Source: Eubacteriales bacterium (lineage in GTDB: Bacteria; Bacillota; Clostridia; Oscillospirales; JAAYXM01). Taken from it: 53,714 bases of DNA. The notes beneath the pieces were generated by a model, which saw nothing but the letters and a program-made list of their open reading frames with translations, did not search any database and was not told the DNA's origin. Made by a program: the position numbers and the translations under genes. Location: positions 1 to 53,714 of the forward strand of contig JAZQSI010000021.1 of assembly GCA_045629985.1 (NCBI GenBank), written 5' to 3'. This document shows, one piece after another, positions 1-53,714 of the stretch (the first letter of the stretch is position 1; every line of letters begins with the position of its first letter).

Positions 1-84
1 GCTAAATACTTTGAGCGTATCGGTGACCACGCAGAAAATATTGCAGAATGGGTTATATACTCTATTACGGGAAATCACGCATAA
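1..84 (+). CDS. phoU: PhoU phosphate-transport regulator, C-terminal fragment (5' end outside window)
   Basis: Frame-1 translation is AKYFERIGDHAENIAEWVIYSITGNHA*, with TAA at 82-84. The ERIGDHA.NIAE helix is the conserved PhoU repeat signature. A PhoP/PhoR-like two-component pair follows. Confidence 0.6.
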   Translation, partial: AKYFERIGDHAENIAEWVIYSITGNHA

Positions 85-128
85 GATAACCAATGTTATG
101 TATAGATTGATGAAATGACATCAATTTA

Positions 129-157
129 TTGAAAAAACTCACATTTTATGCTAATAT
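129..157 (+). promoter_or_regulatory. Candidate sigma-A promoter for the response regulator/kinase pair
   Basis: TTGAAA (129-134), 17-nt spacer, TAATAT (152-157). It lies about 30 nt upstream of the GGAGG RBS at 178-182. Confidence 0.4.
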
Positions 158-187
158 ATAAGTACAAATCACTTTTCGGAGGTGAAA

Positions 188-871
188 GTGTTGATTTATT
201 TTGTAGAAGACGATGCCAATATTCGCAAACTTGTATGCTATGCGCTTAAAAAAGAGGGATATGCAATTAAAGGATGCAGTTTGCCGAGTGAATTTTGGCA
301 AGAATTAAAAAATGACAAGCCACAGCTTATTTTGCTTGATATAATGCTCCCTGAAGAAGATGGACTTTCTATTTTGGGAAAACTTCAGGCAGATGAAAAT
401 ACAAAAAATATTCCCGTGATTATGATTACTGCCAAAGGTAGTGAATTTGACAAAGTAACGGGACTTGATATGGGTGCAGATGATTATATTGCAAAGCCTT
501 TTGGTATGACAGAACTTACAAGCCGTGTTCGTGCGGTTTTAAGAAGATATGAAAAGACCAACAAAGTAAAAGAATATAAAATCGGAGATTTGTATGTAAA
601 TCCCGAAAAGCACATCATCGAGGTATCAGGAAAAGAGGTTAACCTTTCTTTCAAGGAGTATTCGCTTTTAATGGTTCTTTTGGAAGCTGAGGGGAATGTT
701 GTTTCAAGAGATAACTTGCTTACCCGTGTATGGGGAGAATTTTATGATGAATCAAGAACTCTTGATGTACATATAAGAAAGCTTCGTATAAAACTTGAAA
801 CCGCAGGAGAACTTATTCACACCGTTAAAAATATAGGTTATAAGCTTGGAGGTAACGAGCATGCTCAATAA
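188..871 (+). CDS. OmpR/PhoB-family response regulator (PhoP-like)
   Basis: The receiver domain shows LILLDIMLPEEDG, ITAKG and DDYIAKPF. The C-terminal winged helix shows LDVHIRKLRIKLE and TVKNIGYKL. The ORF-track start (GTG 182) overlaps the GGAGG RBS at 178-182, so GTG 188 or TTG 191 is the more plausible start. Confidence 0.9.
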   Translation: MLIYFVEDDANIRKLVCYALKKEGYAIKGCSLPSEFWQELKNDKPQLILLDIMLPEEDGLSILGKLQADENTKNIPVIMITAKGSEFDKVTGLDMGADDYIAKPFGMTELTSRVRAVLRRYEKTNKVKEYKIGDLYVNPEKHIIEVSGKEVNLSFKEYSLLMVLLEAEGNVVSRDNLLTRVWGEFYDESRTLDVHIRKLRIKLETAGELIHTVKNIGYKLGGNEHAQ

Positions 872-2513
872 AATATTCCGTTCGAACTTTTTCACCTCAA
901 TGCTTATCTTGCTTGTGAGCTTTTGTCTCATTTTCGGCGTACTGTTCGGTCATTTCGAAATACAGATGTTTCGTGAACTTGAAAGCGAAGCAGGATACAT
1001 ATCCTATGCAGTGAAAAATGAAGGTATTGACTTTATAAATAACTTCAACGAAAAAGGAAGAAGAATAACTTTAGTTTCAGCGGACGGAACGGTTTTAGCT
1101 GATACCTCAGCAAGTGCAGAGAAACTTGAAAACCACGCTGACAGAAAAGAAATTAATGAGGCGATAAAAAACGGGAAAGGAACTAGCTCAAGATATTCAA
1201 ATACTTTGATGCAGAAAACTTTGTACTATGCAGAAAAGCTTGATGACGGAACTATACTTCGCGTATCGACCACTCAAAATTCCGTTGCCAGAATATTGCT
1301 TGGACTTCTGCGGCCATTAATTATAATAATCGCATTTTCTCTTGTCATTTCTTTCTTCTTGTCATACAGATTGTCAAAGGCCATTATAAAGCCTATTAAC
1401 GAGCTTGATCTTGATAATCCTGCTGCAAATGAAACTTATGAAGAATTAACACCACTACTCAAAAAAATATCTGCTCAGAAAAAAACTATTTCGAAGCAGA
1501 TAAAAGAAGCAGAGCAAAAACAAGAGGAATTCAAACTCATAACAGAAAATATGAGCGAAGGACTTTTGATTATTGATAAGGACTTTAAGATTCTTTCTTA
1601 TAATCAGGCGGCTAAAGCCTTGCTTGAAGTCGGTGATGCAGAAAGCGGTAGTGTTCTTTCTTTCAACAGAAGTCGTGGCTTTAGAAATACCATTGAAGCG
1701 GCTCTTTCGGGCGAGCGCAGCGAAAACGATATTACCCACGAAGAAAACACATATAATCTGATTGCAAACCCCGTTTTTGAGGGGGATAAAATAATTGGCG
1801 CTGTTATGGTAATTATTGATGTTACCGAAAGTGTACAGCGTGAACAACTTCGTCAGGAATTTACATCTAACGTATCACACGAATTGAAAACTCCACTTAC
1901 ATCAATTTCAGGCTTTGCAGAGATGATGAAATCAGGTGGTATGCCGGATGAAACTGTTATTGACTTTTCTACTTCTATTTACGATGAAGCACAAAGACTT
2001 ATCACTCTTGTCAGTGACATTATGAAAATATCTGAACTTGACGAAGGAGCGGTTATTTTTGAAAAAGAACAAGTGGATTTATGCGAACTTTCAAATGACA
2101 TTGTAAACAGACTTTCATCTGTTGCAGACAAACGCAATATATCTCTCAATGTCATAGGTGGTTCAGCTACCGTGTTTGGAACAAGAAAAATACTTGATGA
2201 GATGATATATAACCTTTGTGATAATGCCATCAAATATAACAATGAAAACGGAATTGTGGATGTTATTATCAATCAGACAAATGATAAAGTGAGCATTACC
2301 GTGAGAGATACGGGCATAGGAATTCCGGTATCAGAACAAGGCAGAATATTTGAACGCTTTTACCGAGTTGATAAAAGTCACTCGAAACTTGTTGGCGGTA
2401 CAGGGCTCGGTCTTGCAATCGTAAAACATGGAGCCGCATATCACGATGCAGAGATTTCTCTTGAAAGCACAGAGGGCAAAGGTACAAGAGTAACGATAAA
2501 TTTTTTTAAATGA
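861..2513 (+). CDS. Sensor histidine kinase (PhoR-like; 2 TM + PAS-like + HisKA + HATPase)
   Basis: H-box SHELKTPLTSI, N-box LCDNAIKYN, G1 DTGIGI and G2 GGTGLGLAIVKH are present, with N-terminal hydrophobic segments. ATG 861 lies 8 nt after GGAGG (848-852); the ORF-track start 846 is a TTG. The gene overlaps the regulator stop, implying translational coupling. Confidence 0.9.
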   Translation: MLNKIFRSNFFTSMLILLVSFCLIFGVLFGHFEIQMFRELESEAGYISYAVKNEGIDFINNFNEKGRRITLVSADGTVLADTSASAEKLENHADRKEINEAIKNGKGTSSRYSNTLMQKTLYYAEKLDDGTILRVSTTQNSVARILLGLLRPLIIIIAFSLVISFFLSYRLSKAIIKPINELDLDNPAANETYEELTPLLKKISAQKKTISKQIKEAEQKQEEFKLITENMSEGLLIIDKDFKILSYNQAAKALLEVGDAESGSVLSFNRSRGFRNTIEAALSGERSENDITHEENTYNLIANPVFEGDKIIGAVMVIIDVTESVQREQLRQEFTSNVSHELKTPLTSISGFAEMMKSGGMPDETVIDFSTSIYDEAQRLITLVSDIMKISELDEGAVIFEKEQVDLCELSNDIVNRLSSVADKRNISLNVIGGSATVFGTRKILDEMIYNLCDNAIKYNNENGIVDVIINQTNDKVSITVRDTGIGIPVSEQGRIFERFYRVDKSHSKLVGGTGLGLAIVKHGAAYHDAEISLESTEGKGTRVTINFFK

Positions 2514-2541
2514 GCTTATTGATCTACTTCAAGGCATTTTA

Positions 2542-2576
2542 CAGCACTCACCATTTTGGTGGGTGCTGTTTTTTAT
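2542..2576 (+). terminator. Rho-independent terminator after the kinase gene
   Basis: An 11-bp stem cagcactcacc / ggtgggtgctg (one G-U pair) with loop atttt, followed by ttttttatt. Confidence 0.75.
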
Positions 2577-2634
2577 TGTTTTTGCTCTTTCTCTGTGATA
2601 AAATAATACTATCATAGCAAAGGAGAGTGTTTAT

Positions 2635-2979
2635 ATGAAGCGTTTTATTTCCTGGATAGTTGGCGCCACCCTTCTTATGATTGGTTGTCCTTTTCTTGCT
2701 GTAACGTTTGCAGGTACAAGCGGGATGGCAATATGCTTTATTTTGTTTTTTGCACTCAACCCTGCATTTTCTGCCGTCTGTGGTGTTTTTGCAGGCATGA
2801 ATATAAAAAAGTTTTGGTCGCTCCCCATCATCTCAGCAGCCTTGTTTTTAACCGGTGCGTGGATTTTCTTTGACCTTGGTGAGCCGGACTTTTTACTTTA
2901 TTCCACCGCTTATCTGGTAATCGGTGCAGTTGCAATGATTTTAACCGCGATTATTAAACGAATAAAACATCAAAGGTGA
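2635..2979 (+). CDS. Small polytopic membrane protein, unknown function
   Basis: 114-aa ORF with AAGGAGAG RBS 7 nt upstream of the ATG and about 4 hydrophobic segments. Its stop (2977-2979) abuts or overlaps the next gene. Confidence 0.6.
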   Translation: MKRFISWIVGATLLMIGCPFLAVTFAGTSGMAICFILFFALNPAFSAVCGVFAGMNIKKFWSLPIISAALFLTGAWIFFDLGEPDFLLYSTAYLVIGAVAMILTAIIKRIKHQR

Positions 2980-2987
2980 TTACGTCT

Positions 2988-3578
2988 ATGGAATTCAATG
3001 TAAAACTACAGGAACTACGAAAACAAAAGGGCTGGACGCAAGAAGAAGTAGCAAAAGCTCTTTTTGTATCTCGCACAGCGGTTTCAAAGTGGGAATCAGG
3101 AAGAGGATATCCGAATATTGACTCCCTAAAATCAATTGCTAATCTTTTCTCTGTAACGATAGACGAGCTTTTGTCAGGTGAAGAATTGATTTCTCTCGCA
3201 GAAGAAGACAAGCAACAAAACAAACGGCACATTTTCGATACCGTATTCGGTTTACTGGACTTAAGCGTTGTCACGTTCCTTTTTCTGCCGTTTTTCGGAC
3301 AAAAAACAGGCGACGTGATATACGGAGTCTCTCTTCTCGGCTTGTCGCAACTCTCGCAATATATAAAGGTAACTTACTTTACAGTTGTAATTACAAGCAT
3401 AATACTCGGTTTCTTAAACCTATCTCTCCCCTTCAACACCAAAATTAAAGCGTGCCTTTCGCTTATATTGAATGCCACAGGCGTTTTTCTTTTCACATTC
3501 AGTCGCCAACCTTATGCCGCTGCACTTCTATTTGTTTTCTTGCTAATCAAGCTGATTATAATGATAAAAAGAAAATGA
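2988..3578 (+). CDS. XRE-family helix-turn-helix regulator fused to a C-terminal multi-pass membrane domain
   Basis: The N-terminus LQELRKQKGWTQEEVAKALFVSRTAVSKWESGRGYPNIDSLKSIANLFSVTIDELL is a canonical Cro/C1 HTH. The C-terminal ~110 aa contain 3-4 hydrophobic helices. ATG 2988 lies 8 nt after GGTGA; the ORF-track start 2976 is a GTG inside the RBS. Confidence 0.8.
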   Translation: MEFNVKLQELRKQKGWTQEEVAKALFVSRTAVSKWESGRGYPNIDSLKSIANLFSVTIDELLSGEELISLAEEDKQQNKRHIFDTVFGLLDLSVVTFLFLPFFGQKTGDVIYGVSLLGLSQLSQYIKVTYFTVVITSIILGFLNLSLPFNTKIKACLSLILNATGVFLFTFSRQPYAAALLFVFLLIKLIIMIKRK

Positions 3579-3615
3579 AACGAAGCGTGTCATATCTGAC
3601 ACGCTTCGTTTCTTG
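3577..3615 (+). terminator. Hairpin terminator after the XRE gene
   Basis: Perfect 16-bp stem gaaacgaagcgtgtca / tgacacgcttcgtttc with loop tatc. The stem begins in the stop codon. The downstream U-tract is short (tttctt). Confidence 0.6.
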
Positions 3616-3685
3616 AAAAAAGCAGTTCTTTCACATAAAGTATTTTCAGACGCAAGTCAAATACAAGAAAGAAAGGTTTTTACAA

Positions 3686-4324
3686 ATGAAAAAAGAAAAC
3701 AGAAAAAAACTTTTACCTGCACTTCTCTTCCTCGTAGCATTTATCCTTTGGACAACTCTCCTTTGTTTTGTCGACACTAAAGCAATAGGTCCTTGCAACT
3801 CTACCGTTGGCTTCTCAACGCTCAATCTTTTTATCCATAATATTACCGGGGTTCACATGCCTCTATACACCCTCACGGACTGGTTAGGCTTAATCCCGGT
3901 AGGTCTTATGTTCGTATTTGCTTTTATCGGCCTCTTCCAAATGATAAATCGAAAAAGCTTTCTCAAAGTAGATAAGAGTATTATTTCACTTGGTGTTTTT
4001 TATATAATAGTACTTATTCTCTATCTCTTTTTTGAAGAATTTATCATAAATTACAGACCAATATTAATAAGCGGACGACTCGAAGCCTCCTACCCATCAT
4101 CAACAACAATGCTTGTATTATGTATTATTCCTACCTCAATAATGAATTTTAACAGACTAGTTGAAAACAAAGCACTCAGACAAAGTATCAACATAACACT
4201 GACCGCGTTTATGATTTTTATGGTAGTCACAAGGCTGTTTTCAGGCGTTCATTGGTTTTCTGACATCGTTGGAGGCATCCTTCTGAGCGCAGCTCTTGTA
4301 AAGTTATATTCCTTAACATATTAA
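3686..4324 (+). CDS. PAP2-family (phosphatidic acid phosphatase type 2 / undecaprenyl-PP phosphatase-like) membrane protein
   Basis: The C-terminal motif SGVHWFSDIVGG matches the PAP2 SGH...D signature. There are 5-6 TM segments, an upstream SYPSSTT motif, and a GAAAGG RBS. Confidence 0.7.
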   Translation: MKKENRKKLLPALLFLVAFILWTTLLCFVDTKAIGPCNSTVGFSTLNLFIHNITGVHMPLYTLTDWLGLIPVGLMFVFAFIGLFQMINRKSFLKVDKSIISLGVFYIIVLILYLFFEEFIINYRPILISGRLEASYPSSTTMLVLCIIPTSIMNFNRLVENKALRQSINITLTAFMIFMVVTRLFSGVHWFSDIVGGILLSAALVKLYSLTY

Positions 4325-4325
4325 G

Positions 4326-4367
4326 ACAAAAAGAACCGAAGGTATTCCGAAACCTTCGGTCTTTTTC
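4326..4367. terminator. Bidirectional terminator between convergent genes
   Basis: Stem accgaaggt (4335-4343) / accttcggt (4352-4360), flanked by an A-run on the left and ctttttc on the right. It sits between the stops of a + gene and a - gene. Confidence 0.7.
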
Positions 4368-4371
4368 TATG

Positions 4372-5226
4372 TTACTCCTCGGTACTTTCTTCTTTTTCTT
4401 TCACCTTGAGCATATATTTGTCGATTATCGGATACGTGCAGAAAACAGCCGAGAATCTGGCAAATGAGAACATCAACGTCCCCATGAGAATGATATCGAT
4501 TATGCGTGTCGAAACAAACGATGTGAATATAACAAACGAAACCACAAATGCGAGAATGTTCCTGAAAAAGCCAAGAACAAGGAAAATAAAAGCATTCTTG
4601 AAGATGTCGCGAACCGGCAGCTCGAATGTAACCGCAATGGAATACGTATAAAACCGAACGCAAACATAAAGTATTGAAATTATAACCGAAACAACTTTCA
4701 GGATTTTATACATAACAAGAGTTGTTCCCTGCAAAGCGGAAAGGTCTGCCGAAATATACAGAAGCAAACTGAAGAAAACAATTATATCGATAATTCCAAG
4801 AGCAAGACCTTGCTTTAAATTGCTTTTTGCTCTTGAAAAAAGGTCACTTATCCATATATGACGCCCTGTTGCGAGATTTCTGACGCAATAAGTGAGCCCG
4901 GCCGTAAGCGGACCATAGAAAAACGCAGAAACAATAAAAAGACCTATCGCAAGCGGCGGGAAGAAGCTATATACCCTCTCAGTAATCACATAGAAGAACT
5001 TGAGGAAATACATCTGATCAATAACTTCCGGATTATTTATCAAGCCGCCTATCATTGTTATAAGTCCGCAAAGCGCCGGAAACATGCAGAGAAAATACAC
5101 AAGATTCAAGAGTACAAACTTTGAAAACTTCGTGAAAACTATTTCAAAATACCTTACGATGCCTCGTTTTTGTCTGTTATCTGTTTCCGGAGTAACTGAC
5201 TTTCTTTTAAAATTAAAAAACGCCAT
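4372..5226 (-). CDS. DUF624 (YesL-like) integral membrane protein
   Basis: 284 aa with 6+ TM segments. The N-terminal pattern (F..VFTKFSKFVLLNLVYFLCMFPALCG) resembles the YesL/DUF624 family as I recall it. GGTGA RBS 6 nt before the ATG. Confidence 0.55.
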   Translation of the reverse strand: MAFFNFKRKSVTPETDNRQKRGIVRYFEIVFTKFSKFVLLNLVYFLCMFPALCGLITMIGGLINNPEVIDQMYFLKFFYVITERVYSFFPPLAIGLFIVSAFFYGPLTAGLTYCVRNLATGRHIWISDLFSRAKSNLKQGLALGIIDIIVFFSLLLYISADLSALQGTTLVMYKILKVVSVIISILYVCVRFYTYSIAVTFELPVRDIFKNAFIFLVLGFFRNILAFVVSFVIFTSFVSTRIIDIILMGTLMFSFARFSAVFCTYPIIDKYMLKVKEKEESTEE

Positions 5227-5256
5227 TAATTTTCACCATATCCTTTTCTTTCGTAA

Positions 5257-6141
5257 TTAAGCGCGCGGATGAAACTTGATATATGTACTTTTTAAATTGC
5301 TCTTTATAAGCTGAGCATAGAGCATTGTTGAAGAAATATCGGCATGACCCATAATTTCTTTGACAACGCCTATCTCCGCACCGTTTTGTATGAGGTGCGC
5401 CGCAAAAGAATGGCGCAGAACATGCGGCGTAATCTCCGTCGTTATCTTTGCGCTCTTTTGATACTGCTTTATTATCTTCCAGAACCCCTGGCGAGTCATT
5501 CTCTCTCCGTTGAGATTTACAAACAAAGCTTTTTCTGCCTGATTTGCAATAAGAAGCGGTCTCGCATTCTCCAGATAGTCAGAAAGCGCCGAAATAGCCG
5601 CAGGGTATAACGGTATAACCCTTTCGCTGTTCCCTTCTCCGCAACGGGCAAATCCAAGCTCACAGCTCACATCTTTGATATCAAGCTCTATAAGCTCACT
5701 TACGCGGATACCTGTTGCATACAGTAGTTCAAGCATTGCCTTATCTCTATAACCTTTGAGCGAGTCGCACTTTGGTTGTTTCAGAAACAAATCAACTTCT
5801 TTATTTGTGAGAATTCTGGGCAACGTCTTCTTTTTATTCTCAGATTTTATATCCTTCGTAGGATTCTTCTTTACAGCTTTTATTGAGAGAAGGTATGTAT
5901 AGAACGCTCTGATTGAAGCAAGCGCTCTCGTGACCGTCGCCGCAGATTTTCCTTCTCCGCCGAGATCATCAATATATTTTGCAACATCCTTATTCGAACA
6001 ACGGGTTACATCTTTTATACCGTTACGGAAAACGTAGTCGCTGAACTTATATATGTCACGCATATATGAAACTACCGTGTTCTGAGAAGCGTTTTTATTC
6101 TTTTGTAAGTAGGTTTCAAATTTCTGCAAGTAGTTTTCCAT
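5257..6141 (-). CDS. xerD: Tyrosine site-specific recombinase XerD (chromosome dimer resolution)
   Basis: N-terminal SAM-like domain (SQNTVVSYMRDIYKF). The catalytic region has ATGIRVSELIELD, LRHSFAAHLIQNG, LGHADISSTMLYA (R..H-R-Y). It lies next to spoIIM, as ripX/xerD does in Bacillus. No phage or transposon genes are nearby. Confidence 0.85.
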   Translation of the reverse strand: MENYLQKFETYLQKNKNASQNTVVSYMRDIYKFSDYVFRNGIKDVTRCSNKDVAKYIDDLGGEGKSAATVTRALASIRAFYTYLLSIKAVKKNPTKDIKSENKKKTLPRILTNKEVDLFLKQPKCDSLKGYRDKAMLELLYATGIRVSELIELDIKDVSCELGFARCGEGNSERVIPLYPAAISALSDYLENARPLLIANQAEKALFVNLNGERMTRQGFWKIIKQYQKSAKITTEITPHVLRHSFAAHLIQNGAEIGVVKEIMGHADISSTMLYAQLIKSNLKSTYIKFHPRA

Positions 6142-6157
6142 AAAAGTTCACCTGTAG

Positions 6158-6784
6158 TTATAGTATAGTCTTTAAAGATAAAGACGTAAGTGACGGAGTA
6201 ATAGCGGTATCCATCATAGCCGTGAAAAGCATCAAAATTACGCAAAAAACAAAAAACAAGGTAAAATACAAGAAGTTCGGCTTTTTTGCCGAAATCTGCC
6301 CACGCGGTGTCTTTACCGCAAACGCAAATACCTTTGAACACTCAAACGAAATCGCCGCTAAAACAACCAGACACGGAATCGAAATCAACGTCTGAATACC
6401 AAACAGCGAAAACGCAGTAAGAATTCCCTTCTTACCAAATACGCTTATAATTGATGATATTGACACCGAAAGCACAAACCCTTTAAAAAACGACAGCACC
6501 GGGATTAACAACACCCCAAAGGCCGAATATGCCAAAAAAAACGAAATTGCAGGATATTTTATAAGATTAAAGAAAGTTTTCGAAAAAGAGTAATCATATC
6601 TTCCGCTTTCCGAAAGATTTCTTATGTCTTCGCCAATAATTCCTGCCACAGCCCCATTTTCGGAATTCACGGCAAAAACACATCCAGCCGCAACACCAAG
6701 CAAAAGACAGATTATCACAATAGCCAGACTGGGCGAAATCTCAGCAAAAACTGATTTTATATTTTTTTTGACTTTGGGTTTCAT
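6158..6784 (-). CDS. spoIIM: Stage II sporulation protein M-like membrane protein
   Basis: Polytopic membrane protein with the SpoIIM-like pattern (F.NLIKYPAISFFL...LSFFKGFVLSVS). It is adjacent to xerD. ATG at 6784 lies 8 nt after GAAAGGGA; the ORF-track start is 6793. Confidence 0.65.
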   Translation of the reverse strand: MKPKVKKNIKSVFAEISPSLAIVIICLLLGVAAGCVFAVNSENGAVAGIIGEDIRNLSESGRYDYSFSKTFFNLIKYPAISFFLAYSAFGVLLIPVLSFFKGFVLSVSISSIISVFGKKGILTAFSLFGIQTLISIPCLVVLAAISFECSKVFAFAVKTPRGQISAKKPNFLYFTLFFVFCVILMLFTAMMDTAITPSLTSLSLKTIL

Positions 6785-6850
6785 ATGACACATCCCTTTC
6801 TTTTTTACCGTCTGTAAAAAAGTATGACAAAGGGACGGGTTCTATGACAC

Positions 6851-7663
6851 TTACTTTGATGCGCCGAGCTCGTATGCTCGGTTTATGCAACGGCTCTCAA
6901 CTTCTTCGATGAATTTCTCAAAACAGAAATCATCAAATGCAGAAAGCGCCGCAACAGTTGTTCCTCCGGGTGAAGATACCTGCGAAATAAGCGCATCAAG
7001 CGAAGCTTCACTCTTCATAGCATACTCAGCCGAGCCCATCATAGCCGTCGCCGCGAGCTTGAACGCATCCTCATACGATATTCCGTTTTTAGCGCCAACT
7101 TCAGCCATCGCCTTAAGCATTCTGAAGAAGAACGCCGGACTTGAACTTGAGAGTGGAATGGCCTCATTTATCTTGTTTTCAGGCAAGACAACAACCTCAC
7201 CTGCAGATTTAAAGATAGACAAAACAAATGAGAACATATCAGGCAAAACATCATCACTTTCAGCTACAACCGTCATACCGTTCAGAACGAGCATTGGCGT
7301 ATTAGGAAGCGAACGAATTACAGGTATATCATTTCCGAGGAATGATTTGATATGTTCAACAGAAATACCCGCAGCAATCGAAACAACACATTTGCTTTTG
7401 ACTTTCCCGGCAATCGAAGAAAGAACAGCATCCATAACCTGAGGCTTGACAGCCAAAAAAAGAACATCCTCTCTCGAAATAATCTCATCGTTCGAAGAAA
7501 GGACATTTACTCCCTTATTCCGAAGTTGTGACTGCTTTTCTTCCGAAGGATCGAAAACTGAAATTTCAGAAGCTGACAATAATTTTGAATTTAAAATCGC
7601 ATCAATGATGGCGCAGGCCATATTGCCGCCGCCGATAAAAGAGATGCCCGAGCTATAGGACAT
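6851..7663 (-). CDS. proC: Pyrroline-5-carboxylate reductase
   Basis: N-terminal Rossmann motif ISFIGGGNMA and C-terminal SPGGTT motif (VSSPGGTTVAAL). 270 aa. GGAGG RBS. Confidence 0.9.
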   Translation of the reverse strand: MSYSSGISFIGGGNMACAIIDAILNSKLLSASEISVFDPSEEKQSQLRNKGVNVLSSNDEIISREDVLFLAVKPQVMDAVLSSIAGKVKSKCVVSIAAGISVEHIKSFLGNDIPVIRSLPNTPMLVLNGMTVVAESDDVLPDMFSFVLSIFKSAGEVVVLPENKINEAIPLSSSSPAFFFRMLKAMAEVGAKNGISYEDAFKLAATAMMGSAEYAMKSEASLDALISQVSSPGGTTVAALSAFDDFCFEKFIEEVESRCINRAYELGASK

Positions 7664-7821
7664 AGAGACAACCTCCGTTTTTACTTTACATAAAACCGCG
7701 TAAATAAACTATACCTCAAAACACCGTAAAATGCAAGTAAAATAATGCGTTTTGACTACTTTTTGTTATTTCTTACAAAAAGTTATGTAAACTTAATTAT
7801 GTCAACCTTGTATCTTCAATC

Positions 7822-7852
7822 AAAAAAAGACACATCTGTTGTAGATGCATCT
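7822..7852 (-). terminator. Second (distal) terminator downstream of dapB
   Basis: On the minus strand: agatgcatct-acaac-agatgtgtct, a 10-bp stem with two G-U pairs, followed by ttttttt. Confidence 0.55.
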
Positions 7853-7881
7853 TTCCACTGATACTATATTTTGATAAAGGC

Positions 7882-7923
7882 AAAACAAAAAGTGCCAAAA
7901 ACGAATAAATCCATTTTCGGCAC
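7882..7923 (-). terminator. Rho-independent terminator immediately downstream of dapB
   Basis: On the minus strand: gtgccgaaaa-loop-tttttggcac, followed by tttttgtttt. Confidence 0.7.
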
Positions 7924-7939
7924 TTTACACAACAAATTT

Positions 7940-8710
7940 TTATATATTCACATAGGTAGCAATAAGGTCATCCATACTATACTTCCCTACCCCACCAACA
8001 GAGGCGAGATAAATTGCTGCACGGATAGCTCCCGCCGCGAAGACTTCTCTTGACTGAGCAGAGTGATGAAGCGTTATAGTTTCATTTTCACCGGCGAAGA
8101 TAACTTCATGCTCTCCAACAATAGTACCACCGCGCACGGAGTGAATTCCTATCTCATTCTTTTCACGTTTTGCACGGACAGACTGTCTTTCATATACACG
8201 GCGAGGCTCATAGGATACAGCAGATTCAACTGCTTCTGCAAGCATAATAGCCGTACCGCTCGGCGCATCGAGCTTCTGATTGTGGTGTTGCTCAATTATC
8301 TCAATATCAAATTCATCACCAAGAACCTGAGTTGCACGTTTCGCAAGCATCATAAGAACATTGATACCAAGAGACATATTTCCCGAACGGAACACAGGTA
8401 TCACATTCGACGCCCTATCAACAGCGGAAAGATCCTCATCAGAGAGCCCCGTCGTACAAAGCACGAGTGGCTTTTTGTTGGATGTGCAATACTCAAGAAG
8501 TGATGGGAGCGTTTTGGGGTTTGAAAAATCAATCACAACATCGCAATCCTCTGTAGCCGCAGAGAAAGAATCATATACGGGATAGCCAAAATGTTGCTCT
8601 GTAAAAAGATCAACACCCGCCGTTATGACCGCATCTTCACTTTTTTTGCACATTTCCGAAATAGCACGGCCCATACGACCATTGCAACCGGAAAGCAAAA
8701 TTTTTGTCAT
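7940..8710 (-). CDS. dapB: 4-hydroxy-tetrahydrodipicolinate reductase
   Basis: N-terminal GCNGRMG NAD(P) motif and EQHHNQKLDAPSGTA catalytic motif. Position is downstream of dapA. Confidence 0.93.
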   Translation of the reverse strand: MTKILLSGCNGRMGRAISEMCKKSEDAVITAGVDLFTEQHFGYPVYDSFSAATEDCDVVIDFSNPKTLPSLLEYCTSNKKPLVLCTTGLSDEDLSAVDRASNVIPVFRSGNMSLGINVLMMLAKRATQVLGDEFDIEIIEQHHNQKLDAPSGTAIMLAEAVESAVSYEPRRVYERQSVRAKREKNEIGIHSVRGGTIVGEHEVIFAGENETITLHHSAQSREVFAAGAIRAAIYLASVGGVGKYSMDDLIATYVNI

Positions 8711-8728
8711 TTGTAATTCACTTCCTAA

Positions 8729-9622
8729 TTATTCAACCGTCTTGATTCCAACTTCGTTAAGAGCTTTCCTGAGAAGCTCAACATTTGACGGAGCCATCTC
8801 ATAGAGCGGCATACGCAAATATCCGTTATCCATACCCATAAGCTTGAGAGCAGTTTTTACAGGAATCGGATTTACTTCACAGAACAATGCGTCAGAAATG
8901 TTATAATAGTCAAGCTGGAGCTTTGCAGCTGTCTTAAAATCACCATCAAGGCAACACTTGCACATTTTAGCAACAACATCAGGAAGAATATTTGCAACAA
9001 CAGAGATTACTCCGACCGCACCAAGAGACATAAGCGGAACAACCTGGTCATCGTTACCTGACCACATAAACATATTGTCTCCGCACTTGCTGAGAGTTTC
9101 AGCGACGAGTGAAAAATCTCCGCTTGCTTCTTTAATACCATTGATGTTCGGGTGTTTTGCAAGCTCCGCATAAGTATCCGCCTTAAAAGAAACACCTGTA
9201 CGTGACGGAACATTATAAAGGATTATAGGCTTGTTTACTCGGTCTGCAACATACTCATAGTGCTTGACAAGTCCGCGCTGAGTGGTCTTGTTGTAGTACG
9301 GAGTGACCATCAAAAGGCCGTCAACACCTGCATCTTCAGCAAATTTTGAAAGCTCAAGTGCAAACTCTGTATCATTGCTTCCTGTTCCCGCAATAACAGG
9401 AACACGACCAGCAACCTTCTTAACACTATATTCGATGACTTCGCAATGCTCTTCATGCGAAAGAGTTGCAGATTCTCCGGTAGTTCCGCAAACCGTTATA
9501 GCATCAATACCGTTCGCAATCTGGAACTCGATAAGCTCACCAAACTTTTCGTAATTTACGCCATTTTCGGTAAGCGGTGTAACGATCGCAACATTTGCAC
9601 CTGTAAAAACAGGAGTTTTCAT
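8729..9622 (-). CDS. dapA: 4-hydroxy-tetrahydrodipicolinate synthase
   Basis: Motifs GTTGESATLS, YNVPSRTG and GIKEASGD (active-site Lys). 297 aa. Confidence 0.93.
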   Translation of the reverse strand: MKTPVFTGANVAIVTPLTENGVNYEKFGELIEFQIANGIDAITVCGTTGESATLSHEEHCEVIEYSVKKVAGRVPVIAGTGSNDTEFALELSKFAEDAGVDGLLMVTPYYNKTTQRGLVKHYEYVADRVNKPIILYNVPSRTGVSFKADTYAELAKHPNINGIKEASGDFSLVAETLSKCGDNMFMWSGNDDQVVPLMSLGAVGVISVVANILPDVVAKMCKCCLDGDFKTAAKLQLDYYNISDALFCEVNPIPVKTALKLMGMDNGYLRMPLYEMAPSNVELLRKALNEVGIKTVE

Positions 9623-9649
9623 AACAAATCTTCCTCTCTAAAAATGCGT

Positions 9650-10732
9650 TTAGTCCATATATCCTTCTGCACAGAGAAGCTCTGCAAGCAACACTGCACC
9701 ACCTGCAGCGCCGCGGAGAGTATTGTGAGCAAGACAGATGAACTTCAAATCAAACTGTGTGTCCTCACGAAGTCGACCTACTGAAACCGCCATACCGTTT
9801 TCAAGCTCACGTTCACTCTTTGTCTGCGGTCTGTCGTTTTCTTCAAAGTAGTACATGTACTGCTTCGGTGCGCTCGGGAGACCAAGCTCCTGCGGACGAC
9901 CCTTGTATTCCTTGATAAGCTTTATTGCATTTTCAAGGTCAACCTTCTTTTCAAATGAAGCAAAAACAGCAGCCATATGTCCATCTGTAACAGGAACACG
10001 AATGCACTGTGCTGTGATTGACGGCTCCTCTGCCGGAACAATAACGCCATCCTGGTGAGTACCCCAAATCTTGAGCGGCTCACGCTCTGATTTTTCCTCT
10101 TCGCCACCAATGTACGGGATAACGTTATCAACCATTTCAGGCCAACGCTCAAATGTTTTACCTGCGCCGGAAATTGCCTGATATGTGCAAGCGAGAGCTT
10201 TCTTAAGGCCGTATTCTGCATTGAGCGCAGTAAGAACCGGAACATAGCCCTGAATAGAGCAATTTGACTTTACTGCGATAAATCCGCGCTTTGTTCCAAG
10301 ACGTGAACGCTGGTCCTTTATAACCTCGATGTGGTCCGGGTTAACTTCCGGAATAACCATCGGAACGTCCGGAGTCCATCTGTGTGCGCTGTTATTTGAA
10401 ACAACCGGGCATTCTGCCTTTGCATAACGCTCTTCAAGTGCGCGAATTTCATCCTTCGGCATATCAACAGCACAGAAGACAAAATCAACCGCTGCCGCAA
10501 TCTTTTCGACATCTGAACCTGCATCATAGACAACCATAGACTTCAGGTTCTCCGGAACAGGAGAAGTCATAGCCCAACGTGAACCGAGAGCTTCTTCGTA
10601 TGTTTTTCCTGCAGATCGACCACTCGCTGCAAGAGCCTTTACCTTAAACCAGGGATGATTTGCAAGAAGCAACGCAAAGCGCTGTCCTACCATACCTGTA
10701 CATCCAATAATACCTACGTTGTACGTCTTCAT
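9650..10732 (-). CDS. asd: Aspartate-semialdehyde dehydrogenase
   Basis: N-terminal GCTGMVGQRF, active-site SNCS (NCSIQG), and C-terminal DNTLRGAAG-like HNTLRGAAGGAV. It is first in the asd-dapA-dapB string. Confidence 0.92.
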   Translation of the reverse strand: MKTYNVGIIGCTGMVGQRFALLLANHPWFKVKALAASGRSAGKTYEEALGSRWAMTSPVPENLKSMVVYDAGSDVEKIAAAVDFVFCAVDMPKDEIRALEERYAKAECPVVSNNSAHRWTPDVPMVIPEVNPDHIEVIKDQRSRLGTKRGFIAVKSNCSIQGYVPVLTALNAEYGLKKALACTYQAISGAGKTFERWPEMVDNVIPYIGGEEEKSEREPLKIWGTHQDGVIVPAEEPSITAQCIRVPVTDGHMAAVFASFEKKVDLENAIKLIKEYKGRPQELGLPSAPKQYMYYFEENDRPQTKSERELENGMAVSVGRLREDTQFDLKFICLAHNTLRGAAGGAVLLAELLCAEGYMD

Positions 10733-10810
10733 AAAAAACCTCCGTATTTTACTAATACACTACATCCTATGCAAAAGTTTTCAATCTTTGCAAATCAAGA
10801 GAAATACATA

Positions 10811-10839
10811 TTGAAAAAAAAGCCGGGCTGTAATATAAT
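10811..10839 (+). promoter_or_regulatory. Candidate sigma-A promoter for queA-tgt
   Basis: TTGAAA (10811-10816), exactly 17-nt spacer, consensus TATAAT (10834-10839). Confidence 0.55.
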
Positions 10840-10933
10840 TTATAGTAATGTCTATTGTATGATAATACCACACAAACACCCGTAATGTCAATAATTACGA
10901 CAACAAAAACACAGAAAGAAAAGGGTTTTTTTG

Positions 10934-11956
10934 ATGAAAAAATCAGATTTTTATTTTGACCTTCCCGAGGAGCTTATAGCGCAGACTCCCATAGACAAAA
11001 GAGATGCTTCAAGGCTCCTCGTTCTTGACAAGGTTTCCGGAGATATTTCACACCGTCATTTTTCAGATATTCTCGGCGAATTAGGCCCCGGAGACTGTCT
11101 CGTTCTCAACGATTCACGTGTCATCCCTGCCCGTCTTTTCGGACAGAGAAAAACAGGCGGCGCAGTTGAAGTTCTTCTCCTTAAAGATCTCGGCAACAAC
11201 AAATGGGAAGCCCTCACCCGCCCAGGCAGAAAGACACACATCGGCGAAGAGATTTTTTTCGGAGACGGACTACTCAAAGCAACCGTCCGTGAAGAACTCG
11301 AAGATGGAAAACGAGTTGTAGAATTTTTATATACCGGCATCTTCCTCGAAATACTTGAAAAGCTCGGTGAAATGCCCCTTCCGCCGTACATTCATGAGAA
11401 GCTTGATAACCCCGAGCGTTACCAAACCGTTTACTCAAAAAACATTGGCTCTGCCGCAGCACCAACTGCAGGACTTCACTTTACAGACGAGCTTCTCGAA
11501 GCTCTCCGAAAAAAAGGTGTAAAAACAGCATTCGTCACTTTACATGTTGGACTCGGTACATTCCGACCGGTAAAGGCAGAAGCAATCGAAGACCACATTA
11601 TGCATTCTGAATATTTTGAAATCCCTGAAGAATCAAAGAAGATAATCGAAGAAACAAAAGCAGCAGGCGGACGCATAATCGCAGTAGGCACAACGTCTTG
11701 TCGCACACTGGAATCTGCTTTTTCAGAAGACGGAAAGATTGAAAAAAGCTTTGGCAACACAAGCATATTCATCTACCCCGGCTATAAGTTTAAGGCAGTG
11801 GATGCTCTCATAACAAACTTTCATCTTCCGGAAAGCACACTTATAATGCTTGTTTCAGCACTTGCAGGACGAGAAAACATTTTAAACGCATATAAGACCG
11901 CAATCGAAGAAAAATACCGTTTCTTCAGTTTCGGTGATGCAATGTTTATCAGATAA
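10934..11956 (+). CDS. queA: S-adenosylmethionine:tRNA ribosyltransferase-isomerase
   Basis: N-terminal [21 protein letters not shown], and [12 protein letters not shown]. It is followed by tgt. ATG 10934 is preferred over the ORF-track TTG 10931. Confidence 0.93.
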
Positions 11957-13102
<1,146 letters not shown>

Positions 13103-13175
13103 ACTTTTTCCACAATGTTGAAATCTGTCGTAAAAACAGATATAATAGTAATATAACCTTTTGAGAGGATTTATT

Positions 13176-14870
13176 ATGAAATTGAGAAAGTTTTTGATTT
13201 TAATCTCAGCCTTGTTTGCACTCTCTGTTGTTGCACTTGCCGCTCCCGAAGCAAACCCTACAGTCCGTGTAGGACTTTATTACGGCAACAACGCAATGAT
13301 TTCTGCAAACCTGCAGAATATTGACGGAATCGGCTACCGCTTCGGTTTCTTCGATTCCGCCCACAACTTTATAACACAGTTTACAGAAAATAGCACAAAC
13401 CGAATAAGTATGCTCAAGGACGCAAACATCTATTACCATGACGGAAAATTCTACGAATCCTCTGCCCCGTCTGGAAGCACACTCATCGGAGAATACCATA
13501 TCCAGCTGGATAGTGAATACTCTACACCCGAAGATGTTTCCGCAATGGTAACCTCACTTAACATCCAGGGTATCCCCGCATTTTCAGCAATCGAAAACGG
13601 AGTTTATAAAATCAGAATCGGCTCATACTTAAACTCAACACTTGCACAGACAGACACAACAAAATACACATACCTTGACTCCTGCACGGTTGTCGGTGGT
13701 AATCCGAAGTGCGTTACGGTTGTAAATACAGCAAACGGTCAGATTCTTTTCGAATACGACAACGATGTATATCTTGCGGTCTATCCGTCAATCGACGAAA
13801 GCATCATGCCGCTTACGTGGTTCAAAGGATATAAATACCACGGCGGTTTCCAGTACATGAGAGACGGCGGAAACATCTCGGTTATCAACTTTGTTCCCAT
13901 GCAGGAATATGTAAAAGGCGTTGTGCCGTACGAGATGTCAACAAGCTGGCCACTTGAAGCTCTCAAGGCGCAGGCGATGTGTGCACGTACATACGCCCTT
14001 TATAACTACGGCAAGCACGGAAAGAGCTTTGATGTCTGCGGAACTACCGACTGTCAGGTTTACAGCGGTGCAAACTCTGCAGGAGAAAATTCAGACCGTG
14101 CCGTTGATGAAACCTACGGCGCATATATCTTATATGACGGCAAACCAATAAACGCAGTTTTCTGCTCTTCAAACGGCGGTGCTACGGAAAACTCCGAGAA
14201 CGTATGGTCTGCAACTCTCCCCTATCTGCGCGGTGTTTACGATGACAACGAAGACCTTGACACCTGCACAAACGGACGTTGGCAATACGAATACTCTTCC
14301 GATGAACTCACATATATTCTCAACGCCAAAGGTTACCCTTGCACAAAAATTGTAAATATGTACGTCAAAAAATTCACCGACACGGGTAACGTCTATACCC
14401 TTACCCTTGTTGATTCAAGCGGCAAAGAGTTTGACTTCTCAAAAGAAAAAGCGAGAACAATCCTTTACAGCTCCACTTATAAAAAATATACGCACAGCCA
14501 ACGCTATACCGTAAAAAGAAAGGGCAGCGAGGACGATTCAAAGGCTCTCCTTTACATCAACAATGCTTACTCATCTGTAAACGCACTTACGGATTCCGTT
14601 TTCGCAGTGGGCGCAAGTGGAACGACGCAAGTTGCAACGGACTCCGTCTCCATTATTACAGCATCAGGAACGACTGAATTTAAGCCACAGACATCCACCC
14701 CGGCAAAACCAGTAGCGCAGGATGCCGTGTTCGTCGTGTCCGGCACAGGCTGGGGACACAACGTGGGCTTAAGCCAGAACGGTGCAAAAGCTATGGCTCT
14801 TCGCGGCGAACGAGCAGAAGATATCATCCATTTCTACTACACTGACGTAGAAATTTATCTCGCCCAGTAA
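13176..14870 (+). CDS. SpoIID/LytB-domain protein with extended N-terminal region (SPOR-like segment)
   Basis: Signal peptide MKLRKFLILISALFALSVVALA. The central/C-terminal part has EYVKGVVPYEM...EALKAQAMCARTYAL...CGTTDCQVY and GWGHNVGLSQNGA (SpoIID amidase-enhancer signature). The segment VYKIRIGSYLNSTLAQ resembles a SPOR fold. ATG 13176 lies 6 nt after GAGAGGA; the ORF-track start 13161 is a TTG. Confidence 0.8.
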   Translation: MKLRKFLILISALFALSVVALAAPEANPTVRVGLYYGNNAMISANLQNIDGIGYRFGFFDSAHNFITQFTENSTNRISMLKDANIYYHDGKFYESSAPSGSTLIGEYHIQLDSEYSTPEDVSAMVTSLNIQGIPAFSAIENGVYKIRIGSYLNSTLAQTDTTKYTYLDSCTVVGGNPKCVTVVNTANGQILFEYDNDVYLAVYPSIDESIMPLTWFKGYKYHGGFQYMRDGGNISVINFVPMQEYVKGVVPYEMSTSWPLEALKAQAMCARTYALYNYGKHGKSFDVCGTTDCQVYSGANSAGENSDRAVDETYGAYILYDGKPINAVFCSSNGGATENSENVWSATLPYLRGVYDDNEDLDTCTNGRWQYEYSSDELTYILNAKGYPCTKIVNMYVKKFTDTGNVYTLTLVDSSGKEFDFSKEKARTILYSSTYKKYTHSQRYTVKRKGSEDDSKALLYINNAYSSVNALTDSVFAVGASGTTQVATDSVSIITASGTTEFKPQTSTPAKPVAQDAVFVVSGTGWGHNVGLSQNGAKAMALRGERAEDIIHFYYTDVEIYLAQ

Positions 14871-14886
14871 TTTCTCAAAAATTCCC

Positions 14887-14915
14887 TTGCTTTTCTATTC
14901 CAAATTTAGTAGAAT
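14887..14915 (+). promoter_or_regulatory. Candidate sigma-A promoter for yajC
   Basis: TTGCTT (14887-14892), 17-nt spacer, TAGAAT (14910-14915). Confidence 0.5.
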
Positions 14916-14963
14916 ATATTTATGCGTCTTACAGGTCGCAAAACTATTTCAGAGGTGTTTAAT

Positions 14964-15443
14964 ATGAACAAGAAAAGAATACTTTCAATTTTGGCTCTCG
15001 TTTGCATCCTTGCTTCTCTTGCTACGGTTGCTTTCGCAGAGGGTGGCGAAGCTGCTGCAGCTACTGCTGAACAGGCTCCGTGGTACAGCGCAATTATCGG
15101 AAGCCCGATTTTCATGATTGTTATTATGATTGCAATCTTCTACTTCCTTCTCATCCGTCCCGAGAACAAGAAGAAGAAAGAAACAGCAAAAATGCGCGAC
15201 AGCCTCAAGGCCGGTGACAAGATCACAACTATCGGCGGTATCGTCGGTCGCATTGTAAAGGTCAAGGACGAAGAGCTCGTTATCGAATCAAGCACGGATA
15301 AGTCCAAGATCCGCATTATGAAGTGGGCAGTAAGCACTGTTGATAAGCCTGCTCCCGAAAAGAAGATAAAGGCAGAAGAAGCTATCGAAGAAACTGCAGA
15401 ACTTGAAGCTCCGGAAACTGCAAACGAAGCTGAAGAGAAATAA
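14964..15443 (+). CDS. yajC: Preprotein translocase subunit YajC (with acidic C-terminal extension)
   Basis: Single TM plus the conserved LIRPENKKKKE...L..GDKITTIGGIVGRIVKV motif. It follows queA-tgt as in Bacillus. ATG 14964 is preceded by GAGGTG. The ORF-track start 14922 would lie at the predicted transcription start. Confidence 0.85.
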   Translation: MNKKRILSILALVCILASLATVAFAEGGEAAAATAEQAPWYSAIIGSPIFMIVIMIAIFYFLLIRPENKKKKETAKMRDSLKAGDKITTIGGIVGRIVKVKDEELVIESSTDKSKIRIMKWAVSTVDKPAPEKKIKAEEAIEETAELEAPETANEAEEK

Positions 15444-15512
15444 TTTCATATCAGTAATTTTTAAAGAATCCTCCGAATAAACTTCTATACAAGCTTATTC
15501 GGAGGTATTTTT

Positions 15513-15926
15513 ATGAAGAAAAACGAAGAATCTGCAAAAAGTTTTAAAACACTGTTCACTACCCTTTTTCTTTTCTGCATAATAGGAATATGCATCTCTC
15601 TGCTTCTCTCCGCGCTCGGCACAGTCCTTGTTCTTACCGAGACTCTCCCCGTTGACTATATTTCGTATTTCTCGGCGTTTTCCGTCTTTGTCGGTTCGTT
15701 TGTAGCAAGCATGCTTTCCTGCAAAAAGCTCGGCAAACCTCTCTACACAGCACTCGCATCTGCAGTTTTGTTCATACTTATCCTCTTCCTCACCGGAGCA
15801 CTGCTGTACGGAAGAGCACTGCCTGAATCTTCTTTCATCTTTATTCTTGCCGCAGTCTTCCTTGGTGCTCTTTTGGGCGCCATATTATCTGCCGGCAAAA
15901 AAAGACGCAAGAAATCAAAAAAATGA
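15513..15926 (+). CDS. Small 4-TM membrane protein (YrzE/TIGR04086-like, by recollection)
   Basis: 137 aa, four hydrophobic helices, basic tail KKRRKKSKK, GGAGG RBS. The position after yajC is as in Bacilli. Confidence 0.5.
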   Translation: MKKNEESAKSFKTLFTTLFLFCIIGICISLLLSALGTVLVLTETLPVDYISYFSAFSVFVGSFVASMLSCKKLGKPLYTALASAVLFILILFLTGALLYGRALPESSFIFILAAVFLGALLGAILSAGKKRRKKSKK

Positions 15927-15940
15927 ATATTTCGTACCCA

Positions 15941-15990
15941 AAAACCCGAAAAGGTCCATATAGCCTTTATGCGGGTTTTCGTCTTTTTTA
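15941..15990 (+). terminator. Probable terminator
   Basis: Interrupted stem aaaacccg..aaagg / ccttt..cgggtttt. The T-run (tctttttt) begins 4 nt after the stem. Confidence 0.45.
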
Positions 15991-16053
15991 TAAGCTCAAA
16001 TTACTTCAAATCGTAAAAACAGCCGCCATTCGTGAACTTTTCTTACCCACGAC

Positions 16054-16082
16054 TTGACAAATAAGTTACAATAAGTTACAAT
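16054..16082 (+). promoter_or_regulatory. Candidate sigma-A promoter for the yabE-like gene
   Basis: Consensus TTGACA (16054-16059), 17-nt spacer, TACAAT (16077-16082). The spacer and -10 are built from the tandem direct repeat ATAAGTTACA x2. Confidence 0.6.
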
Positions 16083-16160
16083 AAGTAAAGTGCTTAGCTG
16101 AATTTGTAATAAATATGGAAGATAATTCTTATATTTCCATAACTACTCAAGGAGGCTATT

Positions 16161-17198
16161 ATGCAATCAAAAAATAACAACTCAATAAAGAAGCTTTTTT
16201 CTGCGTTCTTCAAAAAAGCTGTTATTTTCCTTTTGTTTATTCTTTTATCCGCACTGTGTTTTCTCGCTTTCCGCTCTGATTTAAACACATTTTTTGTCTA
16301 TGACGGAGACGTGAAGACAGTCTATAACAGCGAACAGTCAAAAACTGCCGATTTCATCGCAGAAGCAGGAATAGTTATCGGCGAGGATGAATACTTCGAT
16401 ATGCCGGAAGAAACTACGAACGGTAGCGCAGAAATCTACATCCGCAAAAAGAACGTCCTCACCCTCACGGTTGACGGCGAAGAAAAAACTTTATACGCAT
16501 TAAACGGCAAAAAGATTTCTGATGTTCTTTCAGAATATGGAATCACCTTGGACTCTGATGACAAAATTTCAGTTCCATTGACAAATGATGCCTCTGACGG
16601 TCTTTCTTTTGAAATCGTAAGAGTCGCATTCTCAACCGCAGAGGACACCGCATCTATCCCATTCACTACCGAAAAACGTTCCAACGCGAAGCTTGATAAA
16701 GGCAAATCGAGAGTAATCCAGGATGGTATTAAAGGCTCAAAGAAGCTTGTGTACTCTGTCAAAACAGAAAACGGCAAAGAAGTTTCGAGAGAGATCGTAT
16801 CTGAAGAAATAATCGCACAGCCTGTTATGAAAATCATAGAACAAGGCACGCGAGTTCCCGACACTTCAGGTGTCGTCAAGACATGGGCCGGTGAAACTCT
16901 TCAGTACAAGAAAGTTCTCAACATGACAGCTACTGCATACACGACAGAGCGCACATCTGACAAGGTAACCGCTACCGGGCAAATCGCACGTGTCGGACTT
17001 GTCGCCGTTGACAAGCGAGTTATCCCCCTTGGCTCAAAGCTTTATATCGTATCAGCCGACGGTAAGAGTTGGTGCTACGGAAAAGCTGTGGCAGCCGACA
17101 CCGGCGTTCGCGGGAACAAAATTGACCTTTTCTTTAACACACACAAGGAATGCATAAGCTTCGGCAGAAGAAAGGCAACTGTATATGTTCTGAAGTAA
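16161..17198 (+). CDS. YabE-like cell-wall protein (N-terminal TM, DUF348-like repeats, G5, C-terminal 3D/RlpA-like domain)
   Basis: The C-terminus ATAYTTERTSDKVTATGQIARVGLVAVDKRVIPLGSKLYI...AADTGVRGNKIDLFF is the 3D-domain signature. The central IKGSKKLVYSVKTENGKEVSREIVSEEII segment is G5-like. Location upstream of rsmA matches B. subtilis yabE. AAGGAGG RBS. Confidence 0.8.
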   Translation: MQSKNNNSIKKLFSAFFKKAVIFLLFILLSALCFLAFRSDLNTFFVYDGDVKTVYNSEQSKTADFIAEAGIVIGEDEYFDMPEETTNGSAEIYIRKKNVLTLTVDGEEKTLYALNGKKISDVLSEYGITLDSDDKISVPLTNDASDGLSFEIVRVAFSTAEDTASIPFTTEKRSNAKLDKGKSRVIQDGIKGSKKLVYSVKTENGKEVSREIVSEEIIAQPVMKIIEQGTRVPDTSGVVKTWAGETLQYKKVLNMTATAYTTERTSDKVTATGQIARVGLVAVDKRVIPLGSKLYIVSADGKSWCYGKAVAADTGVRGNKIDLFFNTHKECISFGRRKATVYVLK

Positions 17199-17240
17199 AA
17201 AAACAAGTCGTGGAAGTCCACGGCTTGTTTTTCTTCTTGC
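17199..17240 (+). terminator. Rho-independent terminator after the yabE-like gene
   Basis: 13-bp stem aaacaagtcgtgg / ccacggcttgttt (one G-U pair) with loop aagt, followed by ttcttctt. Confidence 0.7.
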
Positions 17241-17264
17241 GGATTTTGATAAAAATGTGTATAA
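17236..17264 (+). promoter_or_regulatory. Candidate sigma-A promoter for rsmA
   Basis: TTGCGG (17236-17241), 17-nt spacer, consensus TATAAT (17259-17264). Confidence 0.45.
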
Positions 17265-17294
17265 TATTTTTATCAAACGAATTGGAGTATTTTT

Positions 17295-18167
17295 ATGGAT
17301 CTCTTTTCTATCAAAAACATAAAAGCTATTCTGGAGCGACACGGCTTTCATTTTTCAAAGTCTCTCGGGCAGAACTTTCTCACCGAGCGCTGGGTTTGCG
17401 AGAACATTGTTTCGGAGTCTGAAGTTACAAAAGACGATGTTGTTCTTGAAATCGGACCGGGTATAGGTCCTCTCACTTCCGTCCTCGCAGAGAGTGCAGA
17501 GAAGGTTGTTGCAGTTGAGATTGACCGCGCACTTCTCCCCGTCCTTGACGAAACGCTCGCCGAATACAACAACGTTAAAATCATCAATTCAGATATAATG
17601 AAGTGTGACCTTACAAAACTTATTGAAGACGAGTTTGATGGTAAGAGACCGAAGGTTTGCGCCAATCTCCCCTATTATATCACCACTCCAATTATTTCAC
17701 ATCTGATTGAATCAAAGCATTTTTCATCTATCACAACTATGATTCAGAAAGAAGTCGCAGAACGTATCTGTGCCAAACCGAAAACTTCCGAATACGGTGC
17801 GTTTACGGTTTTTGTTCAATACTACGCAGAGCCTGAATTTCTCTTCAAGGTCTCTGCTGACTGCTTTATCCCCCAACCGAAGGTTGAATCTGCCGTTATA
17901 CGCCTTAATATGAGAGAGGCCCCGGCAGTCACTGTAAAGTCGGAAGACTTCTTCTTTAAGGTTGTCAAAGCTGCATTCGCACAAAGAAGAAAACAGCTTG
18001 CAAACAGCCTCCACTCAGCACTCAAGGAGATTATCGACAAAGAAGATATACTCAACATATTAACCTCACTCGGTCTCAAAACCACTGTCCGCGGAGAAGA
18101 GCTTTCAATAGAAGATTTTGCAAAACTCGCAGACGAGATTTATGAAGCAAAAACAGCCAAGTCCTAA
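17295..18167 (+). CDS. rsmA: 16S rRNA (adenine1518/1519-N6)-dimethyltransferase
   Basis: LGQNFL motif, SAM-binding EIGPGIGPLT, and NLPYYITTPI. 290 aa. Confidence 0.93.
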   Translation: MDLFSIKNIKAILERHGFHFSKSLGQNFLTERWVCENIVSESEVTKDDVVLEIGPGIGPLTSVLAESAEKVVAVEIDRALLPVLDETLAEYNNVKIINSDIMKCDLTKLIEDEFDGKRPKVCANLPYYITTPIISHLIESKHFSSITTMIQKEVAERICAKPKTSEYGAFTVFVQYYAEPEFLFKVSADCFIPQPKVESAVIRLNMREAPAVTVKSEDFFFKVVKAAFAQRRKQLANSLHSALKEIIDKEDILNILTSLGLKTTVRGEELSIEDFAKLADEIYEAKTAKS

Positions 18168-18186
18168 GACTTGGCTGTTTTTATTT
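18149..18186. terminator. Bidirectional hairpin terminator embedded in the overlapping 3' ends of rsmA and recN
   Basis: aaaaacagccaagtc-ctaa-gacttggctgttttt. The 4-nt loop holds both stop codons: TAA 18165-18167 for rsmA and TAG (complement of 18164-18166) for recN. Confidence 0.7.
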
Positions 18187-19873
18187 TATCTTTTGTTTCT
18201 TTCGCAAGAGATAGAAGCTCTTTTGCATTTGTTATCGTAGTTTCACTTATCGCAGAGCCTGCCGTGATTCTTGCAAGCTCCTGCGCTCTTCCATCAAAAT
18301 CAAGAGCCGTGACGGACGTATATGTCCTGCCGTCGCGCTCACACTTTTCAATTTTGAAATGGATGTCGCTCATTGCAGAAAGCTGGGAAAGATGCGTTAC
18401 GCAAAGCACTTGCTTGCTTATCGACAGCTTATAAAGCTTTTCGGCGATTCTCTGCGCCGCACGACCGCTGACACCCGTATCAATTTCATCAAATATGAGA
18501 GTCTCAACGTAATCATTTTCGTCAAGCGCATTCTTCATCGCAAGCATAACTCTCGAAAGCTCACCGCCCGATGCAATCTTCTCAAGCGGTTTCGGAGGTT
18601 CACCGAGGTTTGCCGCAAGAAGAAACTCAACGGTATCGAGACCTCTCTCCGTAAGCTCTTCGGCACGCTTTACATCTGCAATGAACTTTGCATTCTTCAT
18701 ATCAAGCTCGGAAAGCTCGCGCATTATGCGCTCTTCAAAGCTTCTTGCAGCCGCGCATCTGTATTCAAAAAGCTTCTCTGCAAGAGAATACGCTTTTTTC
18801 TCGAGCACTCCGATTTCAGCAGTAAGCGTTGCTATATGCTCTTCTGAAAACTCGATTTCGTTAAGTTCTGCTCTTGCATTTTCAAGAAAAGCGAGCATTT
18901 CTGCTACAGTTGAGCCGTATTTACGCTTCAACCTATGTAAAGCATCAAGCCTTGCCTCCACTCTATCTGCTTCCTCTTCAGAAAAATCAAGAGAATCAGC
19001 AAGGTCACGAAGTTCTTCCAATATATCCTCTGCAGAATAATAGATTTCGAAAACGGCATCCGAGATTTTTGACATCTTCTCCGAAACACCGGAAACTGCC
19101 GCGAGAGCCTTCGAAACATCAGCAAGTGAGGAACATATACCATTTCCTCCATTATCGCCGGAAAATGCCGAATATGCCTGCGATACACGTTCAGAAAGTT
19201 TTGAACTCTCGCGAATAAGCTTTTGTTTTTCTGCGAGTTCGATATCTTCGTTTTCTACAAGCTCTGCCGCCTCAAGCTCCGAAATCTGAAATTTGAGCAT
19301 CTCAACCTGGCGAGCCTTTGCCGCTTCGTCGATATCAAGACGGCGAAGCTCCTGACGCTTTGTTATAAGTGCCGAATAAACTTCTCTATATTCAGTCTCT
19401 GTCGCAAGATAGTCTTTATCCTCTGCGAATCTGTCGATAAACACAGCATGAGATTCAACATTGAGAAGCTGTTGGCTGTCGTGCTGACCGAGAATGTTTA
19501 TAAGCATCACGCCAAATTCCTTAAGGAGCGATGCGGTTACCGGACGACCGTTGATTTTCGCAGCACTTTTTCCGTCCACGGATATTTCCCTGTAAATAAT
19601 TACTTCTCCGTTTTCGATACCATAACCGTTTGATTCAAGCCACCGTACAGCTTCAGAAGACGTGACATCAAACACGGCACTTACAGATGCTTTTGATGCA
19701 CCGTTTCGGACAACATCGCGTGTTGTTCTGTATCCCAAAACCGCGCCTATGGCATCTATGATGATAGACTTTCCTGCACCCGTTTCACCGGTCAACACAT
19801 TAAAGCCGTATCCGAACTCAATGTCACAGCTTTCTATAACAGCTATATTTTCGATGTGGAGAAGTTTAAGCAT
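18164..19873 (-). CDS. recN: DNA repair protein RecN
   Basis: Walker A GETGAGKS, long coiled-coil middle, C-terminal ASGGELSRVMLA signature and LIFDEIDTGVSG Walker B. It follows argR as in Bacillus. Confidence 0.93.
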   Translation of the reverse strand: MLKLLHIENIAVIESCDIEFGYGFNVLTGETGAGKSIIIDAIGAVLGYRTTRDVVRNGASKASVSAVFDVTSSEAVRWLESNGYGIENGEVIIYREISVDGKSAAKINGRPVTASLLKEFGVMLINILGQHDSQQLLNVESHAVFIDRFAEDKDYLATETEYREVYSALITKRQELRRLDIDEAAKARQVEMLKFQISELEAAELVENEDIELAEKQKLIRESSKLSERVSQAYSAFSGDNGGNGICSSLADVSKALAAVSGVSEKMSKISDAVFEIYYSAEDILEELRDLADSLDFSEEEADRVEARLDALHRLKRKYGSTVAEMLAFLENARAELNEIEFSEEHIATLTAEIGVLEKKAYSLAEKLFEYRCAAARSFEERIMRELSELDMKNAKFIADVKRAEELTERGLDTVEFLLAANLGEPPKPLEKIASGGELSRVMLAMKNALDENDYVETLIFDEIDTGVSGRAAQRIAEKLYKLSISKQVLCVTHLSQLSAMSDIHFKIEKCERDGRTYTSVTALDFDGRAQELARITAGSAISETTITNAKELLSLAKETKDKIKTAKS

Positions 19874-19889
19874 TGATATTCACTCCTGA

Positions 19890-20342
19890 TTAAGAGAGCA
19901 TTTTGCCGAGTTCTTCGCAGAAATCGCTTGCAGCTTTTGCCGTATGAAGAACGAGAAAAGCCGTATCGTCACCAGCAAGCGTTCCGACTATATCAGACGA
20001 CTGCATAGAGTCAATCGCAGAACATGCCGCAGATGCAAGACCCGGCATTGTCTTTAAAACCACTATGTTCTGTGCGTTGTCATACGAAAGCACACTTTCC
20101 TTGAAGATAGCAAGCAAACGGTCAGAGAATCCTGCATCTGTTTCAGACTTTGAAACAGTGTATTTGCTCTTACCGTTAGCGGAAACAGTCTTGACAAGGC
20201 GAAGCTCCTTTATATCACGCGACACCGTTGCCTGAGTTGCATTGAATCCTTCCTTGTTCAAAAACTCCGTGAGCTCAAGCTGTGTTGAGATATCATACTT
20301 ATCAATAAGCTTGAGAAGCACCGTCTGTCTTTTTGATTTCAT
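19890..20342 (-). CDS. argR: Arginine repressor
   Basis: N-terminal winged helix (QLELTEFLNKEGFNATQATVSRDIKEL) and C-terminal GTLAGDDT arginine-binding motif. 150 aa. Confidence 0.9.
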   Translation of the reverse strand: MKSKRQTVLLKLIDKYDISTQLELTEFLNKEGFNATQATVSRDIKELRLVKTVSANGKSKYTVSKSETDAGFSDRLLAIFKESVLSYDNAQNIVVLKTMPGLASAACSAIDSMQSSDIVGTLAGDDTAFLVLHTAKAASDFCEELGKMLS

Positions 20343-21203
20343 TTATTCAAACCTCCGATCAGAAAGTTTTGTATATAAAACATCATAGAAATTAGCAGTT
20401 TTAACGTGAATCAGTTTTGTTTTTTCTTCTGCAGTTTTTATTGTTATTATATCCCCGTGCATCAGTTCAAAACCTACATCTCCGTCTGTTGATACCGCAA
20501 TGGCACCGTTCTCTACACTCTGCGGAAGTATTGTTATCTTGCGTTTATGTGAAAGGACTATCGGTTTTGCACTCAGAGCATGTGTGCATACGGGAGTAAT
20601 CGTGATGTTTTTTGAAACGGGATCAATAATCGGACCGCCTGCCGATAGCGAATACGCAGTAGAACCCGTTGGCGTTGCTATTATAACGCCGTCGCCACTG
20701 TAGCTCGAAATGAACATTTCGTCAGCGAAGATATCCATATCAACAATCCACATAAGTCCCGTTTTCATAATAACAGCATCATTGAGAGCAGTTTTTCGAT
20801 AAACTGTTTTTTCGTCGCGCTTTATCGCAACCTCTATCCGCATACGCTCTTCAACATGATAGTCCCCATCAAGAACTTTTTTAAGATATTCTATTTCATT
20901 TGCCTCAAGTTCTGCCATATACCCGATTCTGCCGATGTTTATACCGAGAACAGGGATACCAAGCCCTGCGACCTCATTTGCAGTATGAAGAAGCGTCCCG
21001 TCACCACCAAAAGAAATTATCATATCGGCATCCTTTGCGGCAACATCAAAGTCAGAAAGTGTCGCTCCTGTGGTTTCCGCCCCGATAATCTCTTTTGAAA
21101 TGCAGACTTCTACCCCGTTTTCTCTAAAAAAGGACGCAACTTTTCTTGTACAGTCAAGATTTTTATCTCGAGTAGGATTCGGATTGAGAACTACCTTTTT
21201 CAT
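20343..21203 (-). CDS. nadK: NAD+ kinase
   Basis: GGDGT(LL) motif, NIGRIGYM, and TPTGSTAYSLSAGGPI. The stop abuts the argR ATG (TAAATG). Confidence 0.92.
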   Translation of the reverse strand: MKKVVLNPNPTRDKNLDCTRKVASFFRENGVEVCISKEIIGAETTGATLSDFDVAAKDADMIISFGGDGTLLHTANEVAGLGIPVLGINIGRIGYMAELEANEIEYLKKVLDGDYHVEERMRIEVAIKRDEKTVYRKTALNDAVIMKTGLMWIVDMDIFADEMFISSYSGDGVIIATPTGSTAYSLSAGGPIIDPVSKNITITPVCTHALSAKPIVLSHKRKITILPQSVENGAIAVSTDGDVGFELMHGDIITIKTAEEKTKLIHVKTANFYDVLYTKLSDRRFE

Positions 21204-21209
21204 AACGCT

Positions 21210-22013
21210 CTATCCTTTCAATGAATTATGAGCATCCTCTACAATCTTCTTTGCGTCAACCTCTCCTGCATCAGAAGCATCACATGAAAGATGACCGAGA
21301 AATTCTATATTACCCTCAGGACCGGTAATCGGAGAAAACGTAACTCCACAAACATGAAAACCTGCATCTGCTGCATTGTGGATAAAATCTTCTATTACCT
21401 CTTCATGCACCGCAGGATCGCGCACAACTCCCTTTTTGCCTATCTTTTCACGTCCTGCTTCAAACTGGGGCTTAATAAGGCAATAAACGTGTCCTATATC
21501 GCCCATGAGACCGCGGATTGCCGGAAGAACAATACGAAGGGAAATAAATGATACATCCACTACTGCAATCTCTATTATGTCCGGAATCTGTTCATGTGTT
21601 ACATAACGGATATTCGTTCTTTCCATACAGACAACTCTGGGGTTATTTCTTATCTCCCACGCAAGCTGACCGTAACCGACATCAACAGAATAAAGCTTCT
21701 CTACGCCTCGACGGAGAAGGCAGTCAGAAAATCCACCGGTTGAAGCACCTGCATCAAGAGCAATCTTACCGGAAACATCAGCACCGAAAAAATCAAGCGC
21801 CTTTTCAAGCTTCAGCCCTCCGCGGCTGACATAGGAATTTTCTTTTACTCGGACTTCGAGCTCTATTTCTTCAGGAAAGGTCTCGCCTGCTTTATCAGCC
21901 TTCTGACCGTCAACAAATACAGCGCCGCTCATAATGACAGCTTTTGCCTTTTCTCGGCTGGGAACAAGTCCGCGCTCAACAAGTATTAAATCAAGTCTCT
22001 TTTTTGCACTCAA
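21210..22013 (-). CDS. tlyA: TlyA-family rRNA 2'-O-methyltransferase (S4 + FtsJ domains)
   Basis: S4 domain (KKRLDLILVERGLVPSREKAKAVI), YVSRGGLKLEKAL, and DAGASTGGFSD SAM motif. The TTG start overlaps the dxs stop. Confidence 0.88.
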   Translation of the reverse strand: MSAKKRLDLILVERGLVPSREKAKAVIMSGAVFVDGQKADKAGETFPEEIELEVRVKENSYVSRGGLKLEKALDFFGADVSGKIALDAGASTGGFSDCLLRRGVEKLYSVDVGYGQLAWEIRNNPRVVCMERTNIRYVTHEQIPDIIEIAVVDVSFISLRIVLPAIRGLMGDIGHVYCLIKPQFEAGREKIGKKGVVRDPAVHEEVIEDFIHNAADAGFHVCGVTFSPITGPEGNIEFLGHLSCDASDAGEVDAKKIVEDAHNSLKG

Positions 22014-23863
22014 TTCTTGCAGCCCTCCAAAATTGTTTTACAAATACCCTCTGCATTCAATCCGAGCGAAGAATACAGAGCATCCAGACTTCCGTGAGTT
22101 GTGAAAGCATCACCCGTATTAATCGGAACGATTCTGCAATTCATACCTCTCTCCGCAGAAATTGCCGAAATCTGCTGAAATACAGAGCCCTTTGCTACCA
22201 CATCCTCAACAACGATCACTTTCGAAAAACGCGAAAGCGCACCGCAGATTGCATCAACATCAAGCGGTTTTATTGAGTTGAGCTTCAGAACTGCAGCAGA
22301 TACACCCGACACTTCCGCACTCTCGCACGCTGAAAGAACATTGTTTATAAGCATTCCGTATGTGATTATGCAGACGTCTTTGCCGTCTCTGACAAGACTG
22401 CTCAAAGCATTGTCTGCAAACGAATTTTCCTTGTAACCACCCTCAGAACCACGCGGATACCTGAGCGAAACAGGTCCGTCTGCATCCTTTGCAAACTTAA
22501 GCATTGAGCGAAGCTCTGAAAAACTTGACGGCGCTAGTATCTTCATACCAGGCACAGACGAGAGATACGCAACATCAAACACACCGTGATGCGTTTCTCC
22601 GTCCTCACCGACAAGGCCTGCCCTATCAACACCGAAGATAATATGCTGTTTTGAAATTGCAACATCGTGAATGAGCATATCATATGCTCTCTGCAAGAAC
22701 GTGGAATAAATCGCGCACACAGGAAGCATTCCTTGAGCCGCAAGTCCTGCGCCCATTGCGACTGCGTGTTCCTCTGCTATTGCGACATCAAAGAAGCGGT
22801 TCGGGAACTCCTCGGCAAAATCCGAAAGCCCGACCCCCGAAGTCATCGCAGCGGTAATCGCGCAGATTCGCCCATCCTCGCGCGCCAAAGACACCAATTC
22901 TTCACCAAAAACATCGGAGAAAGTCTGCTTCTTGCCCGAAACAGGAAGACCTGTTTCCACATCAAACTTGCCGACACCGTGATAATCCTGCGGGCTCGTC
23001 TCTGAAGGTTCATAACCCTTACCTTTTTTCGTTGTAAGATGGATTACGACAGGACGGTTAAGATCCTTCGCAAGCTCAAAAAGGTAAATCATATATTTAA
23101 TATCGTGACCGTCAGCAGGCCCAAGATACGTAAATCCCATTTCCTCAAAGAAGAGCGACGGAATAAGTGCTGTTTTAATCGCATTTTTTACATTATGTAT
23201 TCCGTTATCAAGAGCAATTCCGAACTTTGTCTTCTTGATTATTCTTCTGTAAACATCCTTGAAACGTAGATACTTCTTCTTCACGCGGAGCTTTGCAAGA
23301 TAATTTGTCATCGCGCCGACGTTCTTTGCAATCGACATTTCATTGTCGTTGAGAATAACTATAAGCGGCTCTTTGCTCTGCCCCGCATCACCAAGCGCTT
23401 CATACGCCATTCCACCCGTAAACGCACCGTCACCAATAACGGAAATTACCGAGAAGTCTTTTTCAGAGAGTGTCCTTGCCCTTGCCATACCGAGCGCAAC
23501 AGAAACAGAATTTGAAGCATGCCCCGTAACACAGGCATCGTGAATACTTTCTGACGGGCGAAGAAACCCCGATAAACCGCCAAAAGTCCTCAAGCCGTCA
23601 AACCCATCGCGGCGACCGGTTAGAATTTTGTGCACATATGATTGATGACCGACATCGAACACAAGTCGGTCAACTGAAGTATCAAAAACTTTATGAAGAG
23701 CAAGAGTAAGCTCCACAATCCCAAGATTGGAAGCGAGGTGTCCTCCTGTTTTTGAAACGTTCTGTATCAGAAACTCACGGATTTCTCCGGCAAGTTCATA
23801 CAGTTCAAAAACAGAAAGAGCCGATATATCACTGTGATTTTTGATTTTATCCAAAAGCCCCAT
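22010..23863 (-). CDS. dxs: 1-deoxy-D-xylulose-5-phosphate synthase
   Basis: GGHLASNLGIVELT, DVGHQSY.HKILTGR, thiamine-PP motif IGDGAFTGGMAYEAL, and DRAGLVGEDGETHHG. 617 aa. Confidence 0.95.
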   Translation of the reverse strand: MGLLDKIKNHSDISALSVFELYELAGEIREFLIQNVSKTGGHLASNLGIVELTLALHKVFDTSVDRLVFDVGHQSYVHKILTGRRDGFDGLRTFGGLSGFLRPSESIHDACVTGHASNSVSVALGMARARTLSEKDFSVISVIGDGAFTGGMAYEALGDAGQSKEPLIVILNDNEMSIAKNVGAMTNYLAKLRVKKKYLRFKDVYRRIIKKTKFGIALDNGIHNVKNAIKTALIPSLFFEEMGFTYLGPADGHDIKYMIYLFELAKDLNRPVVIHLTTKKGKGYEPSETSPQDYHGVGKFDVETGLPVSGKKQTFSDVFGEELVSLAREDGRICAITAAMTSGVGLSDFAEEFPNRFFDVAIAEEHAVAMGAGLAAQGMLPVCAIYSTFLQRAYDMLIHDVAISKQHIIFGVDRAGLVGEDGETHHGVFDVAYLSSVPGMKILAPSSFSELRSMLKFAKDADGPVSLRYPRGSEGGYKENSFADNALSSLVRDGKDVCIITYGMLINNVLSACESAEVSGVSAAVLKLNSIKPLDVDAICGALSRFSKVIVVEDVVAKGSVFQQISAISAERGMNCRIVPINTGDAFTTHGSLDALYSSLGLNAEGICKTILEGCKN

Positions 23864-23886
23864 TTACTCTATCTCCACAAAACAAG

Positions 23887-24468
23887 CTATTTCTTTACTT
23901 TAAAAAATCTTATAGTCTTTGCCAGAAAAAAGACAATATCATTGCTCTTTGTAATTGCAAACCCCTTGCCGAAAGCCTTGCCGCCAACCGTTACACCCGC
24001 AACAAACCCGGTTATAACAAGTGACATAAGAAGTGCATTCGTTCCTGAAAGCGGCAAAGATGCAATTATAATCGCGGCAGTCGATCCACTCATAATGCCG
24101 CAGATGTCACCTATTACGTCATTGCATATACTTGAAACCTTTTCTGCGTTCTTGACAAGCCAGAGTGCTTCTTTTGCACCTTTGACACGTTTTGATGACA
24201 TCGCATTGAAAGGTTTTTCATCCGCGGTGGTGGTTGCCACGCCGAATATATCAAAAATGATACCAAGCAGGATAAACCCCGCCAATATAAAAAACGCCGG
24301 AACAACGTTTACATTTGAAAGCGCAGTTTCTGACACTGCATTGAAAACAACCGAAAGAAAGAAACTCCCGAACAGTATCGTCAATGACCACTTGACGGGT
24401 GAATTCTTTGTTTTTTTAGGACTTTTACTGTGTACATTTTCAGAAGAGCCCGTACTGCCGTCGTTCAA
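23887..24468 (-). CDS. oapA: Small polytopic membrane protein directly downstream of the large ncRNA; OapA (OLE-associated protein A) candidate
   Basis: 193 aa and about 4 TM helices. TTG start at 24468 lies 8 nt after a perfect GGAGG (24481-24477). It sits 23 nt upstream of dxs and immediately 3' of the structured RNA, which is the published ole-oapA arrangement. The longer + strand ORF 23834-24529 is S/T/P-rich antisense noise. Confidence 0.65.
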   Translation of the reverse strand: MNDGSTGSSENVHSKSPKKTKNSPVKWSLTILFGSFFLSVVFNAVSETALSNVNVVPAFFILAGFILLGIIFDIFGVATTTADEKPFNAMSSKRVKGAKEALWLVKNAEKVSSICNDVIGDICGIMSGSTAAIIIASLPLSGTNALLMSLVITGFVAGVTVGGKAFGKGFAITKSNDIVFFLAKTIRFFKVKK

Positions 24469-24489
24469 CTCTAATACCTCCAGAAAAAT

Positions 24490-25100
24490 ATGTAAATGGG
24501 CAGCAGAAAAAGGTAATCTTGCGGCTTAGGTCCGGTCTGCTTTCCACATAGCCTACCCTTTGTTGCCAATGAGGGCGGTTTCCCTTTAAAAGCTATGCCG
24601 TTGCGTCGCCTACAACGGCACCGGATCGCCACTTAGTCCGCACTGCAAATCTTCTTCTGCACAACAGCCTAGATGATTTCCATAACAGTCACGCCGATTC
24701 TTAGCCTCTTTTGCAATAGAGGTTTCAAAAAGCAATAGGAAAGATGTTTTGGCCGAAACAATCTCACCTTCGTTCTTTTATTCACCAATACCACTCAAGG
24801 CAGGCTACTCTGCACACAGCACAAGGCTTATGCCAGGCACCGCATTGCAGGTTTAATCCCGGTACGTACATAGTCCGTCAATTTAGCAATGTATAGGCGT
24901 ATGCACATACTCGGGTCTCCACGGCAGCAGGGTCGGGAATACATGCCATTGTAAGCCGCCCTAAAGCCTTAACCCCCAGCACTCACCCCAATCTGGGCGA
25001 GAGAAGCAAGCACCAGGGACTTCATCGATATGCCCTTCTACGGATTTTTAGGCCCGTCCTGGGAACCGACAGATCTGACTAGGATACTGCACCCATATTA
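24490..25100 (-). ncRNA. ole: Large structured ncRNA, most likely OLE (ornate, large, extremophilic) RNA; ends approximate
   Basis: A 686-nt ORF-free gap that is conspicuously G+C-rich compared with all other spacers. Local hairpin: 24596-24603 / 24613-24620. Long-range inverted repeats: 24521-24528 / 24952-24959 and 24823-24829 / 24964-24970. An own promoter lies at 25108-25136. The context ispA...[RNA]-small TM protein-dxs-tlyA-nadK-argR-recN matches the described OLE locus. The length of about 600 nt fits OLE. Confidence 0.7.
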
Positions 25101-25107
25101 CTTATAA

Positions 25108-25136
25108 ATTTTATCATATTTTCACAAAAAAATCAA
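25108..25136 (-). promoter_or_regulatory. Candidate sigma-A promoter (extended -10) for the ncRNA
   Basis: Minus strand: TTGATT (25136-25131), 17-nt spacer, TGaTAAAAT (TG 25116-25115; TAAAAT 25113-25108). The predicted start is about 25100. Confidence 0.5.
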
Positions 25137-25154
25137 TATCAGCAAAAATCAGCT

Positions 25155-27878
25155 TCAAATAATTCCCATTCTTACAAAACAGTAATCTTCATTCCAAAGC
25201 AGATTTTCAAGTCCCCAGACCTCAACCGCTCTTTCGTTTTTCCAGATGCAGTTTTCTTTGTAGAATGAACCCGGAGCAACCTGGTACGACTCACCTATCT
25301 CAAGATGATGAGGACCGAGAAGGTTTCTTAAGTTATTCACAAGGGTGACGGTAAGAGTGTGTTTACCGCGTGCCGCAAGCGCACTTAAGTTCACCTCATC
25401 CTTACCCCACAAAAGCGAAACGTCTTTTCCGTCGAGTGAAATGCGTACAACGTTTATTCCCGTGCGTCTGAAGTTTAAGACGGTTGAGTCTCCGATTACA
25501 ATTTCCTTTTCAACGGTAAGTTTTCCGCAGAAAAACGGGAATCCCTGCTCCTGAATATTTGAGAGCTTAATCTCACGCTTCGGCTCGGCGATTGCAAACT
25601 CTCCAAGATAGCGGCACGCACCTCTATCCAGAGGTCTCCACTCGCCGTCCGTCTTTACAGAAAACTCACCTACAAGATAGACCGCTTCGATTTCTATATC
25701 GTAAGAAAGCTTGTTCTTCTCACTTTCAAACTTATATGCACGCTTAAGGTTATTGTAAAATCCTTCGCTCTGGACAAAATCACAGTCAAATGAAATGACA
25801 TTTTCACCGAGTCTCAAATACTTTGCAACTTCAATCCGTTTGAAGCTGTAATCGACAAATGTTCCGCAGACAGTTTTGTCTATCGGTATTCCGTTTATCG
25901 AAATCTCGAACTTTTCAGGACTTTCCGTAACCAGGTGGAGACTTTCAGGAATATAATCACATTTTACGTGATAGTCCTGATGTATCTTCACTGCTCTGCC
26001 AAGCGCATTTGCACGTTCCGGGACATTAAGAACATAGCCGTTTTTCTCCTGGAGAGCACCATCAAAGTAGTAATCACATTTATCAAGAACAAGGCTGTTT
26101 TCAACTTTTCCGGATATCCTGAAGTTTCCATCGGGATAGATGATATCCGGAGAGCAATTTTCTGAAGTTATCAGTTTTGTGCCGTCTTCAACTACAACAA
26201 GACTTCCAAGCGGCTCAAATGTATAGTCCTCAGAGAGCGGGAGAAGTTCTCCGCTGATTATATCAAGGCATCTTCCCTCAACACCGAGACTTGCCTTTTG
26301 TTCTTTGTCCGTACTGTTTACGAAATAGTGAACGGTGCAATCGCCAAACACACGCTTTGCATATGTGATTGAAGGATTATTTATTACAGAATTTTCACAA
26401 AGCTCGTCAGAAGTTACAATCTTACCGCCGTTCTCAGAAAATTCAGAAAGAAGCTTTCTTGTGGAATCAAAAAGCACTTCATCTGATAAAAGTATGACCT
26501 TATCATACTTAAAGTCACCAATGACGATCGCATTGCCATCAACAACTGCATGTCTTTCCATTATGGTTTCATCGCCGAGATGGAATTCAATATGTTTTCC
26601 TTCAAGCGTTCTTATGTTTTCAAGAAGAAGCTCGTTGAGTTCTTCGATTTTGCTCTTATCGCTATCGTTATACATCGTCCATGCAAGGGACATCGGATGA
26701 ATAAGCAAAACTGAAGTTTCTTCCCTGCCCTCATTGAGAATCTTGCCTACCCCCGACATTGAATCGATAAATGTCTTGTAATCATCCCACCACGGCTGTT
26801 GATAGTACATACTCGGCGGATAATCTCTTTTTCTGATACCCTTCATTGAGTACGCCTCAAGATGCTGACACATAAGATTTATGCCTCGAACCATATGCCA
26901 CTCATAAAGAGCCTTGAGCTCCGAAAAGCTGACATTGTTGCCGCAAAGGGCAAAAATCTCAACAAGGACAGCCTCTTTGTTCATCTGCGCACCAACAGAA
27001 CCTACCTGACGTGCTGTGAGGCAGTCAAACATTTTTCTGCCGAGCCAATCGACACCGGGAATATGAAAATATTCGTAATGCGCCATAGCGGCTCCGTTTG
27101 ACGTAATCTGGCCGAAAATATCATCTTCAACTGCAAGGTGACCGGTAAGCTTAAGTCCTCTTTCGCTACACCAATCGTATATATTCTTCATATATGCCGT
27201 TGAAAAGAGATCAGTAACCATCTTCCAGAAATTGAATCTTGTCTCTTTATAGTCACCAACTTCCAGAAAGAGCTCTTCAAGCTTATCTAAAATATTCTCG
27301 CCATATCTTTCTTTGTATTCCTCTTCAAAAACAAAGCTCCACGGGATTCCGTTACGAGAAATCTGCGGCTCATCCGTAAAGAATCCTTCTATCTCATTGC
27401 CGTACTTTTTGTAATAGACATCATATACCTCATCAAGGAAAATGTCTGTTACTTTTTTATCAAGGACATCAACATAAAACGGATTGATGTCGTAGTAGAA
27501 GTAATGCTCTCCGCACTTGCAGATTGCAGTTTCTTTATGGTTTTGTTCAGCCTCCATACGGAGATATTTCTGCTGAAACTCTACACCGCGTTCGTTGATT
27601 TTACCATCTCCGAAACCGCTCGGCCATCCGTTTTCGTCATATGCCCAAGCTTTTATCCCAAGTTCCTTAGCGGTTTCTATCGACGCTGTGACATTATCAA
27701 ACCATTCCTCGCCCATGTATTCGGTAGCAAGGCCTCCGCGCGCATGCATGAAGAAGCCCCCCATTCCACACTCCGCCATAAGGCGAACCTGACGAGAAGT
27801 CTCTTCTGTATTCAATTTGTCATTCCAACTCCAGAACGGAATTGGTCTGAACTTTTGAGAAACAGTTTTAAAATCCAT
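25155..27878 (-). CDS. Large cytoplasmic glycoside-hydrolase-like protein (N-terminal TIM-barrel-like + C-terminal beta-sandwich; GH106-like 'jelly-roll glycosylhydrolase' by recollection)
   Basis: 907 aa with no signal peptide. The N-terminus FRPIPFWSWNDKLNTEE...MAECGMGGFFMHARGGL...EEWFDNV...AKELGIKAWAYDENGWPSGFGDG is a pattern I associate with uncharacterised GH families. The exact family cannot be assigned by eye. The ATG lies 15 nt after the ispA stop. Confidence 0.6.
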   Translation of the reverse strand: MDFKTVSQKFRPIPFWSWNDKLNTEETSRQVRLMAECGMGGFFMHARGGLATEYMGEEWFDNVTASIETAKELGIKAWAYDENGWPSGFGDGKINERGVEFQQKYLRMEAEQNHKETAICKCGEHYFYYDINPFYVDVLDKKVTDIFLDEVYDVYYKKYGNEIEGFFTDEPQISRNGIPWSFVFEEEYKERYGENILDKLEELFLEVGDYKETRFNFWKMVTDLFSTAYMKNIYDWCSERGLKLTGHLAVEDDIFGQITSNGAAMAHYEYFHIPGVDWLGRKMFDCLTARQVGSVGAQMNKEAVLVEIFALCGNNVSFSELKALYEWHMVRGINLMCQHLEAYSMKGIRKRDYPPSMYYQQPWWDDYKTFIDSMSGVGKILNEGREETSVLLIHPMSLAWTMYNDSDKSKIEELNELLLENIRTLEGKHIEFHLGDETIMERHAVVDGNAIVIGDFKYDKVILLSDEVLFDSTRKLLSEFSENGGKIVTSDELCENSVINNPSITYAKRVFGDCTVHYFVNSTDKEQKASLGVEGRCLDIISGELLPLSEDYTFEPLGSLVVVEDGTKLITSENCSPDIIYPDGNFRISGKVENSLVLDKCDYYFDGALQEKNGYVLNVPERANALGRAVKIHQDYHVKCDYIPESLHLVTESPEKFEISINGIPIDKTVCGTFVDYSFKRIEVAKYLRLGENVISFDCDFVQSEGFYNNLKRAYKFESEKNKLSYDIEIEAVYLVGEFSVKTDGEWRPLDRGACRYLGEFAIAEPKREIKLSNIQEQGFPFFCGKLTVEKEIVIGDSTVLNFRRTGINVVRISLDGKDVSLLWGKDEVNLSALAARGKHTLTVTLVNNLRNLLGPHHLEIGESYQVAPGSFYKENCIWKNERAVEVWGLENLLWNEDYCFVRMGII

Positions 27879-27893
27879 CTTAACACCATCAAA

Positions 27894-28769
27894 TCAGTTA
27901 TTTCTTGAAACAAGCATATTTGCAACCCAGATGAGGAATTCACTTTCAGGAAGTTTTTTTACCTCTTCTATTGCATTATCGGTAAGCTCCGAGACCTTTG
28001 CTTTACACTCATCAAGTCCCCAAAGCTTTACGAACGTTGACTTTCCGCTCTCCTCATCGTTACCGACGTCTTTTCCCATTATCTCAGCATCTCCCTCAAC
28101 ATTGAGAATATCATCGCGAATCTGGAATGCAAGTCCTATACTTTCAGCATAAGCTGTTGCCGATGCAATCTGCTCATCAGTTGCCCCTCCGAGGATGCAA
28201 CCCATAACGGCCGCAGCTCTTATAAGAGCACCTGTCTTCATTTCCTGAAGTTTTTTAATCTCATCAGCATTGAGAGTACGGCTCTCTCCCTCCATATCTA
28301 TAATCTGACCGCCAATCATTCCGTCTGCGCCGGAGGACGTGCCAAGATAGCGAAGAGCTTTGAGTGTAACCTCGGGAGCAAAAGTGCTGTTTTCAAGAAC
28401 GTGCTCAAAAGCACGGTTTAGGAGAGCATCTCCTGCAAGTACTGCAACCGCTTCACCGAACATTTTATGGCTCGTGGGGCGGCCACGACGAAGGTCATCG
28501 TCATCCATGCACGGCAAATCATCGTGAATGAGAGAATACGTATGAATCATTTCAAGCGCCACGGCAAACGGCATTGCCTTTTCCGGTGCAACACCAAAGA
28601 CACGCGCAAATTCAAGCACGAGAAGCGGACGTATTCTTTTTCCTCCTGCATTGAGGCTGTATCTCATCGCTTCAAAGACATTGCCGTAAAGACAGTCCTT
28701 TTGCGGAATTGCCTCATCAAGAGCACGATTTATACTGTCCTGGTATTCAGAAAATCTTTTGGCAAGCAT
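27894..28769 (-). CDS. ispA: Farnesyl/geranyl diphosphate synthase (polyprenyl synthetase)
   Basis: First Asp-rich motif LIHDDLPCMDDDDLRRG and second motif FQIRDDILN. It follows xseB as in Bacillus. Confidence 0.92.
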   Translation of the reverse strand: MLAKRFSEYQDSINRALDEAIPQKDCLYGNVFEAMRYSLNAGGKRIRPLLVLEFARVFGVAPEKAMPFAVALEMIHTYSLIHDDLPCMDDDDLRRGRPTSHKMFGEAVAVLAGDALLNRAFEHVLENSTFAPEVTLKALRYLGTSSGADGMIGGQIIDMEGESRTLNADEIKKLQEMKTGALIRAAAVMGCILGGATDEQIASATAYAESIGLAFQIRDDILNVEGDAEIMGKDVGNDEESGKSTFVKLWGLDECKAKVSELTDNAIEEVKKLPESEFLIWVANMLVSRNN

Positions 28770-28966
28770 TATTCTTCCTCCGCGTTAAAAGGCACTTCTG
28801 AAGGCGTACTTCCTTTTACAAGAAGCGTAACCTTCTGTTCTGCTTCATCAAGCATTTTTGAGCACTCTTTTATAAGCCCTGTTCCTTCCTCAAACAAAGC
28901 AAGAGCGTTATCAAGTCCGCCGTCTCCTCGCTCAAGAATTTTTACGACCTCTTCAAGCCTTGCCAT
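28769..28966 (-). CDS. xseB: Exodeoxyribonuclease VII small subunit (possibly N-terminally truncated; see findings)
   Basis: LEEVVKILERGDGGLDNALALFEEGTGLIKECSKMLDEAEQKV is the XseB helical hairpin. The stop overlaps the ispA ATG (TAATG). No RBS precedes ATG 28966. Confidence 0.8.
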   Translation of the reverse strand: MARLEEVVKILERGDGGLDNALALFEEGTGLIKECSKMLDEAEQKVTLLVKGSTPSEVPFNAEEE

Positions 28967-29009
28967 CGATTGTCAAGAAGTTGCTTTCTCAGGCATAGTC
29001 TTCATCCTT

Positions 29010-30203
29010 TCAATCAACCGTACAGTTTATATTGCCGTCTTCGACACGCAATGTCACTTTTTCACCGCTCACCGCATCTGACACACGTTTAATCACCTTT
29101 CCGCTTTCCGATGTGGCGATTGAATAACCTCGCGAAAGAACCTTGAGCGGGCTCATCGCATCAAGTGATGCAACACTCTTTGCAAACCTTTCTTTCGACT
29201 TCATAACAGAGCGGTTTGCGCTTCCTGCAAGCTTTTCGGCAAGGAAATCAAGATTCAGGCGACGCTCTGCAAAGAAGCTCTGCGGACTTTGCATGACGTT
29301 TTTCTGTGCAATATTCTTAAGAGCTTCACGCTTTAAATTAAGCCTTGATACAATCAAAGAATAAAGCCTTGCTTCCGAATCCTTTATACTGCGACGAAGT
29401 GCAACAGAATCAGGGACTGCAATTTCTGCCGCGTTTGACGGCGTTGCCGCACGGACATCAGCAACAAAGTCCGATATGGTTACATCAGGTTCGTGGCCGA
29501 CCGCTGAAATAACAGGGATTTGTGAGTTATATATTGCCCGTGCAACACTTTCATCGTTAAACCCCCACAAATCCTCAATCGAACCGCCGCCACGACCGGT
29601 AATAATCAAGTCGGAAAGTTTGTGCTCGTTTATATATTCAATCATAGAAGCGATGTCAGCGGGTGCATCGGGTCCCTGAACAAGAACAGGACAAACCAGA
29701 ACCTCTGACATCGGGAAACGAGCCTTCAGAATTCTAAGTATATCTCTTACCGCCGCACCCGTTGGAGATGTGACAACTGCAATCTTCTTTGGGAATCGCG
29801 GAAGCGGTTTCTTGTGCGTTTCATCAAAAAGTCCTTCTGCGAGAAGTTTTTTCTTGAGCTGTTCAAAAGCCACATACAAAGCTCCCACACCATCCGGAAT
29901 CATATCGCTTATATAAAGCTGATATTGCCCGTCACGCGGGAAAACGCTTACACGACCTTTGGCTATAACCTTCATTCCGCTCTCGGGGCGGAAGTTGAGC
30001 TTTGCCGCCTCAAACTTGAACATAACGGCGCGGATTACAGAGTTTTCATCCTTGAGCGTCATATAGTGATGCCCCGAAGAGTGAAACTTGTAGTTTGAGA
30101 TTTCTCCCTTAACATACACACCGCTTAAGTTCGGGTTTGAGTCAAACATAGACTTCAGATATTCATTCAGCTCGCTAATAGTACAGATATGAGCCATAAC
30201 CAA
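29010..30203 (-). CDS. xseA: Exodeoxyribonuclease VII large subunit
   Basis: N-terminal OB fold (VKGEISNYKFHSSGHHYMTLKD), IAVVTSPTGAAVRDIL, GRGGGSIEDLW.FN, and C-terminal coiled-coil. 397 aa. Confidence 0.93.
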   Translation of the reverse strand: MVMAHICTISELNEYLKSMFDSNPNLSGVYVKGEISNYKFHSSGHHYMTLKDENSVIRAVMFKFEAAKLNFRPESGMKVIAKGRVSVFPRDGQYQLYISDMIPDGVGALYVAFEQLKKKLLAEGLFDETHKKPLPRFPKKIAVVTSPTGAAVRDILRILKARFPMSEVLVCPVLVQGPDAPADIASMIEYINEHKLSDLIITGRGGGSIEDLWGFNDESVARAIYNSQIPVISAVGHEPDVTISDFVADVRAATPSNAAEIAVPDSVALRRSIKDSEARLYSLIVSRLNLKREALKNIAQKNVMQSPQSFFAERRLNLDFLAEKLAGSANRSVMKSKERFAKSVASLDAMSPLKVLSRGYSIATSESGKVIKRVSDAVSGEKVTLRVEDGNINCTVD

Positions 30204-30206
30204 CGC

Positions 30207-30644
30207 CTATCCTTCTCTGACAATACTTCCTAAAATTCCGTTGATAAACGATACCGTCTCTGCAGAATCGTACTTCTTTGCAATCTCAACCGCCTCATTT
30301 ATGGCAATCTTTTCGGAAACATCTTCAACATATTTCGACTCATAAACTGCAACACGCATTATCGCCATTGCAATTCTCGAAATTCTGTTGAGATTCCAGC
30401 CAACTGAGTATTTTTTGATAAGCTCATCAATCTCTTCGCGCTTATCTGAAACACCGTTGACGATTCCAAGGATATACGCATGCTGGGATGCCCCAACCTG
30501 TGAATATATTTCTGTATCAGCGGAGATGCTCTTCGCAAAATCATCGCTTAAAAAGTAGTTGAGCGATTCTGTTCCGATTTCATTGTCAAAGCCGAAATCA
30601 TACACGATATGAACGGCTACCTCACGCGCGGCTTTTCTGCTCAT
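30207..30644 (-). CDS. nusB: Transcription antitermination factor NusB
   Basis: MSRKAAREVAVHIVY... and the NusB fold motif (W.L.RI..MAIMRVAVYE). ATG 30644 is preceded by GGAGGAAGTAAC. The ORF-track extension to 30710 is A/T-rich leader. Confidence 0.9.
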   Translation of the reverse strand: MSRKAAREVAVHIVYDFGFDNEIGTESLNYFLSDDFAKSISADTEIYSQVGASQHAYILGIVNGVSDKREEIDELIKKYSVGWNLNRISRIAMAIMRVAVYESKYVEDVSEKIAINEAVEIAKKYDSAETVSFINGILGSIVREG

Positions 30645-30737
30645 GTTACTTCCTCCATAACTTAAAAATGCATAAATAATCACTATATATAATAATATAT
30701 TAATTAACACATATTGTCAATCTGATTGACCGCAATA

Positions 30738-32102
30738 TCAGAATAAAAGAGCGATTGCTTCTCTGATATTTTTTGCAAAAATCACATCAAGCCCATCAGG
30801 GACAACTATGTCGCGCGAATTCTGATGCGGCATAATGCAATGAGTAAAACCAAGGCGTCTTATTTCATTCAACCTCTGCTGGGCAGAAGAGACTGCTCTT
30901 ATCTCTCCCGTCAGCCCGATTTCGCCAAAAGCTGCAAAATCACTCGGCAACGGCTTGTCCTTTGCGGCCGATGCCACCGCAAGAAGTGTCGGAAGGTCTG
31001 CCGATGTCTCATCAATCTTAAGACCTCCGATTACGTTTATGTAGGCATCGTAGTTCCCAAGCTTAAATCCTGCGCGTTTTTCAAGAACAGCAAGCAGAAG
31101 CGTTGCTCGGTTATAATCAACACCGGAGCTCATTCTGCGTGGTGTTCCGTACGCCGTCTGCGCAACGAGTGCCTGAATCTCTGCAAGAATCGGACGTGAC
31201 CCTTCCATAACACAAGCAACGCAAGTTCCCGGAACATCGCACGGACGACCGTCAAGAAGTGCGGCAGACGGATTTTTGACTTCAACAAGCCCTTTATCAC
31301 GCATCTCAAAAACACCGATTTCGTTCGTTGATCCGTATCTGTTCTTCGCGGCGCGAAGAATGCGGTATGACATATTCTTGTCGCCCTCAAAATAAAGTAC
31401 ACAGTCCACCATATGCTCAAGAACTTTAGGCCCTGCTATGTATCCGTCCTTATTGACGTGACCTACAACGAAAACGGTTATGTTCTTTCCTTTCGCAAGC
31501 TCCATGCACGAGAGCGTACATTCGCGTACCTGCGCGACACTTCCCGGAGTTGAGGAAATGTCACTCTTATACACGGTCTGGATTGAGTCGATTATCATTA
31601 TTTCCGGTTTCAGGCGCTCTGCAACCGAGATTATATCATCCATATCGGTACCGGCGTAAACATAGAGAGAGTCAGGATTTACGCCAAGTCTCTCAGCGCG
31701 GAGCTTGAGCTGGCGCTGTGACTCTTCACCAGATATGTAAAGTACTTTTGATTTACAGCATAAATTACTGCATATTTGCAAGAGAATAGTGGATTTGCCT
31801 ATTCCGGGTTCACCACCTACGAGAACAAGCGATCCTGACACCGCTCCACCACCGAGAACGCGGTTAAGCTCCTCCATTCCGGTATCAAATCTTATCTCAT
31901 CTGCAAGCGCAATCTCGGTTATCGGCGAAATTTCACCGCGGCGGGATGCTTCCAAAACATCTGCTGCTCTCGAAGATTTTTTCGTTGCCTGAACACTCAT
32001 TTCCTCAAGAGAGTTCCACGCACCGCAGGCAGGACATTTGCCGTTCCATTTTGGCGTCTCATTGCCACATTCTCTGCATATAAACACTGTTTTTGTCTTC
32101 AT
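30738..32102 (-). CDS. radA: DNA repair protein RadA/Sms
   Basis: N-terminal zinc finger CRECGNETPKWNGKCPACG, Walker A GEPGIGKST, KNRYG motif, and C-terminal Lon-like domain. Confidence 0.93.
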   Translation of the reverse strand: MKTKTVFICRECGNETPKWNGKCPACGAWNSLEEMSVQATKKSSRAADVLEASRRGEISPITEIALADEIRFDTGMEELNRVLGGGAVSGSLVLVGGEPGIGKSTILLQICSNLCCKSKVLYISGEESQRQLKLRAERLGVNPDSLYVYAGTDMDDIISVAERLKPEIMIIDSIQTVYKSDISSTPGSVAQVRECTLSCMELAKGKNITVFVVGHVNKDGYIAGPKVLEHMVDCVLYFEGDKNMSYRILRAAKNRYGSTNEIGVFEMRDKGLVEVKNPSAALLDGRPCDVPGTCVACVMEGSRPILAEIQALVAQTAYGTPRRMSSGVDYNRATLLLAVLEKRAGFKLGNYDAYINVIGGLKIDETSADLPTLLAVASAAKDKPLPSDFAAFGEIGLTGEIRAVSSAQQRLNEIRRLGFTHCIMPHQNSRDIVVPDGLDVIFAKNIREAIALLF

Positions 32103-32114
32103 AGCTTTCCCACT

Positions 32115-32831
32115 TCACTTTTCATTTTGATATCGCAAAAAACCTGCCGCTATACACATAGCAAGCTTCGTCTGATATGTATCCTTTTTGAGCAGTTTTG
32201 CCTCTTCATGATTTGTCAGAAAACCGCATTCTACAAGAATCGCAGGGCAGTTCACATTCTCAAGAATATAGATCGTCTTGTCGTTCTGTTTTTCAACGCG
32301 TCGGTTATTCTCATCAATTCCTGCCTTTAGTGCTGACTGGACGTTATTTGCAAGCAACTTACTGTTTGCATTTGACTTTGAAAAGAAAACCTGAGCTCCT
32401 TTGCAGTTATCCTGCGGAAATGAGTTCTGATGCACGCTTATCAGCGTTACCTGCGGCGTATTCTGAATCTTTTCCACGCGTTTTTTAATATCTGCAACCT
32501 TCCTCTTTCGAAGAGAGCTTCTTTCATCAAAAAACAGCGCATCGTCACTTCTTCTGGTCATATCCGTATTCACACCGCAGAGATTCATAATATGTTCAAG
32601 TTTTTCTGAAACCACAAGATTAATCTGCTTTTCAAGTATTCCGTCGGGGCCTTTCGCGCCGCCGTCTTCTCCACCGTGACCTGCATCAATCATAACGGTC
32701 ACCCCATGAAGCTCACCAAAGCTTTGACGGGACTCTTCCCCTCTTTCAAGAAGAAAGAGCATCGACAACACAAGCACAAACACCACAACACTTACGAGAT
32801 TAAATACATATCTGAACTTCAAAAATATCAC
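32115..32831 (-). CDS. N-acetylmuramoyl-L-alanine amidase, CwlD-like (Amidase_3)
   Basis: N-terminal TM, then IDAGHGGEDGGAKGPDG..EK.INL, SVHQNSF and ILVECGFLTN motifs typical of germination-specific CwlD. The start is uncertain (GTG 32831 or TTG 32822). Confidence 0.8.
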   Translation of the reverse strand: MIFLKFRYVFNLVSVVVFVLVLSMLFLLERGEESRQSFGELHGVTVMIDAGHGGEDGGAKGPDGILEKQINLVVSEKLEHIMNLCGVNTDMTRRSDDALFFDERSSLRKRKVADIKKRVEKIQNTPQVTLISVHQNSFPQDNCKGAQVFFSKSNANSKLLANNVQSALKAGIDENNRRVEKQNDKTIYILENVNCPAILVECGFLTNHEEAKLLKKDTYQTKLAMCIAAGFLRYQNEK

Positions 32832-32866
32832 CCCAATAATTTTATGGCGTGATATTTAAGAGTATT

Positions 32867-33415
32867 CTATTCTTCGTCTGCTTTGTAAATAAGTATCTGC
32901 TTGATGGAGATACCAAGCCTTCCAAGAATGTATGAAACGCCTGAAATTACGGGGATTACCATCGGAAAAAGTATATTTAGTGCAGGACTACCCTCGATAA
33001 GCTGATATAACTCACCCATCGGCAGATTCAGGAATCTGTTGATTACAACTACTCCATCCTGACCTATGAATTCAAAAAACAAAACGTACCCGCTTTCAGA
33101 AACAAACGCGAGAACAGCAAAAATGATTCCAGGTATCGCCGCAATGAGACCTGCAATAAAACCGCGAAACTTGTTATCTGAAAGATATCCGAGCCGTACC
33201 CTGTTTTCATCCGAAGAACCTGCACGCCAAGACGTTGAATACAAAAGCGCAACATATACAGCAATCGAAAGGATAAATCTCAGAAGAGAAAAACCGCCCG
33301 ACGAAAAAAAGCCTATAACGGTAGTAATAAACACCGACATAACAATGGCAATAAGCTGATTTGCTATGATACTAAGAGAATATTTAACAAGTGACGGTGC
33401 ATTATTTTTCTTCAT
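32867..33415 (-). CDS. Polytopic membrane protein, unknown function
   Basis: About 182 aa from ATG 33415, which is preceded by AGGAGAG. There are 5 hydrophobic helices. The ORF-track N-terminal extension to 33535 would overlap rsgA by >100 nt. Confidence 0.55.
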   Translation of the reverse strand: MKKNNAPSLVKYSLSIIANQLIAIVMSVFITTVIGFFSSGGFSLLRFILSIAVYVALLYSTSWRAGSSDENRVRLGYLSDNKFRGFIAGLIAAIPGIIFAVLAFVSESGYVLFFEFIGQDGVVVINRFLNLPMGELYQLIEGSPALNILFPMVIPVISGVSYILGRLGISIKQILIYKADEE

Positions 33416-33425
33416 ATCTTCTCTC

Positions 33426-34310
33426 CTACTTATACTTTGGAAGTGCCGAAAGCTCCAAATACATTTTCTTGTAGCTTTCATATCTTGACCTCTGTATTTT
33501 CCCCTCTTCAAGTGCGCGAAGAACAGCGCAACCATCTTCCTTTATGTGAGCACATCCTACAAAACGGCAGTCATTGCCAAATTCCCTGAACTCTGGAAAA
33601 TACTCTGCAAGGTTTTCCGCATTTATTTCAGATTGTGCCGTAACATCAAACGCAGAGAATCCGGGAGTATCCGAAATCCATGTGTTTTCATCAGCCTTGA
33701 GAATCTCTACAAGGCGGGTGGTATGCCTGCCTCGCCCAAGCTTCTGATTTATTTCACCAGTCTCAAGTTGTGCTGAGGGTATAAGCGCATTTATAAGCGT
33801 AGACTTTCCGACGCCTGAATTTCCTGTCAATGCAGTGAGCTTTCCCTTTAGATGTTCACGAAATTCACAAACGCCCTCTCCGCTGAGTGCGCTGAGGCGG
33901 AACACCTTTGCAGATGTGTTCTTATAAATCTCATAGAGCTCATCGCCAATATCCTCATCGCATTTGTTTATGACTATACAGACCTCAATATTCTTGTGGG
34001 TCGCCATTGCTGTGATTCTGTCTATGAAATACGTATCCGTACATGGTGGCGCCTTTGATGCAATTATCGCTATCATATCGATATTTGCAACAGGCGGACG
34101 AATCATCATATTTTTCCGCTCGTGTATTTCCATTACATATCCCGTGCGGTCATCATGCACCGATATGTCAACAAAATCACCAATATACGGCGTTATTCCG
34201 AGTTTTCGGAGCTTTCCTCTCGCCCTGCAAGTAATAATTCCGTCCTCGGTATCGACATAATAAAAGCCGCCTATTCCCTTAAGGATTCTTCCAAAACTCT
34301 TCTTTTCCAT
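33426..34310 (-). CDS. rsgA: Ribosome small-subunit-dependent GTPase A
   Basis: Circularly permuted GTPase: NKCD (G4) precedes GNSGVGKSTLINAL (G1) and DTPGF (G3). C-terminal zinc knuckle C..C.H...C. Confidence 0.92.
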   Translation of the reverse strand: MEKKSFGRILKGIGGFYYVDTEDGIITCRARGKLRKLGITPYIGDFVDISVHDDRTGYVMEIHERKNMMIRPPVANIDMIAIIASKAPPCTDTYFIDRITAMATHKNIEVCIVINKCDEDIGDELYEIYKNTSAKVFRLSALSGEGVCEFREHLKGKLTALTGNSGVGKSTLINALIPSAQLETGEINQKLGRGRHTTRLVEILKADENTWISDTPGFSAFDVTAQSEINAENLAEYFPEFREFGNDCRFVGCAHIKEDGCAVLRALEEGKIQRSRYESYKKMYLELSALPKYK

Positions 34311-34312
34311 AA

Positions 34313-36259
34313 TTATTCAAAATCCATCGAAATTTCCTGGAACGGCTTTTCGTCTATATACACAGCAACGGTAGAAGTACCCTTTCCGGACAACGTTACC
34401 GTAACTGAACCGTCAGTTCCCTTGTGCGTTTTTTCATACTGCTTTTCACCGTTTACGGTAATTCTGACGCTAAACGTTTCGGGATACTCAGGAAGTCTTA
34501 TTTCTCTTGTAATCTTGTTATTCTTATCAGCAGGTGGCGGAGTTACTGCGGGAGCAACCGGCTCTTTCTGTTCTGAAACCTTCGGACCTTTGCTGATTGT
34601 GAAACCAATCGCGGTTCCCTCATCTCTCTTTTCTCCTGCAGGGACGTCCTGACGGATAACTCTGCCTTTTTCGACAGAGCTGCTGTACTCTTCTCCGACA
34701 CTTCCCTTTGTTAGTTTCACTTCAGCGAGAGCTAAAGCAGCCTCTTCTTCAGTCTTTCCAAGGATATTCGGAACAAGATTTTCTTTACCAAGGCTTACAT
34801 ATACAGTTACGATATCGCCTTCTGAAATTTCAGCACCTATTGCAGGCTCGGTTTTGATAACATTTCCCGCTGCTACTTCTTCGGAATTTTCGCTCTCAAC
34901 CTTGCATTCAAGGCCGTCACGTTCAAGAACCATTTTTGCCTGCTCTTCGCTCATACCGTAAACTTCAGGAACTTTCAACTTTCCGCTTTTCTTGCCGCGG
35001 CTGACGGTAACGTGGATTTCGTCTGTTCTTTTATTCTCGTTTGCTTCCGGTATTTGCTTGATGATTACGCCTTCATCATATTCATCGCTGTATTCACGCT
35101 TACCAATATCTTCAACAATATTGAATTCGTCGCTGTACTGTACAGATGCCTCATCAAACGTCATTCCGACAAGGTACGGAATTTTATCATACTTTGGTGA
35201 CTGTCCCTTCCACCAACCTGAAACAGAACCAATAAGTATTAAAGCACCTAAAATAAATATTCCAATCGCAGCAATAAGCGCAACAAGCGGCAACTTGCTT
35301 GTCTTTCTCTCCTTTTCGGCCTCAATCATATCATCGTCAAGGTCTTCTTCCTTGATGATTGATATTGTTCTCGTCTGCGACAAATCCTCTTCCACACGGC
35401 TTGTTGGCGGCTCATATGCAATCTCAAGTGCAGGATTCTTGCGGAAGTTCTCAAGATCCTCAATCATTTCGTCCGTAGAAGCATATCTCTTCGGGAGAGA
35501 CGGTGCCATTGCTTTCATTGTGATTTTTTCAAGAGCTTCAGGTATTTCGGGATTGATCTCCCTTGGGCTCAACGGAAGTGAGTTGATATGCTGAATTGCG
35601 ACAGAAACAGGTGTATCACCCTCATACGGGAGTCTTCCTGTAAGCATTTCATACAAAACAACGCCTGTCGAATATATGTCTGCGCGGCAATCAATGTTGC
35701 TTCCCTTTGCCTGTTCAGGAGCAATATAATGAACTGAACCGAAAGCCTCACGCGTTACAGTCTTCTGCGATGATTCAAGGCGTGCTATGCCAAAGTCCGT
35801 TACTCTTACCGTACTGTCGCGGAGAATCATAATGTTATGAGGCTTAATGTCTCTATGTATAATGCCCTTTGAATGAGCGTGAGAAAGAGCTCTGAGTATC
35901 TGAGTTGTAAAATGAATTGCTTCTTTCTGCGTGAGCTTACCACGACGGTTCATATACTGCTTGAGCGACATTCCGTCTATAAGCTCCATTACGATATACT
36001 CTACCGAGCTTGAACGTGAAACGTCATAAACTGCGACGATATTTGGATGCGAAACCATTGCAATAGCATGGCTTTCTGCATGAAATCGGTTTCTGAATTC
36101 CTCGTCCTTTGCATACTCGTCTTTAAGTATTTTTACCGCAACATATCGGTTGAGACGATGGCAAAGTGCCTTATAAACAACTGCCATACCGCCTGTTCCG
36201 ATTACTTCAAGAATCTCGTATCTGTTATCTAAAAGCTTTCCTATGTACTTATCAGCCAT
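34313..36259 (-). CDS. prkC: Ser/Thr protein kinase PrkC (Hanks kinase + TM + PASTA repeats)
   Basis: GTGGMAVVYKA, HRDIKPHN, DFGIA, and APE. A single TM (LPLVALIAAIGIFILGALILIG) is followed by three PASTA-like repeats and an extra beta-rich C-terminal domain. Confidence 0.92.
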   Translation of the reverse strand: MADKYIGKLLDNRYEILEVIGTGGMAVVYKALCHRLNRYVAVKILKDEYAKDEEFRNRFHAESHAIAMVSHPNIVAVYDVSRSSSVEYIVMELIDGMSLKQYMNRRGKLTQKEAIHFTTQILRALSHAHSKGIIHRDIKPHNIMILRDSTVRVTDFGIARLESSQKTVTREAFGSVHYIAPEQAKGSNIDCRADIYSTGVVLYEMLTGRLPYEGDTPVSVAIQHINSLPLSPREINPEIPEALEKITMKAMAPSLPKRYASTDEMIEDLENFRKNPALEIAYEPPTSRVEEDLSQTRTISIIKEEDLDDDMIEAEKERKTSKLPLVALIAAIGIFILGALILIGSVSGWWKGQSPKYDKIPYLVGMTFDEASVQYSDEFNIVEDIGKREYSDEYDEGVIIKQIPEANENKRTDEIHVTVSRGKKSGKLKVPEVYGMSEEQAKMVLERDGLECKVESENSEEVAAGNVIKTEPAIGAEISEGDIVTVYVSLGKENLVPNILGKTEEEAALALAEVKLTKGSVGEEYSSSVEKGRVIRQDVPAGEKRDEGTAIGFTISKGPKVSEQKEPVAPAVTPPPADKNNKITREIRLPEYPETFSVRITVNGEKQYEKTHKGTDGSVTVTLSGKGTSTVAVYIDEKPFQEISMDFE

Positions 36260-36273
36260 TATATTCTCCCCCT

Positions 36274-37008
36274 TTAAAACGCAAGCAGAACAACCGTGAT
36301 GTTATCAAATCCGCCGCGGTTATTTGCAATATCTATAAGCCTTGCGCAACAATCCTCTTGACTGCCGCCATAAATTACCTCATAGAGCATTTCCTGCTCA
36401 GAAACAAGGTTTGAAAGTCCGTCAGAACAAAGCAAGATAAACTCGCCCTGCTTCACATCCGGAAAGAAAACATCTCCCGTAACGGTAACGTCTGTTCCAA
36501 CCGCACGTGTGATGAGGTTTTTTCCGGGATGAGCTTCAGCTTGCTCTTCAGTAAGCTCTCCCATACGAACCATGTCAGCAACGAGAGAATGGTCATTTGT
36601 GATTTTTGTTATACCGTCTGCATTTATCTTATACGCACGGCTGTCACCTACGTTTATAATCGCAACCTTTGTCTGTGTGGCGACAGCGGCAACAAGAGTA
36701 GTTCCCATTCCCGAAAGAGCAGGCTCACTCTTTGCCTTATCATGAACTGCGGTATTTGCATCTTCAAGCGCTGTTTCAAGCAACTTGCAAATCTGCTCAT
36801 GCGAATAGTTCTTGCAATTTGTTTCCCTTATGTGTTCTGTAAACCTCTCAAGCGCGAGCTGGCTTGCAATATTGCCTGCCGCGGCGCCTCCCATTCCGTC
36901 ACACACAACGGCAAACGCAAGTTTTTTTGCATCAGACACGCTGTAAACATAGGAATCCTGGTTGTCTTTTCGAGCCATTCCTATATCAGATTTTCCCCAA
37001 GCAAACAT
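36274..37008 (-). CDS. stp: PP2C-family Ser/Thr phosphatase (Stp/PrpC)
   Basis: SDIGMARKDNQDS, VCDGMGG, LLCSDGL, and GGFDNITVV. ATG 37008 (MFAWGKSD...) follows GGAGA. The ORF-track start 37029 lacks an RBS. Confidence 0.9.
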   Translation of the reverse strand: MFAWGKSDIGMARKDNQDSYVYSVSDAKKLAFAVVCDGMGGAAAGNIASQLALERFTEHIRETNCKNYSHEQICKLLETALEDANTAVHDKAKSEPALSGMGTTLVAAVATQTKVAIINVGDSRAYKINADGITKITNDHSLVADMVRMGELTEEQAEAHPGKNLITRAVGTDVTVTGDVFFPDVKQGEFILLCSDGLSNLVSEQEMLYEVIYGGSQEDCCARLIDIANNRGGFDNITVVLLAF

Positions 37009-37069
37009 TTTATCTCCATACCCTGCCATTACAGCAGTACCGTCATTTACGGCCGACGATAGACCAAAT

Positions 37070-38095
37070 TTATTCTGAAATGTAATTCTGCCTCAGTTGC
37101 CCGCACGCCGCATCAATATCAGCGCCGAGACTGCGACGCACCGTAACCGTGATTCCGCGTTTCTCAAGATGCGCCATAAAGCTCTTTATAGCTTCGGGCG
37201 AGCTTGGACTTAAGTCACCTTCGCTTATTTTGTTAAGCGGTATGAGGTTTACGTGGCACGGGAATCCCGAAAGAAGCTCTGCAAGCTCTTTTGCCGTTTT
37301 CTCGCCGTCTGTCTTGCCCGCTATCATTGTATATTCAAATGAAATTCGCCTTGATGTCTTCTCAAAATACTTTCTGCATTCATCAATAAGCCGTTTTACT
37401 CCGTATGCTTTATTTATCGGCATTATGGCGCTTCTTGCCGCATCTGTCGGTGCGTGAAGTGACACAGAAAGCGTAAGTGGAAGATTCTCATCCGAAAGGC
37501 GCTCTATCTTCTCGCATATTCCGCAGGTAGAAAGCGAGATGTGGCGCATTCCAATATTAAGCCCGCGCTCGTCATTCACGAGATGAAGAAACTTGATTAC
37601 GTTGTCGTAATTATCAAGTGGCTCACCTGTACCCATAAGAACAATGTTCGATATCTTCTCTCCCGTGTCGCGGATAATTGTAAAGAGTTCCGCAAGCATC
37701 TCGGACGGAAGAAGATTTCTGACAAGTCCACGCTTTGTAGATGCGCAGAAAACGCATCCCATACGACATCCGACCTGCGTCGAGAGGCAGACCGTGTTGC
37801 CGTGATTATACTTCATAAAAACAGATTCCACGCAGTTTCCGTCAGAAAACTTAAGGAGATACTTTCTTGTACCGTCAGTTTTTGACTTCTGACAACGGAC
37901 AATCTCAGCATTATTCAAAGTGCAGTTTTCCGAAAGCTCGTCTCTCAATGCTTTCGGGATGTTTTTCATTTCGTCAAACGAAGATATCCCCTTGTGAAGC
38001 CACAAGTAAACTTGAGCGGCTCTGAACTTCGGCTGGCCGATTGAGAGTATGTATTCTTCAAGCTCCGATTGCGTCATGGAACGAATATCAATCAT
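37070..38095 (-). CDS. rlmN: 23S rRNA/tRNA (adenine-C2)-methyltransferase RlmN (radical SAM)
   Basis: Radical-SAM cluster CRMGCVFC, MGTGEPLDN, and C-terminal catalytic Cys (DIDAACGQL). The start overlaps the rsmB stop. Confidence 0.93.
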   Translation of the reverse strand: MIDIRSMTQSELEEYILSIGQPKFRAAQVYLWLHKGISSFDEMKNIPKALRDELSENCTLNNAEIVRCQKSKTDGTRKYLLKFSDGNCVESVFMKYNHGNTVCLSTQVGCRMGCVFCASTKRGLVRNLLPSEMLAELFTIIRDTGEKISNIVLMGTGEPLDNYDNVIKFLHLVNDERGLNIGMRHISLSTCGICEKIERLSDENLPLTLSVSLHAPTDAARSAIMPINKAYGVKRLIDECRKYFEKTSRRISFEYTMIAGKTDGEKTAKELAELLSGFPCHVNLIPLNKISEGDLSPSSPEAIKSFMAHLEKRGITVTVRRSLGADIDAACGQLRQNYISE

Positions 38096-39411
38096 TTTTT
38101 CCTCCGCAGTTTACACATATAAAATCCGTCCGTTCCGCTTATGTGCGGAAGAAGCGTTATTCCATGCTGTTCTTCTTTGAAAGCGACCGAGACTTCTGTC
38201 TTCTCTTCGTAGAAATCAGCATTATCTTTCAGGAAGGATTCAACGACTTCGCTGTTTTCGCGCGAAAGAATCGTGCATGTGGAATAAACAAGCGCACCTC
38301 CCGGTTTTAGGTACCTTGAAAGGTTTTTGAGTATTTGAAGCTGGAGTTTGGGAAGTTCGCTCACTTCTTCAACTGATTTATAGCGTATATCCGGTTTCTT
38401 CCTGATGATTCCAAATCCCGAACACGGAACATCTGCAAGAATATAATCAAACAAATCCGCAAATTCAGGAATAAACTGAGATGCATCCTGACGAACTGTT
38501 CTAATTATATCTATACCGAGGCGTTTTGCGCCTTTTTCAATCAATTCAAGCTTGTGCTCGTATATATCACACGAAACAAGTTCTCCCGTATTTTCCATTA
38601 TTTCGGCAAGCGAAAATGACTTTCCGCCCGGTGCCGCGCAAGCATCAAGCACACGGCTTCCGCTCTTTGGCGAGAGAAGCTCTGCCGCAAGCTGGCTTGC
38701 TTCATCCTGAATGTGGAAGTGCCCGTTTAAAAAAGCTTCGCTCTTCTCGATATTTCCCGAAAAGCTTATCTCCACTGAATCATCAAGTCTTCCCTCAGCA
38801 AATGAAACAACTTCCTCGTCTTTTGCGATTAAAGCAGATTTTGTGGTCTTCAAGGTGTTTACCCTTGCATAGACTTTGCTTCTTTTATTGTTCTCCGCGA
38901 GAATACTTTCCGTATCGGCCTCTCCGAATTCGGATATAAGCAAGTTTACAAGCTCTATTGGATGACTATAGAGCACAGAAAGCCTTTCAGCAAGCGTTCC
39001 CTGCGGTATGGGCAGATTTTCCTTTGAAACGGAAATTTTTCTCGTAATGGCATTTACAAAACCTGCCGCTTTCGGGCTATTGCGCTTTGCACGCGAGACG
39101 GCATCGTTTACCGCCGCAGAATCAGGAATTCTGTCAAGAAACAGTATCTGATACACTGCCATCTGCAAAATATCAAGGATTCCCGGTGAAATCTTATTAA
39201 GTTTGATTGAGGAGAATTTTGAGATATAGAAATTCAGAAGCAAGGAGTTTTCAAGAACTCCGTTTACAATCTCGCTCGCAAACGCCGCATCGCGCGGCGA
39301 GAGGTCGCATGCCCTTATTTCATTTCTCAAAAAGCCGTCTGACCACGCACTTCTCTTTCGAAATGCCGTGATTGCCGAGACAGCTACATCTCGCGCATCT
39401 TTCTTTCTCAA
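38092..39411 (-). CDS. rsmB: 16S rRNA (cytosine967-C5)-methyltransferase RsmB
   Basis: N-terminal NusB-like domain, DACAAPGGKS SAM motif, DVPCSG and YSTCT catalytic cysteines. Confidence 0.92.
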   Translation of the reverse strand: MRKKDARDVAVSAITAFRKRSAWSDGFLRNEIRACDLSPRDAAFASEIVNGVLENSLLLNFYISKFSSIKLNKISPGILDILQMAVYQILFLDRIPDSAAVNDAVSRAKRNSPKAAGFVNAITRKISVSKENLPIPQGTLAERLSVLYSHPIELVNLLISEFGEADTESILAENNKRSKVYARVNTLKTTKSALIAKDEEVVSFAEGRLDDSVEISFSGNIEKSEAFLNGHFHIQDEASQLAAELLSPKSGSRVLDACAAPGGKSFSLAEIMENTGELVSCDIYEHKLELIEKGAKRLGIDIIRTVRQDASQFIPEFADLFDYILADVPCSGFGIIRKKPDIRYKSVEEVSELPKLQLQILKNLSRYLKPGGALVYSTCTILSRENSEVVESFLKDNADFYEEKTEVSVAFKEEQHGITLLPHISGTDGFYMCKLRRKK

Positions 39412-40115
39412 TCTCGTCTCCTGCCTCCACCAAAGATTAATATCAGTCGTAGCAGCTGAACAAGCGAAACCGCAAGTGCTGCAACGTATGTCATTGCCGC
39501 TGCCGAGAGAACTTTCTTAGCCTGCGCATTTTCTTCTTCCGTAAGCGTTCCCGACGAAGTCAGCGTCGCAAGCGCGCGGCGCGATGCGTTGAACTCGACC
39601 GGAAGCGTTATAAGCTGGAATATCGTTGCAAGACCAAAAAAGAGAATTCCTATATCAACAAGCGGTTGCCATGTAAATATAAATCCTGCAAGAATAAGCG
39701 GCATGGAAAGCGATGAGCCTATTCTGCAAACGGGAATTATTGCGTTTCGAATCTTTATCGGCCCGTACCCTACCGAATACTGCATAGCGTGACCGCACTC
39801 GTGCGCCGCAACGCCTGCGGCGGCAATGGAGCGGGAATCATACACCGACTCCGAAAGGCGGATAACCTTTGCTTTAGGGTCAAAATGGTCAGTGAGATTT
39901 CCGTTTGTCTTCTCTATTCTCACATCCGTAACACCAAATGCCATAAGCATACGGTTGGCAACCTCAGCACCCGTAAGACCGCGGACATTGGCAAATTTCG
40001 AATATTTTTTGAATGTGCTCGTTACGCGTGACTGTGCAATAAATGCAAATATCATCGCAGGTAAAATCAGAATTATATAGCTAAAATCAATTCCGTAGAT
40101 CGGTATATATGGCAT
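39408..40115 (-). CDS. Membrane zinc metallopeptidase (YugP-like, Zn_peptidase_2)
   Basis: HECGHA zinc motif (AAHECGHAMQ) flanked by TM helices. It holds the conserved position between fmt and rsmB in Clostridia. Confidence 0.8.
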   Translation of the reverse strand: MPYIPIYGIDFSYIILILPAMIFAFIAQSRVTSTFKKYSKFANVRGLTGAEVANRMLMAFGVTDVRIEKTNGNLTDHFDPKAKVIRLSESVYDSRSIAAAGVAAHECGHAMQYSVGYGPIKIRNAIIPVCRIGSSLSMPLILAGFIFTWQPLVDIGILFFGLATIFQLITLPVEFNASRRALATLTSSGTLTEEENAQAKKVLSAAAMTYVAALAVSLVQLLRLILIFGGGRRRD

Positions 40116-40129
40116 ATAAAAAACCTCGT

Positions 40130-41047
40130 TTATTCAAAAAATGTTCCGACTATGCTCTCGTGACCTCTGAAATAATCTACAGGTGACATACGCTTTCCAC
40201 TCTCTACCTGGAAAAGCGAAATAATGATACTGCCGTCAGCCGTTGCAACCTCAAGCCCATCTTTTAAGAGACCAAGAACTTTGCCTGCATCGCCCGATGA
40301 ACTGCCGCGCCTTGCAGAATAAACCTTTATTCTGCCGATGGTGCTGTCTGTAAAGGCAATGGGCCAGGAGAAACTTCCACGGATAAGATTTAATATCTCG
40401 GAAGTAGTTTTCCCCCAATCAATCTTTGCATCCTCTTTTCTTATGGGCGGAGCATATGTCGCAAGACTCTCATCCTGCGGAATGGGAGATATATTTTCAA
40501 TATTGTTCACAGTTTCAAGAAGAAGATCTGCACCGACAGCTGAAAGCTTATCAAACATACTCTCCGATGTGTCGTCTTCCTCTATTTTTACCTCACGGCG
40601 AAGAAGCATAGCACCCGTATCCATTCCCTCGTCCATAAGCATCGTTGTAACACCTGAAACCTCATCACCGCTCAGCACAGCGTGCTGAATCGGAGCACTG
40701 CCTCTGTACTTTGGGAGAAGTGATCCATGGAGATTGATGCATCCGTATTTGGGGAAATCAAGAACACTCTTCGGAAGAATTTTACCATAAGCGACAACAA
40801 CTATAATTTCCGGAGAAAGCTCCGAGAGCACGCCATCAAGTTCGCCGTTTTTAACGGAAGTTGGCTGAAATACAGGTATATTATGTGTAATGGCACATTC
40901 CTTTACAGGTGTCATCATCATCTTCATACCTCTGCCTTTCGGCTTATCTTCACGTGTTACGACTCCGCAAATCTCGTGTCCGCCCTCAATAAGCTTTTCG
41001 AGCGACGAAACAGCAAAATCAGGAGTTCCCATATATAAAATCTTCAT
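40130..41047 (-). CDS. fmt: Methionyl-tRNA formyltransferase
   Basis: MGTPDFAV, INLHGSLLPKYRGSAPIQ, and C-terminal formyltransferase domain. Confidence 0.94.
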   Translation of the reverse strand: MKILYMGTPDFAVSSLEKLIEGGHEICGVVTREDKPKGRGMKMMMTPVKECAITHNIPVFQPTSVKNGELDGVLSELSPEIIVVVAYGKILPKSVLDFPKYGCINLHGSLLPKYRGSAPIQHAVLSGDEVSGVTTMLMDEGMDTGAMLLRREVKIEEDDTSESMFDKLSAVGADLLLETVNNIENISPIPQDESLATYAPPIRKEDAKIDWGKTTSEILNLIRGSFSWPIAFTDSTIGRIKVYSARRGSSSGDAGKVLGLLKDGLEVATADGSIIISLFQVESGKRMSPVDYFRGHESIVGTFFE

Positions 41048-41048
41048 A

Positions 41049-41504
41049 TTACGCCTCTTCGTAGTATTCTATAACTTTGTCCTTGAACAGAATTCCGTCG
41101 AGATGGTCTATCTCATGGCAAAAAGCACGAGCCAAAAGCCCCTCGCCTGATACTGTAAATTCTTTTCCATATCTGTCCTGAGCCTTTACGGTAACCTTCA
41201 TCGGTCGCGAAACAGAGCCGTAAACTCCCGGAACGCTGATGCATCCCTCAGGGCCCGTCTGCTCACCCTCAACCGCAATTATTTCAGGGTTTATGATTTC
41301 GTAATACTCATCGTCAACGCTTACGATTGCAACTCGCTTTAAAATGCCTACCTGCGGAGCCGCAAGACCTGCACCGTCTGCCATAATGAGAGTTTCCTTC
41401 ATATCATCAAGCAAGATGTGAAGACGGTCGTTGAAATCGGTGACTTCCCTGCAGTTTTTTCGAAGAACCTGGTCGCCTTCTTTTACTATGTTTCTTAATG
41501 CCAT
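41049..41504 (-). CDS. def: Peptide deformylase
   Basis: GAGLAAPQVG, EGCISVPG, and HEIDHLDG metal-binding motifs. ATG 41504 follows AGGAGA by 9 nt. Confidence 0.94.
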   Translation of the reverse strand: MALRNIVKEGDQVLRKNCREVTDFNDRLHILLDDMKETLIMADGAGLAAPQVGILKRVAIVSVDDEYYEIINPEIIAVEGEQTGPEGCISVPGVYGSVSRPMKVTVKAQDRYGKEFTVSGEGLLARAFCHEIDHLDGILFKDKVIEYYEEA

Positions 41505-41517
41505 AATCAATCTTCTC

Positions 41518-43992
41518 CTAAAAATCAGTTGAATTTATGTCCGGTATGATACTTATATCCTTGTTTTCCTTATCTTTGAGAAAATCACGCATCAACCTTG
41601 AAATCAAATCGCGAGAACGCTTGTTGTTCTCTGTGCATACAAGAAGCTTGTATCGAAACTTTCCGCCAACCTTCACAACCCCGAGAGGCGTCGGACCAAG
41701 CACTTTCGCCCTGATGTCGCAATACTCCCCATCGAGTGCCGCACCAAGCTTCTGGCACATTTTTGAACACGCACCAAATACCCTGCTCTCGTTTTCTGAC
41801 ATAAACGTCAGCGAAAAAATATCCGAAAACGGCGGCAATTCACGAATTTTGCGAAGGCGAAGTTCGTTTTCAAAAAATTCGTCATAATTTTGCGCTGATG
41901 CCGTCTGTATGATAAAGTTCTTCGGTGAATACGTCTGTATGACGGCCCTGCCTTCCTTTTCACCTCTGCCTGCACGTCCTACAACCTGCGTTATCAGTGA
42001 AAATGCATTTTCGCTCGCTCTGTAGCTCTCGTTGAAAATAGCCTGATCTGCGGAAATAACACCGACAAGCGTTACATTTTCAAAATCAAGGCCTTTTGTT
42101 ATCATCTGCGTACCGAGAAGAATCGGAATCTTTTCATCACGGAACTTATTGAGTAGTTTTTCGTGGGATGCTTTACCTGATGTTGTATCCGCATCCATAC
42201 GCACAGTTTCAATTCCCGGAAAAAGTCGGGAAAGTTCTTCTTCTATGCGCTGTGTGCCAAAACCTACGGCACGCATTTTTGCCCCGCACCCTGCACACTC
42301 ATCCTCTGCACGCTCCGAATAACCACAATGGTGACACATAAGGCGCATATTTTTTGAATGGTACACAAGCGGCACACTGCAATTCGGACATCCCGGAACT
42401 TCACCGCATTCATCGCAAACCAAATATTTGCTTGCGCCGCGACGGTTTAAGAACAAGATGCTTTGCTCTCCGTTTTCTATATTCTTTGCAAGCTCCTCAT
42501 AAAGCTCTCTGCCGATAACACTGTCGCTGCCTGATTTGAGCGTTTTACGAAGATCGGAAACGATTACTCTTGGAAGCGGTTTTTCGTTAAATCTGTTTGC
42601 AAGCGTATGTAAGCTATACTTCCCGCTTTTTGCGTAATACATACTCTCAACTGACGGAGTTGCAGAACCGAGAACAAGTAGTGCAGAATCACTTACACAG
42701 CGGAATTTTGCCGCCTCTCTTGCATGGTATCGCGGATTTGTTGAAGACTTGTATGTGTCTTCCTGTTCCTCATCAAGAATGATTATTCCTATATTCGAAA
42801 GCGGTGAAAAAATCGCAGAGCGTGTACCTACGACAACGTCAACTTCTCCGTTTTTTATTCTCTTCCACTCGTCATATCTCTCTCCGACAGAAAGCGCACT
42901 GTGCATTATGGCAGTGCGATTGCCGAAATAAGCATATACGCGAGAAAGGAGCTGTGGCGTAAGCGCGATTTCAGGAACAAGCAAAATTGCGGTCTTTCCT
43001 CGCGCGATGACTTCTTCAATAAGCTTGAAATACACAAGAGTTTTTCCGCTTCCCGTAACCCCGTAAAGCAATGCACACGATGGTCCTTTTGCAATCTTTC
43101 CGGAAATTTCCGAAAACACTTTGCTCTGCTCTTCGTTAAGAACTACCTCTTGCCGCGTCGCAAGCTCGGACGGTTTTGGACGTCTGTACACTTCTATATC
43201 TTCAAAATGCACTATGCCATTCTTTTTCAAAGTATTGAGCTGGGATGTCGTAATCCCTGTAAAATAGCAAAGCTCATGTGATGTGACAGCTCCCATATCA
43301 GAGAGAAGTGTCAGCGCATCCACTGATGAGGATTTAGGCTTTTTGCGTTTTATATACTCTGCAATTTCTTCTTTTGATACGTCAATTCGGACAAGCCTTT
43401 CGGTCTTGTCCGACACATTTGTTGTAAAATATTCCTTCTCCAAAATAAAAGCGATCGAGAGAAGCTTTTTTAAAACTTTCTCAAGCACTTCCGCCTCGTA
43501 GAGTTTTTTAAGCTCACTCTTCTTCACGGGATTTGGAGAACTAAAAATAATCCGACATATTTCCTCACCCGACGGGATATCGGAAACTGCCGCCTCCGCC
43601 TCCTCAAAAGAAGCATTCTCTGCCGGGATATAGAGCGTATCAAACTTATGCCATACGCCCGAGGGAAGCATTGCCCGCGCTACGTCAAAAAAAGTACAGA
43701 AACACTGTTCGCGAAGCCATAAGGCAAGGCGAATAAGCTTTGCATCAAACACCGGAGCGTCATCGAGAACTTCCCGAATCGGTTTGAGTTTGAAGTGTGT
43801 TTCCTCCGAAAGCTCGCGAAGCTCAAGAACAATCGCCTCGCACCTTCTTCTGCCGCGACCGAAATCGACGCGCACACGAACTCCCGGAACTATTTTTGAC
43901 GCAAGGGACGCCGGAATAGAATATTCATACGGCTTATCAATCGCATAAGTGGCGGCTTCTACCGCAACCGTTGCGACAATCTGCTTCTCCAA
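41518..43992 (-). CDS. priA: Primosomal protein N' (replication restart helicase PriA)
   Basis: Walker A GVTGSGKT, DEEQ box, Cys-rich zinc region (CDECG..PGCPNCS...HHCG), and TQMITKGLDF. TTG start 43992 lies 6 nt after GGAGGG. Confidence 0.93.
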   Translation of the reverse strand: MEKQIVATVAVEAATYAIDKPYEYSIPASLASKIVPGVRVRVDFGRGRRRCEAIVLELRELSEETHFKLKPIREVLDDAPVFDAKLIRLALWLREQCFCTFFDVARAMLPSGVWHKFDTLYIPAENASFEEAEAAVSDIPSGEEICRIIFSSPNPVKKSELKKLYEAEVLEKVLKKLLSIAFILEKEYFTTNVSDKTERLVRIDVSKEEIAEYIKRKKPKSSSVDALTLLSDMGAVTSHELCYFTGITTSQLNTLKKNGIVHFEDIEVYRRPKPSELATRQEVVLNEEQSKVFSEISGKIAKGPSCALLYGVTGSGKTLVYFKLIEEVIARGKTAILLVPEIALTPQLLSRVYAYFGNRTAIMHSALSVGERYDEWKRIKNGEVDVVVGTRSAIFSPLSNIGIIILDEEQEDTYKSSTNPRYHAREAAKFRCVSDSALLVLGSATPSVESMYYAKSGKYSLHTLANRFNEKPLPRVIVSDLRKTLKSGSDSVIGRELYEELAKNIENGEQSILFLNRRGASKYLVCDECGEVPGCPNCSVPLVYHSKNMRLMCHHCGYSERAEDECAGCGAKMRAVGFGTQRIEEELSRLFPGIETVRMDADTTSGKASHEKLLNKFRDEKIPILLGTQMITKGLDFENVTLVGVISADQAIFNESYRASENAFSLITQVVGRAGRGEKEGRAVIQTYSPKNFIIQTASAQNYDEFFENELRLRKIRELPPFSDIFSLTFMSENESRVFGACSKMCQKLGAALDGEYCDIRAKVLGPTPLGVVKVGGKFRYKLLVCTENNKRSRDLISRLMRDFLKDKENKDISIIPDINSTDF

Positions 43993-44011
43993 AAAAATCC
44001 CTCCGAAGAGT

Positions 44012-44212
44012 TTAGTCTTCTATCTGTGTTGCAGAAAGGTTTCCGTTTGCAATCTCTTCGATAGCGAGGCTTACCGGCTTATCAGAAAGCTCGATTCTCT
44101 CCTCTTCTGCATACTCTGCAATTTCTCTTGCTCTGCGAGCCGCAAGGTTAACGAGAAGGTATCTTCCGTTTACCTCCTTTAAAAGCTGGCTCATTGACGG
44201 ATATAACATCAT
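44012..44212 (-). CDS. rpoZ: DNA-directed RNA polymerase subunit omega
   Basis: 66 aa. NGRYLLVNLAARRAREI is the omega signature. GGAGG RBS. Confidence 0.9.
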   Translation of the reverse strand: MMLYPSMSQLLKEVNGRYLLVNLAARRAREIAEYAEEERIELSDKPVSLAIEEIANGNLSATQIED

Positions 44213-44231
44213 AGCACTTTTCCTCCAAAGT

Positions 44232-44507
44232 TTATTTTATATCAGAACCTTCGTCCTGTGATTCTGCAGCGTCTTTACCGTTTACACGGTTTGAAATGGA
44301 TGTCGGCAATATTGCCGAAAGAACAATATGGTCACTGTCCATAATTATGACGGCACGCGTTCTTCTGCCGTAAGAGGCATCGATAAGCATACCTCTTTCT
44401 TTTGCTTCCTGCACCATTCTCTTTATCGGAGCAGACTCCGGGCTTACGACGGTGATTATTCTCTCCGCCGAAACTACGTTACCAAATCCTATGTTAACTA
44501 ATTTCAC
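44232..44507 (-). CDS. remA: Extracellular-matrix/biofilm regulator RemA (DUF370)
   Basis: [28 protein letters not shown]...[31 protein letters not shown] is nearly invariant RemA sequence. GTG start. Confidence 0.92.
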
Positions 44508-44522
44508 CTTAAACCTCGCCCC

Positions 44523-45401
44523 TTATTCTATATTCTGAACCTGTTCGCGAATCTTCTCAATTTCAGCCTTTATATCAACAACCGTCGAGGTAATCTCAAG
44601 GTCGTTTGCCTTTGAGCCCATCGTGTTGACCTCACGATTAAGCTCCTGAACGAGAAAATCAAGCTTTCTGCCGATTGCACCGCCGGACTTCAACATATCG
44701 CGGAACTGGGCGATGTGGCTGTGGAGGCGGACGGTTTCTTCGTCAATTGCAATCTTATCTGCAAAAATTGCAGCCTCGGTAAGGATTCTCTGCGGCTCAA
44801 TCATCGTGTTGTCGAGAATCTCCTGCATCTTCGCCTCTAAACGTGCTCGATATTCTTCAACACACTTGGGAGAGCGCTCTTCAACGGTTGCCGCAAGCTT
44901 TTCGATAAGGTCAAGTCGTGAAAGTATATCCTCCGCAAGCCTTGCTCCCTCTTTAACTCTCATCTCAGCGTGACCTTCAAGAGCGGCCACAAGAACACTC
45001 GTCACGTCTGCCGTGAGCTCGTCTGCATCGTCGTCTTCCTTTTCGACGGTGAGAACATCGGGAATTCTCATAACCTCGGAAACAGAGCCGATACCGCGGA
45101 TGCCGTAGCTTTCTTCAAGCGTCTTGAACGCTTTAAAATAACCGTCAAGAAGCGACTGATTAAGTTTTACCGTAACATTTTCCGCTTCAGAATTGTCTAT
45201 CGTTATGAAAACGTCAACTTTACCTCTTGCAACCTTTGACGAGATTGCCGCCTTGACCGCATCCTCAAGAAATGCATAAGTTCTGGATGTCTTGACTGTG
45301 CAGTCAAGATATCTGTGGTTGACACTCTTTACCTCAACCGTAATACCACGTTTATGTAAGTTTTCAGAGGCTCTTCCGTAGCCCGTCATACTTTTTACCA
45401 T
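44523..45401 (-). CDS. yicC: YicC-family stress-induced protein (endoribonuclease YloC-like)
   Basis: MTGYGRA N-terminus, VEVKSVNHRYLD, and C-terminal GRKLDFLVQELNREVNTMGSKAND...EIEKIREQVQNIE. Confidence 0.92.
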   Translation of the reverse strand: MVKSMTGYGRASENLHKRGITVEVKSVNHRYLDCTVKTSRTYAFLEDAVKAAISSKVARGKVDVFITIDNSEAENVTVKLNQSLLDGYFKAFKTLEESYGIRGIGSVSEVMRIPDVLTVEKEDDDADELTADVTSVLVAALEGHAEMRVKEGARLAEDILSRLDLIEKLAATVEERSPKCVEEYRARLEAKMQEILDNTMIEPQRILTEAAIFADKIAIDEETVRLHSHIAQFRDMLKSGGAIGRKLDFLVQELNREVNTMGSKANDLEITSTVVDIKAEIEKIREQVQNIE

Positions 45402-45470
45402 AGTCTTTCCCTCTGCTTCCGTAACAATTTAGTGCAATAAAAATATTATACCAATTTTCTTTAATATTTG

Positions 45471-45989
45471 TCAATGAAATCTGCCGCCTCTGCCACGTTT
45501 TGCCATATACAAAAACATTATTTTTCCAATGCAAATGTCATAGAGAATAACTGCAATGTTATAGAACAAAAAGAAGTACTTTCTGCCCATAATTATAATC
45601 TCTCCGACCGTGTCCAAAAGCACAAGCGTTACATACAACGCCGCAAACGCGAGGAGATTTGCAATAACGAGCTTTATAACCCACGAAAGCCATTTCTTCC
45701 CCACTCTTTCAACGAGCGTTTTGACAATCGGATAATGTCCGAAAAGGAGCACGTATAAAACAACGCAGGCTTTATCTGGCACGAAAACTGCCGAAATAAC
45801 AGAAACTGCAACGTACATCAGAATCGCATACTTATACCCGCATTCGGAAAGTGCGAAAGCAGAAATAACCCCGCAAATCGCAAGGATTGTAAGCGACATA
45901 TTCGGAAATGCTGAAGACAAAAAAGCAAAAACTACCGATAGCGCTGTAAACGAGGCACAAAGCGTAATGTTTTTTGTTTCTTTTCTCAT
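45471..45989 (-). CDS. Polytopic membrane protein, unknown function (last gene of the cdaA string)
   Basis: About 172 aa from ATG 45989, which lies 1 nt after the upstream stop (TGAtATG). There are 5 hydrophobic helices. The ORF-track extension to 46091 would overlap the J-domain gene by 100 nt. Confidence 0.55.
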   Translation of the reverse strand: MRKETKNITLCASFTALSVVFAFLSSAFPNMSLTILAICGVISAFALSECGYKYAILMYVAVSVISAVFVPDKACVVLYVLLFGHYPIVKTLVERVGKKWLSWVIKLVIANLLAFAALYVTLVLLDTVGEIIIMGRKYFFLFYNIAVILYDICIGKIMFLYMAKRGRGGRFH

Positions 45990-45990
45990 A

Positions 45991-46557
45991 TCAGCAACAG
46001 TCACACAAACAATCTGCACACATAAGCCCTGCGCAGCAGTCACACGGTGTGACCATTCCTCCGCCGAATGAGCTTGCACCACCTGATGCACTCATACGGT
46101 TGAGCGCCTCTGCGTATTCGGGGTTATTCGGCTCCATTGAATACGCCTTCTGAAAATACGTTCTCGCGTTGTCGTACCAGCCTTTTCTGAGCATAACGCT
46201 TCCCATAAGGAAGTTCCACTCCGCATCATGTGTCGGGATCTGAGAAAGAAGCTGCTCTGCAAGAAAAATATTATTCTCCGAAATCGCGCGGCGTATTTCA
46301 GCATAACTCGAATTCCCGCTACCACGCGAATATGAACCCGAAGAGGAGCCTGAATAGCTCGATGAAGATGCACGCGAATTCATAATCGAATCATATGCTT
46401 CGTTGATTTCTTTCATCTTCTCCTCCGCGAGGTCTGCAAGCGGATTGTTTATATAGTTGTCCGGGTGATATTTTTTTGCAAGTTCGCGATATGCCCTTTT
46501 CACTTCATCGTTTGATGCCGAACTTGACACACCAAGCACTACGTATGGGTCTTTCAT
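45991..46557 (-). CDS. J-domain protein with Ser/Gly linker, TPR-like segment and C-terminal cysteine string
   Basis: N-terminal J domain [32 protein letters not shown] (HPD tripeptide). Low-complexity [22 protein letters not shown] follows. A TPR-like [26 protein letters not shown] segment is present. The tail is [17 protein letters not shown]. Confidence 0.8.
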
Positions 46558-46560
46558 AAA

Positions 46561-47406
46561 TTACTTCTCCTTATGTGTAACCGTATATACGGAATGTTCC
46601 ATTCCAAGCTCAATAATATTCTTTATAAGTCCCGTATTTTCATTCTCATAAAGAAGGTCAAAAGCAAGTTTAACTGCATCCCTGCTATGACCAAGAGTTG
46701 TCAGAACCTCATTTTTGATGTCTTCTGGCAATGTCCCTGAAAATACACCGAAGCGCTCTGCAATCGGATTGTATTCATCCCGCTTCGCATCTTCCGAAAG
46801 GTCGTCAAGCGCATCGATAATATACACAAACCGACCTATGTGATATAACATCTGCGAGAGAATTCTCGCGTTTTCCTGCTTCTCATCAACAAGAGCCTCA
46901 AGCATCTTTGCAAACTTATCCGCAGGCTCATCTATCGATGGCACTCTTGCCGCCTCAAGGAGCGAAAGCTCCGAATAAAGCCGTTTTGCGCACTCGGCAT
47001 AATGAGGATTTCTCTTTCCTGCGCGCTTATAGGCAGGTTTTAAAAGAAGCCTTGGGATGCGGTACTTGAAGATACCTTTCAAAAAACCCGTATCAGCAAC
47101 ATCGTCGCAGAGTTTGAGGTAGAAAAGAATTACCGAGATATCCGCAGTTTTATCGTACACCTCGGACAGAATACACATTCTTCCCGACGGACACGCGATG
47201 CACCGCTTCTTTTTCACTTCGCTTTTGTAGGTTCCTGCAGATTCCAAAGCAAGCGCAACAAAAGTGAAATCGTAATTAACAATAAAGCGTGATAAAAAGC
47301 CATATCGGCTCTTCAGAGCGTTGCACAAGCCACAATAAGCCGAGCGGTAATGTTCATACTCTCGCATCTTGAGTTCAGGTTTAAACGGTTTTATATATCC
47401 AAACAT
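46561..47406 (-). CDS. DUF5685-like protein (name from recollection), Cys-motif protein of unknown function
   Basis: 281 aa. N-terminus MFGYIKPFKPELKMREYEHYRSAYCGLCNALKSRYG, then KKKRCIACPSGRMC. There are no TM segments. It lies 1 nt after the cdaR stop and 3 nt before the J-domain ATG. Confidence 0.55.
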   Translation of the reverse strand: MFGYIKPFKPELKMREYEHYRSAYCGLCNALKSRYGFLSRFIVNYDFTFVALALESAGTYKSEVKKKRCIACPSGRMCILSEVYDKTADISVILFYLKLCDDVADTGFLKGIFKYRIPRLLLKPAYKRAGKRNPHYAECAKRLYSELSLLEAARVPSIDEPADKFAKMLEALVDEKQENARILSQMLYHIGRFVYIIDALDDLSEDAKRDEYNPIAERFGVFSGTLPEDIKNEVLTTLGHSRDAVKLAFDLLYENENTGLIKNIIELGMEHSVYTVTHKEK

Positions 47407-47407
47407 T

Positions 47408-48655
47408 TTAGCTTACTTCAACATATACTGTGTATTTATCTTCATCGGCAGGAGCTACGTTCTCTACTCCGTCAATGACAATCTTTGCCTTCTTCGGATG
47501 TCTTCCGCGGCTGAGCGAACTTGACTTAAGATCAACAATCGCACGGACGTTACCTGAGCTTACTTTTTCAAGCGCCTCATGCGTACCAAGAAGCTCAACG
47601 CTCAGTTTCTTCGTATACGGGCGGACTTTATAACCCGTAGGCAAAGAATCGGTATTTGTGATTTCAATAAGAGATGTCGTCACGGTCTTTTTGCCGAGTC
47701 CATCAAGAGATACGTTTGCAGAAACGCTCTCAAGCCCGCTTAAGTTTATAATTCCTTCAGGCATTAAAAGCTCAAATTCTTTAAGAATTCCGGAGTCGAT
47801 TTCTGAAATCTCCACACTTCCTGCAGATATTCCCGTCATCTGCTCAATAACACTTTCCTCACCGGCAACAAGAATGGTCTGCGGCTCAAAGTTTGCGCGG
47901 ACATGACTTTTGAACGCCTCACTGCCATTAACGTCAACATAAAGAGGGAGCTCCTTCTGCTTGTAAACAGGAATGCTTACATCTATTGCGTCACAGTCTG
48001 CCGTGACGGAAGATTTCTTTATCTGCTTTCCTTCACCGTCATAGTAATGGAACTCCATTTTACCCGTAATGGAGGATTTAAGCTTTTTCTGCGGAATCTC
48101 GACCATAACTCTGGCTATCTTGTCAATTTCCTCCTGACGGCCGACGAGCCTTACTTCATGCGGAAACTTTGTTATTCCGTCATGATTGATTATGTACCCG
48201 TCAGCTACAAGGTCATCCATACTGATTTCGGCAGGAAGAACCTTGACGATTTCTTTATCAACCGTAACCTCAAGCTTTTCAGGATACTTTCTGCGTATTG
48301 TATATGCAGAAGAAAGCGGAGCAATCGTTATCGGAAGTTCATACGTTCCGGGTCCTGTAAGCGTTGATAAATCAACCTCTACGCGTATGTCATTCTTATC
48401 GAGCGAACGAATGTCCTTACGACTGCCCGAAATCTTGACATCAACTGTATATTTACCGACAACCATAAGATTCTGGGAAGTCCTGATTGTCTCTTCCCCT
48501 ACAAAAACAGGGGTTATTCCGCGGTATGTGTGCTCTGTTGAAGGATTCACAACATTCACAACATACAGCCAGAGAACCAAAGCGATTAAAACGGAAAGCG
48601 CTTTGGTCAATACATCATATTTTTTCAACCAATCCATCATAGCACTACGTTTCAT
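47408..48655 (-). CDS. cdaR: CdaR (YbbR-repeat regulator of diadenylate cyclase)
   Basis: N-terminal TM followed by repeated beta-rich YbbR-like modules (...V.V.V.G....L......V.VDLS.....G...). The start overlaps the cdaA stop by 4 nt, the canonical cdaA-cdaR arrangement. Confidence 0.8.
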   Translation of the reverse strand: MKRSAMMDWLKKYDVLTKALSVLIALVLWLYVVNVVNPSTEHTYRGITPVFVGEETIRTSQNLMVVGKYTVDVKISGSRKDIRSLDKNDIRVEVDLSTLTGPGTYELPITIAPLSSAYTIRRKYPEKLEVTVDKEIVKVLPAEISMDDLVADGYIINHDGITKFPHEVRLVGRQEEIDKIARVMVEIPQKKLKSSITGKMEFHYYDGEGKQIKKSSVTADCDAIDVSIPVYKQKELPLYVDVNGSEAFKSHVRANFEPQTILVAGEESVIEQMTGISAGSVEISEIDSGILKEFELLMPEGIINLSGLESVSANVSLDGLGKKTVTTSLIEITNTDSLPTGYKVRPYTKKLSVELLGTHEALEKVSSGNVRAIVDLKSSSLSRGRHPKKAKIVIDGVENVAPADEDKYTVYVEVS

Positions 48656-49515
48656 ATCTCTTCATCTTCCTTTTTCTTCGTAAAAATGCCGACAATAAAT
48701 CCCCAGAGTGTCTTCTGCTTTTCTTCCTCAACAGTCGGCATAAGCTCGTTTCTGAGAAGCTTTTCAAGAGTTTCCGGAGCAAGGTGGCGCTTAAGCATAC
48801 CACCGATTGCAACTGAAACAGAACCCGTTTCCTCGGAAACAACAACGACAACGGCATCAGAGTTTTCACTCATACCTACGCCGGCACGATGCCGCATACC
48901 GAGCTGCTTGCTCAGGTTCGTGTTCGCTGAGAGCGGAAGCATGCACCCTGCCGCTGCCACTCTGCCGTTACGGACTATAAGAGCACCGTCGTGCATTGGA
49001 GTGTTCGGGAAAAAGATATTCTTCAGAAGCTCTGCACTGACCTTGGAATCAAGGACGGTTCCGGTTTTAAGCACGCTTGAAATAACTATATCTCTCTCAA
49101 AAACAATAAGTGCACCGGTTCTTGACCACGAAAGGCTCTTGCAAGCCTCCACCGTTTGAGCAATCGCATTCTCAACCTCTGATGGCTCAACGTCCTTGTC
49201 TGTATAGAAGCGAAATTTCTTGCTTCCAACTTTTTCAAACACACGGCGAAGTTCAGGCTGGAACAAGACAACAAGAGCAAGAAGACCGAGCTGGAGCGTA
49301 TTGACAAGCAGGAAGTTTAAGATATTCAGACCCAAAAGACCCGAAACCTGCGCAACAAGCAGCAAAAGTATTACGCCCTTGATAACCCTTCCTGCATTCG
49401 TATTTCGCGAAAGCTTTATTAACTTATAAACGATATAAGAGACTACGGCAATGTCAACCAAATCCCATAGACCGAATATCGCGAGATCTCTGATTGCTTG
49501 ATTAAAAAGCTCCAT
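48652..49515 (-). CDS. cdaA: Diadenylate cyclase CdaA (3 TM + DisA_N/DAC domain)
   Basis: Three N-terminal TM helices, then TGALIVFERD, MHDGALIV, GMRHRAGVGMSE, and DAVVVVVSEETGSVS. ATG 49515 follows GAGAGG by 8 nt; the ORF-track GTG is 49524. Confidence 0.92.
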   Translation of the reverse strand: MELFNQAIRDLAIFGLWDLVDIAVVSYIVYKLIKLSRNTNAGRVIKGVILLLLVAQVSGLLGLNILNFLLVNTLQLGLLALVVLFQPELRRVFEKVGSKKFRFYTDKDVEPSEVENAIAQTVEACKSLSWSRTGALIVFERDIVISSVLKTGTVLDSKVSAELLKNIFFPNTPMHDGALIVRNGRVAAAGCMLPLSANTNLSKQLGMRHRAGVGMSENSDAVVVVVSEETGSVSVAIGGMLKRHLAPETLEKLLRNELMPTVEEEKQKTLWGFIVGIFTKKKEDEEI

Positions 49516-49610
49516 CAAACACACCTCTCTGCCATAAAATACTATATTATATATAATAGCACAAAAAAGGGTGTTTGGGAAACCTTTTTTTATTAATTTA
49601 CAGAAAATTT

Positions 49611-50756
49611 TTAGTTTGTAGTTTTTTGCCGCTCAGAAAGGATATCAGAAAGCGTTTTCAAGAAGACGTCAACCTCGTTTTCATCTGTAAAGTCACTTAC
49701 ACTTACACGCACTGTTCCCTTCACCGTTCCGACACTTTCGTGACTAAGTGGAGAACAGTGAAACCCGCTTCGTACTGCGATTTTTTTATCACTCAACACA
49801 TTTGCAATTTCTTCAGCACTCATTTTATCCGACACAAAAGAGAGAACTCCCCCTTGCAATAAAGCGTCACTGCTCGAAAACACTTTTATTCCCTCAAGTC
49901 TTCTCAAACCGCGGGCAATTTCCCGCATAAGACTTCTCTCATGACGCATTATTGCACCCTCTCCGCGCTCTGTTATATATGACATACCAGCCGAGAGGCC
50001 CGCAATTCCCGGCACGTTATGTGTTCCGCACTCAAGTCTGTCCGGCATGAAGGCAGGCTGTGTGATATCACGTGACACACTTCCTGTTCCACCCTCAATA
50101 ATTGTATTCAGTTTTTCTCCCTCACGACAAACGAGAAGTCCCGTTCCTTGCGGTCCGTAAAGCCCCTTATGCCCCGGCATACAAATGCAGACGCAAGCGA
50201 GAAGTCGCGAGATTTTTATAGGCAGACTCCCTGCAGACTGCGAGGCATCGATAATAAGCGGAACTCCCTTTTTGTAACAGATTTCGTCTATTCGCTCTAT
50301 CGGAAGTATATACCCGAACACATTTGACATATGTGTGCATACAGCAAAAACGGTATTTTTATCAATAAGCCTCTCAAAACTTCTTGCAATTATTTCAGGA
50401 CAAAAGAGTTTTCCCGTCGCAATTCTACATTCAAGCCCACGACATGCCTTTATTGGTCTGACGACAGAGTTGTGCTCGTATCCTGAAATAACGCAGTTTC
50501 CCTCACGCAACACGCCTTTTATCGCCAAATTTAGCGCGTGTGTTGCATTGCTTGTAAATACAACCTGTTCAGGTGCACTTGCGCCAAAAAGCTCTGCTGC
50601 CTTTTCTCGTGCGCCGTAAACCGTTTCTGCGGCTTTCATTGCGCTTTCATATCCTCCGCGACCAACGCTCGTACTCTCTTTATACGCATTCATAACCGAA
50701 TCAAGCACGCTCTGAGGCTTCTTGAACGTCGTCGCGGCATTGTCAAGATAAATCAT
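49611..50756 (-). CDS. Class-V aminotransferase-fold PLP enzyme, cysteine desulfurase / selenocysteine lyase-like
   Basis: IYLDNAATT N-terminus, PLP-lysine motif MPGHKGLYGPQGTGLL, and C-terminal VRSGFHCSPL (catalytic Cys loop). 381 aa. Confidence 0.85.
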   Translation of the reverse strand: MIYLDNAATTFKKPQSVLDSVMNAYKESTSVGRGGYESAMKAAETVYGAREKAAELFGASAPEQVVFTSNATHALNLAIKGVLREGNCVISGYEHNSVVRPIKACRGLECRIATGKLFCPEIIARSFERLIDKNTVFAVCTHMSNVFGYILPIERIDEICYKKGVPLIIDASQSAGSLPIKISRLLACVCICMPGHKGLYGPQGTGLLVCREGEKLNTIIEGGTGSVSRDITQPAFMPDRLECGTHNVPGIAGLSAGMSYITERGEGAIMRHERSLMREIARGLRRLEGIKVFSSSDALLQGGVLSFVSDKMSAEEIANVLSDKKIAVRSGFHCSPLSHESVGTVKGTVRVSVSDFTDENEVDVFLKTLSDILSERQKTTN

Positions 50757-51007
50757 ATATCTATCACCTTATAACCGTTGTATCTATCGCGTACAACCGC
50801 TTTTACCGGCAAAATCCCATTATATCTGAGGACATCTATCGCCTCGGCAAAAAAACCTTCCGAAACCACCACTGCATAAGCGCAACCACGCTCTGTAATC
50901 TCAAGTTCGGGACGCTCAATATGCGCGGAAATGCCGTTCTTTATAAGCACTTTTTCCATTCTCTGCGCATAGGTAATCGATCTGCTTGTCAAATAAACCG
51001 AATTCAC
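50753..51007 (-). CDS. DUF3343 (putative S/Se carrier-like) small protein
   Basis: About 84 aa. The pattern YLTSRSITYAQRMEKVLIKNGISAHIERPELEI.RGCAYAV resembles DUF3343 as I recall it. GTG 51007 lies 7 nt after AAAGGGGGA; the ORF-track ATG is 51031. The stop overlaps the desulfurase ATG. Confidence 0.55.
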   Translation of the reverse strand: MNSVYLTSRSITYAQRMEKVLIKNGISAHIERPELEITERGCAYAVVVSEGFFAEAIDVLRYNGILPVKAVVRDRYNGYKVIDI

Positions 51008-51125
51008 AGAAATTCCCCCTTTCACCAACATCTTATGCCAAAGATTTAAAATTTGTACACGCTATCACTCATGTCCACATATGAAAAATCGTATATTGCT
51101 ATATAATTTATTCGGAGGTGCCGTT

Positions 51126-52253
51126 TTGAAAAAAACACTTTGCTTTTTACTTGTATTTTCTTTTTTGCTACTACCCGCTCAAGCTGCAGTATCTGCAGGC
51201 GAAATAGCTTCTCCATCCGCGGTTGTTATGGAAAAAAGCACCGGAAAAATCCTGTTTGAAAAAGACGCCCACACTCGTCTTCCCCCCGCAAGTGTCACAA
51301 AGGTTATGACACTTCTCCTCGTTATGGAAGCACTTGAGAACGGTAAACTCAAGCTTGAAGATTCGATATCCGTCAGCGAACACGCCGCAAGCATGGGGGG
51401 CTCGCAGGTTTTTCTCTCTCCCGGTGAAACAATGAGCGTAAACGACCTTCTCAAGGCTACTGTGATTGCATCCGGAAACGACAGCGCAGTAGCGTTGGCT
51501 GAGGCGATTGCAGGAAGTGAAGCAGGTTTTGTTGAACTTATGAATACCCGCGCAAAGGAGCTTGGAATGAACGACACTACTTTTGTAAACTGCACGGGAC
51601 TTGATGCAGAAGGACACCTCACAAGCGCGCATGATATTGCGGTTATGTCAAGAGAACTCATACGTCACAACAAGATAAAAGAATACTCCACAACCTGGAT
51701 GGATTCTCTGCGAAACGGAGCATTTACTCTTGCAAACACGAATAAACTTATACGCTCATATCAGGGTATTACAGGGCTCAAAACCGGCTCTACCGGAAAC
51801 GCAAAGTACTGTCTTTCCGCTACCGCGGAACGCGATGGTATGGAGCTCATCGCAGCGATTATGGCAGCTCCGTCAAGCAAAGAGCGTTTTGCAGATGCCG
51901 CAACGCTTCTCAACTACGGATTTGCAAATTACTCTCTCTGCGATGCCACAGAAGGAATAAACCTCTCCGATGTTCCCGTTGTCCTCGGAAAGAGCGAGTG
52001 TGTCGGGATAAAGCTTTCCGGTTCTGCCTTTGTTCTCACAGAAAAGAGCAAGGCTTCTTCGCTTACAAAAAACATTGAACTTTCAGAGAATGTGAAAGCT
52101 CCGGTAACAGAGGGACAGACTCTTGGCAAAATCGAAATTCTCTCGGACGGAGAAATCGTGCAGACAGTTCCCCTCGTCGCTGCCGAGGACGTCGGAAAGC
52201 TCGATTTTTCTGGCATTTTCATGAAATTTGCCGAAGCTGTTTTTATGAAATAA
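51126..52253 (+). CDS. D-alanyl-D-alanine carboxypeptidase (PBP5/DacB/DacF-like serine peptidase S11)
   Basis: Signal peptide, SxxK (PPASVTK), SxN (ASGNDSA), KTG (LKTGST), and C-terminal PBP5_C-like domain. TTG 51126 follows GGAGGTG by 5 nt; the ORF-track ATG is 51081. Confidence 0.88.
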   Translation: MKKTLCFLLVFSFLLLPAQAAVSAGEIASPSAVVMEKSTGKILFEKDAHTRLPPASVTKVMTLLLVMEALENGKLKLEDSISVSEHAASMGGSQVFLSPGETMSVNDLLKATVIASGNDSAVALAEAIAGSEAGFVELMNTRAKELGMNDTTFVNCTGLDAEGHLTSAHDIAVMSRELIRHNKIKEYSTTWMDSLRNGAFTLANTNKLIRSYQGITGLKTGSTGNAKYCLSATAERDGMELIAAIMAAPSSKERFADAATLLNYGFANYSLCDATEGINLSDVPVVLGKSECVGIKLSGSAFVLTEKSKASSLTKNIELSENVKAPVTEGQTLGKIEILSDGEIVQTVPLVAAEDVGKLDFSGIFMKFAEAVFMK

Positions 52254-52295
52254 GCGAGAATTTTGCCCAATATTTTATATCGTTTTTTTCGACAT

Positions 52296-52338
52296 AAAAA
52301 ATAATTACTCGTTTTTTGCGAGTAATTTATTTTTTTTG
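52296..52338 (+). terminator. Rho-independent terminator after the carboxypeptidase gene
   Basis: Stem aattactcg (52303-52311) / cgagtaatt (52319-52327), followed by tattttttttg. Confidence 0.7.
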
Positions 52339-52358
52339 TGGAAATTTCTTTTAAAGTA

Positions 52359-52367
52359 TGTTATACT
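52359..52367 (+). promoter_or_regulatory. Extended -10 element upstream of ppdK (-35 poor)
   Basis: TGtTATACT at 52359-52367, about 30 nt upstream of the ppdK start. There is only a weak TGGAAA-like -35. Confidence 0.3.
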
Positions 52368-52399
52368 GTTTAGGTAATTAATAGAAAGGAATGATATTT

Positions 52400-53714
52400 T
52401 TGGGTACTAAGTATGTATACCTGTTCTCCGAAGGCAATGGTTCTATGAGAAACCTCCTCGGAGGCAAAGGCGCTAACCTCGCAGAAATGACAAGCCTCGG
52501 AATGCCTGTTCCCCAGGGATTCACTGTTACAACAGAAGCTTGCACACGCTATTACGATGACGGCAAGGTTATCGCTCCCGAAATCGAAGCTGAAATTCTC
52601 GAGCACATGAAGAAACTTGAGGATATCTGCGGAAAGAAGTTCGGTGACACCGAAAATCCGCTCCTCGTTTCTGTTCGTTCAGGTGCTCGTGCATCCATGC
52701 CCGGTATGATGGACACAATCCTCAACCTCGGTCTTAACGAAGACGTTGTCAACGTTATGGCTGCAAAGTCAGGCAATCCGCGTTGGGCTTGGGACTGCTA
52801 CAGAAGATTTATCCAGATGTACTCCGACGTTGTTATGGAAGTCGGCAAGAAGTACTTCGAGCAGCTTATCGACAAGATGAAGGAAGAAAAGGGTGTTACA
52901 TCCGACCTCGACCTCACCGCTGATGACCTCAAGGAACTTGCAAATCAGTTCAAGGCTGAATACAAAAACAAAATCGGTAAGGACTTCCCCTCTGATCCTA
53001 AGGAGCAGTTGATGGGCGCTGTTGAGGCTGTTTTCCGTTCTTGGGACAACCCCAGAGCAAACGTTTACCGTCGTGACAACGATATTCCTTATTCTTGGGG
53101 TACCGCTGTTAATGTTCAGATGATGGCTTTCGGTAACATGGGTGACGATTGCGGTACCGGTGTTGCATTTACCCGTGACCCTGCTACCGGTGAGCGCGGT
53201 CTTATGGGTGAGTTCCTTACCAATGCACAGGGTGAGGACGTTGTTGCAGGTGTTCGTACTCCTATGCCCATCGCTGAGATGGCACAGAAGTTCCCTGCAG
53301 CATTCGAGGAATTCAATAAGGTTTGTGCAATTCTTGAAAATCACTACAGAGATATGCAGGATATGGAGTTCACCGTTGAGGACGGTAAGCTTTACATGCT
53401 CCAGACCCGTAACGGTAAGAGAACCGCTAAGGCTGCTCTTAAGATCGCGTGTGACCTCGTTGACGAGGGCATGATCGATGAGAAGCAGGCAGTTGCAATG
53501 ATCGATCCCCGTAACCTTGACACTCTTCTTCATCCCCAGTTCGACACCAAGGCTCTTAAAGCTGCTACTCCTGCAGGTAAGGGCCTCAGCGCTTCTCCCG
53601 GGGCTGCTTGCGGTAAGGTTGTTTTCAACGCTGAGGATGCAGAGGCTTGGAACAACCGTGGCGAAAAGGTAATCCTTGTTCGTCTTGAAACCTCACCTGA
53701 GGATATCACAGGTA
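52400..53714 (+). CDS. ppdK: Pyruvate, phosphate dikinase, N-terminal ~438 codons (continues beyond window)
   Basis: It is not in the ORF track because it has no stop in the window. Translation from TTG 52400 (AAAGGA 9 nt upstream) gives (M)GTKYVYLFSEGNGSMRNLLGGKGANLAEMTSLGMPVPQGFTVTTEAC..YY, later RDPATGE and MQDMEFTVEDGKLYMLQTRNGKRT (ATP-grasp). The frame was checked at 53390. The minus-strand ORFs 52370-53533 are antisense artefacts. Confidence 0.9.
   Translation, partial: MGTKYVYLFSEGNGSMRNLLGGKGANLAEMTSLGMPVPQGFTVTTEACTRYYDDGKVIAPEIEAEILEHMKKLEDICGKKFGDTENPLLVSVRSGARASMPGMMDTILNLGLNEDVVNVMAAKSGNPRWAWDCYRRFIQMYSDVVMEVGKKYFEQLIDKMKEEKGVTSDLDLTADDLKELANQFKAEYKNKIGKDFPSDPKEQLMGAVEAVFRSWDNPRANVYRRDNDIPYSWGTAVNVQMMAFGNMGDDCGTGVAFTRDPATGERGLMGEFLTNAQGEDVVAGVRTPMPIAEMAQKFPAAFEEFNKVCAILENHYRDMQDMEFTVEDGKLYMLQTRNGKRTAKAALKIACDLVDEGMIDEKQAVAMIDPRNLDTLLHPQFDTKALKAATPAGKGLSASPGAACGKVVFNAEDAEAWNNRGEKVILVRLETSPEDITG

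What the first reader, a model, noticed from the sequence alone, without database searches (positions are those of the whole stretch)
24469..25154. About 600-nt structured ncRNA in the ispA-dxs operon: OLE RNA candidate
This is the only large ORF-free interval in the window (686 nt), and unlike every other spacer here it is visibly G+C-rich. On the minus strand it contains an 8-bp hairpin (24596-24603 / 24613-24620). It also has long-range complementary segments (24521-24528 with 24952-24959, about 420 nt apart; 24823-24829 with 24964-24970). The surrounding minus-strand order nusB-xseA-xseB-ispA ... RNA - small TM protein - dxs-tlyA-nadK-argR-recN is the neighbourhood reported for OLE RNA in anaerobic and extremophilic Firmicutes. 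OLE is one of the largest bacterial ncRNAs of still-unresolved biochemical function, is membrane-localised via OapA, and is usually left unannotated.
Basis: partly seen in the sequence, partly recalled or inferred. Interest (0 to 1): 0.8.

Follow-up and report, generated by a model that had tools for sequence, protein, structure and literature searches.

The report
A confirmed full-length OLE RNA gene
The 686-base gene-free gap holds a complete copy of OLE RNA, an already described large folded bacterial RNA that works at the cell membrane with the protein OapA encoded next to it, so this is a routine new example of a known and still puzzling RNA class, not a new kind of element.

Summary
Rfam's OLE model (RF01071) matches window 25111..24481 on the minus strand over its full length (447.9 bits, threshold 50, E 2.5e-128). 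In my own alignment with 71 OLE RNAs from OapA-linked loci, 87% of consensus pairs form against 40-47% in slid controls, and 121 of 154 pairs show compensatory changes.

The RNA is the full-length type. It carries every motif tied to OLE function in the literature: P1, P2, a 14-bp P3/P3.1 helix, the four dimer-contact loops, the k-turn strands and the OapB-type P13 loop. The downstream gene is a typical OapA, with four TM helices, DxxxD and a CNNM/CorB-like fold.

- The two long-range pairings are chance (58.5% paired against 57.7% shuffled).
- The G+C contrast is not unique to this spacer.
- The gene order omitted a 907-aa GH106-like gene between ispA and OLE. It is a clade-specific passenger insertion.

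Breaks just upstream of OLE are common (45 of 68 loci), and a sigma-70-type promoter directly precedes P1 here and in 28 of 71 loci.

Verdict: a new member of a known kind. Interest is low to moderate.

The parts
24481..25111 (-). OLE RNA gene, extent of the Rfam RF01071 match (model positions 1-616 of 616)
   Evidence: 447.9 bits, E 2.5e-128, not truncated. 154 of 159 model pairs are present and 136 are canonical.
24496..25096 (-). Structured core of OLE from the P1 5' strand to the P1 3' strand (601 nt). P1 is 25096-25090 paired with 24502-24496.
   Evidence: P1 is not in the Rfam structure. I found it by covariation (OLE positions 16-22 with 610-616, 90-97% paired, several pair types per position). 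MFE -210.8 kcal/mol, z -2.03.
25108..25136 (-). Sigma-70-type promoter-like element TTGATT-17 nt-TAAAAT with TG extension. The -10 ends 11 nt before P1.
   Evidence: The same arrangement at >=9/12 matches occurs in 28 of 71 OLE loci, against 4.4 +/- 1.8 in shuffles and 0 in a shifted control. It is a consensus match only; the transcription start was not measured.
25079..25090 (-). P2 5' strand (GCAG..CCUAG), containing the CUAG palindrome. It pairs with 24664-24672.
   Evidence: OLE 22-25 with 445-448 and 29-33 with 440-444, 93-100% paired with covariation at 25/445 and 29/444. PMC12265935 places one OapA site at a palindrome in or near P2.
25063..25077 (-). P3/P3.1 5' strand. It pairs with 24686-24700. 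This is the helix joining domain 1 to domain 2.
   Evidence: 14 bp in the window. Median 14 bp (11-18) in 71 relatives, dG -16.3 against -8.9 kcal/mol for shuffled partners, with visible compensatory changes.
24686..24700 (-). P3/P3.1 3' strand
25039..25058 (-). P4 hairpin with the A-rich loop CCUAAAAAUCC (a dimer contact in the cryo-EM models)
   Evidence: Loop bases are invariant in 72 sequences. The role comes from PMC12265935.
25020..25029 (-). J4a/5 AUCGAUGAAG: the AUCGAU palindrome (P4a OapA site) and the bulged strand of the k-turn (UC-GAU-GA). The partner strand GUUAAGG is at 24967-24973.
   Evidence: C85, G89, A90 and A91 are invariant. The k-turn is defined in PMC9723947.
24973..25019 (-). 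P5/P5.1 long hairpin, 20 bp, loop CGCCCAG
   Evidence: (helix 2, 92% paired, 14 pairs with compensatory change)
24923..24968 (-). P6/P6.1 with loop CAAUGGCAUG (kissing partner of the P5.1 loop of the other monomer)
24858..24915 (-). P7, 17 bp, with a 23-nt loop
   Evidence: (helix 6). Its presence places the RNA in the full-length type.
24810..24850 (-). P8, 13 bp
   Evidence: (helix 7, 94% paired)
24704..24801 (-). P9 long composite stem ending in the palindromic loop CGGCCAA (24749-24755)
   Evidence: (helices 8-12)
24502..24661 (-). 3' domain: P12 series; P13 with GCGA (GNRA) loop at 24606-24609 and bulged U at 24612; P14; P14.1 with GCAA loop; P15
   Evidence: (helices 15-21, 90-99% paired). 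OapB site features come from PMC7936274.
24477..24481 (-). GGAGG ribosome-binding site of oapA, 14 nt after the end of P1
   Evidence: read directly from the sequence
23887..24468 (-). oapA, 193 aa, partner membrane protein
   Evidence: 2726 homologues; invariant C-N-D-V-x-G-D; four TM helices; best PDB matches CorB 7m1t/7m1u and CorC 7cff
25155..27878 (-). Context only: 907-aa GH106-like glycoside hydrolase gene inserted between ispA and OLE

Best explanation
The interval encodes a full-length OLE (ornate, large, extremophilic) RNA of about 600 nt on the minus strand. It sits directly in front of oapA in the chromosome of an uncultured gut Clostridia (Oscillospiraceae-like) bacterium.

Shown here:
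- The sequence and fold match the OLE family.
- The fold is maintained by compensatory evolution.
- Every named functional motif is present.
- oapA is intact and typical.
- A sigma-70-type promoter-like site abuts P1.
- No terminator-like site separates OLE from oapA.

Inferred from published work on H. halodurans and Clostridium OLE RNAs:
1. The RNA is transcribed from its own promoter and/or by read-through, on the same transcript as oapA-dxs-tlyA-nadK-argR-recN.
2. It folds into domain 1 (P3-P9) and domain 2 (P1, P2, P10-P15), joined by the 14-bp P3/P3.1 helix.
3. It dimerises through the P4 A-rich loops, P5.1-P6.1 kissing loops and the palindromic P9 loop.
4. It is bound at the palindromes flanking P3 by dimers of OapA, a CNNM-like putative divalent-cation transporter lacking cytosolic regulatory domains. 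This anchors the RNA in or across the membrane.
5. With OapB (P13 GNRA loop plus bulge) and OapC (k-turn), it forms an RNP that tunes tolerance to Mg2+, cold, alcohol and carbon-source stress. The RNA most likely supplies the regulatory or sensing module that MpfA-type proteins carry as CBS and CorC domains.
For: - Rfam RF01071 full-length hit: 447.9 bits against GA 50.
- 154 of 159 consensus pairs present, 136 canonical.
- Covariation: 87.3% paired against 40-47% slid and 71.7% shuffled; 121 of 154 pairs with double changes; score 0.474 against about 0.11.
- P1, P2 and P3/P3.1 recovered independently of Rfam.
- All conserved loops and junctions located.
- P7 and P8 at full length, so this is not a reduced variant (against PMC11332333).
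- OapA: 2726 homologues, invariant DxxxD, four TM helices, CorB/CorC as best structural matches.
- OLE lies upstream of oapA in nearly all 88 fetched loci, with a median OLE-oapA spacer of 47 nt and 27 nt here.
- Promoter-like site, recurrent at the same position in 28 of 71 loci.
- Close relatives show compensatory changes in P3 (GUCGGUUC/GAAUCGGC against ACCAACUC/GAGUUGGU).
- Mechanistic steps come from PMC12265935, PMC7936274, PMC9723947 and PMC11332333.
Against: - There are no expression, localisation or binding data for this organism.
- oapB and oapC are not in the window, so their presence in the genome is unknown.
- The small hairpin at Rfam positions 424-435 is missing in this clade.
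- The CCUCC anti-SD mimic used by bS21 in H. halodurans is absent.
- The biochemical function of OLE is unresolved in the literature, and the transmembrane model is a proposal.
- The single-sequence folding z-score is only -2.0.
Confidence: 0.93

Rival explanations
1. The sequence is a decaying OLE remnant, a pseudogene no longer under selection after the 907-aa gene insertion cut it off from the ispA operon.
For: The insertion separates OLE from ispA. One small hairpin of the Rfam model is missing and 18 of 154 consensus pairs are non-canonical.
Against: - The match is full length with every invariant column retained.
- The missing hairpin varies in length across the family.
- The relative L085, with the same insertion, keeps OLE at 622 bits and differs by structure-preserving changes.
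- oapA is intact.
- A promoter-like site directly precedes P1.
- Loss of an adjacent ispA is the majority state among OLE loci (45 of 68).
Confidence: 0.03
2. The interval acts mainly in cis as a long structured 5' leader that controls oapA-dxs expression, and not as a stable stand-alone RNA.
For: Only 27 nt separate P1 from the oapA start, and no terminator-like site lies between them. The short spacer is typical (median 47 nt). In H. halodurans the cluster is one polycistronic transcript (PMC12265935).
Against: - No riboswitch or leader family matches.
- The RNA is far larger and more conserved than any known leader.
- Published work shows OLE is abundant, binds OapA, OapB and OapC protein and acts as an RNP.
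- Some loci separate OLE from oapA by 0.4-1.8 kb.
Confidence: 0.05
3. The interval encodes a small protein: the 53-aa ORF at 24471-24632 abutting oapA, or another short ORF.
For: Short ORFs of 41-53 aa exist on the minus strand and one of 50 aa on the plus strand.
Against: The 53-aa frame is stop-free in only 12 of 71 relatives and already has a stop in L088. Substitutions follow base-pair covariation, not codon periodicity.
Confidence: 0.01

Closest known systems
OLE RNA, Rfam RF01071 (Halalkalibacterium halodurans model system; Clostridium acetobutylicum and C. botulinum cryo-EM structures)
   Same: Length, consensus sequence, about 20 covarying helices, P1-P15 architecture, dimer-contact loops, k-turn strands, the P13 GNRA loop with bulged U, and oapA immediately downstream within the xseA-xseB-ispA...dxs-tlyA-nadK-argR-recN cluster.
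   Different: - Host is an uncultured gut Clostridia MAG.
- A GH106-like gene sits between ispA and ole.
- The small hairpin after P2 is absent.
- There is no CCUCC anti-SD mimic in P6.
- The P7 and P8 loops carry 14- and 12-nt insertions relative to the Rfam model.
OLE variant 1 (TANB77) and variant 2 (RF39) of Fernando and Breaker 2024
   Same: Same family, also from uncultured gut Bacillota.
   Different: Those variants have shortened or missing P7, P8 and P9 and often lack the OapB site. The window RNA keeps all of them at full length.
MpfA/CorB/CorC (CNNM-family Mg2+ transporters)
   Same: The OapA transmembrane fold matches the CNNM domain. The literature proposes MpfA as an all-protein functional counterpart of the OLE RNP.
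   Different: OapA has four TM helices, a DxxxD motif and no CBS or CorC domains. A 600-nt RNA takes their place.
Other large ornate bacterial RNAs (GOLLD, ROOL, HEARO, raiA)
   Same: Large, highly structured, homo-oligomeric non-coding RNAs of unresolved function.
   Different: No sequence or structure match here (only RF01071 hits). They are not linked to oapA or to the membrane.

Membership tests
OLE RNA (RF01071) | Covariance-model score above the curated gathering threshold over the full model | tested here: met
   447.9 bits against 50, model positions 1-616 of 616, E 2.5e-128
OLE RNA (RF01071) | About 600 nt with a high share of near-invariant nucleotides | tested here: met
   601 nt from P1 to P1. 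In 72 sequences more than 100 columns are invariant and about 130 more are at least 90% conserved; the window carries the invariant base at every invariant column.
OLE RNA (RF01071) | Many helices supported by covariation | tested here: met
   21 helices, 121 of 154 pairs with compensatory change, 87.3% paired against 40-47% slid. P1, P2 and P3 were found as well.
OLE RNA (RF01071) | oapA as the immediate downstream gene | tested here: met
   oapA starts 27 nt after P1
OLE RNA (RF01071) | Host in Bacillota, typically an anaerobe or extremophile | tested here: met
   Indirect. The nearest OapA and neighbouring proteins come from Oscillospiraceae and Clostridia gut MAGs. There is no rRNA or tRNA in the window for direct placement.
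OLE RNA (RF01071) | Full-length type: P7, P8 and P9 present and OapB site at P13 | tested here: met
   P7 17 bp, P8 13 bp, P9 composite 35 bp, P13 with GCGA loop and bulged U two nucleotides before the closing G (PMC11332333, PMC7936274)
OLE RNA (RF01071) | Dimer-contact loops (P4 A-rich, P5.1/P6.1, palindromic P9) and a P3/P3.1 helix of about 12-14 bp | tested here: met
   All motifs are present. P3/P3.1 is 14 bp. Dimerisation itself was not tested.
OLE RNA (RF01071) | k-turn strands for OapC (UC, 3-nt bulge, GA, opposite AAGG) | tested here: met
   AUCGAUGAAG at OLE 83-92 and GUUAAGG at 139-145. Protein binding is not testable here.
OLE RNA (RF01071) | Abundant stable transcript localised to the membrane by OapA, with stress phenotypes on deletion | not testable with these tools
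   Needs RNA-seq or Northern blotting, imaging and genetics
OLE RNA (RF01071) | oapB and oapC genes in the same genome | not testable with these tools
   No KOW or L7Ae protein appeared among the ORFs from 14.9-53.7 kb that I scanned; the genes at 0-14.9 kb and 16.2-17.2 kb were not scanned. The rest of the genome is not available.
OapA | Four transmembrane helices | tested here: met
   AF2 model, pLDDT 78, helices 23-51, 55-81, 108-137 and 143-173
OapA | DxxxD motif, absent from true CNNM domains | tested here: met
   D117-V-I-G-D121 within an invariant C-N-D-V-x-G-D in 31 sequences (PMC11332333)
OapA | CNNM-like fold without CBS or CorC domains | tested here: met
   Foldseek top hits 7m1t, 7m1u (probability 1.00) and 7cff (probability 0.96). 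The Pfam CNNM match is below threshold at 19.4 bits. The protein is 193 aa in total.
GH106 alpha-L-rhamnosidase (for the inserted 907-aa gene) | Match to PF17132 or to a solved GH106 enzyme | tested here: inconclusive
   The window protein has no Pfam hit. NCBIfam gives 23 bits against a cut-off of 1300. Many homologues carry only a faint PF17132 hit. The profile hits 6q2f at E 0.012 over 83 residues.

The most novel reading that the evidence does not exclude
OLE is made as a primary transcript whose 5' end coincides with P1, from a promoter at a fixed distance (28 of 71 loci). It stays physically joined to the oapA message 27-50 nt downstream. Co-translational membrane insertion of OapA would then drag the nascent OLE 3' domain to the insertion machinery. 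This would be the delivery route by which P3 and domain 2 reach or cross the membrane. A weaker alternative is that the GH106-like enzyme inserted next to ole in this clade is functionally tied to an OLE role in sensing cell-wall glycans.
Probability: 0.12. Interest if true: 0.6.

Novelty: new member of a known kind. Interest (0 to 1): 0.25.

Why it matters
OLE is one of the largest conserved bacterial non-coding RNAs without a known biochemical function, and recent models make it a candidate integral-membrane RNA. This instance adds no new principle. It does show that:
- Annotation pipelines still leave a 600-nt conserved RNA as an empty spacer.
- The ole-oapA-dxs unit stays intact when upstream synteny is broken.
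- A promoter abutting P1 is recurrent.
- The proposed membrane-spanning helix is held at about 14 bp by compensatory evolution across gut Clostridia.

These points are useful constraints for people working on OLE. They are not a discovery.

Tried and rejected
1. Rejected: they are not in the consensus and pair no more often than shuffles.
2. A hidden small protein in the interval. Rejected.
3. Other RNA families in the window or in the other G+C-rich spacers. None found, and no tRNA.
4. The 907-aa insertion as an assembly error or a mobile element. Rejected: a second assembly has the same order (L085), an independent ENA assembly of the same species (L081) has the 907-aa gene upstream of OLE as well, and there are no flanking direct or inverted repeats.
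5. The insertion as a functional OLE partner. Unsupported: homologues at 61-62% identity lie in polysaccharide-utilisation loci with no OLE, and no other OLE locus carries it.
6. An OLE-proximal promoter as compensation for losing the adjacent ispA. Rejected (9/13 against 17/27, Fisher p = 1).
7. Identifying the species. An exact look-up of the 907-aa protein failed when the stop codon was included. The cluster look-up gave no names.
8. Sequence search of OapA and of the 907-aa protein against the PDB. Nothing useful came from single sequences.
9. oapB and oapC in the window. Not found among the ORFs scanned.

Full report
**Observation**

The interval 24469-25154 is real. It lies between the TTG start of a 193-aa minus-strand gene (23887-24468) and the stop of a 907-aa minus-strand ORF (25155-27878). 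At 686 nt it is the largest spacer in the window; the next largest is 276 nt.

Its G+C content is 46.6% (48.3% for the RNA itself), against 43.6% for the window and a mean of 32.9% for the other spacers. Three other spacers reach 42-49%, so the contrast is real but not unique.

As a class they carry no information:
- The interval holds 10 complementary 7-mer pairs and 3 complementary 8-mer pairs.
- Shuffles give 13.0 +/- 4.7 and 3.4 +/- 2.4.

**Identity**

Rfam's OLE model RF01071 is the only family reaching threshold in the whole window. It matches 25111..24481 on the minus strand at 447.9 bits (gathering score 50), E 2.5e-128, covering model positions 1-616 of 616 without truncation. When the consensus structure is transferred to the sequence, 154 of 159 model pairs are present and 136 are canonical.

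**Independent test of the fold**

I fetched genomic loci around OapA homologues. nhmmer found OLE-like sequence upstream of oapA in nearly all of them. I then aligned the window RNA with 71 complete relatives (alignment A2). Results on that alignment:
- The Rfam structure forms standard pairs in 87.3% of cells, against 71.7% for column shuffles and 40-47% when partners are slid by 1-3 columns.
- 121 of 154 pairs show changes on both sides.
- The covariation score is 0.474, against 0.09-0.13 for the slid controls.

They are not in the consensus.

**Features beyond the Rfam model**

The current literature model adds helices that the older Rfam structure lacks. A covariation scan recovered three of them (window coordinate = 25112 minus OLE position):
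- P1 joins the two ends (OLE 16-22 with 610-616).
- P2 pairs 22-25 with 445-448 and 29-33 with 440-444.
- P3/P3.1 pairs 35-37 with 424-426 and 42-49 with 412-419.

A per-sequence duplex test gives 14 bp for P3/P3.1 in the window. The median is 14 bp (range 11-18) in 71 relatives, at -16.3 kcal/mol against -8.9 for shuffled partners, with plain compensatory changes among close relatives. Lyon and Breaker (PMC12265935) argue that about 14 bp would span the hydrophobic core of a bilayer, and that P3 joins domain 1 (P3-P9) to domain 2.

The window RNA also carries every other named motif:
- the P4 loop CCUAAAAAUCC
- the P5.1 loop CGCCCAG and the P6.1 loop CAAUGGCAUG
- the palindromic P9 loop CGGCCAA
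- the CUAG and AUCGAU palindromes assigned to OapA binding
- the k-turn strands UC-GAU-GA and AAGG
- a P13 hairpin with a GCGA tetraloop and a bulged U in the same register as H. halodurans U498
- a GCAA loop on P14.1

P7 (17 bp), P8 (13 bp) and P9 are full length. This is therefore the full-length type and not reduced variant 1 or 2 of Fernando and Breaker.

Differences from the model system are minor:
- The small variable hairpin at Rfam positions 424-435 is absent in this clade.
- The P7 and P8 loops carry insertions.
- The CCUCC anti-Shine-Dalgarno mimic that binds bS21 in H. halodurans is absent here, and is present in only 2 of 72 sequences.

**The partner protein**

The downstream 193-aa protein has 2726 homologues at E <= 0.001. 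In a 31-sequence alignment it carries an invariant C-N-D-V-x-G-D, which is the DxxxD motif that distinguishes OapA from CNNM domains. An AlphaFold2 model (pLDDT 78) has four transmembrane helices. Its best PDB matches are the CNNM-family Mg2+ transporters MtCorB (7m1t, 7m1u) and CorC (7cff). This reproduces the published comparison for H. halodurans OapA. The GGAGG site of oapA lies 14 nt after P1 and the start codon 27 nt after it. Across loci the median spacer is 47 nt.

**Neighbourhood**

The minus-strand order is priA, def, fmt, Zn-peptidase, rsmB, rlmN, PP2C phosphatase, PASTA kinase, rsgA, an unknown gene, amidase, radA, nusB, xseA, xseB, ispA, a 907-aa gene, OLE, oapA, dxs, tlyA, nadK, argR, recN.

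- It has no Pfam domain itself.
- It belongs to a large family whose members carry faint PF17132 (GH106) hits.
- A profile of the family touches the solved GH106 rhamnosidase 6q2f only weakly (E 0.012).
- Its N-terminus shows no signal peptide.

The same insertion occurs in a relative with 88% identical OapA (L085). It is absent in relatives at 66-76% identity, where ispA abuts OLE. Homologues at 61-62% identity sit in polysaccharide-utilisation loci without OLE. No repeats flank the insertion. I read it as a clade-specific passenger insertion.

Such breaks are common. Of 68 OLE loci with enough upstream sequence:
- 23 have ispA directly upstream.
- 11 have ispA more than 250 nt away.
- 34 have no ispA upstream.

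The downstream block is almost always kept.

**Transcription signals**

A sigma-70-type match (TTGATT, 17 nt, TAAAAT, with TG) lies at 25136..25108, and its -10 ends 11 nt before P1. A match of at least 9 of 12 in that position occurs in 28 of 71 loci, against 4.4 +/- 1.8 in shuffles and 0 in a control shifted by 60 nt. It does not depend on whether ispA is adjacent. No terminator-like site lies between OLE and oapA. These are consensus matches, not measured transcription starts.

**Mechanism**

Shown here are family membership, a selected fold, intact motifs and an intact partner gene.

Inferred from PMC12265935, PMC7936274, PMC9723947 and PMC11332333: the RNA dimerises, is held at or across the membrane by OapA, recruits OapB and OapC, and acts as the regulatory part of a CNNM-like cation-homeostasis and stress device. 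Its exact chemistry is unknown to the field.

**Rivals**

- A decaying remnant is unlikely given the full-length match and compensatory change within the clade.
- A purely cis-acting leader is not excluded but has little support.
- A hidden small protein is rejected.

**Verdict**

The element is a new member of a known kind, with low to moderate interest.

Noticed in passing
window 25155-27878 (-): A 907-aa cytoplasmic GH106-like glycoside hydrolase gene sits between ispA and OLE. It is present only in the window's narrow clade. Its homologues elsewhere lie in polysaccharide-utilisation loci.
   Followed up: yes
71 OLE loci (alignment A2), 3-20 nt upstream of P1; window 25108-25136: Sigma-70-type promoter matches pile up directly in front of P1 (28 of 71 loci against 4.4 expected). 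This suggests that OLE often has its own promoter whose start coincides with the structured core.
   Followed up: partly
L001-L088, upstream flank of OLE: The 5' edge of OLE is a frequent synteny breakpoint. Only 23 of 68 loci have ispA directly upstream, while oapA-dxs-tlyA-nadK-argR-recN downstream is nearly always kept.
   Followed up: partly
A2 columns 145-167, e.g. L008:5274-5941, L038, L055: 25 of 72 OLE RNAs (Oscillibacter/Dysosmobacter-like MAGs) carry an extra G+C-rich hairpin in J5/6. It replaces the UUAA of the k-turn 3' strand and could alter or move the OapC site. The window RNA lacks it.
   Followed up: no
window 24914-24940 (P6 3' strand) and A2 columns 200-232: The CCUCC anti-Shine-Dalgarno mimic reported as the bS21 site in H. 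halodurans OLE is absent from the window RNA and occurs in only 2 of 72 relatives. That contact may therefore be lineage-specific.
   Followed up: partly
L057 (OLE 3664-4220, oapA 6001), L002, L055, L027, L040: In a few loci OLE is separated from oapA by 0.4-1.8 kb, or the OLE hit lies several kb away. These are exceptions to the tight ole-oapA coupling.
   Followed up: no
window 43993-44231, 46374-46560, 52607-52768: Three other spacers in my rough ORF map have 42-49% G+C, like the OLE interval. No Rfam family matches them at E <= 1, and the third reads like unassigned coding sequence.
   Followed up: partly
window 23834-24529 (+): A 231-aa plus-strand ORF lies antisense to oapA and overlaps the 3' end of OLE. 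It is almost certainly spurious, because the opposite strand encodes a protein with thousands of homologues.
   Followed up: no
window 27894-27935 (-), 3' end of ispA: TTGCAA inside the last codons of ispA aligns with the -35-like hexamer upstream of OLE in relatives that lack the insertion (L086, L088). In the window this ancestral signal would now face the inserted 907-aa gene.
   Followed up: no
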